Shown here piece by piece: positions 1 to 64,000 of a stretch of DNA of 64,000 nucleotides. The notes under the pieces are model-generated. The model had not been told where the DNA came from. It was given only the letters and a program-made list of their open reading frames with translations, and ran no database searches. Location of the stretch: assembly GCA_049852185.1 (NCBI GenBank), contig CP187540.1. One strand, given 5' to 3'. Every line of letters starts with the position of its first letter. Positions within the stretch are counted from its first letter, which is position 1. Origin of the DNA: Methanocaldococcus sp. 28A. GTDB lineage: Archaea; AGJL01; Methanococci; Methanococcales; Methanocaldococcaceae. A program made the translations under genes and the position numbers.

Positions 1-272
1 CATAAACTACTCCAATTGAACCCATATGGTTTTAGATAGTCAGGAGAATAGTTTATATTTATTTGAACACCTCTACATCCTCCATCTTCTTCCCCATCAC
101 TATATTTAATATCACCAACTTTGGGTATATTTTCAACAGTAATATTAAACTTAATTATACTACCATTTGTAATGACTTCATTAGGAACTAATTTAACATA
201 AATATTGTCTCCATAGGAGATATTTAAAAGAAAAATAAAAGCTAAAAGAGAAAACACCAAATATTTACTCAT
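1..272 (-). CDS. Secreted cohesin-domain protein, N-terminal part (runs off left edge)
   Basis: Not in ORF track. Manual translation from ATG at 272 (GGTGA RBS upstream): MSKYLVFSLLAFIFLLNISYG-DNIYVKLVPNEVITNGSIIKFNITVENIPKVGD...GGCRGVQININYSPDYLKP. Signal peptide, then the same pattern as scaffoldin cohesin 1 (VENIP...CGGFQTDIYYDP). Confidence 0.75.
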   Translation of the reverse strand, partial: MSKYLVFSLLAFIFLLNISYGDNIYVKLVPNEVITNGSIIKFNITVENIPKVGDIKYSDGEEDGGCRGVQININYSPDYLKPYGFNWSSL

Positions 273-278
273 TATTAA

Positions 279-842
279 TCACCTTTTTTTAACTATGTAT
301 GCTATGGCTCCGATTAATACAATTATAATTATTAAAATAGCTAATAAAGTGGAATTAAACGAAAATGTATTGTTTTTTTCAAGATTTTGAGAAGTATTTG
401 ATATATTTAACACATTTACTTCTAAAGTTTTGAGAGGAATTTTTATAGCATATCCCTCACTGTTCGACCCAACTGCCTTTACATCTATCCAAGCCTTTCC
501 GGGCTTTATAGCTTTTATTATTACATCTCCTACTATAAAATCTCCATTTTTTGGATTATTTAAAAAAGCATACTCAATAAATGCACTATTGTTATTATTT
601 TTTGTTAAGTTTAGATCTGCTCCTATATTATAGTTTATAACTTTTTCTATAACCAAATTATCTGAAACATAAATATTACACTGCAAACCACCACAATTTG
701 AAACATTCTTTGCATAAATTTCTACAGTAAATATCTCCCCTTTTTTTACTTCAGAAGGAGCTTTTACTAAGATATCTAATGCCATACAGGAGGGTAGTAT
801 AAAAAAAATCAATAGTGCTATATATTTTCTCATCTTATTCAT
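279..842 (-). CDS. Single cohesin-domain protein with C-terminal membrane anchor
   Basis: Signal peptide; cohesin-like beta pattern (VKKGEIFTVEIYAKNVSNCGGLQCNIY...GDFIVGDVIIKAIKPGKAWIDV); Asn/Thr linker; C-terminal TM helix and KKR tail. Confidence 0.75.
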   Translation of the reverse strand: MNKMRKYIALLIFFILPSCMALDILVKAPSEVKKGEIFTVEIYAKNVSNCGGLQCNIYVSDNLVIEKVINYNIGADLNLTKNNNNSAFIEYAFLNNPKNGDFIVGDVIIKAIKPGKAWIDVKAVGSNSEGYAIKIPLKTLEVNVLNISNTSQNLEKNNTFSFNSTLLAILIIIIVLIGAIAYIVKKR

Positions 843-1008
843 GATATCACCGAACTATAGTTTATTTTACTTATATTAAAAAATACCGTAAAATATATAT
901 AACTCTATATAGTAAACGACATTATGTTAACTTAAGATTTTTTTATACAATTTCACAATATCTTTAACATTACTAATAACAATACTAATATAAATATTAA
1001 ATGGTGGT
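843..1008. promoter_or_regulatory. Divergent promoter region of the cohesin/dockerin locus
   Basis: AT-rich gap between divergent genes; BRE/TATA-like CCGTAAAATATATATAA at about 886-902. Confidence 0.4.
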
Positions 1009-2373
1009 ATGATGCCGAAAAATATTAATATTATTGGGTATATATTAATTACTGTTTTCTTACTATTAGTTCCAGCATATGGAGAAAGCGTAGATGACTA
1101 TAAATATAGATTAGGTGACATCAACAAGGATGGCTCAGTAAATATCGCAGATGTCGTATACTTGTTTAAGCATTTAAATGATGTTCCAGTATATGATGGT
1201 GACTTAAACGCAGATGATAGCGTAGATATTGCAGATGTTGTGTATCTATTTGTTCATTTACAACAGTTGAGTGCACCAATTCACTACGCTAAACTATTAA
1301 AAATAACCTACTATGATAAAAATGGGAATATCGTTAACCCATACAATGGAGAGCCATACGCATATAAAATCGTTGTAGATGCCACAGGACAAAGATTCTT
1401 ACTAAAAAATGAAAGTGAACCAATTCCAGCATGGGCTGAAGGAAAATACGATAAAGTAATCAATGTTCCATTAAAAAGAGTAGTAGTAATGAGTTCCACC
1501 CACATAGCATTAATGGAACCACTAAACAATGATGGTTCAGTAATTGCTTCAGTAAAGGGAATAATGTGGGGAGGAAAATACAAGTGGTACTTTAAAGATA
1601 TAGAAGAGGGCTTAAATAATGGCTCAATAATTGATGTTGGTTCAACATACAATCCTAATTGGAACTTAATTCTTAATCTTTCACCACAAGTTATATTTGT
1701 CTATCCAGGATACAGTGGAGATGCAATAATTGAAAAATGTAAGGAATTAAACTTAACATATGTTGCAGATGCTGAATACTTAGAAGATTCCTACCTTGCA
1801 AGATGTGAATGGGTAAAGATGTTTGCAGCATTCTATAATAAAGAAGATGTAGCAAAAGAATACTTCACAAGAATCGAAAAGAACGCATTAAATGTTAAAA
1901 GAATTGTAAGTAAAAGTGATACAAGACCATTAGTAGCATGGGGTAAGAATTATCCTTCATTCGGAGGAACCTACGTCCCTAAAGGACAATCATACGTTGC
2001 TAAGGGAATCGAGTACTGTGGAGGAGACTATATATTCAAGGATATCCCAGGAACTGGCAGTGCATGCATAGATTATGAGACATTTGCAGAGAGGGCTAAA
2101 GATGCAGATGTGTGGGTAATACCATCAAGCACAACATGGTTAACAACATTTAAAGAAGATGATCCAGGGTATGAATACTTCAAAGCAGTTAAAAATGGGC
2201 GAGTATTCTGTATAAGTGATGATTACTGGCAACTTGGATTAATGAACACTGATCAAGTATTAGAAGATTTAGCAACAATAATTCATCCGGAACTATTCAA
2301 GGGAAGAACTACTCACTTCTTCCTAAAGTACTATCCGGATAATAATACAGCAGTGCCATATACTGCTAGTTAA
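1009..2373 (+). CDS. Dockerin-fused ABC transporter substrate-binding protein (Fe-siderophore/heme/cobalamin class)
   Basis: Signal peptide without lipobox Cys. Duplicated Ca-binding repeat GDINKDGSVNIADVVYLF / GDLNADDSVDIADVVYLF (1114-1260). Then binding-protein motifs VPLKRVVVMSST, EYLEDSYLARCEWVK, KAVKNGRVF, LEDLATIIHPE. Confidence 0.85.
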   Translation: MMPKNINIIGYILITVFLLLVPAYGESVDDYKYRLGDINKDGSVNIADVVYLFKHLNDVPVYDGDLNADDSVDIADVVYLFVHLQQLSAPIHYAKLLKITYYDKNGNIVNPYNGEPYAYKIVVDATGQRFLLKNESEPIPAWAEGKYDKVINVPLKRVVVMSSTHIALMEPLNNDGSVIASVKGIMWGGKYKWYFKDIEEGLNNGSIIDVGSTYNPNWNLILNLSPQVIFVYPGYSGDAIIEKCKELNLTYVADAEYLEDSYLARCEWVKMFAAFYNKEDVAKEYFTRIEKNALNVKRIVSKSDTRPLVAWGKNYPSFGGTYVPKGQSYVAKGIEYCGGDYIFKDIPGTGSACIDYETFAERAKDADVWVIPSSTTWLTTFKEDDPGYEYFKAVKNGRVFCISDDYWQLGLMNTDQVLEDLATIIHPELFKGRTTHFFLKYYPDNNTAVPYTAS

Positions 2374-2434
2374 GTGAAATTCCTTTTCCTTCTTTTTAAA
2401 CTTTTAAAAATAAAGTTTTTGAAGGTGACGATTG

Positions 2435-5400
2435 ATGAAATGGAAGATAATTATAATGTCAATAATGTCAATTTTAATGGCATTACTAATTGGTGTTAAT
2501 GGAGAAAACGTAACTGTAGAATTAATTCCTAGTGATGTAAATGTATATGTTGGGGATACCTTTAACTTAGATTTAATTGTCGAAAATATCCCAAATGGAA
2601 CAATATCTGATGGTTTTTATAACTACTCTGGATACTGTGGAGGATTCCAAACAGATATTTATTATGATCCATCTGTATTAAATATAAGCCAAAATGATGT
2701 GATTTTAAGTAATGTAAGTAATAGCGCGTCAATTAAAAATGTGGATGTCGAAAATGGAAAAATAAATATACAATTAGCATGGTTTAGTAATTATCCTTCT
2801 GGAAACTTTACAATCGCTACTTTGAAATTTAAAGCATTAAAGCCATCAAATGTTGTAGTTTCATTGAGTAATACTGTAATATCAAATAAAGATGGAAATT
2901 ACACATGGAAAGTTAGTAATAACAATTTAATTTTAAAAGATTCAAATGTAACGATATTATTTAAACCAATTGCCGATTTAATAGTGCCTAAACTATTAAA
3001 TGCTGAATATGGAGAGAACATAACTGTTCCAGTAACTATAGCTCCTAAAGAAAATGAAACTTTAAAATTAATCGAAGGGTATTTATCATACGATAAAAAT
3101 ATGTTAAAACCTGTAAATGTATCTTCAAATGTAGGGACAGTTTTCTTCAACAGTTCAAGTGGTTTCTTTAAAATAGATAATATAAATCAATCTAACAATT
3201 TCACAATTAACATTACCTACAATGTAATAAATGTTGGTAATACAACAGTAAAATTAGACAATGTCTATATGGAAGACACAAATGGAAGTTTTGTAAGTAA
3301 TATTTCGTCTAATGCTACTGAAATAGTAATTCCTGGACCAGATTTAGTTTGTGAAATAGTTCCAGAGCTTTTAAAAGCTTATGAAAACAATACTATTTCA
3401 GTAGTTGTAAAGAATATAGGAGAAAGAAATGTAACAAACAACTTCACTGTTACCTTGTACGCAGATACATTTGAAATAGGGTCATGTGTAGTTAACGGAT
3501 TAGATGTTGGTCAAACTAAGGAAGTAAACTTTACATTCATGCCTACCGAAGAGAAAAACTATACACTTGTTGCTGTAGTTGATACAAACAACAATGTAAA
3601 AGAGATTAATGAATATAATAATAAATATGTTTGTAATTTATATGCTGTAGAATTACCAATTAGTGTAAATTTAGAATCTTCAACAAATGTAACAAAAATA
3701 GAATATACCTTCGAAGTAAACCTTACATTAAACAATATAACTCCTGAAAGACCTGCAAAGGCTATACAAGGAGTTTTAACGTATAATCCAAATGTAGTAG
3801 AGTGTACAAACTTCACATTCTTGATAACGCCTTCTGAAGTAAATGGAACATTCTTAGAAAATATTACATACGAAAAAGGAAAGGTATTGTTCAAATTAAT
3901 GGATGGAAATATTAACCATTCAATAGTCATAGCTACTGCTAAATTCATAGGAATAGATGTAGGTAATTCAAATATTGAATTATCTGATCTTGTAGTTTCT
4001 GACATAAATGGATACAAGTTTAACAAATTATTGACTAATAACGTAAGTATCATTGTACAAGGGCCAAATCTTAAAATAGTTAATCTAAGTGTACCAAATC
4101 CTTCAAAATATAGAGTTCCAACAACAATAAATGTTACAATAACTAACAATGGACACCAAGATGTAAATAAATCATTTAATGTTGCATTGTATGCAGATAC
4201 AGAAGAAATTGGAGAAGTAACTGTTAATGGTCTAAATATTAGCCAAGTTAAAACAATAGTATTTAACTGGACTCCAGATGATACAAGGACATATACTATA
4301 GTAGCTGTTGTTGATCCAAATAATGTAATTAAAGAGGAAAATGAAAGTGATAACAAGGTTGTTAAAGAAGTAAAAGTTATTGAGATACCAGTATGGGTTT
4401 CAGTATATAACACAACCCCTGTAATAAATGGAACATTTAATGCTACAATAGAAGTTAAGGGTATTGAAGATAAAAGACCATGTGGTGGATATCAGGGAGT
4501 ATTGATTCTCAAAAACTTAAAAATTGAAAATATAGAACTTCTTGGGCCAAAATCCTGCACAAACTATACTATAAACAATAATGAGTTAATGTTTATGGGA
4601 TACAATTTCACAGAGACAGGTACATTTAAAATAGCAAATATAACCTTTAAAATTATTGATGAAAATAAAAACTATTCAGCAATATTAGAAAATATGGTAT
4701 TATCTGATGAAGATGGTTATAAATTTAAAATAGTATTTATTAATAACACAATATTGCCTGAATACTTACAGAATATCTTTAAAGGATTATGTATTGAATC
4801 AGGAGTTCTTGATAAGTTAGATATTGAAAATGCAAAATTAGAAACTGCGGGAAACATTACTTTAGTAATATTACCACTGAAAATAGGAAATGTTGGAGAT
4901 GAGTTAATAATTCCAAAAGTTAGTAATAATATAACAATTAATATTACAGATGACGTTATTACAAAAATAAATTCTACATTGACAGATGCAAAAATATTAG
5001 ATGAAATTACTAAATCGATAAATGATGAAGAAGAACTAAATAAAACATTAGATATGATATTAGAAAAAATAGAACCGATACTTTGCGAAGGATTTAACAT
5101 AACAAACAAAACTAAAGAAGAACCAAAGAAGATAAACAATAAATTAATAGCTACAATAAAGTTTAAGGCTGAAAACACATCAAACAAAGGATTTGCAATC
5201 GTTAGAATTCCAATTGGTGAATTAAAAGTTGAAAGTATTGTTGTAAATAACGGAACTACTAATATTACCCTAAAAGAAAATGATATTAACAGTAATGTAG
5301 GTTGGTATAGATATGTAGATACTGGAATTATTGAAATTACCTTAATAAATGACCCTGAAGTAAGTATAACTCTAGCTAAGACATTACCTGTAATTCAAAC

Positions 5401-5896
5401 TACTACAACTACAACTTATTACTATATTGGAGGGGGTGGAGGAGTATCTTCAATAGTAAAAATGTATCCAAATGTAGCACCAGACATAAAATCAGAAAAA
5501 ATAAGAGAATTTGTATATAGAGCAAAATTAATCGTCGGTTCAGAAATAGACTTAAACTTATCAGCAAAATGCCTTAAAAATGAATCAGAGTTAATAAAAC
5601 AACCAATAGATATAACCGAAGACTGCATTTTAATTGGAGGACCAGTAGCAAATCCATTAGTTAAAAAATACATGTGGGTATTCCCAGTAAAAGTAACTAA
5701 CGACTATCCAGGAAAACACAAAGGAGTTATAGAGAAACAAATAATAAACGGACACACAGTAATCTTATTAGCAGGTTCAGATAGATGGGGAACAAAAGCA
5801 GCTGTAGAATACTTCAAAACATTAGACGATATTCCATCAGAACCAATATTCGTAGAATGGATTAACGGAACTGCCATAAAGATTAATAAACCTTAA
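2435..5896 (+). CDS. Scaffoldin-like surface protein: 4 cohesin-like and 2 CARDB domains, C-terminal S-layer domain
   Basis: Signal peptide. Approximate aa: cohesin-like 26-176, 180-300, 409-543, 654-775; CARDB-like 302-405 and 545-650 (PDL/PNL...V.N.G...VVD..N.I/V.E.NE..N). Poly-Thr and Gly5 linker. S-layer C-terminal motifs ILIGGPVANPL and LLAGSDRWGTKAA. Many N-x-S/T sequons. Confidence 0.8.
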   Translation: MKWKIIIMSIMSILMALLIGVNGENVTVELIPSDVNVYVGDTFNLDLIVENIPNGTISDGFYNYSGYCGGFQTDIYYDPSVLNISQNDVILSNVSNSASIKNVDVENGKINIQLAWFSNYPSGNFTIATLKFKALKPSNVVVSLSNTVISNKDGNYTWKVSNNNLILKDSNVTILFKPIADLIVPKLLNAEYGENITVPVTIAPKENETLKLIEGYLSYDKNMLKPVNVSSNVGTVFFNSSSGFFKIDNINQSNNFTINITYNVINVGNTTVKLDNVYMEDTNGSFVSNISSNATEIVIPGPDLVCEIVPELLKAYENNTISVVVKNIGERNVTNNFTVTLYADTFEIGSCVVNGLDVGQTKEVNFTFMPTEEKNYTLVAVVDTNNNVKEINEYNNKYVCNLYAVELPISVNLESSTNVTKIEYTFEVNLTLNNITPERPAKAIQGVLTYNPNVVECTNFTFLITPSEVNGTFLENITYEKGKVLFKLMDGNINHSIVIATAKFIGIDVGNSNIELSDLVVSDINGYKFNKLLTNNVSIIVQGPNLKIVNLSVPNPSKYRVPTTINVTITNNGHQDVNKSFNVALYADTEEIGEVTVNGLNISQVKTIVFNWTPDDTRTYTIVAVVDPNNVIKEENESDNKVVKEVKVIEIPVWVSVYNTTPVINGTFNATIEVKGIEDKRPCGGYQGVLILKNLKIENIELLGPKSCTNYTINNNELMFMGYNFTETGTFKIANITFKIIDENKNYSAILENMVLSDEDGYKFKIVFINNTILPEYLQNIFKGLCIESGVLDKLDIENAKLETAGNITLVILPLKIGNVGDELIIPKVSNNITINITDDVITKINSTLTDAKILDEITKSINDEEELNKTLDMILEKIEPILCEGFNITNKTKEEPKKINNKLIATIKFKAENTSNKGFAIVRIPIGELKVESIVVNNGTTNITLKENDINSNVGWYRYVDTGIIEITLINDPEVSITLAKTLPVIQTTTTTTYYYIGGGGGVSSIVKMYPNVAPDIKSEKIREFVYRAKLIVGSEIDLNLSAKCLKNESELIKQPIDITEDCILIGGPVANPLVKKYMWVFPVKVTNDYPGKHKGVIEKQIINGHTVILLAGSDRWGTKAAVEYFKTLDDIPSEPIFVEWINGTAIKINKP

Positions 5897-6053
5897 ATAT
5901 CCCTTCCCATTTATTTTTTTATTTTATTTTGGTAATAATATTTTTAAATATTTTCATACTTTTAACAATATTTAATTAAAATTATCATAAATTATATATA
6001 TAAAATATGTTAAATTATTATCATATAACATTATTTGAAAAAAAATAATACGG

Positions 6054-7391
6054 ATGGATATCATGTTTAAGAAAATAGTATTATTAATAATGGCTATTTT
6101 ATTGACACCATTGGCATTTGGAGAAAACGTAGGAGATATAAATGGAGATGGGTCAATAAATATTGCAGATGTGGTATATCTATTTAAGCATCTTAATGAT
6201 ATCCCCTTAGATGTTGGAGATTTAAACTGTGATAACTCAGTTGATATTGCAGATGTTGTGTATCTATTTAACAACATTCAACATTGGAGTCAACCTGTAG
6301 TATTTGCTAAGAACTTTGAAATAGAATACTATGATGCTAATGGAATTCCTGTAAGTTATAATGATAATTGGTCATATGCAATTTTAACTACAAAATATGG
6401 AGATACTATTTATAATAAATACTGTATTGTAAAAGAGGGTGAAAAGCCTCCTAGTAATTTACCTTCAGATATAAAAGTTATATATGCGCCTGTAAAAAAA
6501 GTAGCAACATTAAGTGATTTCCAAGTAGCTATGCTTGAAGCGTTAGATGATGATAAAGTAAGAGAATCTATAAAGGGAGTATCCAAATACACATACATCA
6601 GAATAAAAGATTATGGGGTATTTTCTGATTTAAAACCATATGTTGATAGTGGAGATATTGTTCCAATAGGGTCTCCTTGGGGTACAATTGATAAAGAGGC
6701 ATTATTAAATATAAGTCCAGATATTGTGTTTATCCCATGGTCACATGGCTATTTAGTCCAAGATATTAATACAGTAAAAGATTTAGGACTTAATTATCTT
6801 GTAACGGTCGAATCAAATGAACCAACATTCCTTGGAAAGGCTGAATGGATAAAAGTGTATGCTACGTTATATAATTTATGCAGTAAAGGAAATGATTTCT
6901 TCCAAAAAGTTTGGAAAAAGAGAAATGAACTTTTGAGAAAAACATATGATGTTGACTATAGACCAAAAGTAGGTATACTTTATTGGTCACCATATTCAGG
7001 ACCTTGGGTATATTGTGGCCAAAACTGTTATGCAAAATTAGTTTCAGATTTTAGAGGAGATTATGCATTTAAAGATATTCCTGGAACTTCATATGCAAAT
7101 CTTGATGAAGAAACAACCTTAGAACACTTACAAGGATGTGACGTGCTTATATATATGAACTGGAATTCATTAAACGAGCCAATAAATACACTTGAAGATT
7201 TAAAAAAAGATGTACCACAATTAGATCCAATAATAGACCATGCAAAGAGAGTGTATGTATCTAAATATAACTATGGATATGATGGATATGTACATATGGA
7301 TTTATTAATGGAAGACTTCGCAAGAATGATTCATCCAGAATGCTTTGATGGTGGAGATAGTGAATTACATTACTTCAAAAAACTGAAATAA
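6054..7391 (+). CDS. Second dockerin-fused ABC substrate-binding protein
   Basis: Signal peptide without lipobox. Dockerin GDINGDGSINIADVVYLF / GDLNCDNSVDIADVVYLF (6132-6278). Motifs APVKKVATLS, EPTFLGKAEWIK, MEDFARMIHPE. Confidence 0.85.
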   Translation: MDIMFKKIVLLIMAILLTPLAFGENVGDINGDGSINIADVVYLFKHLNDIPLDVGDLNCDNSVDIADVVYLFNNIQHWSQPVVFAKNFEIEYYDANGIPVSYNDNWSYAILTTKYGDTIYNKYCIVKEGEKPPSNLPSDIKVIYAPVKKVATLSDFQVAMLEALDDDKVRESIKGVSKYTYIRIKDYGVFSDLKPYVDSGDIVPIGSPWGTIDKEALLNISPDIVFIPWSHGYLVQDINTVKDLGLNYLVTVESNEPTFLGKAEWIKVYATLYNLCSKGNDFFQKVWKKRNELLRKTYDVDYRPKVGILYWSPYSGPWVYCGQNCYAKLVSDFRGDYAFKDIPGTSYANLDEETTLEHLQGCDVLIYMNWNSLNEPINTLEDLKKDVPQLDPIIDHAKRVYVSKYNYGYDGYVHMDLLMEDFARMIHPECFDGGDSELHYFKKLK

Positions 7392-7490
7392 TCACACTAT
7401 TTTAATTTTGTCCTATTTTTATCTTCTAAATATTTAAATTTAAAGTTTATTAAAATATTTTTATATCTTATAAAGATAACTATAAATGAT

Positions 7491-7554
7491 TTATAGTTGT
7501 GTTCAAAATAAAATAAACTTTTATAAGGACAGATAGTTTTGCACACAACTATAA
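7491..7554. mobile_element. MITE-like element family A, short 64-bp form
   Basis: Terminal inverted repeats TTATAGTTGTG...CACAACTATAA. Confidence 0.75.
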
Positions 7555-7567
7555 ACTCTCATAGAAG

Positions 7568-8620
7568 GTGGTTATTTTGAACATTAGGATTAAAGCTCTA
7601 ACAGTATTTTTATTGTTAATGATATTTTCTTTGTCAATATTGAGTATAACTACTGGAACCATAAAAATAGAGCCAAAAAAATTTTATAACTATTTAATGG
7701 AAGGCACTACAGGTAATCCTATATATGACAAAATTATTGAAAAGTGCAGACTTCCAAGAACTGTTGGAGCAATATTTGCAGGAATGGGTTTAGCAGTAGC
7801 AGGCTTGTTGATGCAAAGTTTGTTTAGAAACCCTTTAGCTGACCCTTATCTAATAGGAGTCTCGAGTGGAGCTTCTTTAGGAGTAGCTCTTTATGTTTTT
7901 ACATCATTACTATTTAAGTTTGGTATACCTCAATCTATATGGGGATTTATAATATCTGCATACTTAGGTTCACTATTATCTATGTTCATTATTTTAGCCC
8001 TTGCAAAGAAGGTTAAACAAATTACCACACTTTTAATTGTTGGACTTATGATTGGCTATATCTCATCTGGGTTAATCACAATAGTTATTACATTTAGTGA
8101 TTTTCTTGGAGTTAATAACGATGTCTTGGCAAGTTTTATTATGTGGGGATATGGCTCTTTAAGTCAATTAACTATGAAGGAGTCAATAATTATGAGTATT
8201 TTTGTAGTTATATGTTGCTTTATAACTTACTTTTTGTCAAAATACCTTGATTCTTACTTACTTGGAGAAATGTATGCTAAGAGTGTTGGAGTTAATATAA
8301 AAAATTTGAGAATAGTTATAATTTTAATATCTTGTATGATTACAGCTAGTATTGTAGCATTTGCTGGACCAATAGGATTCGTTGGAATGGTTTGTCCAAT
8401 TGTTACAAGGTTGTTATGTGGAACATCAAAACATCTCTATGTAATTCCTAATGCTATGTTAATAGGTGCAATTTTTTTAATGATAGCGGATATTCTTGTA
8501 AGACCTGGAGTAATAATTCCAACAACAAGCACAGAACTACCTTTAATGTGTCCTTTATCAATTATTGGAGCTCCAATAGCCATAATGATATATATCAAAA
8601 GAAAAAAGATGGGGATATAA
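7568..8620 (+). CDS. FecCD/BtuC-family ABC permease
   Basis: [50 protein letters not shown]; multiple TM helices. Confidence 0.92.
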
Positions 8621-9636
8621 TGAGAAAAATATCCATAATTTTGCTAATGGTTTTGTTAATATTTTCTCTATTTGTTTTTGGAATATTTAAAGGAGGTAAT
8701 GCAAAGTCAATAACTATGGATGATGTAAAAAATTTTTTAATTTATGGGACTACTGGAGATGAGTTTAAAGATACTATTATATGGGATGTTAGAATTCCTC
8801 CGTTAATAACTGCTTTAATTGTTGGAGCAGTTCTATCAGTTTCTGGATTAAAGCTACAGACACTTTTTAGAAATATTTTAGCTTCTCCATACACAACTGG
8901 AATATCCACTGGAGTTATATTGGGAGTAGCGATTACTATATTCTTAGGTTTTTCATTTTCAAATTTTTTAGAGATTCCTGATTATGTTATAGGAGGGTGG
9001 ATAGGAGCAGCTATAGCTTTAATAATATTATTGGCTCTTGCTTCAAAAATTAAGGATGTTACTGGAGTTTTAATTTGTAGTATATTGTTTGGATACTTCT
9101 ACTATGGAATTGAGAGCTATTTAATAAGTTTTGCTAACAATATCCAGATTCAAGAATTTTGGATGTTTTTACAGGGAAGTTTTTCAGGAGTAAGCTGGGA
9201 TGATTTAAAATTACTTAGTATCTGCTCAATAATCTTTTTGATATCATCCTATATGCTTTCAAAGCATTTAAATGCCCTACTTTTTGGAGAAAAATATGCA
9301 AAAAGCTTTGGTTTAAGTATAAAATATGTGAGGTTATTAATTTTATTACTCTCGGGGTTTATTGTCGGGGTTGTAATTCCTTATGTAGGTTTAATCCCAT
9401 TTATTGGTTTGGCAGCGCCATATATTGCAAGAATTCTAATGAAAACTTCAGACCACAGATGGACTATTCCTGCATCTATGTTAATTGGGATGAATATTGC
9501 TTTGATTTGTTATTTAATATCAATAAAATTATTTGCTCCAAGGGTAGTTCCTGTAAAATCAATTTTAGATTTATTAGGTGGAGCATTAGTAGTATATTTA
9601 ATATACACATCTGAAAAAAAGGTTAAATTTGAATAA
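8620..9636 (+). CDS. FecCD/BtuC-family ABC permease, second subunit
   Basis: DVRIPP, LQTLFRNILASPY, LLFGEKYAKSFG. ATG at 8620 overlaps the upstream TAA. Confidence 0.9.
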   Translation: MRKISIILLMVLLIFSLFVFGIFKGGNAKSITMDDVKNFLIYGTTGDEFKDTIIWDVRIPPLITALIVGAVLSVSGLKLQTLFRNILASPYTTGISTGVILGVAITIFLGFSFSNFLEIPDYVIGGWIGAAIALIILLALASKIKDVTGVLICSILFGYFYYGIESYLISFANNIQIQEFWMFLQGSFSGVSWDDLKLLSICSIIFLISSYMLSKHLNALLFGEKYAKSFGLSIKYVRLLILLLSGFIVGVVIPYVGLIPFIGLAAPYIARILMKTSDHRWTIPASMLIGMNIALICYLISIKLFAPRVVPVKSILDLLGGALVVYLIYTSEKKVKFE

Positions 9637-9644
9637 TAAATCTC

Positions 9645-11072
<1,428 letters not shown>

Positions 11073-11118
11073 TTACACCAAAAATGTTTTAGATTTTAAT
11101 ATTTTTAAAATTATATCT

Positions 11119-11178
11119 AATGGGACTTTTGCAAATCATTTTTTCATTGACACATATATAAAGTGCGGAAGTTCTATT
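11119..11178. repeat. Palindromic repeat family B, degenerate copy
   Basis: AATGGGACTTTTGCA...TGCGGAAGTTCTATT resembles the consensus ends AATAGGACTTTCGCA / TGCGAAAGTCCTATT. Confidence 0.55.
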
Positions 11179-11270
11179 ATAATTACACAAGAAATTTTAA
11201 AACAAATATTTAAAATTTTCCTTTAAAATTTAAATTCCAATAATATCCTCATTTTTTTGTTATCTATCTT

Positions 11271-11334
11271 TTATAGTTATGTGCAAAACTATCTGTCCTT
11301 ATAAAAGTTTATTTTATTTTGAACACAACTATAA
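11271..11334. mobile_element. MITE-like element family A, short 64-bp form, inverted relative to 7491-7554
   Basis: 63/64 identical to the reverse complement of 7491-7554. Confidence 0.8.
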
Positions 11335-11474
11335 TTTATATTAAAATAGAACAATTTTAGCAAAAAAGAATTTAATATGTATAAAAAATCCATAATTAAA
11401 CTTTCTTATATTTTTCTATACTGAAGGTCTAATTTTAATAAAGAAAAAGAAATTTTATGCTATTTTATACAAAT

Positions 11475-11907
11475 GTTTCCACACGAATCGGTCTTATTTT
11501 AATTTTAATTGGTATATTGAATATATTAAATAAAAGTGATGTAAATAAAGTTTCCATACCGAATCGGTCTTATTTTAATTATTCTTTTTATAGTTGCTTA
11601 TTATGACAGTTCCATCGTTTCCATACCGAATCGGTCTTATTTTAATACTCAACTGAAACACTTGCTAATCACACTTATAATGTTTCCATACCGAATCGGT
11701 CTTATTTTAATTATTAATAAATGTAATACTTTTTTTAAAATTTTTTGGTTTCCATACCGAATCGGTCTTATTTTAATAAATAATTAAACTTATTGAAAAT
11801 GGAATCAACGAAGTTTCCATACCGAATCGGTCTTATTTTAATTATATGTGAAAAACCTTTTATTTGTAATCCAATAAGTTTCCATACCGAATCGGTCTTA
11901 TTTTAAT
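11475..11907 (-). CRISPR. CRISPR array 1: 7 repeats, 6 spacers
   Basis: 30-bp repeat GTTTCCATACCGAATCGGTCTTATTTTAAT at 11550, 11617, 11682, 11748, 11813, 11878; degenerate copy at 11475; a more eroded one near 11411. Spacers 35-46 bp. Leader on the right, so crRNA repeat is ATTAAAATAAGACCGATTCGGTATGGAAAC. Confidence 0.97.
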
Positions 11908-12270
11908 AGGAGGCATTTTTTGAATTAAACGAAATTAAGCATTTTTAAATCTTTATTTTATAGGGGTTATATTACGACCCCCCAATTACCTGATTTCTTT
12001 ATATACCCTAACTCATATAAATACTTTACGGTATTGTATTAATTAGAACAATAAAAACCCCTTAACTAAAAAATCAAATTATCTATCGGGGAAATCTAAA
12101 TATAAAAATAATTATCTAAAATCTCCTAAAAATCTTATTAATTTAATACATCTAAATAAGTAAAATATTAAAAATAAGCTACCCTTAGAAATTATCTAAA
12201 AATCTTTAAAATCAAAAAATAACCATTTAAAAAGATTTAAATTAAAAATAAAAAACTTTCAGCGTGATAA
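11908..12270 (-). promoter_or_regulatory. CRISPR leader 1
   Basis: AT-rich, near-identical to 47595-47958; BRE/TATA-like CCGTAAAGTATTTATAT on the minus strand near 12015-12031. Confidence 0.85.
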
Positions 12271-12295
12271 ATATAAACCCATTGACAAACTTAAA

Positions 12296-12422
12296 TTATA
12301 GTTGTGTGCGAATGAAAACAAAACTATCTTAAAATAAAATAAGGTATTAACGAATGCCTTCCTTATGGAAGGTGTTCAATATTTCCTTTTTAAAGTTTAT
12401 TTCATTTTGCACACAACTATAA
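12296..12422. mobile_element. MITE-like element family A, long form
   Basis: TTATAGTTGTGTGCGAA...TTTGCACACAACTATAA with internal hairpin GCCTTCCTTATGGAAGGT. Confidence 0.8.
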
Positions 12423-12492
12423 AATATAGAATGGTTACATTAAAATAACCCATCTTATTTTATTTATTACAAAAAATAGTGCTGGTGATAAA

Positions 12493-14139
12493 ATGCCAAC
12501 AATTAATGTAAAAAAAGCTGATTTGGAGAGATTGGTAAATATGCCCTTAGAAGATGAGTTTATTGAGGAAAAATTTCCAATGATTGGTGTTGAAGTTGAA
12601 GGAATCTTTGAAGAAGATGGAGAAAAGGTTATTCAATTCTCAATAAACCCAAATAGACCAGATTATTTAAGTGCTGAAGGTTTGGCAAGAGGATTTAGAG
12701 GATTTATAGGGATAGAAACAGGATTAAAAAAATATGATATTGAGAGTTCAGATGTAAAGCTATATGTTGAAAATGTTGAAACAAGGCCCTATATAGCAAT
12801 GGCTTTAGTTAAAGGGGTTATTATTGATGATTATGTTTTAGAGAGTATAATTAATCTTCAAGAGAAATTACACTGGGTTATGGGAAGAGATAGGAAAAAA
12901 GTGGCAATAGGAATTCACGATGCGGATAAAGTTAAGCCTCCATTCTACTATAGGGAAGTTGGTAAAGAGGATATTAAATTTGTCCCATTGAACGCTGAAG
13001 AAGAAATGACTCCAAGAGAGATTTTAGAAAAACATGAAAAAGGAATAAAATATGCCCATTTGATTAAAGATGATAAGTTTCCAATAATATTGGATAGTGA
13101 AGATAATGTTTTATCTATGCCACCAATAATCAATGGAGAATTAACAAGAGTTACAACATCTACAAGAAATCTATTGATTGATGTTACTGGAACTGATAGG
13201 TATGCTGTTGAGAAGACATTAAATATTATTGTCACAGCATTGGCAGAGAGAAAATATGCCAAAATACATGCTGTTGAAGTAATTAAAAATAATGAAAAAA
13301 CTGTATATCCAGATTTAAAAGAAGATGTTTTAGAAACAACTCCAGATTATATAAACAAAGTTTTAGGAACTAATTTAACTCCTGGAGCTATAATAAATTA
13401 CTTAAGAAGATGTAGATTAGATGCTCAATTTGTAGATAATAAAATAAAGGTTTTCATTCCAGCTTATAGAGTTGATATATTTGGAGAGATTGATATTACT
13501 GAAGAAGTAGCTATCGCTTACGGTTATAATAAATTCTCTGGAGAATATCCAATTATTGGAACTATTGGTGAGCTTGATAAATTAGAAAAGAAGTGTGATT
13601 TTATAAGAGAAATTATGATAGGATTTGGGTTTTATGAGGTTATAAACTTAATGCTATCAAATGATGAGATTTTATTTAAAAAGATGAGGATTGAAGATAA
13701 CAACTATATAGAAGTTTTAAAACCAGCATCAATTGAACATAGAATAGTTAGAAAAAGCATTCTACCATTATTAATGGAAACTTTGAGGATAAATAAGCAT
13801 AAAGAGTTACCTCAAAAAATATTTGAGATTGGAGATTGTGTAGTTATTGATGAAAATGCTGAAACAAAATCAAGAGTCGTCAAAAAAATAGCTGGAGTTA
13901 TTGTAGATAATGAAACAAACTTTAATGAGATAAAGAGCTATGTTGAAGGATTGCTAAGAGAGCTAAAAATTGAGTATGAGCTTGATAATTTTGAACATCC
14001 TTCATTTATTAAAGGTAGATGTGCTAAAATTTTAAAAGATGGAAAAATTATTGGCTACTTTGGAGAAATTCATCCAGAAGTTATTACAAACTTTGAATTA
14101 GAGTTTCCAGTTGTAGGATTTGAGTTAGAAATTAAATAA
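12493..14139 (+). CDS. pheT: Phenylalanine-tRNA ligase beta subunit
   Basis: [39 protein letters not shown]. Confidence 0.96.
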
Positions 14140-14205
14140 AACTTTTGTAATATTATAATATAAATTAAGTTGCTTGTACTTACAAAAAATTTTTTAAGTG
14201 AAAAT

Positions 14206-14760
14206 ATGCTTAAAAAACTCCTATATAAAATTGAAAAATTAAGGAACAATGAATTAGAAGGATTTGAAATTTTAAAAGAGCATATACAAAGCTTAGATGA
14301 GTTTCAATATCAACAGATAGTTGAAAGATTAAAGCTTCAAATTGAGATTGTTGAAAAATATAACCCAAAGGTTAGGCCTGCAATAGACCCAGTAGTTTCT
14401 ACAGAACTTGGAATTTATAGAAGGTTGGATGATTTTGAGATAGGAAAACTTTTAGATTACCCAGAATGTTGTATAAAATCTTTTGTTGAGGATGTTAGAA
14501 TATCAATAGACAGAGAACATTTAAAAGAAGTTGAAGAAATGAAAGATGAGTTAAAAAATGAAGGAATTTATGCTATTGTCTTACCTTCTGGTTTTATTCC
14601 TTGCAGTTTGAAATGTGAAGAAGCAATAAAAAGAGGATATATTGGATATTTAAATAAAGAAGAGTTTAATAAAATATTGGAGCTTGAGAAAGAACTTAAA
14701 GAAAAAATTAAGCATTGGCACTTTGGATATGACGAATATTATGAAAAAATAATTTTATAA
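14206..14760 (+). CDS. Conserved archaeal protein (DUF483-like)
   Basis: GKLLDYPECCIKSF and GFIPCSLKC motifs; ATG at 14206 preferred over upstream TTG. Confidence 0.7.
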   Translation: MLKKLLYKIEKLRNNELEGFEILKEHIQSLDEFQYQQIVERLKLQIEIVEKYNPKVRPAIDPVVSTELGIYRRLDDFEIGKLLDYPECCIKSFVEDVRISIDREHLKEVEEMKDELKNEGIYAIVLPSGFIPCSLKCEEAIKRGYIGYLNKEEFNKILELEKELKEKIKHWHFGYDEYYEKIIL

Positions 14761-14778
14761 TTTTTTTTGGTGTTAGTT

Positions 14779-15435
14779 ATGTACATCATAATAGCAGGGA
14801 TAGGTAGAGTAGGATATACTTTAGCTAAATCTCTATCTGATAAAGGATATGATGTTGTTTTAATTGATATAGATAAAGAAGTATGTAAAAAAGCTTCTAC
14901 AGAGATTGATGCTTTAGTGATAAATGGAGATTGCACAAAAACAAAAACTTTAGAAGAGGCAGGGATAGAAGATGCGGATATATATATAGCGGTTACTGGA
15001 AAGGAAGAAGTTAATTTAATGAGTTCATTATTGGCAAAGAGTTATGGAGTTGATAAAACTATTGCAAGAATTTCTGAAATAGAGTATAAAGACGTTTTTG
15101 AAAGGTTGGGTATAGATGTAGTTATCTCTCCAGAGCTAATAGCTGCTAACTATCTTGAAAAATTAATAGAAAGACCTGGAATCTTAGATTTAACTATTGT
15201 TGGTAGAGGAGAGGCTGAGATTTTAGAATTCATAATTCCAGAAAAATCTAAGGTGGTCAATAAAAAAATAAAAGAACTTGGAAGACCAAAGGATTATTTA
15301 ATAATTGCCATTTATGATGGAGATGAGATAAAAATCCCAAGTGGAGATACTGAATTAAAAGCAGGAGATAGAGTTTTAGTTTTAGTTAAGAAAGATGCTG
15401 CTGATGCTATAAGAAAGATGTTTTTAGAAGAATAA
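14779..15435 (+). CDS. trkA: Trk potassium uptake NAD-binding subunit
   Basis: IAGIGRVG Rossmann motif, INGDCT, TrkA-C domain. Confidence 0.92.
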   Translation: MYIIIAGIGRVGYTLAKSLSDKGYDVVLIDIDKEVCKKASTEIDALVINGDCTKTKTLEEAGIEDADIYIAVTGKEEVNLMSSLLAKSYGVDKTIARISEIEYKDVFERLGIDVVISPELIAANYLEKLIERPGILDLTIVGRGEAEILEFIIPEKSKVVNKKIKELGRPKDYLIIAIYDGDEIKIPSGDTELKAGDRVLVLVKKDAADAIRKMFLEE

Positions 15436-16341
<906 letters not shown>

Positions 16342-16617
16342 ATAAAAAATTAATTGAGTTTAGAGTAATATCGATATTTTATTTAATTATTTAAGGTATT
16401 TTATATACCTTAATATATATACATATACATAATAAGAAAAAAATATACAGGTTATTATTATATGGGAATGAGTAAAATTATGTACAGTTAATGTTATAAG
16501 GGCTGTTTCCTTAAAACATACGAAACAAATTTATACTTTTGTTTTTATAAAACACTATTCAAAAATCAAAAATTTTAAATTAATATTTTAATAATACTCC
16601 ATAATATAGTAGTCTCG

Positions 16618-16770
16618 ATATGTGGGGAAACTAAGCCTGAATGGGACTGCTATTAAGTCGAAGATGTGTGGATTTCCCTTACCCTTCAATTGCTAGTCGA
16701 TGAAAATGGGAGGCTGGAAGGTTCTCCGCTACGATTCGTTCGGTATGTTCCATTTGTAGCAGAAACGGGT
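16618..16770 (+). mobile_element. Probable relic of an IS200/IS605-family tnpB 3' end
   Basis: GC-richer patch in an AT-rich gap. One frame reads KMCGFPLPFNC*SMKMGG, resembling archaeal TnpB tails as I recall them (KMWG..VPPE..MK.GG). Confidence 0.45.
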
Positions 16771-16793
16771 ATTATAAGAAAATGTGAGTATAT

Positions 16794-17912
16794 ATGGCTG
16801 CCATTACATATAAAATAAAAAATAAAGAAATTTTTATAGATTCTGGGATACTTTATGTATTTACACTTTTTACAAATTTATTTGTTTTAAATTTTTTGTT
16901 TAATAATATAAATATTGAGTTATTTAATTTAATAATTATATTAATTATAATTAATTCCTTCTTTAATTCAATTTTTATAAAATTTTATTTTGATGCTATA
17001 TTTACAAAATCAAAAAATTTAATATTATTTTCGATTTTATTCTTTTTTATTAGCATATTTGTATCTCCTTTATTGATATTGTTTTTACATCCAATTAATG
17101 ATGTTAAGGAAATAATATTTTTATTTATAATATCGATATTTATAAATATTATATCTCCATTTTGGACTGTTAGAAAATGTATTCTAATATTTCTTATAAG
17201 TCTTTTAGTTTTATTTTTAATATTTCTTTTTAAATTAGCCTCACTAATATATATTTCATTTTTTATAATATGTTTTTTTGTTTTGTTTATAAAAGAAATA
17301 CTCCAATTTAAATTTGAAAATAAATTTAACTTTTGTCTTTTTTATTTATTTGAAACTTTGGTAGTAGCAATTAATAATTTTATAATTAGTTTTTTAATAT
17401 TTAATCCTTTGATAAGCTATAATACCAATATTTATTACTTATTGATTATGCAGGTTTCTTTTGTTTATTTATTTAAATTATATGTTGATATAGAGGAATA
17501 TACAGTAAATATCCTTGAAGGTAAGTACGAAACAATTAAAAATAATGTTAAAATGATACTAAAGATATTCAAAAAATATTTACGTTATAACTTAATTACA
17601 CTATTTGTAGTTGGGATTATTTTTTCAATTTTAAATCAAAATGATATTTTTTGGATAATCTACTTTTCAAGTATGGCATTGTTTGTATATATTATAAAGA
17701 TTAATGAATGTTTTAATAAAATAGAAAATATAAAATTTTTAAAAATATTACTATTTTTTTATTTACTAAATTTATTAAGTTTAGTAGTAATTGCTACATT
17801 AATTTTTTCAATCTTAATCTATTATAAATATAAAAAGACTACATATGATGAGTTAATACGAAATCTATTTTATTATTATCTTGAGTACCTTTTTAGAAGG
17901 GGGTTAAAGTGA
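16794..17912 (+). CDS. Polytopic membrane protein, very AT-rich (possible polysaccharide exporter)
   Basis: About 10-12 Phe/Ile/Leu-rich segments; stop overlaps the GTG start of the glycosyltransferase. Confidence 0.6.
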   Translation: MAAITYKIKNKEIFIDSGILYVFTLFTNLFVLNFLFNNINIELFNLIIILIIINSFFNSIFIKFYFDAIFTKSKNLILFSILFFFISIFVSPLLILFLHPINDVKEIIFLFIISIFINIISPFWTVRKCILIFLISLLVLFLIFLFKLASLIYISFFIICFFVLFIKEILQFKFENKFNFCLFYLFETLVVAINNFIISFLIFNPLISYNTNIYYLLIMQVSFVYLFKLYVDIEEYTVNILEGKYETIKNNVKMILKIFKKYLRYNLITLFVVGIIFSILNQNDIFWIIYFSSMALFVYIIKINECFNKIENIKFLKILLFFYLLNLLSLVVIATLIFSILIYYKYKKTTYDELIRNLFYYYLEYLFRRGLK

Positions 17913-19255
17913 AAAAAGTAACAATTATAGCTGAGGGTTCCTATCCTCAAAAATTAGGTGGTGTGTCGATATGGACACATAATTTGGTTTCAAATTTATT
18001 AGATTTCGAATTTAACTGCATCAGTTTGACAAATGGGGAAAAAATTATTAGATACAAATCAAAAAATTTAAAAGAAATATTTTGGATAGATATTGGTAAA
18101 CCAGAAAAAAATATTGATTTTGTAGATCATGAGATAACAAAAATCCTAACCTATAAAATGCTTAATGGAGAAGAATTAAATATAAAAGATTTAAAAAATT
18201 TAAATAGATTTTGTATATCTTCTCCAGAATATTTCAATGTTTTATTAGATATTTATATAAAAGATAAATTAGATATAGCTTTTAGTCATTATTTTTGGTC
18301 TATTTCAAATTATTTTATTATTGTTTCACAAATTGCAAGAAATATAAATAAAATGCTAAATAAACTATTTAATAATACAGACATATTATTTTCTTTGAAT
18401 GTAGGTTTTTGTGGAATATTGGGTTGTTCTTTAAAATATAAGTTAGATAAGCCTTTGATAGTTAGTGAACATGGAATAATATTAGAAGAAATTAAAAATC
18501 TATTAAATAATAGCAAAATTAAAAAAGAAGTTCATAAATATATAATAAATATTTATAAATCTATGATGCTTACTACATATAAACATTGTGATCTTGTAAC
18601 GTCTATTTCTGATTTTCATAAAGAACACTCCATTAGAAATGGATGTAATCCAAACAAAATAAAAGTAATATATACTGGAATTGATACAAAAAAATTTGTA
18701 CCGCCAGATAAAAAAGATTATTCAAAGATTATTGTTGGAAATGTTTCTAGAATAGATTCAATAAAAGGAACGAAAGAATACGTTGAGATTGCAAATTATA
18801 TTGTTAAAAGATTAAAAAACATAGAATTTTGGCATATTGGGCCAATAGAAGATATAAAATATGCTAAAGAAGTTTTTAATTTAAATAAAAAATATGGCTA
18901 TCCTGTTAAATTTTTAGGACCTACAAATGATCCTTTGAAATTCTATCAAAGAATTCATTTATATTTAAATACTAGTCTATCTGAAGGATTACCATTATCT
19001 GTCCTTGAAGCACAGTCGTGTGGGGTTCCAGCAATCTGTTCTAATGTAGGAGCATGTAAGTATATCTGCTATATTTATTATAATATGAAACAAGATAAAG
19101 AAAAATATCTTGAAGATTTATTAAATATATTTAAAGGATTTACACCTGAAAAAATTAAAAAAGCTTCTAAAGACGTTAGAAAGATGGTTGTTGAAAAGTA
19201 TGATATAAGAAAAATGGTAGAAGAATATAGAAAAGTGTTTAAAGAATTTTCTTAA
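17909..19255 (+). CDS. GT4 glycosyltransferase, PelF-like
   Basis: N-terminal AEGSYP..LGGVSIWTHNL (cf. PelF EGTYP...GGVSSW), VSEHGI, GT4 motif SLSEGLPLSVLEAQSCG. Confidence 0.8.
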   Translation: MKKVTIIAEGSYPQKLGGVSIWTHNLVSNLLDFEFNCISLTNGEKIIRYKSKNLKEIFWIDIGKPEKNIDFVDHEITKILTYKMLNGEELNIKDLKNLNRFCISSPEYFNVLLDIYIKDKLDIAFSHYFWSISNYFIIVSQIARNINKMLNKLFNNTDILFSLNVGFCGILGCSLKYKLDKPLIVSEHGIILEEIKNLLNNSKIKKEVHKYIINIYKSMMLTTYKHCDLVTSISDFHKEHSIRNGCNPNKIKVIYTGIDTKKFVPPDKKDYSKIIVGNVSRIDSIKGTKEYVEIANYIVKRLKNIEFWHIGPIEDIKYAKEVFNLNKKYGYPVKFLGPTNDPLKFYQRIHLYLNTSLSEGLPLSVLEAQSCGVPAICSNVGACKYICYIYYNMKQDKEKYLEDLLNIFKGFTPEKIKKASKDVRKMVVEKYDIRKMVEEYRKVFKEFS

Positions 19256-19500
19256 GAGTATTATGGTTTTAGAATGACTTGTCATTGGGATATATCCGTA
19301 TTTTTTAACATATTCAATACACTTTTTAGCCATTAATTACTATAATCCAATGTTAGAACAAATAGTTCATATTTTTCCTTTAAATTCTCTATTTTGGAGT
19401 ATTATCATATTCGAATTTTCTTTTCTAATTCATTAGGATAAACTGGTTTAAATCCATTGGCTCCTAATATTATTTTATTAGTCTCAGGATTTAAGAATGA
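19256..19500 (-). pseudogene. Decayed fragment resembling the C-terminus of a PelA/GH114-type hydrolase
   Basis: Reads ...KIENLKEKYELFVLTLDYSN* then, in another frame, MAKKCIEYVKKYGYIPMTS; internal stops and a frameshift. Confidence 0.4.
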
Positions 19501-19503
19501 CCT

Positions 19504-19620
19504 ATATAGTTTTATGCAAAATATAAATGATTTAAAGCTTTATAAGAAAAATTTGAATGTCTTCTAAAAGTTAGATATTCATTAATACCTATATATCATA
19601 TATTTTATACAAAACTATAA
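19504..19620. mobile_element. MITE-like element family A, degenerate
   Basis: TATAGTTTTATGCAAAAT...ATTTTATACAAAACTATA; internal ATTCATTAATACC shared with other copies. Confidence 0.6.
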
Positions 19621-19621
19621 A

Positions 19622-19810
19622 ACTAACCTATCACCCAGTCCAAGTTATTAATGGTAGGGTTCAGGTCAAAATCATAGATTTCGCTACCCAAAGCTTTCTC
19701 TTAAGTATCGAAAATCCTACAGCTGGAGACATCAAAAGAGTTTAGAGCATAGTTCTCTAATCCCAAATGGGATGAATAGTAACCTTTATGGAACTAGAAA
19801 AACTGCCATA
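19622..19810 (+). mobile_element. Possible IS-derived (tnpB-like) relic
   Basis: Broken frames LTYHPVQVINGRVQVKIIDFATQS...AGDIK / LIPNGMNSNLYG resemble Methanococcales IS ORF tails as I recall them; unverified. Confidence 0.35.
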
Positions 19811-19828
19811 TATTAAAATATTTTTCTT

Positions 19829-20311
19829 TTATTTCCCTTTGTAAATGCCGTTATAAACGCCACAAACATCTTTACATTCAAAAAATACTATTTGTGCAAT
19901 TCTCGCATATTTGTAAATTGTTATTGAGTTAAAAACCTGCAGTAAATATTCTGGTTTTCCTTCATATCCCGGGTCGTGAACTGCAGAGTATAAAGTTGCG
20001 CCCATTCTCAATAAAGAGCTTCTTGGATATGCAAAGCCAGCTACGTTATCTGGAATTTTTATATATTCTGCTACTTTTACAATGTAAATTCCCTTATCTA
20101 ATCTTATAAATTCATCTTTTTCAGAGTTAAATATCTCAATATAATTTGGCAACTTTCTTTTTTCATTTGAAAAGTCAATTACTCCATCTCCATCTATTTT
20201 AAATATTTTCCAAACTTTTAAATCAATCCCACACTGTTGAATTTGCTCTTTCTTTAAATCTTTAAAAAAATTTTTTGATGTATTAGGACCAACAATCATT
20301 AATTCCACCAA
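19829..20311 (-). CDS. dUTPase (dCTP deaminase/dUTPase superfamily)
   Basis: QQCGIDL, PRSSLLRMG, DPGYEG, RIAQIVF. Confidence 0.85.
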   Translation of the reverse strand: MVELMIVGPNTSKNFFKDLKKEQIQQCGIDLKVWKIFKIDGDGVIDFSNEKRKLPNYIEIFNSEKDEFIRLDKGIYIVKVAEYIKIPDNVAGFAYPRSSLLRMGATLYSAVHDPGYEGKPEYLLQVFNSITIYKYARIAQIVFFECKDVCGVYNGIYKGK

Positions 20312-20320
20312 TTTAATTTT

Positions 20321-21553
20321 TTAATTTTCTTTTAATTTTTTAAAAATTAACTCATCCTTTTTATACACAAATGTATTGCTCTCAATGTCTCTGTCTATTA
20401 AGCAGCTTGCTCCTATCCAGCAATTGCTACCAACCTTAACTCCCGGCATAAAAGAGACTTGAATACCAGTTTTAACGTTATCTCCCATTATAACTCCAAG
20501 TTTTCTAACACTTTTAACCCTTTTACCTTTTATATTAACTTTAACAGGTTTATTATCAAATCTTAAGTTGGCCGTTATTGTATTACAACCAAAATTGCAA
20601 TTCTCCCCTATAATACTATCTCCAACATAAGATAGATGAGGAATTTTTGTATTTTTCATTATTATGCTTGCCTTAACTTCAGATGAGTTTCCAACGAAAG
20701 TATTTTCCATTAAAACTGTGTATGGTCTTATATATGCTAACGGTCCAACTATAGAACCTTTTTTAATAATTGCTGGACCTTCAATAACTGAATTTGCTTT
20801 AATAACTGCTCCTTCTTCAATTACTACATTACCTTTAATAACTACATTTTCTTCAATTTTTCCTTTAACTTCTGTATTTATTTTATTTAGAATATGCTTA
20901 TTTGCTTCTAAAACATCCCATGGCCTCCCAATATCGTTCCAATATCCATTTAATTTAATACCTTTAACATTTTCTTCTTTAATAATCTGTTTTATAGCAT
21001 CTGTAATTTCTCTCTCTTCTCTTTCAGAGATTTCTGTTTTTTCAATTAAATCAAAAATCTTTTTATCAAATTTGTATATTCCAGCATTTATTAAATTTGA
21101 TTTTGGATTTTTTGGTTTTTCTTGAAGTTCTATAATGTTATTTTCATCATCTAAAACTACTACACCAAAATTTTCAGGATTTTTTGTTTCTTTAACAGCA
21201 ATGGCATATTTATATTTTAAAAATCTCCTTAAATCATCTTCAAAGATAATATCTCCATTTATAACTAAAAACTCATCACTCACAAAATCCTTAGCAGTTA
21301 AAACTGCCTCTCCAGTTCCATCTATTTCTCCCTGCTCTAAAAATTTAATGTTTGGATTATCTTTAAAGTAATCAATAATTTTTTCTTTTTTATACTTAAC
21401 AACTATGTAAATGTTATCTACTAAATCTTCAACTTTCTCAATAATATGTTGTAAAATTGGCTTTCCAGCAATGGGAATCATTGGTTTTGGCCTATTTTCA
21501 GTTAATGGCCTCAATCTTTCCCCTTTTCCCGCACATAATATTATAGCATCCAT
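20321..21553 (-). CDS. glmU: Bifunctional sugar-1-phosphate nucleotidyltransferase/acetyltransferase
   Basis: LCAGKGERLRPLT..RPKPM; hexapeptide repeats; HLSYVGDS. Confidence 0.9.
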   Translation of the reverse strand: MDAIILCAGKGERLRPLTENRPKPMIPIAGKPILQHIIEKVEDLVDNIYIVVKYKKEKIIDYFKDNPNIKFLEQGEIDGTGEAVLTAKDFVSDEFLVINGDIIFEDDLRRFLKYKYAIAVKETKNPENFGVVVLDDENNIIELQEKPKNPKSNLINAGIYKFDKKIFDLIEKTEISEREEREITDAIKQIIKEENVKGIKLNGYWNDIGRPWDVLEANKHILNKINTEVKGKIEENVVIKGNVVIEEGAVIKANSVIEGPAIIKKGSIVGPLAYIRPYTVLMENTFVGNSSEVKASIIMKNTKIPHLSYVGDSIIGENCNFGCNTITANLRFDNKPVKVNIKGKRVKSVRKLGVIMGDNVKTGIQVSFMPGVKVGSNCWIGASCLIDRDIESNTFVYKKDELIFKKLKEN

Positions 21554-21572
21554 TTATATCACCAAAATTTTA

Positions 21573-22916
21573 TTAAGAAATTAAAGCGTCTTTAACTAAC
21601 TTTAATCCTTTTTCCAACAATTCTTTAGCTAAACTTTTATCTTTAGCTTCAACTCTAATCCTTATGTATGGTTCAGTCCCTGAAGGTCTTATTAAAATCC
21701 ACCCATTTTCTAAGTTAAACCTTGCTCCATCAACTGTTTCAGGAATTGTTTTAAATAAACTTTCCCCATTTTCAATAACATAATTCATTACTTTTTCTTT
21801 TTTGTCATTTTCACAGGGAATTTTCTCCCTCAAATTTATATAAGATGGAATTTCGTCTAATATCTCATATAATTTCTTATTGTAAAATTCTAACATCTCT
21901 AAAACTCTCAATCCACTTAAAATGCCATCTGGTGTTAAATGTATATCTGCATGAATCCAAGTACCTGACGGCTCCCCTCCAAAAACAGCAGAGTTTTTAA
22001 TTATTTCTTCAGCAACAGCCACATCTCCAACTTTTGTTTTTATTATTTCAACATCTAAATCTTTTAAATATTCATCAATAATCATTGAAGCATCAACTGT
22101 TGTAACTATCTTTTTGTTGTTAGTTTTTTCAACAATATATCTTGAGAAAGCTGCTAACAACTTATCAAAATCAGCTAATCTTCCTTTTTCATCTATTGCT
22201 ACCATCCTATCTGCATCACCATCATGTGCTATGCCAATATAACTCATTTCATTTGAATTTAATCCCTTAATCATATCCATTGTCTTTCTTAGGTTTTTTT
22301 CATCTGGTTCTGGCAATCTACCCACAAATCTCCCATCTATGTGGCTATTGACTGATATAACATGGCAGCCAATATCTGTAAATAAGTATGGAGAAACTAA
22401 GCAGGCAGAGGCGTTTGCACAATCAACAACAACATTAAATTTCTCATTTACTTCAACATTTTTAAGAATATATTCCATATAGTTTTTTATTGCTTTACAA
22501 TCTTTCCAAATATCTCCTACTTTGTCCCATTCTACTTCCACAAAATTTTCATTAAATATAATTTCTTCTATTTCCTCTTCTTCTTTTTTATTAAAAGCTA
22601 AACCATTTTTATTGAAGAGCTTTATCCCATTATACTCTGGAGGATTATGAGAGGCAGTAATCATAACTCCAACATCATAATTTCTTGAATTAAAACCTAA
22701 AACTGGTGTGGGAACAATATCTATAGTTGTAACATCTCCCCCTCCATTTAAAATTCCTGCAATTAATGCTGATTCAATAACTTTTCCAGTAGTTCTTGTA
22801 TCTCTTCCAACTACAACATTTTTATACTTTTTAGCTATAGCTAATCCTACTTTATAGGCAATTTTTGGGGATAAGTTTTTCATTCTTATTCCAGAAGTTC
22901 CAAATAATCTTCCCAT
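21573..22916 (-). CDS. glmM: Phosphoglucosamine mutase
   Basis: LFGTSGIR, TASHNP, DGDADR, RPSGTEP. Confidence 0.9.
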   Translation of the reverse strand: MGRLFGTSGIRMKNLSPKIAYKVGLAIAKKYKNVVVGRDTRTTGKVIESALIAGILNGGGDVTTIDIVPTPVLGFNSRNYDVGVMITASHNPPEYNGIKLFNKNGLAFNKKEEEEIEEIIFNENFVEVEWDKVGDIWKDCKAIKNYMEYILKNVEVNEKFNVVVDCANASACLVSPYLFTDIGCHVISVNSHIDGRFVGRLPEPDEKNLRKTMDMIKGLNSNEMSYIGIAHDGDADRMVAIDEKGRLADFDKLLAAFSRYIVEKTNNKKIVTTVDASMIIDEYLKDLDVEIIKTKVGDVAVAEEIIKNSAVFGGEPSGTWIHADIHLTPDGILSGLRVLEMLEFYNKKLYEILDEIPSYINLREKIPCENDKKEKVMNYVIENGESLFKTIPETVDGARFNLENGWILIRPSGTEPYIRIRVEAKDKSLAKELLEKGLKLVKDALIS

Positions 22917-23025
22917 AATATCACCATAAAAATGTTTTTATATTAAATATTGTTAGTAGTAAAAAGTATAAAACTATTAAAAGGCTACTGATTATAATTA
23001 ATATCAATATCATAGGTGTAACGTT

Positions 23026-23733
23026 ATGATACTATTGGTAAGTCCTATAGATGTTGAAGAAGCAAAAGAGGCTATAGCTGGAGGAGCAGATATCATAGAT
23101 GTAAAGAATCCAAAAGAGGGTTCTTTAGGAGCTAACTTTCCATGGATGATTAAGGCTATTAGAGAGGTTACTCCAAAAGATTTGTTAGTTAGTGCTACAG
23201 TTGGAGATGTTCCTTATAAGCCAGGGACAATTTCTTTAGCTGCAGTTGGAGCGGCTATAAGTGGAGCTGATTATATAAAAGTTGGATTGTATGGAGTTAA
23301 AAATTATTATCAGGCAGTTGAGTTAATGAAAAATGTTGTTAAAGCTGTTAAAGATATTGATGAAGATAAGATAGTTGTTGCTGCAGGATATGCTGATGCT
23401 TATAGAGTAGGTGCTGTTGAACCTCTTATTATTCCAAAAATTGCAAGAGATGCTGGATGCGATGTTGCTATGCTTGACACAGCAATAAAAGATGGAAAAA
23501 CATTGTTTGATTTCCAAAGTAAAGAAATTTTAGCAGAGTTTGTTGAAGAAGCTCATGATTATGGATTAAAGTGTGCTTTAGCAGGTTCAATAAAAAAAGA
23601 ACACATACCAATATTAAAAGAGATAGGAACTGATATAGTAGGTGTTAGAGGAGCGGCTTGTAAAGGAGGAGACAGAAATAATGGTAGAATAGACAGAGAG
23701 TTAGTTAGAGAATTGAAAGAACTTTGTAAATAA
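23026..23733 (+). CDS. mfnB: (5-formylfuran-3-yl)methyl phosphate synthase, methanofuran biosynthesis
   Basis: [35 protein letters not shown]. Confidence 0.92.
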
Positions 23734-23762
23734 ATATTTTTTTATTAATATTTTATTTTCTT

Positions 23763-23834
23763 GCCCCGGTGGGGTAGCGGATATCCTTTGACACTGCGGA
23801 TGTCAAGACCCGGGTTCGAATCCCGGCCGGGGCA
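23763..23834 (+). tRNA. tRNA-Arg(GCG)
   Basis: GCCCCGG/CCGGGGC acceptor, anticodon arm TGACA-CTGCGGA-TGTCA, TTCGAAT T-loop, A20; no encoded CCA. Confidence 0.9.
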
Positions 23835-23845
23835 TATTTTTTATT

Positions 23846-23953
23846 CCATAGGGGGAAACCCCACGTCCAAGGGGCAATTAATGTCCATTATGAGGCATTG
23901 CTTCCTAAAGGAAGCAATGCATCCGTTTTGATGAAACTTTTTCTAAAAGTTTC
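23846..23953. repeat. Hairpin repeat family C, copy 1
   Basis: GGGGAAACCCC; GCATTGCTTCC-TAAA-GGAAGCAATGC followed by ATCC; TGAAACTTT...AAAGTTTCA. Confidence 0.55.
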
Positions 23954-23963
23954 AGGTGAAAAT

Positions 23964-25271
23964 ATGTTTTTGGGCAATGATACAGTAGAGATAAAGGATG
24001 GAAGATTCTTTATAGATGGTTATGATGCTATAGAATTGGCTAAGAAGTTTGGAACTCCTTTATATGTAATGTCAGAGGAGCAAATAAAGATAAACTATAA
24101 CAAATATATTGAAGCTTTCAAAAGATGGAAAGAAGAGACAGGAAAGGAGTTTATTATTGCCTATGCATATAAAGCAAATGCAAACTTGGCAATTACAAGA
24201 TTGTTAGCTAAGCTTGGTTGTGGGGCAGATGTTGTTAGTGGAGGAGAGCTATATATAGCAAAGTTGTCAAATGTACCTTCAGAAAAAATTGTTTTCAATG
24301 GAAACTGTAAAACAAAAGAAGAGATTATAATGGGAATTGAAGCAAATATAAGGGCTTTTAATGTTGATAGCATTAGTGAGTTAATTTTAATTAATAAGAC
24401 AGCAAAAGAGCTTGGAGAAGTGGCAAATGTAGCTTTCAGAATAAACCCGAACGTTAATCCAAAAACACATCCAAAGATTTCAACAGGTTTAAAGAAGAAT
24501 AAGTTTGGTTTAGATGTTGAGAGTGGTTTGGCTTTGAAGGCAATAAAAATGGCTTTAGAGATGGAGAATGTAAATGTTGTAGGAGTTCATTGCCATATTG
24601 GTTCTCAATTAACAGATGTAAGTCCATTTGTTGAAGAAACAAGAAAAGTTATGGATTTTGTTGTTGAGTTGAAGAAAGAAGGTATTGAGATTGAGGATGT
24701 TAATTTAGGAGGAGGTTTAGGAATCCCTTATGAAAAAGATAAAGAAATCCCTACCCAAAAAGATTTGGCTGATGCAATAATAAACACTATGTTAGAATAT
24801 AAGGATAAAGTAGAGATGCCAAACCTCATCTTAGAACCTGGTAGAAGTTTGGTAGCTACTGCTGGTTATTTGTTGGGGAAGGTTCACCATGTAAAAGAAA
24901 CACCAATAACAAAATGGGTTATGATTGATGCAGGAATGAACGATATGATGAGACCTGCTATGTATGAAGCATATCATCACATAATAAACTGCAAAGTTAA
25001 GGATAAAAAAGAAAAGGTAAGTGTTGCAGGAGGACTTTGTGAGAGTAGTGATGTCTTTGGTAGAGATAGAGAACTTGACAAAGTAGAGGTTGGAGATATA
25101 TTGGCTATATTTGATGTTGGTGCATATGGAATAAGTATGGCTAACAATTACAACGCAAGAGGAAGGCCAAGAATGATTTTAACAAGTAAGAAGGGTGTGT
25201 TCTTAATTAGAGAAAAAGAGACATACGCTGATTTAATTGCTAAGGATATAATTCCTCCTCATTTGTTGTAA
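23964..25271 (+). CDS. lysA: Diaminopimelate decarboxylase
   Basis: YAYKAN, HCHIGSQ, EPGRSL, CESSD, GAYG; start after AGGTGA RBS. Confidence 0.96.
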   Translation: MFLGNDTVEIKDGRFFIDGYDAIELAKKFGTPLYVMSEEQIKINYNKYIEAFKRWKEETGKEFIIAYAYKANANLAITRLLAKLGCGADVVSGGELYIAKLSNVPSEKIVFNGNCKTKEEIIMGIEANIRAFNVDSISELILINKTAKELGEVANVAFRINPNVNPKTHPKISTGLKKNKFGLDVESGLALKAIKMALEMENVNVVGVHCHIGSQLTDVSPFVEETRKVMDFVVELKKEGIEIEDVNLGGGLGIPYEKDKEIPTQKDLADAIINTMLEYKDKVEMPNLILEPGRSLVATAGYLLGKVHHVKETPITKWVMIDAGMNDMMRPAMYEAYHHIINCKVKDKKEKVSVAGGLCESSDVFGRDRELDKVEVGDILAIFDVGAYGISMANNYNARGRPRMILTSKKGVFLIREKETYADLIAKDIIPPHLL

Positions 25272-25493
25272 ATACATTCTTCAATTTTATTTTTATTTAT
25301 TCTTTTATTTTTTAAATTAAATATTTGTTGGTAGAAATAAAGATATTATAAAATATAAAAAGGATTGGAATACACATTGAATAATTGTTTTAAGCAACAA
25401 CTCTTATGTAGAATTATCAGCCAAAAATATGAGTATTGAAGAAATCATCAAGATATAGTAGTGTGCAAAATAAAATAAAATTTTGGTGAGAGA

Positions 25494-26519
25494 ATGAAAG
25501 AAGTGGCTATAATTGGAGCTACGGGATATACAGGGGCTGAGTTGTTAAGATTATTAGCAAATCATGAAAAAGTTAATGTAACATATATAACCTCAAGAAA
25601 AGAAGATGGAAATCATGTTTTTAAAGTTCATCCACATTTAAAAGGTATTGAAAAATATAAAGATTTGTATTTCACTGGAGATATTGATAAGGTTGAAGCA
25701 GATTTAATATTTACTGCAACACCACACGGAGCTTCAATGGACATAGTTCCAGATTTTATTGAGAAAGGAATGAAAGTTATAGATTTAAGTGGAGATTACA
25801 GATTTGAAGATTTAAGTTTGTATGAAAAATATTATAAAATAAAACATAAAGGATTGCCAGATGTAAAAATTGCTTATGGATTGCCAGAGTTGCATAGAGA
25901 GGATATAAAAAAAGCTCAACTTGTAGCAAATCCTGGATGTTTTCCTACTGGAGCTATTTTAGCAGTAGCACCATTAGTTAAAGATGGTATTATAGAGGAA
26001 AGAATTATATTTGACTCAAAAACTGGAGTTAGTGGAGCTGGAATAAATCCTACAGAAACTACTCACTTCCCAAATGTAAATGAGAACATAAATCCTTACA
26101 AAATAACTACTCACAGACACACTCCAGAGATTGAAAAAGAATTAAAAAAACTTGGAAAGGCTAAGGTTTCATTCACTCCACACTTAGCTCCAATAACAAG
26201 AGGAATTTTAACAACTGCACATACATTTTTAGCTAAGGATGTTGATAGGGAAGAGATAATTAAACTCTATGAAAAATATTATGATAATGAGATTTTTGTT
26301 AGAGTATTTTCAGATGAGATTCCAAAATTAACATGGGTTAGAGGAACAAACTTCTGTGATATTGGAGGGTTTGAGATAGATGAACATGGTAGATTGGTTG
26401 TTATCTCAGCAATAGATAATTTGGTTAAAGGGGCGAGTGGGCAGGCAATACAAAACATGAATATAATGTTTGGATTTGATGAAAAAGAAGGGTTATTTGG
26501 AATTGGATTATATCCATGA
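25494..26519 (+). CDS. argC: N-acetyl-gamma-glutamyl-phosphate reductase
   Basis: [32 protein letters not shown]. Confidence 0.96.
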
Positions 26520-26552
26520 GTTTATCTTTTTATTTTTTATAGAGGTGATTGT

Positions 26553-27224
26553 ATGAAAGTTGCTGTTTTGTATTCTGGAGGAAAAGATTCAAACTATGCT
26601 TTATATTGGGCATTAAAAGAAGGTTTTGATGTAAAATATCTTGTGAATGTTGAGAGTGAAAATAAAGAAAGTTATATGTTCCATATCCCAAATGTGCATT
26701 TAACTGAGTTGAGTGCCGAAGCTGTAGGCATTCCTTTAATAAAACTATATACAAAAGGAGAAAAAGAAAAAGAAGTAGAAGATTTAAAAAAAGGACTTAA
26801 AAAATTAGATGTTGAGGGTGTTGTTACTGGAGCAATAGCAAGTGTTTATCAAAAATCAAGAATTGATAGAGTTTGTGAGGAACTTGGGTTAAAATCTTTT
26901 TCTCCATTATGGCACAAAGACCCTGAATGGATTTTAAGAACTGTGAGTGAGCTTTTTGATGTTAGAATTGTTGGAGTTTATGCTTATGGGTTAGGTAAAG
27001 AATGGTTAGGAAAGAGAATAACAAAAGAAAATATTGATAGATTATTAAATATTTGCGAAAAGTATGGAATACATAAGGCATTTGAAGGAGGAGAAGCTGA
27101 GACTTTTGTTTTTGATTCTCCTGTTTTTAAAAAAAGAATTGAGGTTTTAGAAGCAGAGATAGAATGGCATGAAACTTGGGGAATCTACCATATTAAGAAA
27201 GCAAAATTAGTTGATAAGGAATAA
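26553..27224 (+). CDS. Diphthine-ammonia ligase
   Basis: SGGKDS PP-loop, [14 protein letters not shown]. Confidence 0.9.
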
Positions 27225-27233
27225 AGGGATATA

Positions 27234-28112
27234 ATGATTAGGATAGGAACAAGAGGTAGTAAGTTAGCATTATATCAAGCAAATAAGGTTGCTGAAAAAT
27301 TAAAGAATTTAGGGTATGAGGTAGAGATAAAGATAATTAAAACAACTGGAGATAAAATTTTGAATAAAAAACTTTCTGATATTGGTATTGGTGTCTTTAC
27401 AAAAGAATTGGATTTGGCTATGTTAAATAATGAGATAGATATAGCTGTTCATAGCTTAAAGGATATTCCAACTATCTGGAATGAAAACTTAATGGTTGGG
27501 GCAGTTTTGGAAAGAGATAGTTATTATGATTTGTTAATTTGGAATAAAGATATTGATTTTGATGAAAATAGCGAGATAGTTATAGGAACTTCAAGTTTAA
27601 GAAGAAGAGCTTTTTTAAAGTTTATTTATAAAAATGCAAAATTTGAACTGTTGAGGGGAAACGTAGATACAAGATTAAGAAAGCTTAAAGATGGGCTTTA
27701 TGATGCTATTGTTTTATCTGAAGCTGGAATAATTAGATTAGGGATTAATTTAGATGATTTTAACTATAAGAGGCTAAATATTCTTCCAGCTCCTGCTCAA
27801 GGGATTATAGCTGTTGCATGTAAAAGAGATGATAAAGAGATGAGAAATATTTTAAAAGAAATTAACCATGAAAAAACGTATTTAGAATCAACTTGTGAAA
27901 GAACGGCATTAAATGAATTTGGGGGAGGTTGTAGTGTTCCATTTGGAGCTTTAGCAATTTATGATGAAAAAAATAAAACATTAAAATTAAATGCAGGAGT
28001 TGTTATAAATGATGAGCTAAAAAAAGCTTTTGGAGAAATAAAATGTAAAATTGATGATGTTGATAAAGCCATAGAGCTTGGAAAAAAGATTGGAATTAAG
28101 TTGAAAAATTAA
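27234..28112 (+). CDS. hemC: Hydroxymethylbilane synthase
   Basis: GTRGSKLAL, VHSLKD, GTSSLRR, RGNVDTRL, GGCSVP. Confidence 0.96.
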   Translation: MIRIGTRGSKLALYQANKVAEKLKNLGYEVEIKIIKTTGDKILNKKLSDIGIGVFTKELDLAMLNNEIDIAVHSLKDIPTIWNENLMVGAVLERDSYYDLLIWNKDIDFDENSEIVIGTSSLRRRAFLKFIYKNAKFELLRGNVDTRLRKLKDGLYDAIVLSEAGIIRLGINLDDFNYKRLNILPAPAQGIIAVACKRDDKEMRNILKEINHEKTYLESTCERTALNEFGGGCSVPFGALAIYDEKNKTLKLNAGVVINDELKKAFGEIKCKIDDVDKAIELGKKIGIKLKN

Positions 28113-28122
28113 TTTTAAATTT

Positions 28123-28500
28123 TTAATTTTTATTTTTATATTTTTCTATAAAAATTTTTAATCTCTCCAAAACTTCATCAGACATTGCATGCTCTAGCTT
28201 ACACGCCTCTTCAGATGCAGTTTTTTCATCTAAACCTAAAAACTCTACTAAAAATATTTTAATAGTTTTATGTTTATCTAATATTTTTTTAGCTTTTTCT
28301 ATACCTTTTTCTGTTAAAGATAGTCCAATATATGGCTCATAGTTTATATATCCTAATTTATGCAACTTTTTTGCCATGTTTGTAACTGCTGATGGTTTTA
28401 TATTTAATAATTTAGCTAATTCAGTTGTTTTTATTGGTCTATTGTTTTCTTTTGTAAATAGATAAATCCTCTCTAAGTAATCTTCAATACTTTGTGACAT
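28123..28500 (-). CDS. DtxR/MntR-family metal-dependent repressor
   Basis: SIEDYLERIY, HTH, EEACKLEH; divergent from feoAB. Confidence 0.93.
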   Translation of the reverse strand: MSQSIEDYLERIYLFTKENNRPIKTTELAKLLNIKPSAVTNMAKKLHKLGYINYEPYIGLSLTEKGIEKAKKILDKHKTIKIFLVEFLGLDEKTASEEACKLEHAMSDEVLERLKIFIEKYKNKN

Positions 28501-28533
28501 GATGCCACCGAAAGGTTTTTATACTCTGCATGT

Positions 28534-28578
28534 AATTATTTAACTACAGTTAAAAGTTTTAATTATAGTTAAATAATT
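28534..28578. promoter_or_regulatory. Candidate tandem operator for the DtxR-family regulator
   Basis: TTTAACTACAGTTAAA (28539-28554) and TTTAATTATAGTTAAA (28558-28573), together forming a 20/22 inverted repeat. Confidence 0.55.
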
Positions 28579-28596
28579 TAATCATATATAAATATT

Positions 28597-28827
28597 GTGG
28601 TGGTTATGTATCCATTGGCTTTTGCTAAAGAGGGAGAGGAAGTTATTATAAAGAGTATTAACGCTGGATGTGGAGCTATGCAGAGATTGGCAAGTATGGG
28701 GATAAATATAGGGAGTAGAATAAAAGTTATAAGAAATCAAAATGGACCTGTAATTGTGTCAGCAAGAGGATGTAATATTGCAATAGGAAAGGGATTAGCA
28801 ATGAGAATAATTGTTGAAAGGGCGTAA
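28597..28827 (+). CDS. feoA: Ferrous iron transport protein A
   Basis: RLASMGINIG, GPVIV, IAIGKGLA. Confidence 0.92.
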   Translation: MVVMYPLAFAKEGEEVIIKSINAGCGAMQRLASMGINIGSRIKVIRNQNGPVIVSARGCNIAIGKGLAMRIIVERA

Positions 28828-28904
28828 AAGTTTTGAAAAATGTTTTACAAAAAATTATAAGACAACTATAATTAGTTTATTTAGTTTATAATGTTATTTA
28901 CCAA

Positions 28905-30944
28905 ATGGTGGAGAAAATGGATAATAAATATAAAATAGCATTGATTGGTAATCCAAATGTTGGTAAATCTACACTATTTAATGTCCTAACTGGGGAAAAC
29001 GTCTATATAGGAAATTGGCCGGGTGTTACAGTAGAAAAAAAAGAAGGGGAATTTGAATTTAATGGAGAGAAATTTAAAGTGGTTGATTTGCCTGGTGTTT
29101 ATAGTTTAACGGCTAATTCTATTGATGAAGTTGTTGCAAGGGATTACATAATAAATGAAAAACCTGACTTAGTTGTTAATATTGTTGATGCCACCGCCTT
29201 AGAGAGAAATTTATATTTAACTTTGCAATTAATGGAGATGGGGGCTAATTTATTATTAGCTTTAAATAAAATGGATTTAGCAAAGAGTTTGGGAATAGAG
29301 ATTGATGTGAATAAATTAGAAAAGATTTTAGGGGTTAAAGTAGTTCCATTGTCTGCAGTAAAAAAGAAGGGTATTGATGAATTAAAAAAGGCGATATTTG
29401 AAGCAGTTAATAATAAAAATAAAAAATCATCAGATATTATTAAATATCCACACTTTGAGTCATATATTAAGAAGATTGTATCAATTTTACAGAAAGATGA
29501 AAATTTAAAGAAATATAATTTAAGATACTTGGCTATAAAGTTACTTGAAAAAGATAATTATGTAGAAGAGATTGTAAAAAATAGCAAAGTTTGGAATGAA
29601 TTAAATCCAGTTTTAGATAATATATTAAAAGAATTATCCAAAAAATATGGGGAGGCAGAGTTAGGAATAGTTGAAGAGAGGTATAAAGTTATTGATAAAA
29701 TTGTTAAAGAAGTTGTTAAAAAGAAATCTGGTAAATTAACAACTACACAAATGCTTGATGATGTTTTAACTGATGAAAAAATAGGAACTTTATTGATGAT
29801 TCCATTTTTATGGATGTTATTTAAATTTACATTTGATGTTTCTGCTCCATTTTCAGCTATGATAGAGCATATCTTTGGATTTTTGGCAGAGGTCGTGAAA
29901 TCATCTATATCTAATAAATTAATAGCTTCATTATTAGCAGATGGTATTATATCAGGGGTTGGGGCGGTTTTAGTATTTTTTCCAATATTAGCATTTTTGT
30001 TCTTTGCTTTGTCTTTCTTAGAAGATAGTGGATATATGGCAAGAATTCCATTTATAGCAGATAGAGTTATGAATAAATTTGGTTTGCCAGGGAAAGCAGT
30101 AATTCCATTAGTTATGGGTTTTGGTTGTAATGTTCCAGCAATAATGGCTGCAAGAACTATAGAAGATGAGAAAGATAGAATTCTAACTATATTAATAAAT
30201 CCATTAATATCCTGCTCTGCAAGATTACCTATCTATGCATTATTTGCTGGAGCATTGTTTTCAAAATATCAGGGAATTGTGATTATAAGCATGTATGCTC
30301 TTGGGTTAGTTTTAGCTTTAATCACAGCAGTTATATTTAGAAATTTTGTATTTAAAACCTCTCCTTCATACTTAATTGTTGAACTACCTCCCTACCATAT
30401 CCCACATTTAAATATAGTCCTGAAAAATACTTGGGAGAGAGTTTATGACTTTTTAAGAAAGGCAGGAACTATAATAATCTTTGGAGTTATGTTAGTTTGG
30501 TTTCTCTCCATTTATGGACCTTCAGGATACTTAGGTGTGGAAGCTTTAGAGAATCCTCAAATAATAGCTAATTCATATGTTGCATTAATTGGAAAAACTT
30601 TAGCTCCAATATTTAGTCCAATGGGTTGGGATTGGAAAGCATGCTCTGCTTTGGTGTTTGGAATTATAGCTAAAGAGGTAGTAGTTGGAACTTTGGCTAT
30701 GTTATATGGGGCTGGAAAGGAAAATTTAACTCATATTATTGTAAATGCCTTCACACCAATTTCTGCCTTGTCATTTATGGCATTCTCTTCACTATACCTC
30801 CCATGTATAGCAACATTGGCTGTAATTAAACAGGAACTTGGTTGGAAATGGGCATTATTTACTGTTGTTTATGGAATATCATTGGCTTATATTGTAGCTT
30901 TAATAATCTCGGTCGTTGGGATGGGACTTTTGCAATTTATATAA
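28905..30944 (+). CDS. feoB: Ferrous iron transport protein B
   Basis: GNPNVGKS, GNWPGVTV, DLPG, NKMD, LEDSGYMAR, GFGCNVP. Confidence 0.97.
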   Translation: MVEKMDNKYKIALIGNPNVGKSTLFNVLTGENVYIGNWPGVTVEKKEGEFEFNGEKFKVVDLPGVYSLTANSIDEVVARDYIINEKPDLVVNIVDATALERNLYLTLQLMEMGANLLLALNKMDLAKSLGIEIDVNKLEKILGVKVVPLSAVKKKGIDELKKAIFEAVNNKNKKSSDIIKYPHFESYIKKIVSILQKDENLKKYNLRYLAIKLLEKDNYVEEIVKNSKVWNELNPVLDNILKELSKKYGEAELGIVEERYKVIDKIVKEVVKKKSGKLTTTQMLDDVLTDEKIGTLLMIPFLWMLFKFTFDVSAPFSAMIEHIFGFLAEVVKSSISNKLIASLLADGIISGVGAVLVFFPILAFLFFALSFLEDSGYMARIPFIADRVMNKFGLPGKAVIPLVMGFGCNVPAIMAARTIEDEKDRILTILINPLISCSARLPIYALFAGALFSKYQGIVIISMYALGLVLALITAVIFRNFVFKTSPSYLIVELPPYHIPHLNIVLKNTWERVYDFLRKAGTIIIFGVMLVWFLSIYGPSGYLGVEALENPQIIANSYVALIGKTLAPIFSPMGWDWKACSALVFGIIAKEVVVGTLAMLYGAGKENLTHIIVNAFTPISALSFMAFSSLYLPCIATLAVIKQELGWKWALFTVVYGISLAYIVALIISVVGMGLLQFI

Positions 30945-31020
30945 AATTTATAATATAGGCGGATGCCTTTAAATTCATTCCTGCGAAAGACCTTTGGAAA
31001 TCTATTATAGGTGATTAGTT

Positions 31021-31452
31021 ATGGATATAAAAAACATAAAGAATATTATAAGTTCTATATCTTTAGTATATGGAATTTTATTTTCAGTTTCTGGAATTAT
31101 TGAGATAATAATTGGGACTTATTCAATATTAGGAGTTAAGATAAATTTACCTTTATTTGTAGGGGATGTATTTGGTGGTTTGGCATTATTGGCTGTAGGG
31201 ATAACATACTTTTTGGGCGTAAAAAAAGCGATAGGTGAAGATATAAAGGCAGTTTCTTATTTATTTACTGCTTCAATCATTGGTTTGGGTATAGGAATAA
31301 TTGCTTTTTTACTTTTAATATCTAATGCTATTGGATATTTGTTAGGTTTTGAGGATTGGGCAGATTGGAGTGTTTTTAATGATTTAACCATATATTTGAT
31401 TTTAGGGGCGCTTGCAGTAATTCCATATAAAATTGTTAAAACATTATTATAA
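31021..31452 (+). CDS. Uncharacterized 4-TM membrane protein
   Basis: Four hydrophobic segments; AGGTGA RBS. Confidence 0.75.
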   Translation: MDIKNIKNIISSISLVYGILFSVSGIIEIIIGTYSILGVKINLPLFVGDVFGGLALLAVGITYFLGVKKAIGEDIKAVSYLFTASIIGLGIGIIAFLLLISNAIGYLLGFEDWADWSVFNDLTIYLILGALAVIPYKIVKTLL

Positions 31453-31456
31453 TTAT

Positions 31457-31855
31457 TTATTCAATAATCTCAATAGCTTTAAATGGACATGCTTTCATAC
31501 AATTTTTACAACCAACACACTCTTCCTCTTTAAACACTACATTATATTCTTCATCATCCATATATATTGCATTTATTGGACATTGAGTGATACAGCAACC
31601 ACAATGTACACACTTCTCTAAATCTCTTTTTATGACCTTAGAGATTTCTTCAACTTCTCCAAACTTTGATAAATAATCTAAAGCTTTCTCTATTGTTTCT
31701 TTATTTCCAAATAACTCTAATATTAAAAATGCTTCCTGTGGCTCTACCTTTGCCTTTAAAATGTTTATCTTAACTCCAGTATTCAATATAGTATCAGAAA
31801 TAACTGGCTCATTTATATGCTCTGAGGCAGTCCAGTAGTATATTCTCTTCTTCAT
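31457..31855 (-). CDS. NIL-domain ferredoxin, partner of aspartate-semialdehyde sulfurtransferase
   Basis: [11 protein letters not shown] motif; two CxxCxxCxxxCP. Confidence 0.88.
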
Positions 31856-33381
31856 TTTTTCCCTCCGAATAATCTTGAGATATCTTCAGATGTTACAATA
31901 CCTACAACTCTTCTATAGTCATCAACCACAGGAACTCCTGAAATGTTGTTTTTGCTCATCTTTCTTGCTACATGGTCAACTGGTTCATCTTCATGAGCTG
32001 TTATTACATTCCTTGTCATTATTTCTTCAATTGTTTTCTTATTTTGAGCAAGAGCTTTAGCTATATCCCATGATGTAATAATTCCAACTAATCTTCCATA
32101 TTCATCAACAATTGGTAGGTGGTTTATGTTATGCATTATTAGAATCTTAGCAGCTTCCATAATGGATATATTGCTTTGAGCAGTTATTGGGGGCTTGCTT
32201 ATAATATCTTTGACTAATGTTATTGGTGATTTCATTGGCTTACATTCTGCTCTTCCTAAGGTATCAACTCTTTCTGTTAATAAGAACTTTCCATCTAAAA
32301 TCCACTGTTTGAGTGTTTCAGCAACTTCTCTTGCCATTTTATAGCTTGAGACAGAACCAGTTTTTACAGTTTTTTCTATCTCTTTTCCATCTATATTAAC
32401 TCTTAAAGTTATTTTTCCACTTCTTAATACTTTATAGTTTGTTTTTGCTATCAATGGTCTATCTCTTCTTGGAGTTCCATAGTCATAGATTGGAACTTCT
32501 ATGTCTTCATCTCTAATAGCACATCTTTCGGCTATCTTTTCATTCAAAACTGGAATTGGAATCCCTAAACCAACATATAATGTGCTTCCATACTTTGGCA
32601 TTGTAGCAGCTCTTATAAATTTAGGGTCCATCTGCTTTAAATCTCCTTTAACCATCAATGTTCCAAATGGTGGGTTGTGTTGTGTTCCCTCCCCAATAAC
32701 ATAACCAATTCCTCCTCCTAAGAAAATTCTTGTCCCAATACCTATTGTGTTAAATGATTTTGTTTCTGGATTATAGTCGTTTTGTAAAGGGTTGAGTTGC
32801 CCAGCTCCTGAGTAATGGACATTATTATATTCTGGAAGAAGGATTCCCATATAGGTATAGATTTTTTCATCTCTACTGTTTGTTGCAGCTGCGTAGGTTT
32901 GATAACTGTTTCTTGGATTTACCATAATTGCCTGATTAACGTCATTCAATGTTATCTTAACATTAACATCTTTTCTTGGATAACAATCTGTTGTGTAACC
33001 TTCAGCATAAAGTTCAACTTCTTTCCCTCTAACTAAATCCTCTATAACATGAGCTCCTCCATAATCAATATCTACATCAGGGTCTTCATTTGGCTGTGTA
33101 GCCCCTATATATGCATCGACAGCTGCTAAACCACCATAAGCCTCAACATTGTTTAAATAAATCTTTAACATCTTTATTGGTGGGTCAGAATGTCCAAAGT
33201 TTATAAATACACCTGATGAACACATAGCTCCAAATGTTCCTGTAGTTACAACATCAACATAATCAGCTGCTCTCTTAGCTCCCTCTTCTTCAACAATTTT
33301 TATCATTTCTTCAGCAGTTACAACAACAGCTTCTCCTTTTTTAATCTTTTCATTAATTTCCTGAATTGTCTTCATAATCAT
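31852..33381 (-). CDS. L-aspartate semialdehyde sulfurtransferase (DUF39 + CBS pair), homocysteine biosynthesis
   Basis: [30 protein letters not shown]; two CBS domains; adjacent NIL-ferredoxin. Confidence 0.88.
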
Positions 33382-33416
33382 AACCTCTAGTTAATTTTTG
33401 GGTAATAATGAATAAT

Positions 33417-33477
33417 ATTAGGCTTTTGCGGGAATAATCATTAAAATGTTAAATATATAAAGTGCAAAAGCTCTAAT
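33417..33477. repeat. Palindromic repeat family B, degenerate
   Basis: ATTAGGCTTTTGCG...ATATATAAAGTGCAAAAGCTCTAAT. Confidence 0.45.
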
Positions 33478-33580
33478 ATATAAAAAGACATATAAAAATT
33501 TTAAAGTTTTAAACTATTAAAAAATTAAAATTAAATCATCAATTATGATATATGATAATAGAAATAAAAAAGAAAATGTT

Positions 33581-34936
33581 TTAAGTATCTTTATACATTA
33601 ATTGTCTCAGTATTTGTCCTAACGGACCTCCAATTCTTAGCATTTTACCTTTTCTTAGCTTATCTATAGCATTTTTTGTAGTTTCATAGTATCTCAAAAC
33701 CTCTCTAACGTCATTTTCTGTAGTTCCAGAACCTCTTGCAATCCTCCTTATCCTTGAAGCTTTAATAATCTTTGGATTTTCTCTTTCTTCCTTAGTCATT
33801 GAGCTTATAATTACCTTATACTTCTTTATTTTTGCTTCAGTTAGATGAGAAAGTTCTTTAGGCATTGCTCCTCCAAAACCAGGAATCATACTTAAAATTT
33901 TTTTCATTGAACCCATGTTTTCAATAGCTTCTAATTGGGTCATCAATTCATTTAAGGTAAATTTTCCTCTCATTATTGCATCTATACTTTCCTCTGTTTT
34001 TTCATCAACCATATCTTCAGCTTTTTCTAATAAGCTATCCAAATCACCCATTCCTAACAATCTGGATATAAATTTTTTGGGGTCAAATGGTTCTAAATCA
34101 TCTATTCCTTCACCAATACCAATAAATTTTATAGGAGCTCCTGTTTCAGCAACTGCACTTAAAGCACCCCCTCCCTTAGCAGAACCATCTAACTTTGTAA
34201 CTATAATACTTCCAATCTCTCCAACAGCTTCTTTAAATGCTTTAGCTTGAATTCCTGCTTGTTGTCCAATAGTTCCATCTATAACTAAAATAATTTCATC
34301 TGGATTTGTTATCTCTTTAATTTGCTTCATCTCCTCTAATAAGCCTTTTTCCTCTTTGTGTCTTCCAGCAGTATCTATAATTAAAACATCTGCTTTCTTA
34401 AATTTCTCCAATCCTTCTTTAACAATCTCTAATGGAGATTTTGTTCTTGTCTCATCACCATACAATGGCACATGAATTTTTTCAGCTAACTGTTTTAATT
34501 GTTCATAAGCCGCAGGTCTATAAGTGTCAGCAGCAATTAAAGCAGGTTTTAATCCTCTTTTTTGAATATATCTTGCTAATTTTGCTGCTGTTGTTGTTTT
34601 CCCACTACCTTGAATTCCAACTAATAAAATAATATTTTGTTTTTTTGGATTTAGCTCCAATTTTTTTGCTTCCTCTCCTAACAACTTAACCAATTCTTCA
34701 TAAACAATCTTTATAATATGTTCTTTCTTAGATAATCCTTTTGGGGTTTTCTCTTCTAAAGCTCTTCTTTCTATCTCTTTACTCATCTTTAAAACTAATT
34801 TTACATTAACATCAGCTTGTATCAAAGCCCTTTGAATGTCTTTTATAACTTCCTTTATTAATTTTTTATCAACAAATGCAGCAGCTTTTAATTTATTTAA
34901 TGCTTTGTTTAAGCCTTCTCCTAATTTATCGAGCAT
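33581..34936 (-). CDS. srp54: Signal recognition particle 54 kDa protein
   Basis: [26 protein letters not shown] domain RIARGSG. Confidence 0.97.
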
Positions 34937-35031
34937 AATATCACCAAGTTAAACTCTATATATGGCATAATAAGAAATAAAGATAAAATATTTATTCTTG
35001 CAAAAGTTATAATTAAATTAAAATATGCTGT

Positions 35032-35586
35032 TTAATCAGCTCCCCATCTTTTAAATAGGTTGTTTTCTATTCCTAAGATGTCTAAAACCCTCCCAACAAC
35101 AAAATCTACGATATCATCAACAGTTTTTGGTTTGTGGTAGAAGGCAGGAATTGGTGGCATTATAACAGCTCCTAAATTTGATAATTTGAGCATATTTTCT
35201 AAATGTATGCTGTTTAATGGCATTTCTCTTGGCATAATAATTAATTTCCTTCTTTCTTTTAGAGCAATATCGCAAACTCTAACTATTAAATTAGCTGAAT
35301 ATCCGTTAGCAATAGCTGAAAGAGTTTTCATTGAACAAGGTATAACTATGACGGCATCAAATTTGTTTGAGCCAGATGCTATTGGAGAGAAAAAATCATT
35401 ATTTTCATAATAATTAGAAGCTAATTTTTTTAACTTTTCCCAATCTATATTTAACTCTTCTTTAATTATTTTCTTAGCTGAATTTGAGAGGATTAAAGTA
35501 ACTTCAGCATTATCTTTTAAAACCTCTAATAATCTTTTTGCGTAAATAACTCCACTTGCTCCAGTTATACAAACAATAATTTTCAT
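35032..35586 (-). CDS. ubiX: Flavin prenyltransferase
   Basis: ITGASG, ASGS, PCSMKTL, PREMP, PAFY. Confidence 0.93.
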   Translation of the reverse strand: MKIIVCITGASGVIYAKRLLEVLKDNAEVTLILSNSAKKIIKEELNIDWEKLKKLASNYYENNDFFSPIASGSNKFDAVIVIPCSMKTLSAIANGYSANLIVRVCDIALKERRKLIIMPREMPLNSIHLENMLKLSNLGAVIMPPIPAFYHKPKTVDDIVDFVVGRVLDILGIENNLFKRWGAD

Positions 35587-35682
35587 TTTATCACAGAACC
35601 TTTTAATAATTTTTACCATATATCTAAATATATGGATACACACAATTAAAAATAAATATTATAGAAAACAATAATAAAAAAA

Positions 35683-35794
35683 TGGTGCCGAGGGAGGGAT
35701 TCGAACCCTCGACCTCCCGGTTTCCCAGGACCCAGGCAAAAAGCCTGGGATATCCGTATGAGCCGGGCGCTATAACCAGCTAAGCCACCTCGGC
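35683..35794 (-). tRNA. tRNA-Met(CAT) with about 35-nt intron at 37/38
   Basis: GCCGAGG...CCCGG-CTCATA-[CGGATATCCCAGGCTTTTTGCCTGGGTCCTGGGAA]-ACCGGG...TTCGAAT...CCTCGGCACCA. Confidence 0.93.
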
Positions 35795-35822
35795 ACGCAA
35801 CATCATTATAACTATAAACCCC

Positions 35823-35868
35823 TATATATACTTTTCGGCGTAAGATTTATATAGAGAGGTTTATAAAT
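35823..35868. promoter_or_regulatory. Divergent BRE/TATA promoters for tRNA-Met and tRNA-Leu
   Basis: Minus strand CCGAAAAGTATATATA; plus strand TTTATATA and TTTATAAA. Confidence 0.55.
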
Positions 35869-35885
35869 AACATTTGCCTATAAGA

Positions 35886-35973
35886 GCGGGGGTCGCCAAG
35901 CCAGGTCAAAGGCGCCAGATTGAGGGTCTGGTCCCGTAGGGGTTCGCGGGTTCAAATCCCGTCCCCCGCACCA
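35886..35973 (+). tRNA. tRNA-Leu(GAG)
   Basis: GCGGGGG acceptor, CCAGA-TTGAGGG-TCTGG, long variable arm, encoded CCA. Confidence 0.95.
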
Positions 35974-35974
35974 T

Positions 35975-36060
35975 TTATAGTTGTGTGTAAAACTATCTTA
36001 ATTAAATAAGACATTCAAATTGTCCTTTTTAAAGTTTATTTCATTTTGCACACAACGATA
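35975..36060. mobile_element. MITE-like element family A directly after tRNA-Leu
   Basis: TTATAGTTGTGTGTAAAA...TTTTGCACACAACGATA. Confidence 0.75.
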
Positions 36061-36190
36061 TTGAGCTATTTTTTAATGTCTTATTATAAAAGTTAAGATA
36101 TAACCAAATTTTAAATTTATATAACTTCCCAAAATTTTTGGAATTATTAACATTATTTTAATTAATGTAAATATTTAAATTTGTGGGATT

Positions 36191-37492
36191 ATGGTAACTT
36201 TAGATTTATCACAATATAGGATGATAACAGATGTTAAAAACAAAGATAATATGCTAATTCTCGAAATAAATAAAATTTATGAAGTTGAAGTAGAAATACC
36301 TTATGAAGAAGTTGAAATTGATGGCTCAATAATAAAAATTAATGCTCATCCAAAAAGGGCTGAAAATATAAAGGTTGGGATTTTAAACTTAATCTCTTAC
36401 AGCATAGCCAACAATTTAAAGAGCAAGATAACAAAAAGAAGAACTATATATATAAATGAGCCAATTCCTTTGATTGGGCATACAGCTTTTGGTTTAATTG
36501 AGAGAGGGAGAAACATTATACAAGTTAGAGGGCATTGCGGTTGTAATTTAAATTGCATATTCTGCTCAGTGGATGAAGGAGAGTTCTCTAAAACAAGAAA
36601 AAACGATTACTATGTTGATTTAGATTATTTAATTGAGAATTACAAAAAGATTGTAGATTTTAAAGAGAATAAGTTTATTGAGGCTCACTTAGATGGACAG
36701 GGAGAGCCAGCCCTTTATTATCCATTAGTTGATTTGGTTCAAGAATTAGCTGAGATAAATAAAAAAGGTAATGGTATTGTTTCTATGCAAAGTAATGGGA
36801 CAGTTTTAGATTATAAGTTAATTGATGAGCTTGAAGAAGCTGGATTACATAGAATAAATCTATCTATAAATGCTTTAGATGAAAGAATGGCTAAAATTCT
36901 CTCTGGTAGGAGAAATTATGATATTGAGAAGATTTTAGATATAGCAGAATATATAAAAAACTCTAAGATTCATCTGCTTGTAGCTCCTCTTTTATTACCA
37001 AACATAAATGATGAAGAATTTAAAAGAGTTATTGATTATACTATTAATTTAGAACAGAGAACTCCTCAAAATATTATAAACCCTATAACAGGAAAAAAGG
37101 ACCCTATTTTAGGATGTCAATTGTGTAGAGTTTATCAATTAGGTAGAAGACCCAAAAAAATGAAGATTTGGGATTTTGAGAAGTTTTATAATTTGTTGAG
37201 GAAATATGAGTTGGAATATAAGAAGAATGGCATTGAAGTTAAGCTTATTCTATCTCCAAAAGATTTTGGAACGCATAAAAGGAAAAGATTACCTTATCCA
37301 TTTAAAGTTGGTGAGATAACAAAGGTAAAAGTTGTTTTAGATGGAAGAGTTAAAGGAGAAGTTTTGGGAATAGCTAAAGATAGGGTTATCCAGATAATTA
37401 ACTGCAATAATGAACATAGTTTAATTGGAAAAACAGTTAAAGTAAGAATTTTGAGAAATAAAGACAATATAATTGTTGCTGAAAAGTTATAA
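36191..37492 (+). CDS. Radical SAM protein with C-terminal TRAM-like domain
   Basis: CNLNCIFC, DGQGEP; beta-rich C-terminus. Confidence 0.88.
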   Translation: MVTLDLSQYRMITDVKNKDNMLILEINKIYEVEVEIPYEEVEIDGSIIKINAHPKRAENIKVGILNLISYSIANNLKSKITKRRTIYINEPIPLIGHTAFGLIERGRNIIQVRGHCGCNLNCIFCSVDEGEFSKTRKNDYYVDLDYLIENYKKIVDFKENKFIEAHLDGQGEPALYYPLVDLVQELAEINKKGNGIVSMQSNGTVLDYKLIDELEEAGLHRINLSINALDERMAKILSGRRNYDIEKILDIAEYIKNSKIHLLVAPLLLPNINDEEFKRVIDYTINLEQRTPQNIINPITGKKDPILGCQLCRVYQLGRRPKKMKIWDFEKFYNLLRKYELEYKKNGIEVKLILSPKDFGTHKRKRLPYPFKVGEITKVKVVLDGRVKGEVLGIAKDRVIQIINCNNEHSLIGKTVKVRILRNKDNIIVAEKL

Positions 37493-37501
37493 GGTGATAT
37501 T

Positions 37502-39454
37502 TTGAATTTAGTTGATTTATACGTGAAGAAATTTATGGATTTGATTGAGATTGAAAGAAGATGTGAGATGGACTTTCATAAAAATGAGATTATAAAGTTG
37601 GGAAAAAAGAGAGAAAATGTAGGTAGAGCAATTTTAAATTTAAAAGGAAAATTTTTAGGAGAGAGCTTAGGATGTACAATTGTCAGATTTGGAAGGAAAA
37701 AGCCATTTAAAACAGAAATATCTCCAGGAGATGTTGTTTTAGTCAGCAAAGAAAACCCATTGCAGAGTGATTTATATGCTAATGTGATTTATGTGGGAAA
37801 AAACTTTATAGATGTGGCGTTTGATGTTGATGTTCCAAGATGGGTTTATAAGGAGAGAGTTAGGATTGATTTGTATGTAAATGATATAACATTTAAAAGG
37901 ATGAAAGAAGCATTGAGGGAATTTGCAAGAAAAAAGGATAAATTAGCATACATTATTTTAGGAATTGAACATCCAGAAAAACCTTTGAGAGAAGATATTG
38001 AATTAGAATTTTATGATAAAAGTTTAAATGAATCTCAAAAATTAGCTGTTAAAAAAGCAGTTTTAAGTAAGGATTTGTATTTAATTCACGGACCTCCAGG
38101 AACTGGAAAAACAAGGACTATAACTGAGGTTATAGTTCAAGAGGTTAAATTTAATAAGCATAAAGTTTTAGCAACTGCTGATTCAAATATAGCAGCAGAT
38201 AACATCTTAGAATATCTAATTAAAAAATATCCTGATTTAAAAGTTGTTAGAGTAGGGCATCCAACAAGGATTTCAAAGGATTTGATACAACACTCTTTAC
38301 CATATTTAATTGAGAATCATGAAAAATATCAGGAAATTTTATCTTTAAGGGAAAAAATTAAAGAGATTAAGGAACAGAGAGATAAATTTTTAAAACCCTC
38401 TCCAAAATGGAGAAGAGGAATGAGTGATGAGCAAATTTTAAAAGTTGCTAAAAGAAAAAAATCTTATAGGGGAATCCCTAAAGAAAAAATTATCAGTATG
38501 GCAGAATGGATTATAAGAAATAAAAAGATTAAAAAAATCATTAGTAATTTAGATGAAATAATAGAAAAAATTATGAATGAAATTTTAAATGAGGCTGATG
38601 TAATTGTAGCAACAAATTCCATGGCTGGGTCAGAGATTTTAAAAGGGTGGGAGTTTGATGTTGTAGTAATAGATGAAGGAAGCCAGGCTATGGAACCATC
38701 ATGCTTAATCCCAATTGTTAAAGGAAAAAAACTAATTATGGCTGGAGACCACAAGCAATTGCCTCCAACAGTATTGAGTGAAAATGAAGAGCTAAAAAAG
38801 ACATTATTTGAGAGATTAATTAAAAAATATCCAGAATTTTCATCCATATTAGAAATTCAATATAGAATGAATGAAAGAATTATGGAATTTCCAAATAGAA
38901 TGTTTTATGACAATAAATTAAAAGCTGATAAGAGCGTTAAAAACATCACCTTATTAGATTTGGTTAAAGAGGAAGAGATTGATGAAGCCGATAGAGACAT
39001 TATAAACGAAATTCCAGTTCAGTTTATACATGTTGAAGGATTAGAAAGAAAAGATAAAGAATCACCATCTTATTATAATATAGAAGAGGCAGAGAAGGTT
39101 TTAGAGATAATTAAAAAACTTTTAAAGTATAAGATACCAACAAACGTCATAACTCCTTACGATGCTCAAGTTAGGTATTTAAGGAGGTTGTTTGAAGAGC
39201 ACAATATAGATGTGGAAGTTAATACAGTAGATGGATTTCAAGGTAGAGAAAATGAGGCAATAATTATTTCATTTGTAAGAACATTGAACTTTGGATTTTT
39301 AAAAGATTTGAGAAGATTGAATGTTGCTATAACAAGAGCTAAGAGGAAATTGATTTTAATAGGTAATGAGAATTTGTTAAAGCAGGATAAAGTTTATAAT
39401 GAGATGATAAAGTGGGCTAAATCAGTTGAATCGGAATATAAACAAAAAAGCTAA
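37502..39454 (+). CDS. IGHMBP2/Upf1-like SF1 helicase
   Basis: GPPGTGKT, DEGSQ, GDHKQLPP, QYRM, VDGFQGRE, RLNVAITRA. Confidence 0.93.
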   Translation: MNLVDLYVKKFMDLIEIERRCEMDFHKNEIIKLGKKRENVGRAILNLKGKFLGESLGCTIVRFGRKKPFKTEISPGDVVLVSKENPLQSDLYANVIYVGKNFIDVAFDVDVPRWVYKERVRIDLYVNDITFKRMKEALREFARKKDKLAYIILGIEHPEKPLREDIELEFYDKSLNESQKLAVKKAVLSKDLYLIHGPPGTGKTRTITEVIVQEVKFNKHKVLATADSNIAADNILEYLIKKYPDLKVVRVGHPTRISKDLIQHSLPYLIENHEKYQEILSLREKIKEIKEQRDKFLKPSPKWRRGMSDEQILKVAKRKKSYRGIPKEKIISMAEWIIRNKKIKKIISNLDEIIEKIMNEILNEADVIVATNSMAGSEILKGWEFDVVVIDEGSQAMEPSCLIPIVKGKKLIMAGDHKQLPPTVLSENEELKKTLFERLIKKYPEFSSILEIQYRMNERIMEFPNRMFYDNKLKADKSVKNITLLDLVKEEEIDEADRDIINEIPVQFIHVEGLERKDKESPSYYNIEEAEKVLEIIKKLLKYKIPTNVITPYDAQVRYLRRLFEEHNIDVEVNTVDGFQGRENEAIIISFVRTLNFGFLKDLRRLNVAITRAKRKLILIGNENLLKQDKVYNEMIKWAKSVESEYKQKS

Positions 39455-39467
39455 ATAAAATTTAAAA

Positions 39468-39812
39468 TTAATACATTCTGAATGTTATCTCTACATGAAT
39501 AGATTCAATTTTAACACATTTAGCAAATCCTAACATCTCCAGTTGAACTCTTCCAGCTATAATCTCTTTTTCTTCAAAGCCATTTATCATTTGAGGAACT
39601 AATGAGACTTTAATAACTCTTCCTAAAACTCCTTCTGTTCCTGTTCTTAAATCTTCTCTAAGTGTTGATGTTATAAAAACTAAATCTCCATCTTTTAAAT
39701 TTTTAACTGTCTCTAAGTTCAATGCATTAATTAAAGTGAAAGTTTTTACATGATTTTCAATAAAATCATTAATTGCATTTTCGCTAATCCCAAATAATCC
39801 ATATACTTTCAT
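39468..39812 (-). CDS. Conserved archaeal protein (DUF473-like)
   Basis: 114-aa ORF with GGTGA RBS; GDLVFITS motif. Confidence 0.65.
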   Translation of the reverse strand: MKVYGLFGISENAINDFIENHVKTFTLINALNLETVKNLKDGDLVFITSTLREDLRTGTEGVLGRVIKVSLVPQMINGFEEKEIIAGRVQLEMLGFAKCVKIESIHVEITFRMY

Positions 39813-39850
39813 AATTTCACCAATTAACTACAAATAGTGCCCTATTTTTA

Positions 39851-39875
39851 ATATATAAACTGCGAAAGTCCTATT
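39851..39875. repeat. Palindromic repeat family B, single end
   Basis: ATATATAAACTGCGAAAGTCCTATT, identical to 40852-40876. Confidence 0.65.
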
Positions 39876-39890
39876 AAATACAAAGCTAAG

Positions 39891-39954
39891 AGGCACTGCC
39901 GAGCGAAGCGAGGCAGTGCATCCCGGGTATACCAATAGGGCAAAGCCCTATGGT
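39891..39954. repeat. Hairpin repeat family C, copy 2
   Basis: GCACTGCC-GAGCGAAGCGA-GGCAGTGC-ATCC, then ATAGGGC-AAA-GCCCTAT. Confidence 0.6.
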
Positions 39955-40658
39955 TAAATATACATTGGATATTCCCTTCTACTCTTTGACAACATCTTCA
40001 AATGTTGTTCTGCCAATTCTTTGAGTTTGTTTTCAATAGCTTCAGCCTCTTTGATAAGATTTTCAATACTTATGTTTAGGTTGAACATTTTATTCAAAAC
40101 TTCTAATAAGTTAGCTCCACCTCTTGGGTCTGGTCTAACTCCAACAGTCTCAGCTAACAAGCCAATAGCATTAAATCCATTATCTTGACATTTTATAAGT
40201 AAATTTCCACTAATTCCCCCCACAATTCCAAAATCAAATATTTCAACATAATTTTTTAAGTTCTCTATTAATTCTTCATTATTGGCAATTCCAAATACTT
40301 TTTCTGATTTTCCTGCCATTATTCCTCCAAGAGAAACAAATAACTTTGGATTTTTATTTGAGAAGGTTTTGGCTATAAACTCAGCCAATTCATTAATCTT
40401 AAGTGGAGGGATTATTACATCTGAAAATAAGACAATTAAATCATTTTTTGCATAAGCTCTCAGTGGAGGATAAGGAATGCCCTTCTCAACAGTTACAAGT
40501 GGAGGAATTCCCTCAATTTCAAAGTATCCAAAATATTTTAAGTTGAGCTCTTTTATTATTTGAAATGCAGCAATACTGCCAACTAATCCAGTGCCAGGAA
40601 ATGCTTCAATAATTATTGGCTGTTCAAACTCTATTTTTGCTTTTTCAATAAATTTCAT
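39954..40658 (-). CDS. PAC2-family proteasome assembly chaperone
   Basis: AFPGTGLVG, SLGG, RPDPRG, C-terminal MYI; start at 40658 after GGTGG RBS. Confidence 0.85.
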   Translation of the reverse strand: MKFIEKAKIEFEQPIIIEAFPGTGLVGSIAAFQIIKELNLKYFGYFEIEGIPPLVTVEKGIPYPPLRAYAKNDLIVLFSDVIIPPLKINELAEFIAKTFSNKNPKLFVSLGGIMAGKSEKVFGIANNEELIENLKNYVEIFDFGIVGGISGNLLIKCQDNGFNAIGLLAETVGVRPDPRGGANLLEVLNKMFNLNISIENLIKEAEAIENKLKELAEQHLKMLSKSRREYPMYI

Positions 40659-40672
40659 ACTACCCACCAAAT

Positions 40673-40784
40673 TTATAGTTGTGTGTAAAATAAAATAAAC
40701 TTCAAAAAGGAAATTTTGAATGCCTTCTTTATGGAAATCATTCATTAATACCTTATTTTTAAGATAGTTTTGCACACAACTATA
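40673..40784. mobile_element. MITE-like element family A, long form
   Basis: TATAGTTGTGTGTAAAA...TTTTGCACACAACTATA. Confidence 0.8.
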
Positions 40785-40793
40785 GCTAAATAT

Positions 40794-40876
40794 AATAGGA
40801 GCAGGAATTTGTTAGATATATATACATAAATATGCCAAAGTTCTAAATTTAATATATAAACTGCGAAAGTCCTATT
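40794..40876. repeat. Palindromic repeat family B
   Basis: AATAGGA...CAAAGTTCTAAATTTAATATATAAACTGCGAAAGTCCTATT. Confidence 0.65.
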
Positions 40877-40996
40877 TAAAGAGCATTTAACTAATTATTT
40901 ATTGGTATTTTATTCGTGCAAAATTCCTATTATAAAATAATTTTATTAACGTTAATTACATTTATAGTTTTCATTTTCTATTGACTATGAAAGTTT

Positions 40997-42595
40997 ATGA
41001 GGGAAATTATGAAAATACTAATAATAACTGGAAAATTAGCTGAAAAGAAAGTTAAAAAAGCTGTAGAAAAATACGATTTTGTGGATGTTCATGTAGCAAA
41101 TATTTCAGTAGCGGCTTTTTTAACACCAAATTTAATAATTAAAGAAATTAAAAAATTAGAAAACAAATTTGGAAAAAAATTAAAGGATATTTACGATTTT
41201 GTTTTAGTAACTGGATTGATAAGGCATGATTTAAAGAAGGTTGAGGAAGAGACTGGAATAAAATGCTTTAAATCTACGAGAGAGGCTTCTGATATTCCAA
41301 TACTAATTGAAAATTTAGATAAAATAAAGCTATCCACTAAAGAATATGCTGATTTACAATTATTGGAGATTATTAGAGAGAGATGTGAAGAAGAGATTAA
41401 AAATGCAGAGGAACAGGAGTTAGGAGATGGTAATATAAAGATAGGTAATTTAAAGGTTGGTGATAAATTTCCTATGAGAGTTTTGGGAGAGATAGTTCAT
41501 GCTCCATGGCTAAAGGAGAAAGAGTTGGAGGAGAAAATAATATACTACTTAGAAAGTGGGGCAGATATGATTGATTTAGGGATGGTTAGTAACGAAAACA
41601 ATGCAGACAAAATTAAGGAAATGCTAAAAATAGCGAGAGATTTAACTGACAATCCAATTAGCGTAGATACTTTAAACACAAAAGAGTTGATTGAAGCAAT
41701 AAATTTAGGAGCAGATATGATTTTGAGCGTTGATGCTGGAAATATGGATGAGATAATTCCTTATTTGAAAGATTCAGATACAGCAGTTGTTGTTTTACCA
41801 ACAAATTATAAAATAAACTATATCCCAGAGACGATTGAAGGAAAGATTAAGTCTTTAGAGGAGAATATAAAAAAATTATTGGATACAGGAATTGAGAAAA
41901 TAGTTGCTGACCCAATATTAGAGCCAATAAACAACAGTGGTTGTAGTTTTATAGAAAGTGTTATTGCATGTAAAGAATTTAAAAAAAGAAATAAAATTCC
42001 ACTATTTTTTGGTGTTGGGAATGTTACTGAGCTTTTTGATGCTGATAGTAATGGAGTTAATGCTTTATTAGCAGCAATTGCTTCTGAGATTAATGCAAAC
42101 ATATTATTTACACCAGAAGCGAGTTCAAAATGTAAATTTTCAATAAAAGAGTTAAAGATTGCTTCAAAAATGATGTTTTTGGCTAAAAAAAGGAATTCTT
42201 TACCAAAAGATGTTGGTTATAATTTGATAAATTATAAGGATAAGAGATTTGATGAAGAAATAACATTTAAAAATTACAAAGTTCCAATAATTAAAGCTGA
42301 AGAAGATAAAAAACAAATATTGGATGAAGGAAGTTTTAAAATTGAAATTGACAGAAAAAATAAAGAAATTGTAGCAATATACTTTAATAAAAGAAGAGAA
42401 CCAGTTTTAATTATTAAAGGTAAGAAACCAAAAGAAATTTATGAAACCGCAATAAGATTAAATTTAATAAAAAAGATTGACCATGCCGCATATTTTGGGA
42501 GAGAATTGGCTAAGGCAGAAATTGCCTTAAAAATAGGTAAAAAATATAATCAAGACTTTGATTTATTTTATAATGAATTTTGGTGGAGATTATGA
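40997..42595 (+). CDS. Dihydropteroate synthase-related protein
   Basis: Pterin-binding barrel (GADMIDLG, ISVDT, ADPIL, GNVTELFDADS); C-terminal DHAAYFGRELAKAE..YNQD. Confidence 0.85.
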   Translation: MREIMKILIITGKLAEKKVKKAVEKYDFVDVHVANISVAAFLTPNLIIKEIKKLENKFGKKLKDIYDFVLVTGLIRHDLKKVEEETGIKCFKSTREASDIPILIENLDKIKLSTKEYADLQLLEIIRERCEEEIKNAEEQELGDGNIKIGNLKVGDKFPMRVLGEIVHAPWLKEKELEEKIIYYLESGADMIDLGMVSNENNADKIKEMLKIARDLTDNPISVDTLNTKELIEAINLGADMILSVDAGNMDEIIPYLKDSDTAVVVLPTNYKINYIPETIEGKIKSLEENIKKLLDTGIEKIVADPILEPINNSGCSFIESVIACKEFKKRNKIPLFFGVGNVTELFDADSNGVNALLAAIASEINANILFTPEASSKCKFSIKELKIASKMMFLAKKRNSLPKDVGYNLINYKDKRFDEEITFKNYKVPIIKAEEDKKQILDEGSFKIEIDRKNKEIVAIYFNKRREPVLIIKGKKPKEIYETAIRLNLIKKIDHAAYFGRELAKAEIALKIGKKYNQDFDLFYNEFWWRL

Positions 42596-43932
42596 GAAAA
42601 ACTAAAATTTTAGTTACTTTAGGACCTTCATTAGAAAATAAATTAGATAAAGCAGTAAATTTAATAGATGGAGTTAGGTTTAATATGTCTCATGCTACAA
42701 CAGATTATTGTGAAAAGTTTTTGAATATATTGGAAAAAAATAACATTGCCAAAGTTATGGATTTGAAAGGGATAAAAATTAGAGTAAAAAAAGTTAGATT
42801 AAAAGATAATATATTAAAAGAAGGGGAGAAAGTAGTTATTGGTAAAAATGGAGATATAGAGCTTAATTACAACATAGACACAATTGAAGAGGGTCATTAT
42901 ATTTTAATTAACGATGGAAAAATTAAGCTAAAAGTTTTAGAAAAAAATGATGATAAAATTATCGCTATTGTAGAAGTTGGTGGTGAAATTAGAGAAGGAA
43001 TGGGAGTAAATCTTCCAGATACAAAAATTGAATTGCCAATAATTGATGAAATTGATTTAAAAAATATAAAATTTGCTATAGAAAAGGACTTTGAATATAT
43101 TGCCTTATCATTTGTTAGAAATAAAGAAGATATTAAGGAATTAAAAGATATTATAGCAGAATATAAAGGAGATTGTGAGGTAATATCAAAAATAGAGACA
43201 AAAGAGGGGCTAAAGAATATAAAAGAGATAGCAAGAGAAAGTGATGGAGTGATGGTAGCAAGGGGAGATTTGGGTGTAGAGATTCCTATAGAAAATATTC
43301 CAATTGAACAAAAGAACATATTGAGAATAGCTAATAAATATGGGATTCTGTCAATAACTGCCACACAAATTTTGGATTCTATGGTATATAACCCATTTCC
43401 AACGAGAGCTGAAGTTACAGACATAGCTAACGCCATATACGATGGAACTGACTGTTTAATGCTGTCCAACGAAACAACTATTGGAAAATATCCAATAGAG
43501 GCAATAGAAGTATTAAATAAAGTTGCTGAAATGGCTGATAAACATTATGAGGAGTTTGGAGATATTGTTTGTTTAGAGGTTGAGAGTATTGATGAGGGTT
43601 TAGTATATGCTGTTTATGAACTCTATAAAAAGCTAAATAGTAAGTTAGTTATCACTCCCACATATTCTGGAAGGTCTGCAAAATTAATATCTAAATTAAG
43701 GATAAATAGTAAAATAATAGCACCTACACCAAATTTAAAAACTTTAAAAAAGTTGAGGTTAGTTTGGGGTGTTGAAAGCTGTTTGATGAAAGAATTTGAC
43801 AATGTAGAGAGTATAATTAACACCTGTAGGGAAATTGCTAAAAAAGAAATTAATAAGGGGATTTATTTAATAACATTAGGACATCCAATAGGCAAAAAGA
43901 AAACAAATACTATAAAAGTTGAGAGTATCTAA
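42592..43932 (+). CDS. pyk: Pyruvate kinase
   Basis: KTKILVTLGP, RFNMSH, KIE, MVARGDLGVE, PTRAEVTD. Confidence 0.96.
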   Translation: MRKTKILVTLGPSLENKLDKAVNLIDGVRFNMSHATTDYCEKFLNILEKNNIAKVMDLKGIKIRVKKVRLKDNILKEGEKVVIGKNGDIELNYNIDTIEEGHYILINDGKIKLKVLEKNDDKIIAIVEVGGEIREGMGVNLPDTKIELPIIDEIDLKNIKFAIEKDFEYIALSFVRNKEDIKELKDIIAEYKGDCEVISKIETKEGLKNIKEIARESDGVMVARGDLGVEIPIENIPIEQKNILRIANKYGILSITATQILDSMVYNPFPTRAEVTDIANAIYDGTDCLMLSNETTIGKYPIEAIEVLNKVAEMADKHYEEFGDIVCLEVESIDEGLVYAVYELYKKLNSKLVITPTYSGRSAKLISKLRINSKIIAPTPNLKTLKKLRLVWGVESCLMKEFDNVESIINTCREIAKKEINKGIYLITLGHPIGKKKTNTIKVESI

Positions 43933-44028
43933 ATATGACTTTCACAGGAATAAAATTTTTTAAAGAATTTTTGATACCAAAATCATTATATTTTCATTGA
44001 CTAAATAGTATAACTGCGAAAGTTATAT
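43933..44028. repeat. Palindromic repeat family B between convergent pyk and suhB
   Basis: ATATGACTTTCACAG...CTGCGAAAGTTATAT. Confidence 0.55.
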
Positions 44029-44786
44029 TATAAAATGTCTAAAATTATATATAACATTTCTTTACTGTTTGCTACAATAATATTTAATCTATCTATTGCA
44101 TTTAGCTCAAATTTCAGCTCATTTCCATTCTCATCAGTTACTAAAGCTCCAGCTTCTTTGCATATTATATATGATGAAGCAATATCCACAGCTCTAACTT
44201 TAGGGCGGATATCAAAAACAGCATCTAAAGTGCCTTTAGCTACATAGCACATTTCTAAGCCAAAGGCTCCAAATATTCTAACTCTTTTAATTTTTTCTCT
44301 TAATTTTTCTAAATTTACTTTTTTATTTGGATAATAACTTATAGTTATGTCATTAGGATTAAATTCTTTAACCTTAATTTTTTCTCCATTTAAATATGCT
44401 CCTTTTTTATAATAAGCTTCATAAAAGTTTTTAGTTAAAAATTCATAAGTTAAGCCATAATATGGTTTGTTATTTTTAAATACTCCAAAGCAGAATGCAA
44501 AAAATGGAATTCCGTTTATAAAATTAAATGAGCCATCTATTGGGTCTATAACTACAGTCCATTCACTTTCATTATCTATAACTCCAATTTCTTCACTTAC
44601 AATATTTACATTTAAAGGTTGTAGATAATTTAAAGCAATATTTTCACTTAGTTTATCAAAAATTTCAGTTTTGTCTCCACTTGGCGACCTTCCAACAACA
44701 TAGGATTTATCTTTTCTACCAAAATAACTCAATATATTTTTTTCAATTTCTTTTACTATATTTCTCCCAATTTCATCCCATTTCAT
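44028..44786 (-). CDS. suhB: Bifunctional FBPase/inositol monophosphatase
   Basis: SEE, IDPIDGSFNF, VDIAS. Confidence 0.93.
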   Translation of the reverse strand: MKWDEIGRNIVKEIEKNILSYFGRKDKSYVVGRSPSGDKTEIFDKLSENIALNYLQPLNVNIVSEEIGVIDNESEWTVVIDPIDGSFNFINGIPFFAFCFGVFKNNKPYYGLTYEFLTKNFYEAYYKKGAYLNGEKIKVKEFNPNDITISYYPNKKVNLEKLREKIKRVRIFGAFGLEMCYVAKGTLDAVFDIRPKVRAVDIASSYIICKEAGALVTDENGNELKFELNAIDRLNIIVANSKEMLYIILDIL

Positions 44787-44907
44787 TTTTTCATCTCATC
44801 TTTTATTTTTAAGATAGTTTAGTTTATTTTGCACACAAATCTATAATGGTCATTGATTGCTCAGTTATTGGTATCGCAAGCATAGAACATATTTTTATAT
44901 CAATCTA

Positions 44908-45177
44908 CTAAGATTTCTTCAATTCATCCTTTATTTTTAAGTAAGTTATTGGTATCCAAAACATTAAAGACAAAATGTTAAATACTATTATAGGGTAATC
45001 TCTCTTTAATATTCCATACACCAACCAGAGAGTTAATCCCGTAGTGAATGTTATAACAAAAGCTAATGAGATATTACTCATATCTCTCTCCTTCAACGAC
45101 TTTATTAATTGAGGGAGAGATGCAAAGGTTGTTAAAGTTCCTGCAATATATCCAATAATAGTTACATCAAAATCCAT
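44908..45177 (-). CDS. SemiSWEET/PQ-loop transporter
   Basis: TTFASLPQ, LWLVYG; 3 TM helices, 89 aa. Confidence 0.9.
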   Translation of the reverse strand: MDFDVTIIGYIAGTLTTFASLPQLIKSLKERDMSNISLAFVITFTTGLTLWLVYGILKRDYPIIVFNILSLMFWIPITYLKIKDELKKS

Positions 45178-45258
45178 ATTTAATCACCAATTGTAAATTT
45201 TATAAGAAATTTTTAGAATTTTTTGACACATATTTATAATAGATATTAGGTGAGATAA

Positions 45259-46449
45259 ATGGATATTCCAAAGCTGTTAAAAGATAAAAAGATACTAATT
45301 TTGATTATATCTCTCATCATATCAATATCTTTATTAATATTTAAAGGACTTGAGTTTGGAATTGATTTAAGCGGAGGAACAGTTATTGTTTTAAAGGCAG
45401 AGAGACCAATGACTGATAAAGAGATACAATTAACAGTAGATATTATTGAGAAAAGATTAAATGCAAATGGTTTGAGTGATATAACTGTTTATCCAAGAGG
45501 TAATGATGAAATTGTTGTTATTATTCCAAAGAGTTCAGACACGGATAGAATAATTAAAATTTTAAAACATCAAGGGGTTTTTGTAGCAAAGATTGATAAT
45601 ATAACTGTCTACACAGGAAAAGATGTTAAGCTTGTTGAACCTCCAACAAAGATTCCAGAGGGTAATAGATGGGTTTATGGAGTTCCTTTTGAGTTAACAT
45701 TAGAAGGAGCCAAAAAATTTGCAGAAGTTGCTAAAGGTAAGGCATATCACAAAGTTGAGCTATATATGGACGGTAAGCTTATATCAGCCCCAGTCTTATC
45801 TCCAGATTTAGCAGATGGAAGGCCACATCCACAGCAAGTTATTACTGTTGGTAGCTACCCTCCCACTAAAGATGAGATTGATGAGGCAATGGCTATATAT
45901 TCAGCTTTAAAATCTGGGGCATTACCTGTAAAATTAGATGTTGAATATACCTATGTAGTTTCACCAGAGTTTGGTAAAGAGTTTTTAAAAGGAACAGCTA
46001 TTGCCTTACTATTAGCATTTATAGCTGTAGGAATAATTGTTAGTATAAGATACAAACAACCAAAAATAGCTATCCCAATTCTAATGACATGTTTATCAGA
46101 AATTATTATAATATTAGGATTTGCTTCTTTAATAAATTGGAAATTAGATTTACCTTCAATAGCTGGTATCATAGCGGCTGTGGGAACAGGGGTTGATAAC
46201 CAAATTGTTATAACAGATGAGGCTTTGAAAAGAGGAGCTGGAAAAATAAGAGCAAGCATTAAAAGAGCCTTCTTTATAATATTTGCTTCAGCCTCTACAT
46301 CTATAGCAGCTATGTTACCTTTATTTGTATTTGGGGTAGGAATGTTAAAAGGGTTTGCAATAACTACAATAGCAGGAGTTTTGATAGGTATATTTATAAC
46401 AAGACCTGCATTTGCAAGAATTATAGAAGAAATGTTTAAGAAATACTAA
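45259..46449 (+). CDS. secD: Protein-export membrane protein SecD
   Basis: GIDLSGG, LKSGALP, IAGIIAAVGTGVD, GFAITT. Confidence 0.93.
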   Translation: MDIPKLLKDKKILILIISLIISISLLIFKGLEFGIDLSGGTVIVLKAERPMTDKEIQLTVDIIEKRLNANGLSDITVYPRGNDEIVVIIPKSSDTDRIIKILKHQGVFVAKIDNITVYTGKDVKLVEPPTKIPEGNRWVYGVPFELTLEGAKKFAEVAKGKAYHKVELYMDGKLISAPVLSPDLADGRPHPQQVITVGSYPPTKDEIDEAMAIYSALKSGALPVKLDVEYTYVVSPEFGKEFLKGTAIALLLAFIAVGIIVSIRYKQPKIAIPILMTCLSEIIIILGFASLINWKLDLPSIAGIIAAVGTGVDNQIVITDEALKRGAGKIRASIKRAFFIIFASASTSIAAMLPLFVFGVGMLKGFAITTIAGVLIGIFITRPAFARIIEEMFKKY

Positions 46450-46537
46450 TGTCACCTTTTTTTATTTTTAATTTAAAAGAGAATTGAAAAATCTTTTTTA
46501 TAAACAAATTTATAATCAAATTTAGATTATGATGAAA

Positions 46538-47594
46538 GTTTCCATACCGAATCGGTCTTATTTTAATGCAACAGATTGGAACAGGGGCATTATTAACAAC
46601 ACTGTTTTCATACCGAATCGGTCTTATTTTAATGCAAGTCAGAAATGAATACTGCAGGAGATGTGGAAAATGTATAATAGTTTCCATACCGAACCGGTCT
46701 TATTTTAATTTATGTTCAAATTTGGTTGATAGATTATAGTAGAAAGAGTTTCCATACCGAACCGGTCTTATTTTAATTTTTTATGTTGTAAAAACCATAA
46801 AAATAAAAATAAAGTTTCCATACCGAACCGGTCTTATTTTAATTTTTTATGTTGTAAAAACCATAAAAATAAAAATAAAGTTTCCATACCGAACCGGTCT
46901 TATTTTAATCTTACGAACATAAGCAATTAATATTAAATATTACAAGTTTCCATACCGAACCGGTCTTATTTTAATGTAGGAAAGAATATTATAGAATATG
47001 AAAGCTCATGGTTATGGTTTTCATACCGAACCGGTCTTATTTTAATTTTTGAGAATTGAATAGCTCTGGTAGATATGTAATAAGGTTTTCATACCGAACC
47101 GGTCTTATTTTAATAAAAGCGTTATAATATAAAAGTTTTTAAGATAAAAAAAGTTTTCATACCGAACCGGTCTTATTTTAATCAAAAGATACCGAAAACA
47201 ATAAAGAATATAAATATAGTTTCAGGTTTTCATACCGAACCGGTCTTATTTTAATATAGATAATGATGAGGGGGTTAGGGAATTATTATTGTTTTCATAC
47301 CGAACCGGTCTTATTTTAATCAAATTTATTAACTTTATTACTTCAACAGATTTCCGGTTTTCATACCGAACCGGTCTTATTTTAATAATATTAACGGGTT
47401 GATTGCCTTATATGTGGCATACGAAATAAGTTTTCATACCGAACCGGTCTTATTTTAATGAGGTGATAGGGCATGAAGACTGTAAACTATATATACGAGT
47501 TTTCATACCGAACCGGTCTTATTTTAATGATAAAATGAGTGATGAGGTTAAACAGATTAAAGAAGTTTTCATACCGAACCGGTCTTATTTTAAT
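46538..47594 (-). CRISPR. CRISPR array 2: 16 repeats, 15 spacers
   Basis: Repeat GTTT(C/T)CATACCGAA(T/C)CGGTCTTATTTTAAT from 46538 to 47565; spacers 35-46 bp; leader on the right. Confidence 0.98.
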
Positions 47595-47958
47595 AGGAGG
47601 CATTTTTTGAATTAAACGAAATTAAGCATTTTTAAATCTTTATTTTATAGGGGTTATATTACAACCCCCCAATTACCTGATTTCTTTATATACCCTAACT
47701 AATATAAATACTTTACGGTATTGTATTAATTAGAACAATAAAACCCCTAAATCTAAAAAATCAAATTATCTATCGGGGAAATCTAAACATAAAAATAATT
47801 ATCTAAAATCTCCTAAAAATCTTACTAATTTAATACATCTAAATAAGTAAAATATTAAAAATAAACTACCCTTAGAAATTAGCTAAAAATCCTCAAAATA
47901 AAAAAATATTCCTTTAAAAATTTCTAAATTAAAAATAAAAAACTTTTAGCGTGATAAA
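47595..47958 (-). promoter_or_regulatory. CRISPR leader 2
   Basis: Near-identical to 11908-12270 (AGGAGGCATTTTTTGAATTAAACG...AGCGTGATAAATAT). Confidence 0.85.
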
Positions 47959-47972
47959 TATCACTTAAATAT

Positions 47973-49262
47973 TTAATAGAATCTTAAATACTTAAACCCA
48001 TCTCCATTATCAAAGCTGTAATGTATCTCGGAATATTCTTTAGCAAATTCTATAACATCTTCTTTAACTTTTTCTGGTTTTTCTTTATCAATGGCTATTC
48101 TTTTCATAAACTCAGCTATTTCTTCCATTTCTTTTTCTTTCATTCCTAATCTTGTACATTCTTGCGTTCCTAATCTAATACCACTTGGATTATCTGAATT
48201 GTTGACATCATCCCATGGCAATAAGTTTTTATTTAAAATTATGTTTGCCTCTTCATACAGTTTAGCTAAATCACTTGCTGAAAATTCAATGTCTGGAGAG
48301 CTTTCTATATCAATAATTACTTGGTGGCTTTCTGTAAAGTCCTTATGCTCACATAAAACATTAAATCCTCTTTCATACAACGCCTGAGCTAATGCTTTTG
48401 CATTTTTAATTACTTGTTTAGCATAATCCTCTCCAAACTCTAACATTTCAGCTAAGGCAATAGCTAAACCTGCCTTATGATGCAAGTGATGATTACTAAC
48501 AACCCCAGGGAATACGTGAGTGTCTATCTTATTAGCATTCTCTTTTGTAGTTAAGATAACTCCTCCCTGAGGTCCAAAGAATGTTTTGTGAGTACTACCC
48601 ATTAAATACTCAGCTCCTTCTCTTAATGGGTCTTGGAATTGTTTTCCAGCAATTAAACCAAGGACGTGAGCTCCATCATAAGCAATTTTAGCTCCAACTT
48701 CTTGAGCAGCTTCATAAGCATCAGCTACTGGATGAGGAAATGGGAATAAAGAACCTCCAAATAATATTAGCTTTGGTTTCTCTTCTAAGATTTTCCTAAC
48801 CATTGCATCAGCATCAATGTTCATCTCTTCTGGGTCAAATGGATGGTTTATAACTTTTAATCCTCTAATTCCGGCAGCACTAACTTTCCAGTGGCTTATA
48901 TGCCCTCCATCTGGAACACTTAAAGCCATTAACTTATTTCCTGGCTTTGTTTCAGCAAAGAAAACAGCTAAATTAGCAACAACTCCACTTGTTGGCTGAA
49001 CATTAGCATGTTCAGCTTTAAACAACTCTTTAGCTAATTCTATGCAGAGTGTTTCAACTTCATCTATATATTTACATCCTTGATATAATCTCTTTCCTGG
49101 CAATCCTTCAGCGTATCTATGCATAAAGTCAGTTGCACATGCCTCTCTAACAGCTAAACTTGTTATATTTTCACTTGCAATTAATTTTATACACTCTCTC
49201 ATCCACTCGTGCTGTTTCATAGAAATTTCTCTAATAAATTTTGGAACATCTGAATATTTCAT
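47973..49262 (-). CDS. glyA: Serine hydroxymethyltransferase
   Basis: [34 protein letters not shown]. Confidence 0.96.
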
Positions 49263-49370
49263 TATTATCCCTCCTGGTTATTTTTTAATGTTGATGAGTT
49301 ATACTTTTATAGTATTTAAATATAATAAAGAACTTATTAGGATTTTATATCATACCTTTTAAAGTGAAAT

Positions 49371-49483
49371 TTATAGTTGTGTGCAAAATAAAATAAACTT
49401 TAAAAAGGAAAGTTTGAATGCCTTCCTTATGGAGTATTCATTATTACCTTATTTTAATTAAGATAGTTTTGCACACAACTATA
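49371..49483. mobile_element. MITE-like element family A, long form
   Basis: Perfect ends TATAGTTGTGTGCAAAA / TTTTGCACACAACTATA. Confidence 0.85.
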
Positions 49484-49538
49484 TTTGATGGTTGACTATA
49501 AAAATATCTTCAAGGTATAAAAGTTTTTGGTGCTCTCT

Positions 49539-50585
49539 ATGATTAAAGTGTGTGTCATAGAAGGAGATGGGATAGGAAAAGAAGTAATTCCAATAGCTGT
49601 GAAAATATTAAATGAGCTTGGAGATTTTGAAATAATTAAAGGAGAGGCAGGATTAGAATGTTTAAAAAAATATAACACAGCTTTACCAGAAGAAACTGTA
49701 GAGAAAGCTAAAGAAGCGGATGTTATTTTATTTGGTGCTATAACATCTCCAAAACCAGGTGAAGTTAAAAATTATAAAAGTCCAATAATAACATTAAGAA
49801 AGTTATTTGATTTATATGCCAATGTAAGGCCAATTAACAACTTTGGGATTGGGCAGTTAATTGGGAGGATTGCGGATTATGAATTCTTAAATGTTAGAAA
49901 TATTGATATAGTTATTATTAGAGAAAATACAGAAGATTTATATGTTGGAAGAGAAAAGTTGGAAAATGGGATAGCAGTAGCCGAAAGGGTTATAACAAAA
50001 AAGGGTTGTGAAAGAATAATAAAATTTGCATTTGAATATGCAATAAAAAATAATAGGAAGAAAGTATCTTGCATACATAAAGCAAATGTTTTAAGAATCA
50101 CTGATGGGTTATTCTTAGAAGTTTTTAATGAAATAAAAAAATATTATGAAATAGAGGCAGATGATTATTTAGTAGATTCAACAGCCATGAATTTAATAAA
50201 AAATCCTGAAAAGTTTGATGTTATTGTTACAACAAATATGTTTGGAGATATTTTATCAGATGAAGCTTCTGCATTGATTGGAGGTTTAGGATTAGCACCA
50301 TCAGCAAATATTGGAGAAGATAAAGCATTATTTGAGCCAGTGCATGGTTCAGCTCCAGATATAGCTGGAAAAGGCATAGCAAATCCAATGGCATCTATCC
50401 TGAGTGTAGCTATGCTATTTGATTATATTGGAGAGAAAGAAAAAGGAGATTTAGTTAGAGAAGCAGTTAAATACTGCCTAATAAATAAAAAAGTTACACC
50501 TGATTTAGGAGGAAATTTAAAGACAAAAGATGTAGGAGATGAAATTCTAAATTACATTAGAAATAAATTAAAGGGATATGAATGA
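49539..50585 (+). CDS. aksF: Homoisocitrate dehydrogenase (isocitrate/isopropylmalate family)
   Basis: EGDGIG, RENTEDLY, HKANVL, NMFGDILSD, EPVHGSAPDIAG; position between glyA and serB as recalled for Methanocaldococcus. Confidence 0.8.
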   Translation: MIKVCVIEGDGIGKEVIPIAVKILNELGDFEIIKGEAGLECLKKYNTALPEETVEKAKEADVILFGAITSPKPGEVKNYKSPIITLRKLFDLYANVRPINNFGIGQLIGRIADYEFLNVRNIDIVIIRENTEDLYVGREKLENGIAVAERVITKKGCERIIKFAFEYAIKNNRKKVSCIHKANVLRITDGLFLEVFNEIKKYYEIEADDYLVDSTAMNLIKNPEKFDVIVTTNMFGDILSDEASALIGGLGLAPSANIGEDKALFEPVHGSAPDIAGKGIANPMASILSVAMLFDYIGEKEKGDLVREAVKYCLINKKVTPDLGGNLKTKDVGDEILNYIRNKLKGYE

Positions 50586-51586
50586 AAATAAAAATTACTA
50601 AATCTTCCATTCTTTTTATTCTTAGCATTGCTTTTATATTAATTTTAATGGCATACATTGGCATATATAAAATATTTCAAATATTAATTAGTGCAAATCC
50701 AATCTATATAATATTGGCAATTATTCTGCAAATAGTTATTTCAATATTATTGGCTTTAAGATGGAGATATATAACAAATATTTTAGGATACAAAGCATCT
50801 ATGAAAAACCTATTTTTACTTGTTTTAATGGGGATGTTTATTAATAATATCACCCCATCCATGAGAGGAGGAGGAGAGGCGTTTAGAGCTTACTATTTAT
50901 CAAAACTTGAAAAGATTCCAAAAGGTTTAGCATTTTCTACAGTGGTGGTTGAGAGAGTTTTAGACACCTCTATATTTTTATTTTTCACATTATTTGTGAT
51001 TGGATACTTTGTAGTTACAGGATTTAAGTATCTTGAATATCTCATTCTTTCATGGATTTTTTTGTTTTCTCTAACTGCAGTAGTTATTTATTTAATAGCA
51101 AATAAAAAACTTCTAATTAAGACAGTTACAAAAATATCAAAGTTTATTTGCAAATACAGTTCATACAATTATGAGGAAGATAAAATACTAAAATCTATTG
51201 ATGATTTCTACAATAGCATGAGATTTTTTAAAAATAAAAGAGGTAGAGATGTTTATATTGCTATAACTTTATCTGTAGGGTGGTATGTCCTTGATATCCT
51301 AAAGTTGTGGTTGTTATTCATATCCTTATCTTATATCGTCTCTATTGTGAGTGTAGCCGCGGTATATTTGATAACGCTTTTGTTTGGGATTTTATCCATA
51401 ACTCCAAGTGGTTTTGGTACTGCTGATACGGTAATGATTCTTTCTTTTTCTGCATTTAAAATACCTCTCTCAGTATCTGCAGCAGTTACATTATTAGATA
51501 GATTTGTATCCTATGTATTCCCAACACTTCTTGGTTATATTGCTATGTTGATTATAAAAAAAGAGCTTGATAAGAAAAGAGTATAA
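50582..51586 (+). CDS. UPF0104 / lysylphosphatidylglycerol synthase TM-family membrane protein
   Basis: NNITPSMRGGGE, VVERVLD, TPSGFG. Confidence 0.85.
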   Translation: MKIKITKSSILFILSIAFILILMAYIGIYKIFQILISANPIYIILAIILQIVISILLALRWRYITNILGYKASMKNLFLLVLMGMFINNITPSMRGGGEAFRAYYLSKLEKIPKGLAFSTVVVERVLDTSIFLFFTLFVIGYFVVTGFKYLEYLILSWIFLFSLTAVVIYLIANKKLLIKTVTKISKFICKYSSYNYEEDKILKSIDDFYNSMRFFKNKRGRDVYIAITLSVGWYVLDILKLWLLFISLSYIVSIVSVAAVYLITLLFGILSITPSGFGTADTVMILSFSAFKIPLSVSAAVTLLDRFVSYVFPTLLGYIAMLIIKKELDKKRV

Positions 51587-51637
51587 TGACTATTTAATTT
51601 TTATTTCAACCTGTAATCCTTTAAAAAGTTATTCTTG

Positions 51638-52273
51638 CTATTTAATATACTTTAAAATCTCTCTTAAGTCCCTCTTCTCTATACAAATATCTGCCTTCTC
51701 TTTTAAAATTGGCTTAGCACAAAAAGCAATTTTTAAGCCAGCTTTTTTAAACATACTTATGTCATTAGCTCCATCTCCTACAGCAACAGTATCTTCTAAT
51801 TTTATTCCTTCAATTTTAGCAATTTTTTCTAAAATTTCTCCTTTAGCATCTTCTTTTAAAACTTCTCCTTCAACTTCTCCGGTTAGTTTTCCATCTTTAA
51901 CAATTAACCTATTTGCAAAAGCATAATCTAACCCCAATTTTTCTTTAATTTTATTAACCGCAATATCAAAACCTCCACTAACAACAGCAACAACATAACC
52001 TCTATTTTTTAGCTCTTTTATAGTTTCTTCAGCTCCTTCAGTTGGTGTTATTCTTTCAATAGCTCTTTCAACCTTTTCAATTGGAAGGTCTTTTAATAAA
52101 CTAACTCTTTTTTTTAATGATTGTTCAAAATTTAATTTCCCTTCCATCGCTTCTTTTGTTATCCTCTTAACCTCTTCCTCAACTCCAGCCTCTCTTGCAA
52201 TCTCATCAATTGTCTCATTATTAACCAATGTGCTATCAAAATCAAATAAAATAAGCTTTTTTTTCTTCTCCAT
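51638..52273 (-). CDS. serB: Phosphoserine phosphatase
   Basis: DFDSTL, VSGGF, GDGAND. Confidence 0.96.
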   Translation of the reverse strand: MEKKKKLILFDFDSTLVNNETIDEIAREAGVEEEVKRITKEAMEGKLNFEQSLKKRVSLLKDLPIEKVERAIERITPTEGAEETIKELKNRGYVVAVVSGGFDIAVNKIKEKLGLDYAFANRLIVKDGKLTGEVEGEVLKEDAKGEILEKIAKIEGIKLEDTVAVGDGANDISMFKKAGLKIAFCAKPILKEKADICIEKRDLREILKYIK

Positions 52274-52340
52274 TCAATCACCAACTTTAAAAATTTTAAA
52301 ATTAAGTAAATTTTAATAAAAAAGTTTAAAATAAAATTAA

Positions 52341-52592
52341 TTATTCAATTTTCTCAACTTTTATCTCATAATCATGGATTACAGGGTTTGCTAAGAGCTT
52401 TTTACACATCTCTTCAACTTCTTCTTTAACTTTTTCTTCATTTTCTCCTTCCATTATTATATCTATCATCTTGTATGTTTGAACTTCTTTGACATTACTA
52501 AACCCTAAAAAGTTTAATGCCCTCTGTATTGTCCTACCTTCTGGGTTTAAAACTCCTTTTTTTAGTTTTATTATAACTGTTGCTTTAAACAT
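52341..52592 (-). CDS. purS: FGAM synthase subunit PurS
   Basis: VLNPEG, LLANPVI. Confidence 0.95.
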   Translation of the reverse strand: MFKATVIIKLKKGVLNPEGRTIQRALNFLGFSNVKEVQTYKMIDIIMEGENEEKVKEEVEEMCKKLLANPVIHDYEIKVEKIE

Positions 52593-52613
52593 AATATTTC
52601 ACCATTTTAAATA

Positions 52614-53342
52614 TTATAATAAACCTAACCTCTCAGCGACAATTCTATATTTAGCGATAACATCTCCTAAATCTTTCCTAAATACATCCTTATCTAACAC
52701 ATCTCTTGTTTCTTTGTCCCACAATCTCATAGTATCTGGGCTTATTTCATCAGCAACTAATAAATTGCCATCTTTATCTCTACCAATTTCAATTTTGAAA
52801 TCAACTAATATTATGCCTTTCTTGTCAAATAATTCCTTTAAAACCTCATTAACTTTTAGAGCAATTTCTTTAATCTTGTCTAATTCCTCTCTTGTAGCTA
52901 AACCTAAAGCTACGGCAATGTCTTCATTTAACATTGGGTCTCCATACTCATCATTTTTGTAATCAAATTGAACAATTGGAAATGGTAGTTCTTTTCCTTC
53001 TTCAAAAGGATATCTTCTGCATAAGCTTCCTGCAGCTATATTTCTAACTATAACTTCTATTGGTATAATCTCAACTTTTTTGGCTACCATATATCTTGGT
53101 TCTATATACTTTATATAATGTGTTTTTATCCCATTATCTTCCAAAACTTCAAATAATTTTGATGAAATTAGGGCGTTTAAATACCCCTTATTCTCTTTAA
53201 CATCATGCTTAGCTCCATTTCCAGCAGTTATATCATCTCTAAACTCAATTAAAACTTTATCATCATCAATCTCATAGATAGACTTTGCTTTTCCACTGTA
53301 TAGTGGCTGCTTTTTTAATATTTCTTCCAATTTTATCTCCAT
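52614..53342 (-). CDS. purC: SAICAR synthase
   Basis: YSGKAK, EVIVRN, LVDFKIE, DEISPD, DKDVFR. Confidence 0.96.
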   Translation of the reverse strand: MEIKLEEILKKQPLYSGKAKSIYEIDDDKVLIEFRDDITAGNGAKHDVKENKGYLNALISSKLFEVLEDNGIKTHYIKYIEPRYMVAKKVEIIPIEVIVRNIAAGSLCRRYPFEEGKELPFPIVQFDYKNDEYGDPMLNEDIAVALGLATREELDKIKEIALKVNEVLKELFDKKGIILVDFKIEIGRDKDGNLLVADEISPDTMRLWDKETRDVLDKDVFRKDLGDVIAKYRIVAERLGLL

Positions 53343-53449
53343 ACTTTCCCACCTAAGGAAGTTTATTGAGTTATAATCTTAAATTTAATTACTTTTATGG
53401 AAAAATAGTTTAACTTAATGTAATATAAATGTAATATAAAAATTTTAGC

Positions 53450-53561
53450 TTATAGTTGTGTGCAAAATAAAATAAACTTTAAAAAGGAAATTTTGAAAGC
53501 CTTCCTTAAAGAGGGCATTCATTAATACCTTATTTATTATAAACACTTTTGCACAATAATA
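53450..53561. mobile_element. MITE-like element family A, right end eroded
   Basis: TTATAGTTGTGTGCAAAATAAAATAAACTTTAAAAAGG...TTTTGCACAATAATA. Confidence 0.75.
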
Positions 53562-53586
53562 GGAACAAAAAAGATATTAAAGATTT

Positions 53587-53622
53587 TCGATGTGCCTCCC
53601 TTAAACGGGTTCGGCACATCGA
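53587..53622 (-). promoter_or_regulatory. Archaeal SECIS element in the selD 3' UTR
   Basis: mRNA UCGAUGUGCC-GAA-CCC-GUUUAA-GGG-A-GGCACAUCGA: 10-bp stem, GAA/A internal loop, 3 G-C pairs. Confidence 0.92.
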
Positions 53623-53659
53623 CTAAAGACGTTTTTACATAGAATCTTTAATAGATATG

Positions 53660-54662
53660 AACTGCCCAGCACCGAGTTAGACTTCAACTATTTCAACATC
53701 TTTACTTAATATCGCTTTTCCTTCACCTTTTTTCTTTACTTTTCCAACTTCAAAAGCATAACATTTAGCTTTTTCTAATTCATTAATTAAATCATCTTTA
53801 TATTCTTTTTTTGCAGATATTAGTAATCCTCCCGCAGTTTCTGCTCCATATCCTTCCAATAATGCATGGCCAAATAATTTACTCAACTCAGGAGTCTTTT
53901 TTATGCATGGTAAAGTATGGATTTCTATTAAAACATTGCTGTTCTTAGCCATTTCATTTGAATGTCCCAATATTCCAAATCCAGTAATATCAGTTAAGGC
54001 ATTTGCTATTTTATCTCCAACTCTTTCTTCTGCTTTTCTTAAAGCCATTAATCCATATCTATTTGATGTTGTCATTATTTCTATTGCTTTATCTATAATG
54101 TACTTTTTTTCCTCATCAGTAATGTTGATTAAATCTTTAAATTCCTCGGGAATCCTTGATAATGCCATCGCTGTTTGAGTTCCTAAGGGTTTTGTTAATA
54201 TTAAAATATCTCCCTCCTTAGCTCCACTTTTTGTTAGAACTTCTTCTTCTCTTCCAACGCCAGTAACTGCTCCTCCAATCAAAGGCCATGGGTTTAGTAT
54301 AGTATGCCCACCAACAATTGAGGTCTTATTTTCTCTACAAAAGTCTTGAAATCCTTTTAACATCTCCCTAACTATTTGTATTGGAAGTTTTTCAGGAATT
54401 CCAACAATTGCTAAAACACCTACTATATCTAATAATCCCATAGCGTAGATATCGCTTGTTGAATTACAGGCAGCTATCTTTCCTTGTATATATGGATTAT
54501 CTACAATCGGAGTGAAAACATCTACAGTCTTTGCAATGACTAATCCATTTCTTTTAATTACTGATGCATCATCACCTAATCCAACCAAAATATTTTTGTC
54601 TGATAAATCCTCTTCATTAACTATTCCTTTAACTAAAGACTCTAACTCGGTGCTGGGCAGTT
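53660..54662. repeat. Perfect 22-bp long-range inverted repeat (53660-53681 and 54641-54662)
   Basis: AACTGCCCAGCACCGAGTTAGA versus TCTAACTCGGTGCTGGGCAGTT. Confidence 0.95.
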
Positions 54663-54726
54663 TACAAGCTCATCCATGTAATTTAACCAATTCAGTTAAT
54701 TTTATTTTTTCATCTACTTTTTCCAT
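53677..54726 (-). CDS. selD: Selenide, water dikinase; selenoprotein (349 aa, Sec19)
   Basis: From ATG 54726: MEKVDEKIKLTELVKLHG-UGA(54672-54670)-ACKLP, the G(C/U)xCK motif; then GDDA, TVDVF, GGHT, TDITGFG, ETAGGLL; SECIS downstream. Confidence 0.96.
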
Positions 54727-54854
54727 ATTTTCACCAGTGAAAGTTATAAATTTATAAACCTAACCAATAACTAATTCTATTAATAAATTTGATGAGCTAT
54801 AAAATACTACCAATTAGACTTTCTAATAACCTTTGAGTTATTAAAGTTTTATAT

Positions 54855-55158
54855 TCTTCAAAATACCATAAAGATGTTAAGAAATAGCTCACAATTGCAT
54901 TTGCCCAAGCTTATATATTTTGGAATCTTATTATCATGGTATTTTATGTTTAGATATAGGGGATTTTAAACCAAATTTTAACTTATTTAAACGCTTAGAG
55001 TGCTATGATAATGAGATTGTAAATTATTTGTTTGAATGCAAAATATTTATGAATTGGATTTATTATTGGATGAGAGTTATAAAAACTCCAATATAAGAAA
55101 TGAGCTATCAAAAACTATAAAAATTAGAGCAATTGAGCTTTATAAAAGGATATATTAA
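54855..55158 (+). pseudogene. Decayed coding fragment, family unknown
   Basis: Protein-like pieces across frameshifts: SKYHKDVKK*LTIAFAQAY / LESYYHGILCLDIGDFKP...LFEC / NIYELDLLLDESYK...ELYKRIY*. Confidence 0.3.
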
Positions 55159-55176
55159 TTGAATATAGACACCTAA

Positions 55177-55223
55177 TGGTGTCAAAGTTCTAAATTTAAT
55201 ATGTAATCTGCGAAAGTCCTATT
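55177..55223. repeat. Palindromic repeat family B, partial
   Basis: CAAAGTTCTAAATTTAATATGTAATCTGCGAAAGTCCTATT, matching about 40836-40876. Confidence 0.65.
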
Positions 55224-55239
55224 TTAAGGATGTGAGAGA

Positions 55240-56367
55240 ATGATAAGCAATAGATGTAAGAATATAAAACCATCAGCAATTAGAGAAGTATTTAATTTAG
55301 CAACCTCTGACTGTATAAATTTGGGAATTGGTGAGCCAGATTTTGATACTCCAAAACATATTATTGAGGAAGCAAAAAAAGCATTAGATGAAGGAAAAAC
55401 TCACTACTCTCCAAATAATGGAATTCCAGAGCTTAGAGAAGAGATAAGTAACAAATTAAAGAAAGATTATAATTTAGATATTAATAAGGACAATATTATT
55501 GTAACCTGTGGAGCTTCAGAGGCGTTAATGCTTTCCATTATGACTTTGGTTGATAGAGGGGATGAGGTTTTAATCCCTAATCCATCTTTTGTGTCTTACT
55601 TTTCATTAACAGAGTTCGCTGAAGGGAAGATTAAGAGTATAAATTTAGATGATAATTTTGATATTGATTTAGAGCAAGTTAAGGAATCAATAACCAAAAA
55701 AACAAAATTAATAATCTTTAACTCTCCAGCAAACCCTACTGGAAAAGTTTATGATAAAGAAACTATTAAAGGATTGGCTGAGATAGCTGAAGATTACAAT
55801 TTAATTATTGTTTCAGATGAAGTTTATGATAAAATTATTTATGAGAAAAAACATTTCTCACCAATGCAATTTACTGATAGATGTATATTAATTAATGGAT
55901 TTTCTAAAACCTATGCTATGACTGGCTGGAGAATTGGTTATTTGGCTGTTTCTGATTCACTAAATAAGGAGTTGGATTTAATCAACAATATGATAAAAAT
56001 ACACCAATACAGCTTTGCCTGTGCTACAACTTTTGCTCAATATGGTGCTTTATCTGCCTTAAGAGGTAGTCAAAGATGTGTTGAAGAGATGGTTAATGAT
56101 TTTAGAAAAAGGAGAGATTTAATTTATAAGGGGTTGAAGGATATTTTTAAAGTTAATAAACCTGATGGAGCTTTCTACATATTCCCAAATGTGTCTGAGT
56201 ATGGTGATGGAGTAGAGGTTGCTAAAAAGTTAATTGAAAATAAAGTTCTATGTGTTCCAGGAATTGCGTTTGGTGAAAATGGAGCTAACTACATTAGGTT
56301 TAGTTATGCTACAAAATATGATGATATCGAAAAAGCTATTGAGATAATAAAAAAGATTTTTATTTAA
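55240..56367 (+). CDS. Class I/II PLP-dependent (aspartate-type) aminotransferase
   Basis: GEPDF, NSPANPTG, DEVY, FSKTYAMTGWRIG. Confidence 0.92.
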   Translation: MISNRCKNIKPSAIREVFNLATSDCINLGIGEPDFDTPKHIIEEAKKALDEGKTHYSPNNGIPELREEISNKLKKDYNLDINKDNIIVTCGASEALMLSIMTLVDRGDEVLIPNPSFVSYFSLTEFAEGKIKSINLDDNFDIDLEQVKESITKKTKLIIFNSPANPTGKVYDKETIKGLAEIAEDYNLIIVSDEVYDKIIYEKKHFSPMQFTDRCILINGFSKTYAMTGWRIGYLAVSDSLNKELDLINNMIKIHQYSFACATTFAQYGALSALRGSQRCVEEMVNDFRKRRDLIYKGLKDIFKVNKPDGAFYIFPNVSEYGDGVEVAKKLIENKVLCVPGIAFGENGANYIRFSYATKYDDIEKAIEIIKKIFI

Positions 56368-56411
56368 ATCTGAATAAGATTAAGATTTTTAGCATAATAC
56401 TTTACATGAAT

Positions 56412-57884
56412 TTATGCTGTTTGATGTTTCTCTTTCCACTCCTTTAATATCCTATCCCAGTTTTTCCTTAAGAAATCTCCAACTTGAGAAGAATCTCTTG
56501 TTCCAATAATACAAGTCCATCCAGTTTTATCCTCAATATCTCCTCTTGTTGATGCTGCTAATGCTGGTAAAATTATTATTCTGTGGCTAACTTTATCAGC
56601 AATTCCTGTCTCTTCAATTAGTTTCTTAGCGTTCTCTCCATTATATTGCCCTCCTGCAACTGAAACATCAACAGCCTTTCCTCCAGTATCCATTACTAAT
56701 AACCAACAAGTGACATTGTCTTTTTCAAAATCTCCTGTAACTGTGTAGAATGTTAATGAGAAGTTTGTTGTTAATATAACTGGGCTATTTTCATCTGGAT
56801 TGCCAATTGGATATAAGCCAGGTTCAACTGCCTGTGGTTTTCTTGGGTCTGTGTAAATACATTGTCTCAATGTTAATACTGGCATTAATTCCCAAATATC
56901 CATTCCATGCATAATTAAGGCATCAGCATATCTATTCATTAATGTAGCTGCAATAGTAGCTTCAAACATCTTAGCAACAACCTCTTTATCATCAAAGAAT
57001 CCAGACATTGGGCAGTCATTATTTAAAGCGTAATAGTAGGCGTTAATTGGTAAATTCAATATTGGAAATCCTAAGTATTTATCTTCTTTCTCAATAGCAC
57101 TTCTTCTAATCATTACATTTAAATCTAATGTTTCAGCAATATTTTCAGGATATGTATGAGGCTCCAAAACCAAATCCTCAATACCATTAGCTAAGCACTT
57201 TGCAGCCATGTTTTTTAAATCTTTAACGTTATTTGATGATAAAACCAAAACTATATCCTTTTCTTTTTTAAGCTCTTTAATAACTTTTATAAAATCATTC
57301 AGAGTATCTTTTGTTGCAGCATAAATCATAGGTTTTGATTTAACTACCTTTAAAGCTTCTTTTATAACCTCTGGATTTAATGAGGCAATACAAATAGGCA
57401 TTTTTGTTTCTTTTTCCACAATCTCTATAGCTTTTTTGAATTTCTCAACATCTCCAGATGCATTTCTTATAACAATAAAGTCTAATTTTAATTGTTCTCC
57501 AGTTCTTTCAAATACAAAATTCTCTATTTCCTTAGCTTTATTCTTAATTTCCTCTTCACTTAACTCATCACTAATATCAATACCAATTGGTGTAGGGTTG
57601 AAGAATGACAATTGATATCTATACATTACTTCATCTCCACCCATAACAGCTTTTTTCTCATTATTTCCAAACCACACTTCCTTTACAGGTGGAGATATAA
57701 GCTCTATAATCTTTTTTCTATTTTTTTCAAACTTTGGAGTATTTAGAATAGGACATTGGTCAACACTTGCCTCTTTTTCTAACAATTTTGTAGCAAATGC
57801 CATACATGATGGTTGCCCACATTTTTTACAGTTTGTTTTTGGTAATAATTTATAAATATCCATTGCACTAACTTTTTTTGGCAT
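56412..57884 (-). CDS. cdhE: Acetyl-CoA decarbonylase/synthase gamma subunit
   Basis: LPKTNCKKCG..SCMAFA, IYTDPRKP, TTNFSLT. Confidence 0.95.
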   Translation of the reverse strand: MPKKVSAMDIYKLLPKTNCKKCGQPSCMAFATKLLEKEASVDQCPILNTPKFEKNRKKIIELISPPVKEVWFGNNEKKAVMGGDEVMYRYQLSFFNPTPIGIDISDELSEEEIKNKAKEIENFVFERTGEQLKLDFIVIRNASGDVEKFKKAIEIVEKETKMPICIASLNPEVIKEALKVVKSKPMIYAATKDTLNDFIKVIKELKKEKDIVLVLSSNNVKDLKNMAAKCLANGIEDLVLEPHTYPENIAETLDLNVMIRRSAIEKEDKYLGFPILNLPINAYYYALNNDCPMSGFFDDKEVVAKMFEATIAATLMNRYADALIMHGMDIWELMPVLTLRQCIYTDPRKPQAVEPGLYPIGNPDENSPVILTTNFSLTFYTVTGDFEKDNVTCWLLVMDTGGKAVDVSVAGGQYNGENAKKLIEETGIADKVSHRIIILPALAASTRGDIEDKTGWTCIIGTRDSSQVGDFLRKNWDRILKEWKEKHQTA

Positions 57885-57922
57885 TTAATCACCTCAGAAT
57901 TAAATATTTTAAAATTACAATT

Positions 57923-59113
57923 TTATGATTTTGCTGTAATCCACTCATAATTGTTGGTATTTAATTTAACCTCTCCCGGCTTAGTAATTAGTGTTTTTCC
58001 AATCTCTTTTAATGTTTTTACAGCAATTGGGTTAAGCATCATGAATAAATCAACTCCACACATCATCATTGTGATTCCAGTAGTTATTTCCCATAATGGC
58101 AATCTATACTCTCTTGGTCCCCACTCTTTGTTAGCCATCCATGCTTCTCTTGCTCCATTAGCGTTTGTTGTTCCAGAGGACATTGGCATATTAACTAACT
58201 CATCCCCTTTTAACCCATTCAATCTTAGTCTTGTCATTGCATTGATTGAGAACTCAATTCCATATCCTAAAGCACATGTTGTAGGGTCCATAACTATTCT
58301 ATTTGGGTCTAAGCCAGCTTCAATTAACTTTCTGTTTAAATCTCTCGCCATGTTTGGGTCCATAATACTCCATGCCAATACATTATGGTCATATTTCATA
58401 GCCGCATCAACTATCTTTTTATAATCCAATTCTAAGTTTGCTGAAGCTAATAAACATCTATCTCCTTCTGTAACTTCAGCACACGCTTCTAAAACTAACG
58501 GGTCTTTTTGAGGGTTTCCACTACCTCCAATAACAAATGGAACATCAACAGCTTGTAATAAATCTTCCATTAATTTTGCTGCCTCTTTAGGACTTTTATC
58601 TTTAATTTTTGGGTCTGTTGAGATATGGTGGATTGTTATCATATCTGCTCCAAATTCTTTAACACACTTCTTTGCCCATTCGCAAGGGTCTTCCATAACA
58701 TCTTGGAAAAATTCTCTAATTGGTTTTGGCAATCCAGGCATTGGTATATCAAAAATATCAAATGTAACAACTGGTGGATTTGGTTGTGGTTCTTCAAATC
58801 TATATAAAGCTTTTTGCCCACCAATTTTTACAACAACACCTCTCCCTCCTTCTGATTTTGGTTTTCCAAATTGAACTTCTCTAATATAACCAGGGTATCT
58901 TTCAACTGGTGGTTGCCAATCTAATTCTGGGACATCTTTAATTTCGATTATTCCCTCATCAGCTAATTTTTCTTTTATTGATGGTGTTTGAGGAATAACT
59001 ACTGGAGGGGCCGATGGAATGTTTATTATTAGCTCGTCGGTAGTAATTATTATATTTTCAATCTCTATCTTTCCAACTTTTTCAATAATTTTTATCAAAG
59101 TATTTAAATCCAT
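57923..59113 (-). CDS. cdhD: Acetyl-CoA decarbonylase/synthase delta subunit
   Basis: GGSGNPQKD, MDPTTCALGYGIE, AREAW. Confidence 0.95.
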   Translation of the reverse strand: MDLNTLIKIIEKVGKIEIENIIITTDELIINIPSAPPVVIPQTPSIKEKLADEGIIEIKDVPELDWQPPVERYPGYIREVQFGKPKSEGGRGVVVKIGGQKALYRFEEPQPNPPVVTFDIFDIPMPGLPKPIREFFQDVMEDPCEWAKKCVKEFGADMITIHHISTDPKIKDKSPKEAAKLMEDLLQAVDVPFVIGGSGNPQKDPLVLEACAEVTEGDRCLLASANLELDYKKIVDAAMKYDHNVLAWSIMDPNMARDLNRKLIEAGLDPNRIVMDPTTCALGYGIEFSINAMTRLRLNGLKGDELVNMPMSSGTTNANGAREAWMANKEWGPREYRLPLWEITTGITMMMCGVDLFMMLNPIAVKTLKEIGKTLITKPGEVKLNTNNYEWITAKS

Positions 59114-59298
59114 ATAATCACCTAATCTGTCATTATAAATCATTATAGATTAGATTGATACTCTATTAAATTTAATATATAAACGTTATTATTTCAGTTT
59201 TTTAAAGGAAAATTTTAAAAAAATACAAGAATATTTTACTTTCTTTAGCTATTAATTTAGTTAATATGTATATCATATCTTTACGTGAATAACCTTTA

Positions 59299-59356
59299 AA
59301 TAGGACTTTTGCAGTTATAAATAATAACAATGAACTTTGAAGCCTTTGGTATCAAT
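59299..59356. repeat. Palindromic repeat family B, partial
   Basis: AATAGGACTTTTGCAG...AACAATGAACTTTGAAGC, similar to the reverse complement of about 60996-61041. Confidence 0.6.
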
Positions 59357-59394
59357 ATTTTCCTTGATTGAATCTTCAAAATGCCTATTAATGT

Positions 59395-59486
59395 GGCGCG
59401 GGGTACCGGGCTTGGTAGCCCGGGGCGGACTTCAGATCCGTCGAGGGCGAATGCCCTCGGGGTTCGATTCCCCCCCTGCGCCGCCA
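59395..59486 (+). tRNA. selC: tRNA-Sec(TCA)
   Basis: 9-bp acceptor (GGCGCGGGG/CCCTGCGCC), 4-bp T stem, long D stem, anticodon loop CTTCAGA, long variable arm, G discriminator plus CCA. Confidence 0.96.
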
Positions 59487-59505
59487 ATACTTTTTTTGTG
59501 AGATT

Positions 59506-60414
59506 ATGGAAAAAGTATATTCAAAATTTGGGAGAGTTGATGATTTAAAAGAAATTATTTCTGGATTAGCTAATTTTACAGGAATTATTAGAATAGATAA
59601 CGCCCTCTTATATTATATAAACTCAAAGCTAATCTCATCAAAGCTAAATGGTAGAGAAAAAAGTTTAGAAGAGATATTTTCACAAATTCCTGATGAATTT
59701 TTAATAGAGATTTATGTTGGAGACGAGAAGGAAATAAAATATGCTTTAAAAAATTTTAAACCAGATGAATCTATTGTAGAGGTTTCAAAATTAAGTTTGG
59801 TTTTTGATAACTCATTTATTCTAAATTCTTATAATGATATATATAAATATATAACTTCTATTGATAAAGTTGTTTTTATACCAAAAAGATTTAAAAACGA
59901 AAAAGCAGTAGTTATTTATAAAAATAAAAGAGAGATTTTTGCAGTATATTTTGGAAAGAAAATATTGTTTGGAAAAAAAGCTATTAGTAAATTAAAAACT
60001 ACATTTGCTGTTAGTGAGATGATTGCAAAAATTGAAAAAATCTCTAACGAAGAATTGAACTCGTTAAAGAGGAAATATCCTGAAGGTGTTTTGTTATTTG
60101 GAGAATCTCTTAATGATGTGATTAAAAAAATAACGTCATCAAAAGAGGCAATTATTTTAGAAAATACATCATTAATGGATGCCTTATCTAATGGAACATG
60201 TTTAATTAGAATTGAGGGTAGTGAAGAAGGATATATAATTGCTAAAGAAGGAAAGCCAACATATGCATTTTTAAAAGATTTTGATGGAGAAAAAAGTTAT
60301 AGATTACTAAAAAGTATGTGTATAGTTGAGGATGTTAAATATTATATTTATAAGTTATCAAAAGAAGAATATGATATGTTTAAAGCATTTCAAGAAAATA
60401 GGATTACATTTTAA
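59506..60414 (+). CDS. Uncharacterized Methanococcales protein (DUF2226-like)
   Basis: FTGIIRI motif; repeated G..(A/S)...L units. Confidence 0.6.
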
Positions 60415-60878
60415 TCTTTGTCTATCATCTTTATAGCCATTTCATAAGCTTTCTTTAAATCTCCAGTTTCTAAGATACATTTTTCAGCAATGTCTTTTGG
60501 AATACCTTTTTTTACAAAAACATCTACTGCCTCTTTAAAGAACTGACTATTTTTTATAATTTCATTGGCAAGCTCTTTTTTTAGTTCCATATATTCATCT
60601 GGGGTTATATTATTTTTAGCAAGTTCATAATCTCTATAAGGACAGGGCTTTGTTATTTTGCAACACCACACTAAACTACCAAAGCAGGTATTTTTCCCTA
60701 ATCCAAGCTTTGTTCTTTTTCCAAACTCTTCTTTTATTTTTATAAACTCTTCTGGAGTCATTTTTAATATAGCCAATGCTTTATGAATAGGACAGTATTT
60801 TATTGGGGGACAGCAAAAAGCTAATCCTCTCAAATCTCCTCCTCTACAAATATGAGATGGAGCATTATTCCAACCCAT
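60411..60878 (-). CDS. Methanogenesis marker 9 domain protein
   Basis: [33 protein letters not shown]. Confidence 0.85.
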
Positions 60879-60944
60879 AATTTCACCATAAGATTTTGTT
60901 TAATTCTTTAAAAAAGTTTCTGTAATAATTTTTGAGTAGATACT

Positions 60945-61041
60945 TTAGGACTTTTACAATTTTTTATATTTTATTATTGGTATCAATAATGCTAAAAGCT
61001 TCAAAGTTCATTGTTATATATATCTCTGCGAAAGTCCTATT
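60945..61041. repeat. Palindromic repeat family B, both ends
   Basis: TAGGACTTTTACA...TGCGAAAGTCCTA. Confidence 0.65.
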
Positions 61042-61067
61042 AAAACAAAAAAAGATTGTATAAGATA

Positions 61068-62153
61068 TTATGAGATAATCTTGTCAATCATATCCAACTG
61101 CAAAGCCATTTTTATCTCTCTTGCTATTCTCTGCCCCATACTCAATGGCTCTCCATTGTATAAGAAAGAGTATGGGCTACCATTCATAAAGCTGTTTGTT
61201 CCTCCATCAGTTCTTGCACTCATCTCAAAGACAACTAATTCAAGATTTTCATTGCACAAGCTTTGTAAGCAGAATGGTCCAATCATTCCTGGTGGGACAA
61301 GCTCTTTAGCCTTAGCAACTAACTTATCTCCCATTTCAAAAACTTGTGGTAATAAACTCTCTCTAATAACAACTGGAATATTTCCAGTAATAACATAACT
61401 TGGATTTATTTCCATTTCTAATTGGTCTTTTGCTGGAATTCTAACTAAACCATCTATATTACTTTCATATCTCTTATCCATTCCTAATAACTCAACTTCA
61501 TCTTTTAGTGGAGAGTAGAAGTAATGAATGCAAAAGTTAGTTCCTACAACATACTCTTCTATATGTGCATTTGCAATATCTTCATCAGTTAATATTCCCC
61601 TCTTTTTTAATTCTTCAGCCTTTTTGTAAAATTCTTCTGTTGATGAAGCTATAAAGTAACCTCTCCCACCTCTTGCTCCTGGGAATTTAACTATAACAGT
61701 TCCATCAATATCTTCTGGACTTTCATACTTTTTAGGAACTCTTATTCCTGCTTCTCTTAACAATTTTCCTTCTAAGCTTCTCTCTGATTCCCATCTTAAT
61801 ATTCTTCTGTTTCCAAACATTGGAACTAAAAAATTATTTTCTACATTGTTTAAACCACAGTAAGCTATAAAAGAGCCGTGAGGAACAACTATAGCGTTTA
61901 ACTCTCTTAACTTCTCCTGAATCTCTTCATTTTTTATATCAGAGAAATTATCGACATATATAAATTTATCAGCAACTTTAAACCTCTTGTATGGAACATC
62001 TCTTCCTTTCATAGTTATACATACAGTAGAAAAGCCCTCTAACTTAGCTCCTTTTAAAATATGCAAAGAGGTATGGCTTCCTAATGTTGCAATTGTTATC
62101 TCATCTTTGTTGTATTTATCAAAAATCTCTAAAATCTCATCCTTTGAAATCAT
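61068..62153 (-). CDS. purP: FAICAR synthetase (formate ligase)
   Basis: TLGSHTSL, GARGGRGY, GPFCLQ, EMSAR..GGTN. Confidence 0.95.
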   Translation of the reverse strand: MISKDEILEIFDKYNKDEITIATLGSHTSLHILKGAKLEGFSTVCITMKGRDVPYKRFKVADKFIYVDNFSDIKNEEIQEKLRELNAIVVPHGSFIAYCGLNNVENNFLVPMFGNRRILRWESERSLEGKLLREAGIRVPKKYESPEDIDGTVIVKFPGARGGRGYFIASSTEEFYKKAEELKKRGILTDEDIANAHIEEYVVGTNFCIHYFYSPLKDEVELLGMDKRYESNIDGLVRIPAKDQLEMEINPSYVITGNIPVVIRESLLPQVFEMGDKLVAKAKELVPPGMIGPFCLQSLCNENLELVVFEMSARTDGGTNSFMNGSPYSFLYNGEPLSMGQRIAREIKMALQLDMIDKIIS

Positions 62154-62277
62154 TTATTTCACCTAAATATAAGGTTTTTTGTAGTATCTTTAATATTTAA
62201 AATATAAAATGCTTACTGCTTAAACCAAGTAGAAATTAATAAATAAATATAAACTTATGAGGAGTTGAGGGATAATT

Positions 62278-62970
62278 ATGATTATTATTGGTATTGATGA
62301 AGCTGGAAGAGGACCTGTTTTGGGTCCAATGGTTGTTTGTGCTTATGCTATTAAAAAAGATAAAGAAGAGGAGTTAAAAAAATTGGGAGTTAAAGATAGT
62401 AAGGAGCTAACTAAAAATAAAAGAGCTTATTTAAAAAAATTGCTTGAAAATTTGGGATGTGTGGAGAAATTAATTTTAGAGGCAGAGAAAATAAATGAGC
62501 TAATGAACTCTATCAACTTAAACGAGATTGAAATTAATGCTTTTTCTGAAGTTGCTAAAAATATAATAGAAAAGTTAGATATAAAAGATGAAGAAGTTGA
62601 GATTTATTTAGATGCATGTAGCACAAATGCTAAAAAATTTGAAGATAAATTTAAAGAAAAAATAGGAGATATAATTAAAGAAAGAAATTTAAAAGTAAAA
62701 ATTATAGCTGAACATAAGGCAGATGCTAAATATCTTGTAGTTTCAGCCGCTTCAATAATAGCAAAGGCAGAGAGAGATGAGATAATAGATAACTACAAAA
62801 AAATTTATGGAGATATAGGAAGTGGCTACCCCTCAGACCCAAAGACCATAAAATTCCTCGAAGATTACTTTAAAAAACATAAAAAACTTCCTGATATTGC
62901 AAGAACTCATTGGAAAACCTGTCAAAGAATTTTAAACAAATTAAAACAGACAAAATTAGTAATAGAGTGA
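62278..62970 (+). CDS. rnhB: Ribonuclease HII
   Basis: GIDEAGRGP, DSK, SAASIIAK, GSGYPSDP. Confidence 0.96.
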   Translation: MIIIGIDEAGRGPVLGPMVVCAYAIKKDKEEELKKLGVKDSKELTKNKRAYLKKLLENLGCVEKLILEAEKINELMNSINLNEIEINAFSEVAKNIIEKLDIKDEEVEIYLDACSTNAKKFEDKFKEKIGDIIKERNLKVKIIAEHKADAKYLVVSAASIIAKAERDEIIDNYKKIYGDIGSGYPSDPKTIKFLEDYFKKHKKLPDIARTHWKTCQRILNKLKQTKLVIE

Positions 62971-62975
62971 TTATC

Positions 62976-63812
62976 ATGTTTGCTTATAAATTATTGGTGG
63001 ATGAAAGAGGAAAGAGATATTTATTAAAAAAGAATGTTGAGAAGTTTGGAACAGATTTAGGAATTGTAGATATGAAAGGAGTTGAGGAAGGTGTTGAATT
63101 AAAATCTCATAAAGGGTATAGATTTTATTTAGTAGAGCCAACAATGTTTGATATCTTAAAGAGAATGAAGAGGACAGTAACTACTTTATTACCAAAAGAT
63201 ATTGGGTTCATTATAGCAAGAGCTGGAATTAGAGAGGGAGAAACAGTCGTTGAGGCAGGAACTGGTTCGGGAGCTTTAACTATGTATCTATCAAATGCTG
63301 TTGGTAAAACAGGAAAAGTTATTACTTATGATATAAGACCAGAATTTGCCAAAGTTGCAAGAAAGAATTTGTTGCGAGTAGGAGCCATTAGAAAAGGGCA
63401 AAAAATTATAGGTTTAGATGAAGAGTTTGATGATGAAGATGAAATTGATGTTGAAGAAGGACTTTTCAATGTTATCCAAAAAATTGGTGATGTTAGAGAG
63501 AAGATAGATGAGAAAGATGTAGATGTAATTGTTTTAGATTTGCCAGACCCTTGGAATGTTGTAGAGAATGCAAAAAAGGCATTGAATAAAAAAAGAGGAA
63601 GGATAGTTACTTATCTTCCATATATAGAGCAGGTTAAAAAGACAGTAGAGAAGCTCAAAGAGGAAGGATTTTGGGATATATACACTTATGAAATAATTGA
63701 GAGAGAAATTGAGATTTCTGAAAAAGGTGTTAGACCTTCAACAAGGATGATTGGACATACAGGTTATATAACTGTTGCGAGAGTTCCTCCTAAATTAGTT
63801 GATGAAGAATAA
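62976..63812 (+). CDS. trmI: tRNA (adenine-N1)-methyltransferase
   Basis: EAGTGSG, LDLPDPW, GHTGY. Confidence 0.93.
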   Translation: MFAYKLLVDERGKRYLLKKNVEKFGTDLGIVDMKGVEEGVELKSHKGYRFYLVEPTMFDILKRMKRTVTTLLPKDIGFIIARAGIREGETVVEAGTGSGALTMYLSNAVGKTGKVITYDIRPEFAKVARKNLLRVGAIRKGQKIIGLDEEFDDEDEIDVEEGLFNVIQKIGDVREKIDEKDVDVIVLDLPDPWNVVENAKKALNKKRGRIVTYLPYIEQVKKTVEKLKEEGFWDIYTYEIIEREIEISEKGVRPSTRMIGHTGYITVARVPPKLVDEE

Positions 63813-63816
63813 AAGA

Positions 63817-63995
63817 GACACTACCGAGCATAAACGAGGTAGTGCATCGGGTATCCTAAACCATAGCTCTAGCACCTTATTGGTATATCCAAAATTTACC
63901 ATTTATTGTCGCTAAGAAAGCACCGCCCTTTAGGGCGGTGATAAATTCAGATGAAATCTTTCAGATTTCATTACTCTCCTTGCGAAGCAAGGAGA
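63817..63995. repeat. Hairpin repeat family C copy 3 plus IS605-end-like hairpins
   Basis: CACTACC...GGTAGTG-CATC; CACCGCCC-TTTA-GGGCGGTG; ATGAAATCT-TTC-AGATTTCAT; TCTCCTTGC-GAA-GCAAGGAGA. Confidence 0.55.
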
Positions 63996-64000
63996 TAGGG

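What the first reader, a model, noticed from the sequence alone, without database searches (positions are those of the whole stretch)
1..9636. Cellulosome-like cohesin-dockerin system coupled to ABC-type nutrient uptake in a methanogen
Seen: one locus encodes two binding proteins with N-terminal duplicated dockerin repeats, a 4-cohesin/2-CARDB protein ending in an S-layer domain, a TM-anchored single cohesin, another secreted cohesin protein and two FecCD/BtuC permeases. No glycoside hydrolase is present. Established: dockerin-cohesin pairs assemble enzymes on clostridial scaffoldins; such modules also occur in archaea (e.g. Archaeoglobus) with unclear function. Inference: here they display multiple Fe-chelate/heme/corrinoid-class binding proteins on the S-layer and membrane as a scavenging array. 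I know of no characterized system like this.
Basis: partly seen in the sequence, partly recalled or inferred. Interest (0 to 1): 0.93.

Follow-up and report, generated by a model that had tools for sequence, protein, structure and literature searches.

The report
Cohesin-dockerin tether for transporter binding proteins
A heat-loving methanogen appears to hold the two nutrient-capturing proteins of its only iron-chelate/vitamin-B12-type importer on the cell surface with cellulosome-style "plug and socket" modules instead of the usual lipid anchor, a use of these modules that has been noticed in genomes but never tested.

Summary
Window 1-9636 encodes two signal-peptide + duplicated-dockerin + Peripla_BP_2 binding proteins, a 4-cohesin/2-CARDB scaffold ending in an S_layer_C module, membrane-anchored cohesin proteins and two FecCD permeases.

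Two corrections:
- The locus runs about 3.8 kb past the window start, adding a 677-aa multi-cohesin protein and the ABC ATPase.
- The "secreted cohesin" at 3-272 is the N-terminus of a 277-aa membrane-anchored protein.

In this genome the only dockerins, cohesins, Peripla_BP_2 and FecCD genes lie in this locus. Among 40 class-level genomes:
- 26 have dockerin and cohesin, and 11 have neither.
- 1 has dockerin only.
- 2 incomplete assemblies have cohesin only.

Cohesin-less relatives keep the same transporter genes, but both binding proteins carry a lipobox cysteine plus linker where the dockerin sits.

Best reading: cohesin-dockerin pairing replaces lipid anchoring of the binding proteins.

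Dockerin-bearing binding proteins were remarked on in ANME archaea in 2022 (PMC9012536), so this is a new variant of a known kind. It is conserved, self-contained and testable.

The parts
3..272 (-). First 90 codons of a 277-aa protein (signal peptide, cohesin-like domain, conserved stalk, C-terminal TM helix). The gene runs off the window start (genome C1:1343439-1344272).
   Evidence: BLAST to the scaffold's first cohesin 2.3e-9. hhalign of the family against the scaffold Coh1 family 98.4% and against the 187-aa family 95.7%. 0 of 12 family members reach Pfam Cohesin.
279..842 (-). 187-aa single-cohesin protein with signal peptide and C-terminal TM helix plus KKR tail.
   Evidence: Own protein has no Pfam hit. 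2 of 13 orthologues hit Pfam Cohesin. The family profile's best 4 of 5 PDB hits are cohesins, but weakly (E 0.04-0.13).
880..901 (+). Conserved ACCGTAA-N-ATATATA motif in the divergent intergenic region. It looks like a BRE/TATA promoter reading towards the binding-protein gene.
   Evidence: Seen by eye in the intergenic regions of most of the 13 loci compared, and duplicated in G014. Its assignment as a promoter is inference.
1009..2373 (+). Dockerin-SBP1: signal peptide without cysteine, duplicated dockerin (about residues 35-90, nt 1111-1278), Peripla_BP_2 core.
2435..5896 (+). Scaffold protein. Modules: signal peptide; Coh1 (nt 2507-2959); Coh2 (2960-3334); CARDB (3335-3637); Coh3 (3638-4069); CARDB (4070-4375); Coh4 (4376-4777); 218-aa module of unknown family (4778-5431); S_layer_C module (5432-5893).
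   Evidence: The C-terminal 87 aa are 33% identical to the C-terminus of the genome's 560-aa S-layer protein. 5.1 N-glycosylation sequons per 100 aa.
6054..7391 (+). Dockerin-SBP2: signal peptide without cysteine, duplicated dockerin (about residues 26-80, nt 6129-6293), Peripla_BP_2 core. 36% identical to SBP1 over the full length.
7568..8620 (+). FecCD/BtuC-type permease 1.
8620..9636 (+). FecCD/BtuC-type permease 2. The likely start is the ATG at 8620, overlapping the upstream stop; the listed ORF begins at a GTG at 8548.

Best explanation
The locus encodes one type II (FecCD/BtuC-class) ABC importer. Its two substrate-binding proteins are kept at the cell envelope by cohesin-dockerin pairing instead of a lipid anchor.

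Proposed sequence of events:
1. Each binding protein is exported by a signal peptide that has no lipobox cysteine.
2. Its N-terminal Ca-loop dockerin plugs into one of about nine cohesin modules encoded beside it.
3. Two single-cohesin proteins (187 and 277 aa) and one three-cohesin protein (677 aa) are held in the membrane by C-terminal helices.
4. A four-cohesin scaffold ends in the module it shares with the S-layer protein.
5. The membrane-anchored cohesins would keep binding proteins within reach of the heterodimeric permease. The multivalent scaffolds would hold a larger pool in the space under or in the S-layer.
6. The ATPase, encoded just outside the window, powers import of a still unknown chelate-type ligand.

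Shown by computation: domain content, exclusivity within the genome, conserved synteny, co-occurrence across genomes, and the dockerin-for-lipobox swap.

Inferred: the physical binding, its Ca dependence, where the scaffold sits, how a tethered binding protein reaches the permease, and the substrate.
For: 1. Closed system. Lineage-specific HMMs over all six frames of the genome find dockerins only in the two binding proteins (nothing else even at E<=10) and cohesin modules only in the four locus proteins (Pfam-level). These are also the genome's only Peripla_BP_2 (2 of 2) and FecCD (2 of 2) genes.

2. Co-occurrence in 40 class-level genomes. The cohesin profile hits 28 of 40 and the dockerin profile 27 of 40. 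Both are present in 26, neither in 11, dockerin only in 1, cohesin only in 2. Those last 2 are 81% and 64% complete, with the binding-protein gene cut at contig ends. Pfam models alone gave 20 of 40 and 23 of 40, with 9 discordant genomes. All 8 of those that I fetched or re-searched proved to hold both modules.

3. Cargo. Of the 59 dockerin matches, 54 lie in or beside frames that also match the binding protein (compared by eye). The other 5 are short fragments.

4. Anchor swap.
- 25 genomes have a dockerin-bearing SBP1 orthologue, and all 25 have cohesins.
- 6 genomes have a 67-72% identical orthologue that aligns only from residue 84-92, and all 6 lack cohesins.
- In those orthologues and their database counterparts, a signal peptide ending in G-C plus an N/S/T-rich linker replaces the dockerin.
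- Three such genomes keep the same gene set (two lipobox binding proteins, two permeases, ATPase with the same C-terminal extension) with no cohesin genes.
- On a maximum-likelihood tree the anchor type changes 3 times (well-supported branches force at least 2). The lipobox SBP2 clade is nested inside dockerin forms with 100/94 support.

5. Conserved synteny of the whole cassette in both families of the class, with scaffold valency varying from 2 to 5 cohesins, as in scaffoldins.

6. Dockerin quality.
- 19 invariant columns, including both Ca loops.
- The profile's 11 best PDB hits are all solved dockerins (E 1e-5 to 2e-3).
- The two dockerins of one genome are 91-100% identical in 5 of 11 genomes, closer than to any orthologue. 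In this genome they are 74% identical against 36% for the whole proteins.

7. A relative (G006) retains only the 187-aa cohesin plus both dockerin binding proteins and the ATPase. This points to membrane tethering as the core function.

8. Scaffold proteins carry 3.2-6.1 N-glycosylation sequons per 100 aa, against 0.4-1.3 in the binding proteins, ATPase and aspartate kinase. This fits surface glycoproteins.

9. The genome still has at least 4 convincing lipobox proteins, so the swap is not a by-product of losing lipidation.
Against: - No binding evidence of any kind.
- One complete genome (G017) keeps an intact dockerin-bearing SBP2-type protein next to the ATPase, and has FecCD permeases elsewhere. 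It has no detectable cohesin even at E<=10. Proteins of this type are named in public sources as coming from many strains of one species. A dockerin can therefore persist without these cohesins.
- The 187-aa and 277-aa proteins of this genome do not reach Pfam Cohesin. Only 2 of 13 and 0 of 12 family members do. The 187 family's PDB hits are weak. Their cohesin identity rests on profile-profile comparison.
- In the second family of the class the 187-type protein lacks a full TM helix.
- The dockerin is followed almost directly by the binding-protein core, whereas lipobox orthologues have a 25-45-aa linker. How a docked protein reaches the permease is therefore unexplained.
- About nine cohesins for two cargo proteins is not explained by anchoring alone.
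- Related genomes are not independent, so the co-occurrence counts overstate the number of independent events.
Confidence: 0.66

Rival explanations
1. Scavenging antenna. The main role is not retention. It is the display of many binding proteins on or beyond the S-layer by the multivalent scaffolds, to capture scarce ligand and hand it inward. This would be a cohesin-based counterpart of the Sulfolobus bindosome.
For: - 7-10 cohesin modules per complete locus against 2 cargo proteins.
- The scaffold ends in the module it shares with the S-layer protein.
- CARDB spacers and dense glycosylation sequons.
- Valency varies between species.
- The review PMC3387779 (passages) describes binding proteins assembled into a surface structure in Sulfolobus.
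Against: - G006 works with one membrane cohesin and no scaffold.
- A binding protein fixed to the S-layer cannot dock on the permease unless it exchanges between cohesins.
- Nothing shows which face of the S-layer the scaffold occupies.
- The lipobox swap argues that the ancestral job being replaced is plain membrane tethering.
Confidence: 0.17
2. The modules do not pair. The N-terminal EF-hand-like repeat is a Ca-dependent stabilising or S-layer-binding module. The cohesin-like/CARDB/PKD proteins are adhesins or envelope proteins that merely share an operon region with the transporter.
For: - The orphan dockerin in G017.
- The 187 and 277 families mostly miss Pfam Cohesin.
- CARDB and PKD are generic surface modules.
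- No binding data.
Against: - Genome-wide exclusivity.
- The 26/11/1/2 co-occurrence pattern.
- The loss of dockerins together with cohesins and their replacement by lipoboxes.
- Within-genome homogenisation of the two dockerins.
- Dockerin profile hits to solved cohesin-binding dockerins.
Confidence: 0.1
3. The tethered binding proteins serve sensing, storage or sequestration of a metal chelate or tetrapyrrole at the surface rather than import. Some archaeal binding-protein homologues act in chemotaxis in this way.
For: - PMC3387779 (passage) notes lipid-anchored binding-protein homologues used for chemotaxis.
- The excess of cohesins over cargo.
- CobN-type chelatase genes lie beside the locus in 3 relatives: G006, G020, G007.
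Against: - Two permeases and an ATPase are conserved in the cassette.
- This is the genome's only FecCD/Peripla_BP_2 system.
- No transducer gene was seen in the locus.
Confidence: 0.05

Closest known systems
Clostridial cellulosome (multi-cohesin scaffoldin, dockerin-bearing enzymes, SLH-anchored cohesin proteins)
   Same: - Duplicated Ca-loop dockerins. The profile hits solved cellulosomal dockerins.
- A multi-cohesin scaffold and separate cell-anchored cohesin proteins.
- A scaffold ending in a cell-surface module.
- Valency that varies between species.
   Different: - The cargo is two transporter binding proteins, not enzymes.
- No glycoside hydrolase and no carbohydrate-binding module were found.
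- The dockerins are N-terminal.
- Anchoring is by C-terminal TM helices and an archaeal S_layer_C module, not SLH.
- The whole system is one locus with only 2 dockerins.
Dockerin-bearing ABC substrate-binding proteins and multi-cohesin proteins of ANME archaea (PMC9012536; passages read)
   Same: Archaeal dockerins fused to transporter binding proteins; scaffoldin-like proteins with up to 5 cohesins; S-layer-linked members. A genomic inference only, as here.
   Different: - Other binding-protein classes are named there (NikA/OppA, TroA), and another phylum.
- ANME have tens to over a hundred such domains spread over the genome (table in PMC5244752). There is no report of a self-contained transporter locus or of a lipobox swap.
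- Their list (S4 Data) is a supplement I could not open, so Peripla_BP_2 fusions there cannot be excluded.
Archaeoglobus fulgidus cohesin-dockerin pair
   Same: Non-cellulosomal archaeal cohesin and dockerin. PMC9012536 says archaeal versions were verified to form specific strong bonds, citing Bayer 1999 and Haimovitz 2008. I did not read those papers.
   Different: According to the same passage, which summarises Peer 2009 (not held), archaea known then had no multi-cohesin scaffoldins. The cargo there is not a transporter component (recalled).
Lipobox-, TM- or archaeosortase-anchored archaeal binding proteins, and the Sulfolobus bindosome (review PMC3387779, passages; lipobox motif from the abstract of PMC12462473)
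   Same: All solve the same problem: keeping the binding protein of an ABC importer at the surface of a cell without an outer membrane. Orthologues of these very proteins use a lipobox.
   Different: A non-covalent protein-protein plug replaces a covalent lipid or a TM helix. The review has no occurrence of 'dockerin' or 'cohesin'.
Type II ABC importers of the BtuCD-F / FhuBCD / FecBCDE kind
   Same: FecCD permeases (best NCBIfam rows BtuC, FhuB, FecC/D, all below the curated cut-offs), Peripla_BP_2 binding proteins and an ABC ATPase.
   Different: - Two different permease genes and two binding proteins only 36% identical to each other.
- The ATPase has a 130-aa C-terminal extension.
- No close characterised orthologue. 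The best PDB matches are a Fe-citrate binder (E 3e-4) and a siderophore binder (E 2e-3).

Membership tests
Dockerin (Pfam PF00404, type I) | Score over the curated Pfam cut-off | tested here: met
   SBP2 scores 28.5 bits against 22.9. SBP1 scores 17.0 bits in hmmscan (below the cut-off) but 30.5 bits summed over its two repeats in the genome scan.
Dockerin (Pfam PF00404, type I) | Two tandem segments, each a 12-residue Ca-binding loop followed by a helix | tested here: met
   Loop pattern found twice in each protein, at residues 37/65 and 28/56. Both loops are invariant in 27 modules. The family aligns to solved dockerins 5lxv_B and 2ccl_B. The positions of the Ca ligands are recalled, not tested.
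Dockerin (Pfam PF00404, type I) | Ca-dependent binding to a cohesin | not testable with these tools
This needs a bench test.
Cohesin (Pfam PF00963) | Score over the curated Pfam cut-off | tested here: inconclusive
   - Scaffold: met, 37.2 bits against 24.1.
- 187-aa protein: none for the window's copy; 2 of 13 orthologues.
- 277-aa family: 0 of 12.
- 677-aa protein: none for this genome's copy, but frames of 667-726 aa in relatives score over the cut-off.
Cohesin (Pfam PF00963) | Homology of every putative module to bona fide cohesin modules | tested here: met
   hhalign probabilities against the scaffold Coh1 family: Coh3 99.2%, Coh4 98.1%, Coh2 96.8%, 187 family 98.5%, 277 family 98.4%, 677 module a 99.9%, 677 module c 95.2%. 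677 module b is only 77%, and only to module c. 277 against 187 gives 95.7%. The CARDB, middle, 677-d and S_layer_C modules are unrelated.
Cohesin (Pfam PF00963) | Nine-stranded beta-sandwich fold with a dockerin-binding face | not tested
Cellulosome (system) | [quoted passage not shown] | tested here: not met
   The genome has only two dockerin proteins, both binding proteins. No CBM or glycoside hydrolase family appears in the Pfam scans of the locus proteins. It is not a cellulosome, though it is built on the same assembly logic.
Type II ABC importer (FecCD / Peripla_BP_2) | FecCD permease(s), class III binding protein and ABC ATPase encoded together | tested here: met
   FecCD 4e-72 and 9.6e-66; Peripla_BP_2 9.2e-23 and 5.5e-12. 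ABC_tran 7.2e-30 in the ATPase just upstream of the window. The set is conserved in relatives.
Type II ABC importer (FecCD / Peripla_BP_2) | Identified substrate (siderophore, heme, corrinoid and so on) | tested here: inconclusive
   NCBIfam hits to IsdE (20.9 bits against a cut-off of 298.65) and FhuD (17.2 against 252) are far below cut-off. PDB hits are at E 3e-4 and 2e-3 only.
Lipobox-anchored archaeal binding protein | Lipobox cysteine at the end of the signal peptide | tested here: not met
   Neither SBP1 nor SBP2 has a cysteine in its signal peptide. Orthologues in cohesin-less genomes do.
Sulfolobus-type bindosome | Class III (prepilin-like) signal peptides on binding proteins, plus pilus-type assembly genes | not tested
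   No signal-peptide classifier was available. No such assembly genes were seen among the locus ORFs. Only the concept is similar.

The most novel reading that the evidence does not exclude
A natural 'bindosome' built from cellulosome parts. In Methanococcales a mobile cassette of one to ten cohesin modules sets how many transporter binding proteins are held at the membrane and in the S-layer. The cassette and the dockerins have been exchanged for lipobox anchors, and back, more than once. This would be the first cohesin-dockerin system devoted to nutrient import, a further way for archaea to anchor binding proteins, and a source of cohesin-dockerin pairs that work at hydrothermal-vent temperatures.
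Probability: 0.5. Interest if true: 0.82.

Novelty: new variant of a known kind. Interest (0 to 1): 0.72.

Why it matters
- Function. Cohesin-dockerin pairs are textbook parts of polysaccharide-degrading machines, and what they do outside cellulosomes has been an open question since they were first seen in archaea. This is a compact case in which the cargo is known, the partners are few and encoded side by side, and nature supplies the control: the same transporter with lipid anchors in sister species.
- Archaeal biology. It would add a new anchoring mechanism for ABC-importer binding proteins in archaea. It would also link nutrient uptake to S-layer architecture.
- Testability. The needed work is cloned modules, a Ca-dependent binding assay, and gene swaps in cultivable relatives.
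- Annotation. Public annotation hides the feature. Only 6 of the 39 proteins found with the dockerin region carry a precomputed dockerin domain, and they are named simply as ABC transporter substrate-binding proteins.

Tried and rejected
- Pfam-only survey. It gave 9 discordant genomes of 40. I rejected this as a measure, because lineage profiles and fetched loci showed most of them to be false negatives.
- 'Phylum' scope. It returned the same 40 genomes as 'class', so the survey could not be widened that way.
- Global dockerin search. The dockerin profile against 1.84 billion representatives gave 4061 hits at E<=1e-3. I scanned with Pfam only the 89 of the 150 listed that are 250-700 aa long; 61 of the 150 were left out for length. 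Of the 89, 86 had Dockerin_1 and 4 had Peripla_BP_2. No other binding-protein family was among the 25 commonest. Fusions of other classes could lie below rank 150.
- Atlas searches. The scaffold's middle module gave nothing usable (0.75). The ATPase extension gave only a lead (MJ0874 family, 0.79).
- Expression. No RNA holder was listed for the locus.
- DNA repeats. No direct repeats of 40 bases or more within the scaffold gene, so its modules are old duplications.
- G017. A search of its locus ORFs with all cohesin HMMs gave only noise.
- Literature. Eight searches found no paper describing this locus or any tested dockerin-anchored binding protein. Peer et al. 2009 is not held, and supplements are closed. 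A listing of Methanococcales modules there, or of Peripla_BP_2 fusions in the ANME tables, cannot be excluded. PMC9765008 and PMC8542988 held nothing relevant.
- Loss of lipidation as the cause of the swap. Rejected, because the genome still has lipobox proteins.

Full report
WHAT IS THERE

The first 9.6 kb of the window hold two divergent gene groups.

On the + strand:
- A 454-aa binding protein (1009-2373).
- A 1154-aa scaffold (2432-5896; likely start at the ATG at 2435).
- A 445-aa binding protein (6054-7391).
- Two FecCD permeases (7568-8620 and 8620-9636).

Pfam gives Peripla_BP_2 for both binding proteins (9.2e-23 and 5.5e-12). Dockerin_1 is over the cut-off for the second (28.5 bits). 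For the first it is below the cut-off in hmmscan (17.0 bits) but reaches 30.5 bits summed over the two repeats in the genome scan. The scaffold has CARDB twice (1.1e-34), Cohesin (37.2 bits) and S_layer_C (3.4e-8).

On the - strand:
- A 187-aa protein (279-842) with a signal peptide, one cohesin-like domain and a C-terminal TM helix.
- The first 90 codons (3-272) of a gene that leaves the window.

THE LOCUS IS LARGER THAN THE FINDING

The window is G000:C1:1344001-1408000. Reading the genome upstream shows three things:
- The cut gene encodes a 277-aa protein: a cohesin-like domain, a conserved stalk and a C-terminal TM helix (alignment of 12 orthologues).
- Next comes a 677-aa protein with three cohesin-like modules, a PKD domain (4.4e-12), one unknown module and a C-terminal TM helix.
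- Then comes a 381-aa ABC ATPase (ABC_tran 7.2e-30) with a 130-aa C-terminal extension.

The transporter is therefore complete.

ARE THE BETA DOMAINS COHESINS?

Pfam sees only the scaffold's modules in this genome. Module families built from orthologues were compared profile against profile. Against the scaffold's first cohesin family:
- The other three scaffold modules score 96.8-99.2% probability.
- The 187 family scores 98.5% and the 277 family 98.4%.
- 677 module a scores 99.9% and module c 95.2%.
- 677 module b is weaker (77%, and only to module c).

The CARDB, middle, S_layer_C and 677-d modules are unrelated to cohesins. The built-in hhalign tool gives 95.7% for the 277 family against the 187 family.

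Orthologues of the 187- and 677-aa proteins in other genomes do pass Pfam Cohesin. This holds for only 2 of 13 members of the 187 family and 0 of 12 of the 277 family.

ARE THE N-TERMINAL REPEATS DOCKERINS?

- Each binding protein has two loop-helix repeats.
- In 27 modules from 16 genomes both loops and the following hydrophobic helix are invariant or nearly so.
- A profile of these modules finds solved cellulosomal dockerins as its 11 best PDB hits (E 1e-5 to 2e-3).
- Single-sequence searches also reach dockerin chains.

A CLOSED SYSTEM

Lineage-specific HMMs were run over every open frame of 40 aa or more in the genome.
- Dockerins occur only in the two binding proteins, with no other hit even at E<=10.
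- Cohesin modules occur only in the four locus proteins, nine modules in all.
- The two binding proteins and two permeases are the genome's only Peripla_BP_2 and FecCD genes.
- The S_layer_C module occurs in the scaffold, in the 560-aa S-layer protein (S_layer_N plus S_layer_C) and in one other protein.
- The scaffold's last 87 residues are 33% identical to the C-terminus of the S-layer protein.
- The organism has McrA.

COMPARATIVE TEST

The held genomes of the class number 40, counting this one.

Pfam models alone gave dockerin in 20 and cohesin in 23 genomes, with 9 discordant. Fetching 20 loci showed the same cassette in both families of the class. It was present even in six of the discordant genomes.

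Profiles made from the locus gave a cleaner picture: cohesin in 28 and dockerin in 27.
- Both present: 26.
- Neither present: 11.
- Dockerin only: 1 (G017, complete).
- Cohesin only: 2 (G029 and G030, 81% and 64% complete, with the binding-protein gene cut at contig ends).

Of the 59 dockerin matches, 54 lie in or beside binding-protein frames, and 5 are short fragments. Complete loci have 7-10 cohesin modules, and the scaffold varies from 2 to 5 cohesins.

THE ANCHOR SWAP

This is the strongest evidence.
- Orthologues of the first binding protein carry the dockerin in 25 genomes, all with cohesins.
- In 6 genomes, all without cohesins, a 67-72% identical orthologue aligns only from residue 84-92.
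- The sequences show a signal peptide ending in G-C, followed by an N/S/T-rich linker, exactly where the dockerin lies. The same holds for Archaeoglobus-type homologues.
- Three cohesin-less genomes keep the same five transporter genes, with both binding proteins of the lipobox type.
- On a careful ML tree of 56 binding-protein cores the anchor label needs 3 changes. Well-supported branches force at least 2, and 0 of 200 bootstrap trees need only 1. The dockerin-bearing SBP1 proteins form one clade (82/100). The lipobox SBP2 proteins are nested among dockerin-bearing ones (100/94).
- The genome still encodes lipobox proteins.

A review of archaeal secreted proteins lists C-terminal TM segments, lipoboxes, archaeosortase signals and prepilin-type signals (the bindosome) as the known anchors of binding proteins. 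It never mentions dockerins (PMC3387779, passages).

FURTHER HINTS

- The two dockerins of one genome are 91-100% identical in 5 of 11 genomes, closer than to any orthologue. Here they are 74% identical, although the whole proteins are 36% identical. This fits a shared partner.
- G006 keeps only the 187-aa cohesin with both dockerin proteins.
- Scaffold proteins are rich in N-glycosylation sequons.
- One f2-family genome (G039) has a cassette closer to this genus than its aspartate kinase is: 84% against 79%, while same-genus genomes show 80-83% against 94-96%. This hints that the cassette moves between lineages.

WHAT ARGUES AGAINST, OR STAYS OPEN

- No binding test was possible.
- G017 has an intact dockerin binding protein next to the ATPase, and permeases elsewhere, but no cohesin at E<=10. 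Public sources name such proteins from many strains of one species.
- In the second family of the class the 187-type protein lacks a full TM helix.
- The dockerin abuts the binding-protein core without the linker seen in lipobox forms. Docking on the permease would therefore need flexibility in the cohesin carriers, or exchange between cohesins.
- Nine sockets for two plugs is unexplained.
- The substrate is unknown. Only sub-threshold matches to IsdE and FhuD and weak PDB matches to Fe-citrate and siderophore binders were found.
- CobN-type chelatase genes sit beside the locus in three relatives. This is a weak pointer to tetrapyrrole or cobalt/nickel chemistry.

COMPARISON WITH THE LITERATURE

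PMC9012536 (passages) reports three points:
- Common dockerin proteins of ANME archaea are ABC-transporter binding proteins (NikA/OppA, TroA).
- ANME have proteins with up to five cohesins.
- Archaea known earlier lacked scaffoldins (citing Peer 2009, which I could not read).

PMC5244752 (passages) treats ANME dockerins and cohesins as possible adhesion devices. Eight full-text searches found no description of the Methanococcales cassette and no experiment on a dockerin-anchored binding protein.

Among the 89 scanned relatives of this dockerin type, only 4 carry Peripla_BP_2. In the protein database only 6 of 39 such proteins have a precomputed dockerin annotation.

VERDICT

The core of the interpretation, that cohesin-dockerin pairing holds the binding proteins on the envelope, is well supported by comparative genomics but unproven biochemically. 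The "scavenging array on the S-layer" is one plausible elaboration. This is a new variant of a known kind. It has a partial genomic precedent in ANME and an unusually clean natural experiment behind it.

Noticed in passing
upstream of window start; L013:4208-7421 (genome C1:1340208-1343421): The ABC ATPase of the system has a conserved 130-aa C-terminal extension with a Rossmann-like glycine motif. It is present in both cohesin-bearing and cohesin-less relatives. There is a weak Pfam hit to YjeF_N (E 0.0013), and the atlas gives a lead to the MJ0874 family (0.79, below the level to trust).
   Followed up: partly
L063 (G017:C1:431000-450999), gene at 10053-11324: Orphan case: a complete genome with an intact dockerin binding protein beside the ATPase but no detectable cohesin anywhere. 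Its FecCD permeases lie elsewhere in the genome.
   Followed up: yes
L024 (G026:C1:484000-503999), genes at 4239-14651: One relative has a second, different cohesin-dockerin set. It comprises a 1751-aa CARDB/PKD-rich protein ending in a duplicated dockerin of another type (Pfam 4e-9), a 501-aa and a 731-aa protein with cohesin modules, and a 413-aa protein ending in the same S_layer_C module as the scaffold.
   Followed up: partly
L031:6966-8486 and L030:7034-8554 (G025, G037): A 506-aa secreted protein whose C-terminus gives a weak Pfam dockerin match (E about 2e-4). It was not matched by the binding-protein-type dockerin profile, and its family was not determined.
   Followed up: no
L064:4792-8493, L065:525-4400, L069:16427-19990; L068:14541-16328: CobN/Mg-chelatase-family genes lie next to the transporter genes in three relatives (G006, G020, G007). 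A NifH-family gene and 'Gate'-domain membrane proteins lie next to them in another (G005). This may hint at the ligand class.
   Followed up: partly
window 880-901 and the matching intergenic regions of 12 other loci: Conserved ACCGTAA-N-ATATATA motif between the divergent gene groups, duplicated in G014. It looks like a BRE/TATA promoter.
   Followed up: partly
window 11550-11907 and 46538-46975: Two small CRISPR arrays (six matches each to Rfam CRISPR-DR13). The first lies just beyond the aspartate kinase gene that bounds the locus.
   Followed up: no
window 59395-59486; also 23762-23835, 35683-35794, 35886-35973: A selenocysteine tRNA gene (72.5 bits) and three other tRNA genes. Rfam and ARAGORN give different ends for the one at 35.7 kb, which may mean it has an intron.
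   Followed up: no
L028 (G039) versus L020, L021 (G001, G014): The cassette of one genome from the other family of the class groups with this genus in the tree, and is more similar to it than its aspartate kinase is. This hints at lateral transfer of the whole cassette.
   Followed up: partly
L068 (G005:C1:790000-809999), 7360-8494 and 11916-12963: In one cohesin-less relative the ATPase and one permease are each split into two frames. This could be gene decay or an assembly error.
   Followed up: no

Follow-up and report, generated by a model that had tools for sequence, protein, structure and literature searches.

A conserved long-range helix in the selD mRNA of Methanocaldococcus that may hold the 3' UTR SECIS beside the selenocysteine codon

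How a SECIS in the untranslated region (UTR) of an archaeal mRNA communicates with the ribosome over 1 to 2 kb is described as an open question, and no archaeal SECIS-binding adaptor is known, according to a recent study of fdhA1 (PMC11881835). The selD gene of Methanocaldococcus sp. 28A poses this question in a concrete form. In the window analysed here, a stretch of 64,000 nucleotides, the coding sequence (CDS) of selenophosphate synthetase occupies positions 53677-54726 on the minus strand, on which all other features of this locus also lie, and comprises 349 codons, including one selenocysteine (Sec) codon, and a UAA stop (ORF listing with TGA read as U). The Sec UGA (54670-54672) is codon 19, in the context HG-U-ACK as read from the sequence and translation, and is kept in 30 of 30 orthologues compared. 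The SECIS lies beyond the stop codon, at 53587-53622, as recognised from the sequence and by a pattern scan. It has the features of the methanogen type, namely a basal stem (here 10 bp), a kink-turn-like GAA/A internal loop, two or three G-C pairs (here three) and an apical loop of 4-8 nt (here 6 nt), with the letters tcgatgtgcc-GAA-ccc-gtttaa-ggg-A-ggcacatcga, and the gene whose UTR contains it has an in-frame UGA. A run of six T residues 15 nt past the SECIS (53567-53572) may be an archaeal transcription stop. An Rfam scan of 53300-55000 with E values up to 10 returned sub-threshold chance matches only and no archaeal SECIS family.

The feature that may offer an answer is a pair of exactly complementary segments. 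One arm, at 54641-54662, begins 7 nt past the UGA and encodes K-L-P-S-T-E-L-E; the other, at 53660-53681, runs from the second nucleotide of the final sense codon through the UAA (53677-53679) and 17 nt into the 3' UTR, and is followed by a 37-nt linker (53623-53659) and then by the SECIS. A repeat search found this inverted repeat to be 22 nt long and 100% complementary with its arms 959 nt apart; the runners-up in 53300-55000 are a 15-nt repeat with 93% and a 30-nt repeat with 70% complementarity. The repeat search and the sequence bear out every selD position given in an earlier note on this DNA (arms, UGA spacing and SECIS distance), and its claim that such a 22-mer is very unlikely by chance also holds. 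With up to three mismatches allowed, the 22-mer has two sites only within the window, and none of 100 dinucleotide shuffles gave any match. The arm and its sub-words of 12-16 nt occur exactly twice in the 1.56-Mb genome. As a genome-wide control, the best exact complement between the CDS and the 165 nt around and after the stop codon was determined for 1,139 ORFs; the selD ORF read through its UGA would rank first among about 1,140 (-43.2 kcal/mol, 22 nt) and fwuB, another selenoprotein gene, second, while the top gene that does not encode a selenoprotein reached -20.5 kcal/mol. The Cys-containing paralogues ranked 990 (fwcB) and 104 (hdrA type) of the 1,139. A chance origin is ruled out by the window and shuffle searches together with the uniqueness in the genome; a dispersed repeat is ruled out by the presence of the arm at two places only, and an assembly artefact by the recurrence of the helix in 18 independent genomes. 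The one RNA run that was found contains 5% of the words; its five contigs, which are 90-95% or less alike and come from a relative, cover 53791-54712 only and are uninformative on the 3' UTR, the helix and processing.

Orthologues were sought in 41 genomes, 40 of the phylum (all Methanococcales) and one outgroup. A Sec-type selD with one in-frame TGA is present in 38 of these, the closest named relative being Methanocaldococcus sp. 16A with 97% SelD identity. When the 3' UTR was scanned against the CDS from 51 nt upstream of the UGA, the selD helix was the best helix in all 18 loci that bear it. These are the 16 of 16 Methanocaldococcus loci with a 3' UTR and both loci of a second genus, probably Methanotorris; one further Methanocaldococcus locus ends at a contig edge and stands outside this count. 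Across the 18 loci the helix measures 17-22 bp and starts 6-10 nt past the UGA, and its energy lies between -32 and -43 kcal/mol, against -8 to -16 kcal/mol for the second best helix. Between the 3' arm and the SECIS there are 12-95 nt, depending on the locus. One orthologue of this set (locus L008) has its 3' arm 24 nt further downstream, wholly within the UTR, which indicates that the overlap with the stop codon is incidental.

Evidence that the pairing itself is under selection comes from a MAFFT alignment of the 18 loci from the two genera. The helix has 19 core pairs, all of them Watson-Crick, and 96.5% of the cells are paired. Ten pairs are invariant and six have changed on both sides, one position appearing as G-C, U-A and C-G. 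None of 500 shuffles matched the observed covariation score, and sliding the partner by one to three columns reduces pairing to 31-39%. The stem of the SECIS, an accepted structure in the same alignment, gives a similar score, with 7 of 10 basal pairs changed on both sides. We regard it as very nearly certain that the selD helix is a real and selected RNA pairing. An inverted repeat that is maintained at the DNA level, by gene conversion or for recombination or cruciform formation, and that has no role in RNA, would also consist of Watson-Crick pairs throughout, as the core does. However, arms of 17-22 nt are short for gene conversion, and the extended helix of four species keeps a G.U pair that uses the U of the stop codon, which fits RNA pairing and not a DNA repeat. 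One arm is, moreover, constrained by coding; its changes are mostly synonymous, and the UTR arm follows them. As the arm sequence is unique in the genome, and as fwuB, hdrA and fdhA, selenoprotein genes without exception, show the same arrangement with arms of unrelated sequence, an origin at the DNA level appears highly improbable.

The distribution of the helix bears on what it might do. No selD helix was found in any of the 18 loci from the order's other three genera, which include named Methanothermococcus records. The UTR arm, whose absence or lack of covariation in orthologues the earlier note had named as the outcome that would tell against its reading, is present and covarying in 18 of 18 loci of two genera and absent from 18 of 18 loci of three others. 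In the loci that lack the helix, the distance from UGA to SECIS is about 990 nt, the same as in the helix bearers, and hence the helix is not required for Sec insertion. In these loci the stop codon and the SECIS are adjacent or at most about 50 nt apart: the gap is 0-15 nt in the 11 loci that were scored and about 47 nt, as judged by eye, in L105. Genera of Methanococcales differ in growth temperature, some being thermophilic and others cooler. The helix is confined to Methanocaldococcus and the second genus and is absent from the cooler genera. It is probably an enhancer and not a requirement, with an effect that we would expect to be greatest at 80 C and above. In three helix-less loci (L025, L028 and L029), from the genus to which the named Methanothermococcus records belong, a part of the CDS about 100-150 nt past the UGA could pair with the final codons, the stop codon and the 5' strand of the SECIS stem; this pairing would compete with folding of the SECIS and may be due to chance.

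Folding of the naked 1,223-nt selD mRNA was predicted at 37, 65 and 85 C. All 22 helix pairs are present in the minimum-free-energy structure at 37 and 65 C; the structure predicted for 85 C retains 21 of the 22, with a mean pair probability of 0.89. The isolated duplex is predicted to contribute -15.7 kcal/mol at 85 C, of -27.0 kcal/mol for the whole molecule. Since the strands are antiparallel, the UGA, 6-10 nt on the 5' side of the helix, and the SECIS, 12-95 nt on its 3' side, leave the helix at the same end. Outer pairings around the core helix, UGA included, were also obtained with RNAduplex; they differ between species, and no claim is made for them. An ACGUC-like word in the interval between arm and SECIS in the 3' UTRs of selD, fwuB and hdrA was considered as a partner for GGAUG at the UGA and was rejected after inspection by eye of L006 and L016-L019, which revealed no covariation.

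These properties suggest a mechanism in which pairing of the arms would form a G+C-rich helix of 17-22 bp and loop out about 960 nt of CDS. A SECIS that is about 1,050 nt away in sequence would then be held within a few tens of nucleotides of a ribosome with the UGA in its A site. Such tethering would raise the local concentration of the SECIS-bound complex for Sec delivery (archaeal SelB, Sec-tRNA and any adaptor) and should thereby promote insertion of Sec at the expense of termination. Only in selD is the helix near enough to the UGA to meet the mRNA entry channel, where it may in addition slow the ribosome. We estimate a probability of roughly 0.6 that the selD helix tethers the 3' UTR SECIS beside the UGA, possibly with an extra role in pausing in selD, and the benefit would presumably be felt at high growth temperature. 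The covariation, position, stability and specificity of the helix, its recurrence in other genes and the published proposal for fdhA all support the tethering of the SECIS. Counting against it are the absence of the helix from the three other genera, the reporter results given below, the exceptions among the hdrA loci and helix B of fwuB, the linker of 12-95 nt, which makes the geometry loose, and the need for ribosomes to melt the helix at every pass. The reading offered in the earlier note was that the duplex places the SECIS beside the ribosome and may pause it at the UGA; a selected duplex with the UGA and the SECIS at one end is now well supported, and the boost to Sec insertion and the pausing are what we infer from it.

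A second source of evidence is the other selenoprotein mRNAs. A search of these for complementarity between CDS and UTR, which had been suggested in the note as a check, found the same topology in fwuB, hdrA and fdhA; the pairing arrangement of selD recurs, and in each of the four genes it is at the UGA-proximal end of the helix that the SECIS emerges. The fwuB gene of the same genome (G000:C1:932665-933972) has two nested 3' UTR complements just before its SECIS, the GAA of which lies at about L032:2931. In helix A (L032:1894-1905 with 2889-2900), the conserved UTR word GGUAUCCUAC pairs with codons 21-39 nt past the UGA. It outscores every other helix with the full CDS in 20 of the 22 loci with a pattern-recognised SECIS, starting 21-39 nt past the UGA and stopping 9-34 nt short of the SECIS (9-19 nt for 19 of these 20). 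When all 29 Sec-type loci from across the order are aligned, 6 of 19 pairs have changed on both sides and 84.4% of cells are paired, against 32-46% when the partner is slid, and none of 500 shuffles reached the score. Helix B (L032:1970-1982 with 2861-2873), with 13 nt paired at UGA+106, is restricted to this genus and showed no covariation. The fwuB loci of three deep-branching Methanocaldococcus (L047, L049 and L056) have an in-frame UGA and no helix, and pattern searches of 1.4 kb downstream and of the 5' region found no SECIS-like hairpin in them. Three loci of the Methanococcus group have only a shifted 9-bp pairing. One of these, L048, carries UGU (Cys) in place of UGA and has kept a SECIS-like hairpin, along with the short CDS:UTR complement that its Sec-type neighbours have; it looks like a recent conversion from Sec to Cys.

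In hdrA, the top helix starts 25-50 nt past the UGA in 17 of the 20 loci with a recognised SECIS; counts made on diagonals fitted locus by locus lean towards pairing. It ends 16-23 nt before the SECIS, reaches up to 29 bp and shows compensatory differences between genera; in L064, for example, the CDS 35-63 nt past the UGA pairs with the UTR 18 nt before the SECIS. The hdrA mRNAs (L063-L091) have up to three nested helices joining the first 250 nt or so past the UGA to the 3' UTR ahead of the SECIS, the further ones starting 149-150 or 233-248 nt past the UGA. By pattern, 10 of the 30 hdrA loci have no SECIS of their own, and these ten were re-scanned (L085, L090 and L091 from other genera; L066-L068, L073 and L076-L078 from Methanocaldococcus). 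Only the SECIS of the downstream vhuD gene was recognised in the seven Methanocaldococcus loci. Arms near the vhuD SECIS were sought for the SECIS-less loci, and the candidates, of only 9-12 bp and about -9 to -14 kcal/mol, were not counted. In fdhA of this genome the SECIS lies in the 5' UTR and is flanked by 12 and 18 nt complementary to UGA+25 to UGA+54, in agreement with the published fdhA1 arrangement. In fruA and vhuU the UGA, as read in the sequence, is less than 100 nt from the SECIS, and so no such helix would be needed.

These comparisons allow a simpler role to be weighed, in which the selD helix is a local recoding stimulator, comparable to those of frameshifting and read-through or to the eukaryotic Sec redefinition element (SRE), and stalls the ribosome when the UGA occupies the A site. 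Any connection with the SECIS would then be incidental, the 3' UTR being just the nearest non-coding sequence that is free to evolve complementarity. Known recoding stimulators are stable structures with a spacer of about 5-9 nt from the recoded codon. The selD helix has a spacer in this range (6-10 nt in 18 of 18 loci) and is predicted to be very stable, and its linker to the SECIS is variable (12-95 nt). It is not, however, a contiguous local hairpin or pseudoknot, as its partner strand is 959 nt away. Furthermore, the helices of fwuB, hdrA and fdhA begin 21-50 nt past the UGA, too far to touch the decoding ribosome, whereas their other arm is always 9-34 nt (mostly 9-23 nt) from the SECIS or flanks it. 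It is closeness to the SECIS, and not closeness to the UGA, that is constant across the genes, which argues against a role as a roadblock only; we consider that role quite unlikely.

Tethering of a SECIS by base pairing has a precedent in print. Peiter et al. (2025, RNA Biol, PMC11881835) proposed 'SECIS repositioning' for the 5' UTR SECIS of fdhA1 in Methanococcales. In that paper, complementarity to the ORF is described for the 7 and 10 nt on either side of the SECIS of Methanococcus maripaludis fdhA1; the pairing would bring the SECIS to 43 nt 3' of the UGA, and the arrangement is kept in Methanococcales and is longer in the thermophilic genera. The selD helix is a 3' UTR, single-arm variant of this proposal. 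In both genes a sequence adjacent to the SECIS complements the ORF shortly past the UGA (in selD a perfect 22-nt complement, 37 nt from the SECIS and pairing 7 nt past the UGA), and the selD helix agrees with the published pattern of conservation in Methanococcales and greater length in thermophilic genera, in that all 18 loci from two genera have it and 0 of 18 from the three others do. The two differ in that the fdhA SECIS is in the 5' UTR about 400 nt upstream, flanked on both sides and within the duplex, whereas the selD SECIS is in the 3' UTR about 1 kb downstream. Unlike fdhA, selD has a single uninterrupted arm of 17-22 bp that lies 5' of the SECIS behind a linker of 12-95 nt, and its helix starts only 6-10 nt past the UGA. 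Within the sources covered, our literature search found the fdhA 5' UTR case as the only one in print and no 3' UTR pairing for selD, fwuB or hdrA. The earlier note was aware of no description of such pairing; the principle was in fact already published for the 5' UTR of fdhA (PMC11881835), and it is for 3' UTR elements that the sources covered gave no description. The accessible portion of a 2026 review (PMC13188914) cites this paper and PMC9622424 and leaves the pairing unmentioned.

Reporter data on such pairing are mixed. Peiter and Rother (2022) observed no strict limit on the distance between UGA and SECIS in M. maripaludis, and in their Bla reporter a 3' UTR SECIS works at 520-679 nt without complementarity (PMC9622424). 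With complementary flanks on a 5' UTR SECIS, Bla activity was not significantly changed and mRNA was about threefold lower, from which a marginal gain of about two-fold in activity per mRNA was calculated (PMC11881835). That the flanks altered mRNA abundance and not activity may point to a function in mRNA stability or regulation: the duplex could shield the ribosome-poor stretch past a slow UGA, serve as a nuclease target or act as a selenium-responsive switch on the level of selD mRNA. Such regulation would be plausible for selD, as SelD limits all Sec synthesis. Yet protection does not need a partner arm beside the SECIS, as is seen in four genes, and the duplex spans no more than 17-22 nt out of about 1 kb. 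We therefore think it unlikely that stability or regulation accounts for the helix.

Tethering of the SECIS can be set beside several other systems. Eukaryotic SREs are stable helices a few nucleotides 3' of a Sec UGA that work with a distant 3' UTR SECIS. They resemble the selD arrangement in this respect and differ from it in being local CDS hairpins that do not pair with the 3' UTR or move the SECIS. The bacterial SECIS, a SelB-binding hairpin directly 3' of the UGA, similarly places a structured signal within tens of nucleotides; it is a contiguous ORF hairpin, whereas the selD SECIS stays in the UTR and would be brought in by a separate long-range helix. In plant RNA viruses of the luteo- and tombusvirus type, long-distance pairings stimulate frameshifting or read-through. 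These span at least 1 kb and join a site 3' of the recoding event to a 3'-terminal element, as in selD, but they occur in viral genomes, serve another recoding event and involve no SECIS, so that the likeness is one of mechanism only.

Taken together, selD, fwuB and hdrA suggest a general design of Methanococcales selenoprotein mRNAs. With somewhat more doubt than belief, we propose as a rule for this order that mRNAs with a distant SECIS (selD, fwuB, hdrA and fdhA) are folded by covarying helices between UGA-proximal and SECIS-proximal sequences, and that the SECIS acts tens of nucleotides 3' of the UGA, as in bacteria. If this were true, the archaeal SECIS would be a short-range signal, and pairing within the mRNA would do part of the job of a eukaryotic SBP2-type adaptor and be indispensable at 80 C and above; it would also explain why no SBP2 homologue has been found. 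As the arrangement recurs in three or four selenoprotein mRNAs whose arms are unrelated in sequence, and as the longest pairings are in hyperthermophiles, the one-gene curiosity of fdhA (2025) becomes a candidate general principle. A covarying helix beside the UGA makes the question of how an archaeal SECIS communicates with the ribosome concretely accessible to mutation, and the recurring arrangement may supply a design rule for recombinant selenoproteins in archaea.

Some further features of the hdrA and vhuD region were noted. In this genome, the SECIS of hdrA (about L062 3549-3583, 77-111 nt past the stop codon) has UAA in place of GAA in its internal loop and a weakened upper stem, and the UTR arm is broken by small insertions; both arm and SECIS are intact in the nearest relative, whose protein is 99% identical. 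Judged by their sequence, the arm and SECIS of this hdrA look degenerate, and the gene may rely on the SECIS of vhuD, about 580 nt further downstream. At its base, the SECIS hairpin of hdrA (e.g., in L063-L075 and L084-L089) is framed by GAUGAGG ... GCUGAUG, which resembles a box C/D (kink-turn) motif, and the SECIS-less hdrA loci have a small hairpin in the same frame; the frame may form another kink-turn or serve to bind a protein. The vhuD SECIS itself (G000:C1:928840-928935, in the 3' UTR; seen via L031) lies in a three-way junction, whose outer helix (gccggaga / tctccggc) surrounds the SECIS together with another small hairpin.
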